Shown here in pieces: positions 1 through 10,707 of a stretch of DNA of 10,707 bases. Position 1 is the first letter of the stretch. The number at the start of each line of letters is the position of its first letter. The notes beneath the pieces are model-generated. The model made no database searches. It was not told where the DNA came from and saw only the letters and a program-made list of their open reading frames with translations. Source of the DNA: an uncultured Deinococcales bacterium. GTDB lineage: Bacteria; Deinococcota; Deinococci; Deinococcales; JAAFIG01. The stretch lies in contig CAXTTL010000168.1 in the NCBI GenBank assembly GCA_964247135.1, positions 1-10,707 on the forward strand, given 5' to 3'. Both the position numbers and the translations under genes were made by a program.

Positions 1-277
1 AGACGACCATGCCCGATAGGTGCGTTTTATGGTCAAGAAGGTTGGGGACAGGGAGACAAATTTTAATGTCGTTTGCCTGCAAGAGCGTAAAAATGTCGTC
101 GAGCAAACCAAAGTCAAATCTGTCTTCACTGGGTTGCAGCAGTGTCCACGAGAAAATATTGACGCTTAAAAAGTCGATGCCAGCCTCTTTAAACAAACGT
201 ACATCTTCGTCCCAGGTTGCCCTGTCCCACTGCTCAGGATTCCAGTCGCCACCGTAAGGAATCTTCCCTAAATTCAT
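1..277 (-). CDS. GH42 beta-galactosidase, N-terminal part (runs off the window; possibly interrupted near nt 52)
   Basis: Hand translation from ATG at 277: [75 protein letters not shown]. This matches the GH42 N-terminal signature YGGD(Y/W)NPEQW...ED...AG...IFSW..L(E/Q)P....(Y/F)DF..LD. The ATG overlaps the GH95 stop (ATGA, 274-277). Not in the ORF track because there is no stop in the window. Confidence 0.9.
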
Positions 278-2478
278 GCTGAACTCCTTAAGACTCGAGT
301 TTCACCAGCCTCGAGTTGCCAAGTTTGGTACAAACTTTGATAGCGAATCTCGAGGGTACAGGCTTTGGTTGACCTGATGCCAGCGGATGTCAGTTGATGA
401 TTTTGCCATGTGATGTCCACCGTCAGTCCACCTCGAGCACGAAGTCCAGAAACCCTGCCTGAATGCCATGCGCTTGGTAGGGCGGGCAGTAGGTGAATTT
501 CGGCATTGTGGCTTTGCAGCAGCATTTCTGCGATGCCTGCCGTGCCACCAAAATTCCCGTCAATCTGAAACGGCGGGTGGTTGTCGAACAAATTGGGCAG
601 CGTGGATTTTTGTAAGAGTTGTTGCAGCAACGCGTAAGCGCTGTCCGCATTCTCGAGTCTGGCAAAAAGATTGATGATCCAAGCCGCGCTCCAGCCCGTG
701 TGACCGCCGCCATGCTCGAGCCTGAGTTCTAAACTTTTTTGACAGGCAGTTTTGAGTTCTGAATTGTTGCCGAATAAATTTGCAGGGTACAAACCGTACA
801 AGTGCGAGACGTGCCGATGCCCTGGTTCAACCTCGAGAAATTCTTGTTCCCACTCGAGCAGTTGCCCTTTTGATCCAATCTTGAACGGCTCGAGTTTGGG
901 CAGCACGGCTTCAATTTTTTCTTGCAATTCAATCTCGAGCTTGAGGTGTTTGGTGGCTTTTAAGGTGCTTTCCAAAACATCTCGAGCAATCGACAAATCG
1001 ATGGTTGAGGATTGACTGATCGCACATTTGTTTTGTGCCTCATCAAAAAACTGATTTTCTGGACTGCTCGAGGGACTGAAACCAAGATTTCCATTTGGGG
1101 TTTCAATCAACCAATCGAGGATAAATTCGCTTGCGCCTTTCAGAATTGGCAGGGCGCGATGCTCGAGAAAGATTTCATCGCCACTAAACAACCAATGCTC
1201 AACCAATTGACGCGCCAACCACGCGCCAGCCAGCGGGAAAAATGCCCAACTGGCACTGCCATCGGTGGGTGTGGTTTTGCGCCACAGATCGGTGTTGTGA
1301 TGCGCCGTCCAACCCTGGCAACCGTAATGGATTTTCGCGGTGGCTTGTCCCGCCACACTTAAATCCTCAAGTAGCGCAAACAACGGTTCGCTGCATTCGG
1401 GCAGGGCGCAAGTTTCAGACAACCAGTAATTCATTTGGGTGTTGATGTTGATGGTGTAATCGCTGTTCCAGGGGGGTTGCAGGTACGGATTCCAGATGCC
1501 TTGAAGGTTTGCGGCTTGCCCACCTTTTCTTGAGCAGGCAATCAGCAAATAACGTCCAAATTGAAAGTACAACGCCTCGAGTGCCGTGTCTGTCGTGCCG
1601 TTTTGGTATTGCTCGAGTCGTGTGTCGGTGGGCAAATGCGAGCATTCGTCGGTGCCGAGTTCAAGCCAAACTCGAGAGAATAAATTTTGGTAATCGTTCA
1701 AGTGTCGCTCGAGCAACATCTGCCAACCGAGTTTGATGGCTTGTTCAAGTCTTGCCTGACAACGTTTTGCAGGTTCAGGGTTTTGTGGGTTTGGCATGGT
1801 TTGCCAGTTTTGGTAATTGCTGGCAGCCGTGAAAAAAACCGTGAACTCAGTTGCGCCGATAACCGTCAAACCATTTTCAGTCGAACTGAGTATGCCGTCG
1901 GTTTGCACGTGCAACAAACCATAAAAGCACAAACCATTGCCAATCTGACCCGCCAAAATCAACCTCGAGCTTTCAGCTTGCACCGAATGTTTGTGGAGTG
2001 ACTCGAGGCGGATGGTCATGGAGCTGCACGGTTGCGTAAAACGCCAACGGTAAACCAAAACCTGATCTGGGTAACTGATAAACGTTTCGCGTTTTTGAGT
2101 GCCAGACTCCACAGAAATCACCGCCGTCTCGAGGTTTAATTCACGGCGGTATGTTGCCGCCTCGAGATTTTCCTGACCCGAGATCAGCAACGTCCCGAGC
2201 GGTTGATACGCTTGTGATGAAAACCCCAACATGTTTGCCTCGAGCAACTGCTGCGCCGCAAACCACTGTCCCTCGCGCAGCAACGCCCGCACAGGCTCGA
2301 GAAAGTTTTTGGCGCTTGGGTTCAAATCTTGACTTGGCGCTCCAGTCCAAAGCGTACTTTCGTTCAGTTCAATCCGTTCGGCAAAAGCATCGCCGTAAAC
2401 CATGCCGCCCAACAAACCGTTGCCGATTGGCAAGGCTTGATTCCAACGCGTGGCGGGTTGCGAATACCAGAGTTTCAT
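274..2478 (-). CDS. Glycoside hydrolase family 95 (alpha-1,2-L-fucosidase / alpha-L-galactosidase family), 734 aa, no signal peptide
   Basis: GH95 motifs: [124 protein letters not shown] Shine-Dalgarno-like sequence just upstream. Confidence 0.95.
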
Positions 2479-2492
2479 GTGACCTCAGCTAG

Positions 2493-2528
2493 AAAACCTG
2501 CCATCTCGAGGAACAGATGACAGGTTTT
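2493..2528 (-). terminator. 14-bp stem-loop between the solute-binding protein and GH95 genes (partial terminator or mRNA stabiliser)
   Basis: On the mRNA strand: AAAACCUG-U-CAUCU / loop GUUCCUCG / AGAUG-G-CAGGUUUU, with one G.U pair. It begins 15 nt after the SBP stop and ends in UUUUCU. Confidence 0.7.
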
Positions 2529-2543
2529 GAATGGCGTTAGATT

Positions 2544-4208
2544 TTATTTCAAAATGTTCCAAAGCTTCAAACGATCCTGCACCAATTGCGTCTCGAGCTT
2601 CGAGTATTTGCCAATTTTGGTCTCGAGTTCGTCCACCAGCTTGTCGTAAATTTTGTCAAAATCGGCGGGTTTTGCCAAGATGGCTTGCGGGATGTACTTG
2701 CGCGTAATGTCTTGCTCGTCGTTCCAGAAAGCGTTCAGAGGGCTGTCCTGAGCGACCGGGATTGACCAGGCGGCAGCCCAAGGTTTTGGTTTGAACGATG
2801 ATGGTTTGGGCAGCAAATCGTTCCAGAATTTAACGTTGTAGGCAGCCAGCGCCGATTTTTCCTCATCCGAGTAATTGGCGGCAATTTGTTCTGGGTAATT
2901 GGTGGTGTAGTAATTGCCTGTTTTGTCTTTCACCCCGTCGCCGTAACGAATCGACCAGTTGTAACTGCCAATGCCGGTGGCTCGAGCAAAAACATTGTTG
3001 TTGTTGCTCTTTTCTTTTTGCACCGCTTCTGGAATCACGCGTTTACCGTTCACGATGTTGTACTGCTTGCCCTCAATGCCCCAGTTGTTGAGCACCTGTC
3101 CTTCTGGGCTGGCGAGGTAATCGAGGAATTTGATGGCGCGTACAGGGTCTTTGCAGGAGGTGGTGATGCCGATGCCCCAACCGCCCCTGAAGCCTGTGGG
3201 TTGGTTGTAGGCGGCTTTCATGTTTGGTTTGAGGGTCGCTCCAAATCGTCCGTAGGTTTGCTCAAATTTGCCGGCGGCTTTCAAGGAATTGACCGCCGTG
3301 CCGATTTCCCAATTGGCGTCGATCAAACCGACCACGCGTCCAGAGGCGATTTTTGCCAGGTACTGGTCGTATTTTTGGGTGAAGCTTTCTTTGTCGAGCA
3401 GCCCAATGTCGTTCATGTGGTTCAGCCACCTGAAGTACTCGCGTTCCTCCGGGCGCAAGAGGTGAACTTTGGCTTCAAAAGTGACGGGGTCGATGTAATA
3501 TTCGCCGTCGTCCGATGCGCCCGTCGCCCAGAAGCCAGGGTTGGTCACCGAAATCACAAAACGCCAATCGTCGGCGAGCAGGCTGAGTCCGACGGTTGGT
3601 TTGCCGTCGCTGGTGGTTGGGTGCTTTTTGACGTAGGTGGTGATGACTTTCTCGTAATCCTGCAAGCTTTTAATTTTGGGGTATTTTTGCTCTTTCAAGG
3701 CGCCGAGTTGCAGTTTGTACCAGGCGTCGGTGTCAAAATCGATTTGTCCAATCGAATCGAGGTTTGGAATAAAGTAAATTTTCGGGTCTTTGAGGGTAAA
3801 ACGCATCCGATCAAATTGTTTGCCAATCACTTTTTTGATGTTTGGCGCGTATTTGTTAATGAGGTCTGTCAGGTCAAGCATTGCGCCCGCATCGACCAAA
3901 ACGCCCTGTTGTCCTTTTGGCACAATAAAATCTGGGTATTGTCCAGAGGCGGCAATCAAATTGATTTTCGAGATCGGGTCGCCGACCGCAAATTCTGGTT
4001 TTAAGGTGACACCCGTTTTTTGGGTTAAAAACTTACCAACGTCGTCCTGCATGTTGTTCCAGTTGGCATTCGGGTCTGAGGCGAAAGCGGTAAAGGTGAT
4101 TGGCGTATTCGCGCCGCTCTGCGCCAATGCCATGATCGAGGTGATGCCAACTGTGGCAATGCAACCAACGGCGATCAGACGAGTCCAACGGTTCTTAGGG
4201 GTTTTCAT
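2544..4208 (-). CDS. Carbohydrate ABC transporter solute-binding protein (large, LplA-like oligosaccharide-binding type), 554 aa
   Basis: Strong SD (AAGGAGG). N-terminal basic and hydrophobic signal peptide ending ALA-Q. Motifs KTGVTL, LIAASGQYPD, LDLTDLI.KYAPNI, GLLDKESFT, DPVRAIKFLDYLAS.EGQ.L..WGIEG..Y. Lies downstream of two permeases. Confidence 0.92.
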   Translation of the reverse strand: MKTPKNRWTRLIAVGCIATVGITSIMALAQSGANTPITFTAFASDPNANWNNMQDDVGKFLTQKTGVTLKPEFAVGDPISKINLIAASGQYPDFIVPKGQQGVLVDAGAMLDLTDLINKYAPNIKKVIGKQFDRMRFTLKDPKIYFIPNLDSIGQIDFDTDAWYKLQLGALKEQKYPKIKSLQDYEKVITTYVKKHPTTSDGKPTVGLSLLADDWRFVISVTNPGFWATGASDDGEYYIDPVTFEAKVHLLRPEEREYFRWLNHMNDIGLLDKESFTQKYDQYLAKIASGRVVGLIDANWEIGTAVNSLKAAGKFEQTYGRFGATLKPNMKAAYNQPTGFRGGWGIGITTSCKDPVRAIKFLDYLASPEGQVLNNWGIEGKQYNIVNGKRVIPEAVQKEKSNNNNVFARATGIGSYNWSIRYGDGVKDKTGNYYTTNYPEQIAANYSDEEKSALAAYNVKFWNDLLPKPSSFKPKPWAAAWSIPVAQDSPLNAFWNDEQDITRKYIPQAILAKPADFDKIYDKLVDELETKIGKYSKLETQLVQDRLKLWNILK

Positions 4209-4256
4209 ACTGCCTCCTTGTAGACAACCGAACGAATAACAAAAAAACCGAATTGA

Positions 4257-5156
4257 CTAACCTTTTACCGAACCCAGCGTCATGCCTTTGACAAAGTAAC
4301 GTTGCAAGAATGGGTAAACGACCAGTATTGGCGTGATGGTCACGATGGTGATTGCCATTTTGATCGAATCGGGGCTGACTTGCTGCATTTGCTTGGCAAT
4401 ATCATTGCCGTAAGCGGCGTCGCGCCCGATTTGGGTGGATTGTAAAATTTTCATCAGTTCAAATTGCAGTGTGCTTAAGCTTTGGTTGCTGCCGTTGAAT
4501 AAGTACGTGTCGAACCAAGAATTCCATTGCCCAACCGCCACAAACAAAGCAACGGTTGCCAGAACGGGGGCACAGAGCGGCAAAATCACCCGCCAGTAAA
4601 TGGTAAAATCGTTGGCGCCGTCCATCTTTGCCGATTCTTGCAACTCGTAGGGCAAGCCATCGATATAAGAACGGATCATAAAAATATTAAAGGCATTGAC
4701 CATGCCTGGGATAATGTAAACCAAAAATGAATTCATAAAATGTAAATCTCGCATCAGTAAAAAACCAGGGATCAAACCTCCAGAAATAAACAGTGTGATT
4801 GCCAAAAAACGTGATAAAAAAGCCCGCCCTTGAAAATCTCTGCGACTGAGCACAAATGCCACCATTGAACAGGCGGCAACGCTTAAAAACGTTCCAGAGA
4901 CCGTGCGCAAAACTGAGATCAAAAAAGCTTGCGGGATATTGCTAAACCTAAAAATAGTTTGGAAGTTCTCGAGCGTCCAAGCTCGAGGGAAAATGGTAAT
5001 ACCACCGCGAACGGTATCGTTTGAATTGTTAAACGCGATGGCGAGGACATTTAAAAATGGGTAAATAGTCACAATTAAAACGATTGTGAGCAGAAAAACA
5101 TTAAAGGCATAAAAAAAATCGAATTGTTTTTTGGTTTTCACAGGACTGGTTTTCAT
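4257..5156 (-). CDS. Carbohydrate ABC transporter permease (MalG/LplC-like), about 299 aa
   Basis: Multiple hydrophobic segments, EAA loop LPYELQESAKMDGA, then P.LATVALF.AVGQWNSWFD and C-terminal YPFLQRYFVKGMTLGSVKG. Start moved to ATG 5156 (MKTSPVK), which overlaps the upstream stop (ATGA). Confidence 0.92.
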   Translation of the reverse strand: MKTSPVKTKKQFDFFYAFNVFLLTIVLIVTIYPFLNVLAIAFNNSNDTVRGGITIFPRAWTLENFQTIFRFSNIPQAFLISVLRTVSGTFLSVAACSMVAFVLSRRDFQGRAFLSRFLAITLFISGGLIPGFLLMRDLHFMNSFLVYIIPGMVNAFNIFMIRSYIDGLPYELQESAKMDGANDFTIYWRVILPLCAPVLATVALFVAVGQWNSWFDTYLFNGSNQSLSTLQFELMKILQSTQIGRDAAYGNDIAKQMQQVSPDSIKMAITIVTITPILVVYPFLQRYFVKGMTLGSVKG

Positions 5157-6124
5157 AGGACACTCTCGCCTGTTCGCCATTTGAAAATGGCATTTGTGCC
5201 AAAGAGCAAGATAATACCGACCACCGAATTGATGACGCTGACGGCTGTACCAAACGAGAAGTTGTTTGCCCCTAAACCATAGTTTAAAGCGTACAAGTCA
5301 AGCACCTGCGAGGCATCTTTGACCATTGGATTGCCCAAGAGCAGTTGTTTTTCAAAACCAATCGCAATCAGATGCCCGATGGCTAAGACCAATAAGATCA
5401 TGATGACCCGACTGATGCCAGGCAGCGTAATGTGCCACATCAATTGCCAACGCCCCGCCCCGTCCACTCGAGCGGCATCGTATTGTTCGGTGTCGATGGC
5501 GGTCATGGCGGCAAGGTAGATGATGGTATTCCAACCGAGTTCTTTCCAGAGGTCTGAAACGGTGACGATGCCCCAGAAGTACTCGTTTTTTGCCATAAAT
5601 TGCACGGGTTTTTGCCCAAAAAGTTGCAGCAATTGATTGATCGCACCGTCGTCGGTGGAAAGCATTTTGTAAACGATGCCTGCGACCACCACCCAAGAGA
5701 CAAAATGTGGCAAGTATGAAACGGTTTGGACAAAACGCTTGAAAATACCGTTGCTGAGTTCGTTCAAGAGCAGCGCAAACGCAATCGGAACGGTAAAACC
5801 GACCACCAAACCCAGGCAACTCATGCCCAGCGTGTTCCAAAGCGCATTGTAAAAACGATCATCTTGAAACAACAGCACAAACTGCTGAAAACCCACCCAT
5901 TCCTGTGCCCAGAACGGCTTGCCGATGCGGTACTTTTGGAATGCCATGATCCAGCCCCAAATCGGCACGTAATTAAAAACCAGCACCATCAGGGCAAAAG
6001 GCACGGACATCAGGTAGAGGTAACGCTGATCGAGGAATGTTTTCCAGAAGCGAACGCGGGTGCTCTGTCGCGGCAGGCTGGTCTCGAGTGAGGATTTGGT
6101 TTGGTTGCTGGTTGCGCTATTCAT
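5153..6124 (-). CDS. Carbohydrate ABC transporter permease (MalF/LplB-like), about 323 aa
   Basis: Motifs FKRFVQTVSYLPHFVSWVVV, WKELGWNTIIYLAA and EAA loop YDAARVDGAGRWQLMWHITLP. Start moved to ATG 6124 (MNSATS), preceded by an AGGTG SD. The ORF-track start at 6199 is a TTG/ATG call that abuts the promoter region. Confidence 0.92.
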   Translation of the reverse strand: MNSATSNQTKSSLETSLPRQSTRVRFWKTFLDQRYLYLMSVPFALMVLVFNYVPIWGWIMAFQKYRIGKPFWAQEWVGFQQFVLLFQDDRFYNALWNTLGMSCLGLVVGFTVPIAFALLLNELSNGIFKRFVQTVSYLPHFVSWVVVAGIVYKMLSTDDGAINQLLQLFGQKPVQFMAKNEYFWGIVTVSDLWKELGWNTIIYLAAMTAIDTEQYDAARVDGAGRWQLMWHITLPGISRVIMILLVLAIGHLIAIGFEKQLLLGNPMVKDASQVLDLYALNYGLGANNFSFGTAVSVINSVVGIILLFGTNAIFKWRTGESVL

Positions 6125-6193
6125 CGATTCACCTGAAAACATGAGTGCTGCGAAAGTAAAGCCTCGAGTGCTGGGTGGTCGGCGTGAGCCAGT

Positions 6194-6223
6194 TTGCATT
6201 TGAATGTAGGTTTATCCTACAAT
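6194..6223 (+). promoter_or_regulatory. Candidate sigma70-type promoter for the lacI-family gene
   Basis: TTGCAT (6194-6199), an 18-nt spacer, then TACAAT (6218-6223). The -10 box overlaps the operator palindrome. Confidence 0.5.
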
Positions 6224-6243
6224 CGAATCGATTCGATTGTCAA
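6214..6243 (-). promoter_or_regulatory. Sigma70-type promoter for the ABC/GH95/GH42 operon
   Basis: Minus strand reads TTGACA (6243-6238, perfect -35), an 18-nt spacer, then TAGGAT (6219-6214). Confidence 0.7.
6219..6240. promoter_or_regulatory. Putative LacI-family operator, perfect 22-bp palindrome ACAATCGAATCGATTCGATTGT
   Basis: Exact inverted repeat with central CG and A-rich flanks, typical of LacI/GalR sites. Located between the divergent ABC operon and the lacI-family gene. Confidence 0.85.
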
Positions 6244-6301
6244 CCGTTTTCTTTTCGCAACACCAAGCCCTCGGGCTGAGGTAAACTCCTGGAAAGGCAT
6301 T

Positions 6302-7297
6302 ATGGCAACCATCAAAGACGTCGCGGCACGTGCAGGAGTTTCACAAAGTACAGTTCATTACGCCCTCAACGGCAAGCGATCCATTTCTGATTCGGTCAGG
6401 CAACGGGTCATTGCCGTGGTCGCCGAACTCGATTACAGCGCCAGCGCCCTCGGGCAACGCCTGCGCCAGAGCCGCAGTTACAGCATCGGCATGATTGCAC
6501 CGCAACTGCCGACCTGGGACGCCTCGAGCATGGAAATGCTGATGTCCACCAGCGCCACCGCCAGCGCCGCCCATCACAACATGGCTATTTTTGTCGGACA
6601 AAGCGCCGAGCAAACCGTGCAATTGCTGCGCAACCAAACCGTGGACGGCTTGATCCTGATCGAAACCACCCACAACGACCCGCGCATCGAGGCTCTACGT
6701 GAGGGCAAATACCCGTTTGTGCTGCTCGGACGAACCGAAAACTTGACTGGACTGACCTCAGTCGATTTTGATTTTGAACAAGCCGTGTTTGTGGCGCTCG
6801 AGAATTTGGTCAAGCTTGGGCACAGGCGCATCGGTTTGATCGCCCCAGAGCCATCGACGCTCGAGAACAGGTACTATGTGCAACGCGGCATCGAACGCGC
6901 TCAAGCCACATATGATTTTGTTGCCACCAGCGTTTTTGAAGGACAGCGTCTTAATGTCGAAGATGGTTACCGAGTCACCGAAAAACTCTTGACGCTCGAG
7001 CCGAACGTGACCGCCATTTTTGCCGCAGGTCACAGCCACGTTGGCGTGCTGCGTTCCTTGTACAGCCACAACATTCGGGTGCCCGACGATTGCTCGGTCA
7101 TCGGCATCACCACCGCGCAAGTGGCGGAGTGGAGCATCCCCAAATTGACCTCGGTGGACATTCCACTGTTTGACATGAGCCAAACCGCGACCAAATTGCT
7201 CTTGAAAAAACTGGCAGGCGAAGAAATTTGCGAACAAATTCTGGCACCCGCCAAACTGGTGGCTCGAGAGAGCACCGCAGCGCCCAAAAAACCGTAG
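6302..7297 (+). CDS. LacI/GalR family transcriptional regulator, about 331 aa
   Basis: N-terminal HTH MATIKDVAARAGVSQSTVHYALNG. Sugar-binding domain motifs VDGLIL, L.KLGHRRIGLI, IRVPDDCSVIG, PKLTSVD and LVARESTA. GGAAAGG SD precedes ATG 6302. Confidence 0.95.
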   Translation: MATIKDVAARAGVSQSTVHYALNGKRSISDSVRQRVIAVVAELDYSASALGQRLRQSRSYSIGMIAPQLPTWDASSMEMLMSTSATASAAHHNMAIFVGQSAEQTVQLLRNQTVDGLILIETTHNDPRIEALREGKYPFVLLGRTENLTGLTSVDFDFEQAVFVALENLVKLGHRRIGLIAPEPSTLENRYYVQRGIERAQATYDFVATSVFEGQRLNVEDGYRVTEKLLTLEPNVTAIFAAGHSHVGVLRSLYSHNIRVPDDCSVIGITTAQVAEWSIPKLTSVDIPLFDMSQTATKLLLKKLAGEEICEQILAPAKLVARESTAAPKKP

Positions 7298-7321
7298 GGC
7301 GCATGGCTATGCGCCCCTACG
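7293..7321. repeat. GTAG-type REP-like palindrome between convergent lacI and GH31 genes
   Basis: CGTAGGGCGCAT-GGCT-ATGCGCCCCTACG: 12-bp stem with a 1-nt bulge, bounded by GTAG...CTAC. The minus strand reads GTAGGGGCGCATAGCCATGCGCCCTAC. Only one copy is in the window, so repeat status is inferred from resemblance. Confidence 0.65.
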
Positions 7322-7333
7322 TCACAAGAATTT

Positions 7334-9601
7334 TTAAATTTTCTCGAGGGTGATTTCTTGATGACCGCCCTCGATTGTTTGGTCAATGTTCGTTCCAGAA
7401 ACCTTGAATTGAAAGGCTCGAGCCGTGCCTGAACGCGCCAGCGAAATCGTGGTTCCTCGGCGCGTTGCCGTGACCGAAAAATCAGTGTCGCCCGATAAGG
7501 TCGGCACAACCGCGCTGGCACTCGAGCCATCCTCGAGGGCGTACAAGACCAAACTTGGTGTTGCGCCGTAATCGTAATCGGGTCGCCCATCGCTCGAGCC
7601 TAAAACCAGCAGGGTGTTAGGACGCACCAACAACGGCACGCTTAAGAAATCGTGTTTTTCGGTAATACAACGCCCACCAGTGACTGTTTTTCCCGTCAAA
7701 AATTCGGTCCAAGTGCCTGTCGGCACGTAATACGTGACCGTATCATCGCTGCGAAAAACAGGTGCGACCAGCAGCGAATCGCCCAACATGTACTGCCGAT
7801 CCAGCGCGTCACACATCGGGTCGCTCGGAAACTCGAGCATCATGGCTCGCATCATGGGAATGCCCGTGTTGTGGGCTTCGACGGCTTTTTGAAACAAGTA
7901 CGGCATTAAACGGTACTTTAATTTCGTGAAATGCCTGAGCACATCCACCGATTCATCATCGAACAACCACGGCACACGGTAAGACGTGCTGCCATGCAAG
8001 CGGCTGTGCGAACTGAGCAAGCCAAAGGCAATCCAACGCTTGTAGACCTCGAGCGGTGGCATTCCCTCAAAACCGCCAATGTCGTGCGACCAAAAGCCAA
8101 AACCCGACAGGCACAGCGACAAACCGCCGCGCAAACTTTCAGCCATGCTCTCAAAACTCGAGTCGCAATCGCCGCCCCAATGCACCGGAAATTGCTGCGA
8201 ACCTGAGGTGGCACTTCGGGCGAAAACCGTGGCGGAATTGCTATGGGCTTGCAGGGTGTTGAAGACAATTTGGTTGTACAAAAACGAGTAATAATTGTGC
8301 ATTCGTTCAGGGTCGCTTTCGTCGAACCATTGCACGTCCTGGGTCGGGATGCGTTCGCCAAAATCGGTTTTAAAACTGTCCACGCCCATGTCCATCAGAC
8401 GCGTTAAATGTGAGGCGTACCAGGTGCAGGCGTCGGGGTTGGTGAAATCGACAATCGCCATGCCAGGTTGCCACAAGTCCCACTGCCAAACACTGCCGTC
8501 CTTGCGTTTTAACAAGTATCCTCGAGCTTGACCCTCCGCAAACAATTTGGAGCGCTGGGCGATGTATGGGTTGATCCAAACGCAGACTTTTAGACCACGG
8601 TCATGCAGCCTTGCCAACATGCCCTTGGGGTCAGGAAAAACCGCTGGGTCCCATTCAAAATCGCACCAATGAAACGCCCGCATCCAAAAACAATCGAAAT
8701 GAAAGACTGAAAGCGGCAAATCTCGAGTCTGCATTCCGTCCAGAAAGCCATTCACCGTCGCCTCGTCGTAATTGGTGGTGAACGAGGTGGACAACCACAA
8801 GCCAAACGTCCAAGCCGGCGGCAGTGCGGGACGACCCGTCAACACTGTGTACTTCTCGAGAATCTCTTTTGGCGTTGCCCCGTAAATCAGAAAATACTCG
8901 AGCGATTCGCCAGCCACACTAAACTGAACCCGAGAGACCTTCTCGGTGGCGACCTCGAACTCGACGCGTTCGGGTTGATTGACGAACACGCCGTAGCCGC
9001 AATTGGTCAGGTAAAACGGGATGTTCTTGTACGCCTGATCGCTGCCCGTACCGCCATCTCGATTCCAAATCTCGACACTTTGTCCGTTCTTGACAAACGC
9101 CGTGAAGCGCTCTCCCAAACCGTAAACGTTCTCGCCAACACCGAGCGTCAGTTGTTCAACCATAAAGTTTCCAGTGTGTTCGCTGCGCATCAAACCCATC
9201 CCTCGAGACGGACTGCGCGTGAGCACCTGAGCGTTCGCCACAAACTCCACAGACCAGTTCTGACGGTTCACCCGAGCCGTCAGCGCCCCAGAGGTCAAGC
9301 TCGCCATTTCAGGCGCAATGGAATGCTCGAGTGAGACACTCGAATCCGCCACCTCAAAATGCGGACCCAACACCGCAACGCCCGTGAAATGCTCGAGCCG
9401 CACCCGAATCACATCCGCCAGCGGCGAGGACAATTTGACTGCCAAGATTGGACCCTCGAGCGTGTCGCCGCGATGCCGAATGTGGCGTGTTGGGGCGCAC
9501 AACTCGAGCGTGCCGTTTGTGAAACTGGCATCAAAACCCTCGGCAGGGTACGCGGCACGCACCCCTGGCTGCATCATCCAAGCACCATCGGTAAATTTCA
9601 T
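7334..9601 (-). CDS. yicI: GH31 alpha-xylosidase (YicI type), about 755 aa, no signal peptide
   Basis: Typical YicI start MKFTDG.W. Motifs YGLGERFTAFVKNGQ, QAYKNIPFYLTN, FGLWLSTSFTTNYDE, VFHFDCFWM, nucleophile motif FKTDFGERIP, acid/base motif HWGGDC, FWSHDIGGFE and SSHSRLHGS. Start moved to ATG 9601. Confidence 0.95.
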   Translation of the reverse strand: MKFTDGAWMMQPGVRAAYPAEGFDASFTNGTLELCAPTRHIRHRGDTLEGPILAVKLSSPLADVIRVRLEHFTGVAVLGPHFEVADSSVSLEHSIAPEMASLTSGALTARVNRQNWSVEFVANAQVLTRSPSRGMGLMRSEHTGNFMVEQLTLGVGENVYGLGERFTAFVKNGQSVEIWNRDGGTGSDQAYKNIPFYLTNCGYGVFVNQPERVEFEVATEKVSRVQFSVAGESLEYFLIYGATPKEILEKYTVLTGRPALPPAWTFGLWLSTSFTTNYDEATVNGFLDGMQTRDLPLSVFHFDCFWMRAFHWCDFEWDPAVFPDPKGMLARLHDRGLKVCVWINPYIAQRSKLFAEGQARGYLLKRKDGSVWQWDLWQPGMAIVDFTNPDACTWYASHLTRLMDMGVDSFKTDFGERIPTQDVQWFDESDPERMHNYYSFLYNQIVFNTLQAHSNSATVFARSATSGSQQFPVHWGGDCDSSFESMAESLRGGLSLCLSGFGFWSHDIGGFEGMPPLEVYKRWIAFGLLSSHSRLHGSTSYRVPWLFDDESVDVLRHFTKLKYRLMPYLFQKAVEAHNTGIPMMRAMMLEFPSDPMCDALDRQYMLGDSLLVAPVFRSDDTVTYYVPTGTWTEFLTGKTVTGGRCITEKHDFLSVPLLVRPNTLLVLGSSDGRPDYDYGATPSLVLYALEDGSSASAVVPTLSGDTDFSVTATRRGTTISLARSGTARAFQFKVSGTNIDQTIEGGHQEITLEKI

Positions 9602-9628
9602 CGTAGCGCGAGTATAACCACAAGTTTT

Positions 9629-9652
9629 TCGAACGTGTTTGTCGAACACGTT
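9629..9652. promoter_or_regulatory. Candidate operator upstream of the alpha-xylosidase gene
   Basis: AACGTGTT-N5-AACACGTT inverted repeat (9632-9652). It is also a 13-bp-period tandem TCGAAC-NN-GTT, immediately upstream of a TATACT -10-like box (minus strand, 9616-9611). Confidence 0.45.
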
Positions 9653-9889
9653 ACAGCCTCAAAGATTGGGTCGAACAAAATGCCCAACCAACTCGGGTTT
9701 TAGAAAATAATCCTCGAGTTTAAATACTGTTTCCAAACCAATCAATTCATTCGGTCAGGATTTCTATTCACAAATCCGAACCGGTTTCTCGCCCCGAAAA
9801 ATTTCAGCCAAAAACCGTGAGAAACCAAAATTCAATACGCTACTTTGCCCATGCCCGCCCAACGGCACTCGAGTTAAGCTAAAGTATTC

Positions 9890-10707
9890 ATGATTGAAGT
9901 CGCCAACCTCGAGAAGCATTACACGGTGAACGAAAAAGAGCCTGGCATTGCGGGCAGTTTAAGGTCGTTTTTTAGCCGCAAAACCAAAACCGTCAAAGCC
10001 GTCGATGGCGTCAGTTTTAAGATTGGTGCAGGTGAAATGGTGGGTTTTTTGGGCGCGAACGGCGCGGGCAAAACCACCACCCTGAAAATGCTGGCGGGCT
10101 TGCTGCACCCGACGGGCGGCATGGCGAAAGTCGCGGGCTTCACGCCGTTTGAACGACGCTCGAGTTTTCTGAAAACCATCACGCTGGTGATGGGGCAAAA
10201 GCAGCAGCTCTTGTGGGATTTGCCCGCCTCGGACAGTTTTTTGGTCAACCAAGCGATTTACGAAATCCCCGACCTCGAGTACCGCGCCACGATGGGCGAG
10301 TTCAGCGAGTTGCTCGATTTGGACGGCATCCTCAAAAAACAGGTGCGCAAACTTTCCCTTGGTGAACGCATGAAATGCGAACTCGCGGCGGCATTGTTGC
10401 ACCGTCCGAAGGTTTTATTTCTGGACGAACCGACCATTGGTCTTGATGTCAACATGCAAGTGCGAATTCGGGAATTTGTCGCGGCGTACAACCAACGGTT
10501 TAACGCCACCGTCATTCTGACCAGCCACTACATGGCAGACGTGACGGCGCTCTGCAAACGCATCGTCGTGGTGGACAAAGGGCATATCATTTTTGACGGC
10601 GACCTTTCGGCTTTAATTGAACGCTCGAGTCCCGCCAAAATCGTCAAACTCGAGCTTTCCAAAGTTGTTTCTCGAGACATTCTGGAATCTTACGCGCCGG
10701 TCAAAAG
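9890..10707 (+). CDS. ABC-2-type transporter ATP-binding protein (COG4586-like), truncated by the window end
   Basis: Hand translation from ATG 9890: MIEVANLEKHYTVNEKEPGIAGSLRSFF...KAVDGVSF..., Walker A GANGAGKTT, VMGQKQQLLWDLP, signature LSLGERMK, Walker B LFLDEPTIGLD and H-loop LTSHYM. Open to the edge and absent from the ORF track. Confidence 0.93.
   Translation, partial: MIEVANLEKHYTVNEKEPGIAGSLRSFFSRKTKTVKAVDGVSFKIGAGEMVGFLGANGAGKTTTLKMLAGLLHPTGGMAKVAGFTPFERRSSFLKTITLVMGQKQQLLWDLPASDSFLVNQAIYEIPDLEYRATMGEFSELLDLDGILKKQVRKLSLGERMKCELAAALLHRPKVLFLDEPTIGLDVNMQVRIREFVAAYNQRFNATVILTSHYMADVTALCKRIVVVDKGHIIFDGDLSALIERSSPAKIVKLELSKVVSRDILESYAPVK

Follow-up and report, generated by a model that had tools for sequence, protein, structure and literature searches.

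A lineage-wide, HIP1-like highly iterated palindrome built on the word CTCGAG in Deinococcota

We found that CTCGAG is a genuine, lineage-wide highly iterated palindrome in a family of Deinococcota, which makes it similar to cyanobacterial HIP1 but with a different word, as a preliminary description of this DNA had proposed. It is very likely that the descriptive part holds, i.e., that the palindrome is iterated throughout the lineage and that a sequence-specific fixation bias on the nucleic acid favours the exact 6-bp word. As for the origin of this bias, our best guess (with a probability of roughly 0.4) is that CTCGAG is a tag of kin DNA which is read during DNA uptake or recombination.

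The window (the whole stretch of 10,707 nucleotides analysed here) contains exactly 62 copies of CTCGAG between 294-299 (first site) and 10671-10676 (last site), or 5.8 per kb, matching an earlier hand count of about 62. By comparison, the mean across 200 dinucleotide-preserving shuffles of the window was 1.45 copies (sd 1.14); the richest shuffle had 5, and none of the 200 reached 62. Phase 0 (CTC GAG) accounts for 37 sites, phase 1 for 14 and phase 2 for 8; the remaining 3 are intergenic, and genes of both strands carry sites. Four sites had previously been described as intergenic: those at 2505, 9713 and 9868 are, while the site at 6163 lies inside ORF 5153-6199 if this is read from its first ATG, and its status thus hangs on the true start codon. 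The features of the window are as follows:

294..10676, no strand: 62 copies of CTCGAG (direct count)
274..2478, reverse strand: GH95 glycoside hydrolase gene (Pfam), with 23 sites (10.4 per kb) the densest gene of the window
2505..2510, no strand: intergenic CTCGAG between the GH95 and solute-binding-protein genes
2544..6199, reverse strand: site-poor block of a solute-binding-protein gene and two ABC permease genes (Pfam), 8 sites in 3.66 kb
2987..4967, no strand: site-free stretch, 1,987 bp between consecutive site starts
6194..7297, forward strand: LacI-family regulator gene (Pfam), 5 sites; 3 of 3 Leu-Glu dipeptides are CTCGAG
7334..9649, reverse strand: GH31 glycoside hydrolase gene, 17 sites
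9713..9873, no strand: two intergenic CTCGAG (9713-9718 and 9868-9873) between the GH31 and ABC ATPase genes
9890..10705, forward strand: ABC transporter ATPase gene (Pfam), 6 sites; continues past the contig end

Within the GH95 gene CTCGAG spells 17 of 22 Leu-Glu dipeptides. The proteins of the site-poor block have only 2, 1 and 1 Leu-Glu, all four spelled CTCGAG, and in a congener (G005) the stretch 2506-6082 carries one lone site (2981). Gaps of more than 1,500 bp between sites are rare in the genome to which the window belongs (G000; 16 out of 33,539, the longest 2,644 bp). Of the whole window, just the ABC ATPase gene is matched at the DNA level in most genomes of the family.

The excess is not confined to the window. 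In G000 (5,091,702 bp; an 84% complete metagenome-assembled genome in 386 contigs, whose binning may have lost atypical DNA) CTCGAG is the top 6-mer with 33,925 copies, i.e., about 6,660 per Mb or one every 150 bases or so, which is 24.8x the order-0 and 35x the Markov-1 expectation. Such an excess could in principle arise passively from base composition, codon usage, amino acids, TCGA bias or a purge of other palindromes, and three observations point that way: the maximal-order Markov ratio is just 1.24, high-GC viral contigs have the word and its reverse at about 1:1, and in a genus of high-GC relatives (g9) codon usage alone brings both to about 1 per kb. The maximal-order null is, however, uninformative here because 33,925 of 38,652 CTCGA pentamers belong to CTCGAG itself. 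A synonymous-codon shuffle that left all proteins and the codon usage of each gene unchanged yielded 4,022 ± 63 coding sites, compared with 28,531 in the actual genome (a 7.1-fold excess, with genes called by a crude ORF caller), meaning that amino-acid content is insufficient to explain the sites, as had been suspected; relative to a codon-order shuffle the excess was 16.8-fold. Every phase was enriched (17,385 observed vs. 3,107 under the null, 4,544 vs. 333 and 6,602 vs. 581), and non-coding DNA was somewhat denser than coding DNA (7.5 vs. 6.5 per kb). Since the 7.1-fold excess affects all phases and non-coding DNA is as dense, the bias acts on DNA and not on protein or codon choice.

Nor does a general TCGA bias account for the word: 62% of TCGA tetramers (33,925 out of 54,610) lie within CTCGAG, while two other palindromes with a TCGA core are depleted about 10-fold (TTCGAA, 131 sites; GTCGAC, 121 sites) and GAGCTC, the reverse of the word, is absent (0 copies). 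Each of the four palindromic extensions to 8 bp is rarer than independent flanks would predict (ratios of 0.44-0.92), and the word is therefore exactly 6 bp long. One-mismatch variants, for which depletion had been considered, occur at 0.5-1.7x expectation (CTTGAG/CTCAAG at 1.17x) and so are not depleted. The CTCGAG excess is thus no TCGA, codon or amino-acid artefact, and a passive by-product is hardly credible.

Comparison between congeners gave a consistent picture. Forty-seven of the 62 window sites are in an identical alignment column in G005 (overall identity 85.9%). Across 296 kb aligned between the two genomes (85.2% identity), CTCGAG was retained at 1,562 out of 1,976 sites (79.0%) vs. 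45.9% for all hexamers, and ranked first in conservation among 1,030 hexamers. Specifically, where amino acids were conserved, CTC was kept in 943 of 1,010 cases (93.4%) before GAG but only in 641 of 1,097 (58.4%) otherwise, and GAG was kept in 968 of 1,010 cases (95.8%) inside CTCGAG vs. 796 of 1,089 (73.1%) outside. CTCGAG is thus conserved via synonymous positions, beyond codon constraints, which also speaks against a passive by-product. Of the Leu-Glu dipeptides not spelled CTCGAG in G000, 62 out of 205 are CTCGAG in G005, and a three-way alignment of the window showed 12 singleton sites vs. 13 doubletons. The word is held against synonymous drift with gain and loss roughly balanced; selection and biased gene conversion cannot be separated on these data. 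Each site confers a weak advantage, in scaled units about 3 (ln(24.8)).

The bias has left an imprint on proteins, shifting their sequence towards Leu-Glu and Ser-Ser, and the word has been placed wherever it fits, so that most of its synonymous opportunities are taken. In G000 Leu-Glu is the most over-represented dipeptide (2.40x) and 76.6% of its occurrences are spelled CTCGAG, while 44% of the synonymous opportunities in [SPTA]-Arg-[VADEG] and 46% of those in x-Ser-[Arg/Ser] are used as CTCGAG. The GH31 protein of the window contains 1.30 Leu-Glu per 100 aa, compared with a mean of 0.51 and a maximum of 0.94 among 76 homologues from other phyla, and at 8 of its 17 site positions the residues are shared by 0 of the 76. 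At the DNA level, 0 out of 80 GH31-bearing loci of other phyla showed the trait, a further argument against a by-product. Enrichment of Leu-Glu and Ser-Ser in proteins of these lineages should not be taken as adaptation.

The placement of sites along the genome bears on two further explanations. Density is flat along genes and in upstream regions (7.2-9.2 per kb at 20-100 bp upstream of start codons), peaks at 13.7 per kb in the first 20 bp past stop codons, and drops to 2.1 per kb in low-GC genes; low-GC, site-poor genes are probably imported DNA. Use of the word is reduced when a neighbouring site lies within about 15-30 bp, in coding and non-coding DNA alike: only 16% of Leu-Glu are CTCGAG if another site is at most 9 bp away vs. 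about 85% at 90-180 bp. Close pairs are avoided inside genes, while in non-coding DNA a spacing of 15-25 bp between sites is relatively favoured. With a variance-to-mean ratio of site counts of 0.82 at 300 bp, 1.12 at 1 kb and 1.89 at 5 kb, spacing is irregular with just a short-range exclusion, which could also be explained by sequence constraints or hairpin avoidance.

One of these explanations is nucleoid organisation, i.e., the binding of CTCGAG by an abundant, dimeric nucleoid-associated protein, with site density as a set-point for compaction or domains; the abstract of PMC5861425 (Xu et al. 2018) uses conservation and periodicity to argue that HIP1 serves the nucleoid. A constraint on DNA, with site density similar in coding, non-coding and upstream regions and flat along genes, fits this idea, as do mutual suppression on the scale of a protein footprint and the fact that highly expressed genes are not spared (Leu-Glu is CTCGAG in 6 of 6 cases in EF-G and 9 of 10 in GroEL). 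Nevertheless, we consider it unlikely: no candidate protein emerged, we detected no periodicity up to 600 bp besides the codon period (in G000, which consists mostly of short contigs), and nucleoid organisation alone explains neither the copies in a phage and in CRISPR spacers (see below) nor the slow gain of sites in imported genes. The other explanation is a function in RNA, where the self-complementary CUCGAG could affect folding, stability or RNase recognition of transcripts. Any two copies can pair, and the post-stop peak and the favoured non-coding pairs would fit terminator hairpins. By contrast, density is as high or higher upstream of start codons and in non-coding DNA, all three phases are used and close intragenic pairs are avoided, making a function in RNA very improbable; strand cannot serve as a test here because the word is palindromic.

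The CTCGAG trait is common to all 18 other genomes of the same family. Weaker enrichment occurs in other parts of the phylum, where several fully sequenced genera have 1.4-3.5 sites per kb and some 99% complete genomes 2-3.5 per kb, so that the phylum as a whole is graded from unbiased genomes up to 6.8 per kb. These values fit the link to Deinococcota that had been suggested in the preliminary description, as do the best PDB matches of EF-G and GroEL, which we take to be Thermus thermophilus entries. We found no published report of the trait in the literature. The scarcity in low-GC genes, the graded levels among related lineages and perhaps the post-stop peak resemble features of uptake sequences.

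The mechanism first suggested for CTCGAG was biased repair tied to a methyltransferase that is specific for CTCGAG or TCGA. In such a methylation-linked drive a methylase would mark CTCGAG or TCGA, and methyl-directed or very-short-patch-type repair would create sites, or selection would keep a dense mark. This is Elhai's model for HIP1, and the accessible text of PMC4390886 reports a methylase in every HIP-bearing cyanobacterial genome. Genomes of the family studied here (f1) are methylase-rich, with about 12 candidates in G000, PF01555 in 17 of 19 family genomes, PF07669 in 18 of 19 and a C5 methylase homologue in 16 of 18. Furthermore, a hot-spring methylome preprint (10.64898/2026.06.24.734251) describes CTCGAG and TCGA as methylated motifs common to the members of one host-phage group, although its available text gives no phylum for that group. 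A haloarchaeon with an m5C CTCGAG methylase also exists but, according to the accessible part of PMC8112702, holds just 560 CTCGAG.

What we found in the genomes argues against this mechanism. None of the six small methylases of G000 had orthologues in all five genera: for three of them, orthologues of at least 62% identity turned up in 3 of 18 family genomes each, some with stop codons, and among the 5 best genomes the other three had orthologues in 0, 2 and 2. One family genome (G008; 91% complete) has none of these six and no C5 methylase, and another assembled as a single contig (G011) has no PF01555 methylase. Matches to PF07669 of about 500 aa were dissimilar HsdM-like subunits, and D12 matches split into at least three unrelated lineages. 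An XhoI-family endonuclease (PF04555) was found neither in G000 nor in the 4 other f1 genomes of the phylum sample (0 of 5); the search was able to detect the family, as 4 of 221 phylum genomes matched. Endonucleases of this type were absent from the groups richest in CTCGAG among those sampled (f1, g13-g15 and g35). In three of the genomes that have one (G021, G084 and G139), its gene adjoins a PF01555 methylase; the partner in G021 is 340 aa long and 25-28% identical to its best match in G000. Homologues of this partner methylase occurred mainly in the unbiased genus g9 (22 of 30 genomes) and at E ≤ 1e-25 in 0 of 5 f1, 0 of 4 g14 and 0 of 3 g15 genomes, while 1 of 19 g13 genomes had a copy, with a stop codon. 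In short, no cognate methylase spanning the family was found among recognised methylase families, in assemblies that apart from G011 are fragmented. The absence is thus apparent, and one of the remaining methylases, or a methylase of an unrecognised family, may have this specificity. Given this, and given that near-cognate words are not depleted, we regard methylation-linked repair as a doubtful explanation.

Our preferred reading, a kin-DNA tag, would dispense with methylation. A protein would read CTCGAG directly and not through a dedicated methylase; this reader is probably a dimer, as the word has dyad symmetry, and most likely would act on DNA exchange, so that DNA with CTCGAG would be favoured in uptake or recombination, or would be spared. 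CTCGAG would then build up by molecular drive plus selection, and the lineage's mobile elements would be expected to acquire it too. Molecular drive plus selection has been put forward to explain the Neisseria and Haemophilus uptake sequences and, more recently, HIP1. According to the accessible part of PMC13756078, HIP1 raises transformation and is proposed as an uptake sequence. In our data, 3 out of 15 unique CRISPR spacers contain CTCGAG and a bona fide phage contig (host not known) carries 49 CTCGAG vs. 2 GAGCTC; the viral nature of a second phage candidate (L324) was not confirmed. Support from mobile DNA, comprising 15 spacers and one confirmed phage, is thin. As for uptake machinery, 18 of 19 family genomes encode ComEC and 4 of 5 encode DprA, but each was also found in 10 of 14 control genomes, and since both are near-universal their presence does no more than fail to refute uptake. 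As the word is 6 bp long, palindromic and present at 6.7 per kb, unlike known uptake sequences, foreign DNA could be discriminated only in a quantitative way. The analysis identified no candidate for the reader protein.

It is also conceivable, if somewhat doubtful, that CTCGAG is a methylation-independent identity mark by which a dedicated dimeric protein sorts kin from foreign DNA in uptake, recombination or defence. If this were true, the mark would be valuable enough, or driven strongly enough, to have been placed about once per 150 bp in genes, spacers, CRISPR repeats and phages of the lineage even though thousands of amino acids were altered by it, and it would represent a new class of genome-wide self-recognition system which may hint at the mechanism behind HIP1. 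The trait also has practical consequences. XhoI digestion would yield fragments of about 150 bp, and CTCGAG is usable as a residence-time marker in composition-based binning and in the detection of horizontal transfer. If the 99% complete rich genomes come from cultured strains, methylome, uptake and pull-down work is feasible. The graded series within one phylum lends itself to correlating the trait with gene content along the phylogeny.

Several known systems invite comparison. XhoI/PaeR7I-type restriction-modification recognises the same 6-bp word, but real endonuclease genes of this family occur in just the 4 of 221 genomes noted above, and restriction systems normally deplete their own site or leave it neutral. 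Very-short-patch repair in E. coli, which skews CCWGG vs. CTWGG, offers a precedent for repair nudging a genome towards a methylase site; its effect is well under two-fold and depletes the deamination product, whereas the CTCGAG excess is 25-fold and CTTGAG/CTCAAG are not depleted. The uptake sequences of Neisseriaceae (DUS) and Pasteurellaceae (USS) are likewise words over-represented genome-wide, in genes and spacers, in organisms with competence genes. They are 9-12 bp long, non-palindromic, found about once per kb, enriched behind genes as inverted pairs, scarce in imported DNA and accompanied by graded variants, and can be explained by molecular drive via biased uptake and recombination. 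CTCGAG differs in being a 6-bp palindrome at 6.7 per kb with 8-bp extensions disfavoured. As far as is known, Thermus takes up DNA without sequence preference, and a bias in uptake has not been described for any member of the Deinococcota.

The closest likeness is to HIP1 (GCGATCGC) and the alternate cyanobacterial HIPs, which, like CTCGAG, are short palindromes in tens-fold excess, present lineage-wide in all frames and in non-coding DNA. In both cases sites are conserved between genomes, with inner codons more conserved than those outside (as in the test in Figure 5 of PMC5861425, in its accessible part), and the function of both words is unsettled. They differ in phylum (cyanobacteria vs. 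Deinococcota), in length (8 bp vs. 6 bp) and in composition (alternate HIPs are at least 75% GC, according to the accessible text of PMC4390886, vs. 67% for CTCGAG). In the same accessible sources HIP density is 1,000-2,000 per Mb (PMC4390886) or at most 1 per 350 nt (PMC5861425), compared with about 6,660 per Mb for CTCGAG, and HIP1 is distributed periodically at 10-90 kb (PMC5861425). CTCGAG moreover leaves a measurable effect on the proteome (Leu-Glu 2.4x), and its apparently missing methylase sets it apart from HIP genomes, which always have one (PMC4390886, accessible text), and from the methylation link that dominates thinking on HIP1. Highly iterated palindromes, a puzzle for three decades, were previously known from cyanobacteria only, as far as the accessible part of PMC5861425 goes; CTCGAG is a second, independent one, from outside that phylum and with the highest density to date.

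CTCGAG occurs exactly 62 times in the window, between positions 294 and 10676, in agreement with the preliminary count of about 62 and far above the mean of 1.45 (maximum 5) found in 200 dinucleotide-preserving shuffles of the window. As had been described, the sites occupy every codon phase as well as intergenic DNA (phase 0, 37 sites; phase 1, 14; phase 2, 8; intergenic, 3). Nor is the excess confined to the window: the assembly of the genome studied (G000, with the window as its contig C168; a MAG of 5,091,702 bp in 386 contigs, 52.7% GC, rated 84% complete) contains 33,925 CTCGAG, i.e., one per 150 bp, which corresponds to observed/expected ratios of 24.8x (order-0), 35x (Markov-1), 14x (Markov-2) and 3.4x (Markov-3). 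CTCGAG ranks first among all 6-mers, followed by words that overlap CTCGAG itself; the Markov-4 ratio of 1.24 is uninformative because 33,925 of the 38,652 CTCGA pentamers belong to the CTCGAG hexamer.

A general bias towards TCGA, considered earlier as a possible cause, fails to explain the excess: 62% of all TCGA (33,925/54,610) lies inside CTCGAG, and TTCGAA (131 sites) and GTCGAC (121) are depleted about ten-fold, with ATCGAT neutral. Depletion of one-mismatch variants, which the preliminary description had suggested testing, was not seen, as these stand at 0.5–1.7x expectation except for CTAGAG (0.08), whose scarcity is part of a general avoidance of CTAG. Transition-type variants stand higher than the others, as expected from the decay of an abundant parent word. 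Each of the four palindromic extensions to 8 bp is rarer than independent flanks would predict (GCTCGAGC 0.84, ACTCGAGT 0.92, TCTCGAGA 0.70, CCTCGAGG 0.44), and the word is therefore exactly 6 bp long. Separately, 21 of the 64 palindromic hexamers occur at less than 0.06x expectation in this genome, the purged words including GGGCCC (1 site), CGGCCG (3), AGGCCT (4), CGTACG (5) and GGATCC (7); GGCC has 380 copies (0.02x expectation), and the reverse word GAGCTC has 0 copies in 5.09 Mb.

We then compared coding sites with protein-preserving nulls, using 4,514 ORFs from a crude ORF caller (86% of the genome). Coding DNA holds 28,531 CTCGAG, compared with 4,022 ± 63 after shuffling synonymous codons within each gene (10 replicates) and 1,702 after shuffling codon order, meaning that codon usage, also raised earlier, does not produce the excess. 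The synonymous shuffle is a conservative null, since the codon usage it preserves is already inflated by CTCGAG. The excess over this null holds in each phase (17,385/3,107, 4,544/333 and 6,602/581 observed/null), and density is 7.5 sites per kb in non-coding versus 6.5 in coding DNA. Specifically, 76.6% of Leu-Glu dipeptides (17,385/22,696) are spelled CTCGAG versus 11% expected, with CTC making up only 15% of Leu codons that lack a following Glu; sites likewise spell 4,544 of 10,442 [SPTA]-Arg-[VADEG] and 6,602 of 14,338 x-Ser-[Arg/Ser] tripeptides. At the protein level, Leu-Glu is the most over-represented dipeptide (2.40x) and Ser-Ser the fourth (1.64x). Leu-Glu stands at 1.30 per 100 aa in the GH31 protein of the window and at 1.17 in the orthologue from a congener (G005), whereas 76 GH31 homologues from other phyla average 0.51 (maximum 0.94); at 8 of the 17 GH31 site positions the residues are matched by 0/76 homologues, and at 1 of 17 by a majority.

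Sites are also unusually well conserved between congeners, whose DNA is 82–90% identical. In the window, 47 of 62 sites lie in the same alignment column in G005, at an overall identity of 85.9%. Across a 296-kb alignment of the two genomes (109 segments, 85.2% identity), CTCGAG retention is 79.0% (1,562/1,976), the highest value of the 1,030 hexamers that occur 100 times or more (45.9% for all hexamers pooled, median 48.6%, 95th percentile 61.5%). Where the amino acids are conserved, CTC is kept in 943 of 1,010 cases before GAG versus 641 of 1,097 elsewhere, and GAG in 968 of 1,010 after CTC versus 796 of 1,089 elsewhere. Other spellings of Leu-Glu show a retention of 0–53%, and 62 of 205 of them read CTCGAG in G005. 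A three-way alignment of the window with G005 and a further congener, G001 (all about 85% apart), has 36 sites present in all three genomes, 12 singletons and 13 doubletons, which indicates that gain and loss are roughly balanced. We describe a word-specific fixation bias that acts at the nucleic-acid level and is weak per site, neighbour-dependent and at or near equilibrium.

The dependence on neighbours is visible in the spacing of sites. Gaps in G000 average 148 bp (median 108 bp, maximum 2,644 bp), and a distance of exactly 6 is never found, because GAGCTC would arise. The proportion of Leu-Glu spelled as a site is 16% with another site within 9 bp, 46% at 9–15 bp, 73% at 21–30 bp and about 85% at 90–180 bp; it is at most 33% when the next site is more than 500 bp away, a distance that marks site-poor regions. 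Exclusion below about 15 bp also holds in non-coding DNA, where pairs 15–25 bp apart are relatively favoured. The variance/mean ratio of site counts rises from 0.82 in 300-bp windows through 0.91 (500 bp), 1.12 (1 kb; control words 1.04–1.15) and 1.41 (2 kb) to 1.89 (5 kb). These indices point to short-range exclusion with mild clumping at 2–5 kb, and they reject the regular spacing hinted at by the gap histogram. Along genes, density is flat at about 6–7 per kb, reaching 7.2–9.2 per kb upstream of start codons and a peak of 13.7 per kb in the first 20 bp after stop codons.

Site density climbs with gene GC: genes below 42% GC have 2.1 sites per kb and those above 58% have 7.3. Among the long genes scanned in G000, the ten poorest in sites are of two kinds, namely genes of low GC and apparently foreign origin (a Wzy-like ligase, a reverse transcriptase-trypsin fusion, AAA/STAND-like ATPases) and normal-GC genes for solute-binding proteins (3/10). 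Three nearly word-free genes of 26–40% GC look like imported defence genes, the matches being to a fusion of reverse transcriptase with a trypsin-like protease, to an AAA_16 ATPase and, weakly, to a STAND NTPase:

C4:51606-53234, low-GC gene of G000
C70:14265-16157, low-GC gene of G000
C8:22650-25763, low-GC gene of G000

Solute-binding protein genes of ABC transporters recur among the most site-poor long genes at normal GC:

G000 C1:85083-86447, solute-binding protein gene, 0 sites
G000 C78:7786-9228, solute-binding protein gene, 1 site
G000 C18:28886-30250, solute-binding protein gene, 1 site
Window 2544-4208, solute-binding protein gene, 3 sites

The site-free stretch of the window (2987-4967), which falls in this last gene and the adjoining permease gene, is one of 16 gaps above 1,500 bp among 33,539 in the genome, and G005 is still emptier of sites across it. 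We considered whether it could be young DNA with unconverted Leu-Glu and rejected this, as the solute-binding protein and the two permeases of the window contain only 2, 1 and 1 Leu-Glu, and all 4 are already CTCGAG; it is Leu-Glu itself that is scarce. Synonymous spelling is therefore saturated, with gains at the protein level as the slow step. The same picture holds for EF-G, at 4.2 CTCGAG per kb with 6/6 Leu-Glu spelled as sites, and for GroEL, at 5.3 per kb with 9/10. In neither did we see a sign that the word is avoided in highly expressed genes; short motifs gave no match for RpoB, RpoC, EF-Tu or RecA in this 84% complete MAG.

The bias extends through the family (f1; 5 genera, 19 genomes). 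All 18 other genomes carry 4.3–6.8 CTCGAG per kb, and GAGCTC is nearly absent from them (3–25 copies in 15 genomes; 114, 161 and 568 in the rest). The best PDB matches of EF-G (1,120 bits versus 950 for the next organism) and GroEL (873 versus 747) are entries that we take to be from Thermus thermophilus, which supports placement in the Deinococcota; the window's GH31 gene gave no taxonomic signal, with 80 loci from many phyla at 55–65% identity. In a survey of 221 Deinococcota genomes, with rounded genome sizes and with relatives that do not count as independent, levels were graded. CTCGAG is depleted in genus g7 (87 genomes; 26–1,010 sites per genome) and about as frequent as GAGCTC in g9 (30 genomes), and ranges from 0.3 to 2.6 per kb in family f2. 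The remark in the preliminary description that some Deinococcota are CTCGAG-rich is matched by genera g13, g14 and g15 (26 genomes, most 99% complete; 1.4–3.5 per kb, with GAGCTC 2.8–43 times rarer) and by g35, one genus of family f3 (3.6 per kb). GAGCTC is also rare in some f2 genomes of merely moderate CTCGAG richness. CTCGAG richness was found in 0 of the 80 GH31 loci from other phyla, and a literature search returned no earlier report of such over-abundance in this group.

Together the genes of the window make up a cluster for sugar utilisation (GH95, solute-binding protein, two ABC permeases, LacI regulator, GH31, ABC ATPase). From GH95 to GH31 (53-9663), G005 and G001 are the only two of the 18 family genomes with orthologues at the DNA level, and the ABC ATPase end is the only part with wide DNA matches in the family; the cluster is accessory, yet mostly at full site density. 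The left contig edge (1-48) is a short multi-copy element whose 36-nt core has 46 copies in G000 (up to 4 substitutions) and matches in most family genomes searched. Its folding does not surpass that of shuffled sequences (z = −0.44), and it probably represents one half of a REP-like repeat where the assembly broke; a link to CTCGAG was rejected, with 0.26 sites within 40 bp of the 46 copies versus about 0.74 expected.

Mobile DNA offers hints of the word. The assembled MAG contains no repeat of at least 500 bp at 90% identity, and no HK97-type capsid (PF05065) was found in the 19 family genomes, single-contig G011 among them, by a search that matches 3/14 controls. The one CRISPR array of G000 (C221:6962-8177, at a contig end; 17 repeats, one spacer duplicated) has a 37-nt repeat that itself carries CTCGAG, and 3 of its 15 unique spacers contain the word internally (about 6–7 per kb on about 525 nt). 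A scan of viral contigs for three close CTCGAG sites gave at least 120 loci; among those listed, most high-GC matches have CTCGAG and GAGCTC at about 1:1. One tailed-phage contig (IMGVR_UViG_3300044492_000233; 14,747 bp, 69% GC), with tape-measure, large terminase and major head protein genes, has 49 CTCGAG, 2 GAGCTC and 162 GGCC, i.e., the twin word signature of moderately rich host lineages without their avoidance of GGCC. Another contig (L324; 57 CTCGAG versus 0 GAGCTC) was not counted as phage, as only one of its five ORFs has a PHROG match, and that to a family of unknown function.

The preliminary description had proposed a CTCGAG- or TCGA-specific methylase coupled to biased repair, and the search made here gave it no support. 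G000 encodes about 12 candidate DNA methylases (two MmeI-like, a helicase fusion, HsdM, five PF01555, two C5 and one D12), with genome-typical site density in all but one of their genes, and no methylase orthologue spans the family. Six small ones were traced across genomes. For three of them, orthologues (62% identity or more) occur in 3 of the 18 family genomes each, some with stop codons; for the other three they occur in 0, 2 and 2 of five genomes, the best from each genus. The 91% complete family member G008 has none of these six and no C5 methylase. Pfam matches are widespread (PF07669 in 18/19 and PF01555 in 17/19 family genomes, PF01555 being without a match in single-contig G011), and two candidates for a conserved enzyme arose and were rejected: frames of about 500 aa with weak PF07669 matches, of the size of PaeR7I, are dissimilar HsdM-like subunits (23–41% identical pairwise, a few close pairs excepted), and D12 matches in 5/5 genomes of the five genera belong to at least three unrelated lineages. 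A 466-aa PF01555-containing protein of G000 (C4:28577-29977) has orthologues with in-frame stop codons, which we read as a methylase-like gene decaying inside the family:

G005 C76:182942-184300, stop-carrying orthologue in a congener
G012 C72:42092-43402, stop-carrying orthologue in another family member

G000 has no member of the XhoI endonuclease family, which occurs in 4/221 genomes of the phylum sample (three in family f4, one pseudogene in f2) and in 0/5 f1 genomes and 0/26 in g13–g15. In one of the four (G021) a 340-aa PF01555 methylase lies next to it in convergent orientation, so the expectation of a TaqI-like partner was rejected for this phylum. The best G000 match to this partner is 25–28% identical. 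Homologues at 59–73% identity occur in 30/221 genomes, mainly in unbiased g9 (22/30), with 5/10 in f4, 1/19 in g13 (with a stop codon), and 0/5 in f1, 0/4 in g14 and 0/3 in g15. Those in g9 (62–66% identical, e.g., G064 C1:388430-389230) stand beside an endonuclease count of 0/30 and apparently represent an orphan, genus-wide predicted methylase in genomes without CTCGAG bias. A 2026 preprint (10.64898/2026.06.24.734251), in the text available, counts CTCGAG and TCGA among the methylated motifs of a hot-spring host-phage group, whose phylum is not named there and which is not tied to Deinococcota. A repair drive linked to methylation is a doubtful explanation; that the word serves as the site of a nucleoid protein seems to us about equally unlikely, and a role at the level of RNA is highly improbable. 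Composition, codons, TCGA and a restriction system do not account for the excess, and that it is a passive by-product is scarcely credible.

With the methylase route lacking support, we favour, tentatively and at a probability of roughly 40%, a protein that would recognise bare CTCGAG during DNA uptake or recombination, with the word spreading by drive plus selection. Such a reader would fit several features: enrichment of the word behind stop codons, its scarcity in imported genes, levels that are graded among lineages, and the hints from a phage and from CRISPR spacers. Competence genes in f1 (ComEC in 18/19 genomes, DprA in 4/5) leave the uptake idea unrefuted and lend it little weight, because each also matches 10/14 control genomes.

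Cyanobacterial HIP is defined by a methylase link, whereas in the CTCGAG-rich family no such link emerges among recognised methylase families, in assemblies most of which are fragmented; one of the remaining methylases, or a member of an unrecognised family, may still target the word. The reading by uptake or recombination also fits the current proposal for HIP1 in the available text of PMC13756078, namely a DNA uptake sequence. Xu et al. 2018 (PMC5861425) describe highly iterated palindromes as observed in cyanobacteria alone. As far as the accessible text of that paper goes, HIP1 was put to the same test of codon conservation within the word as we applied here to CTCGAG.
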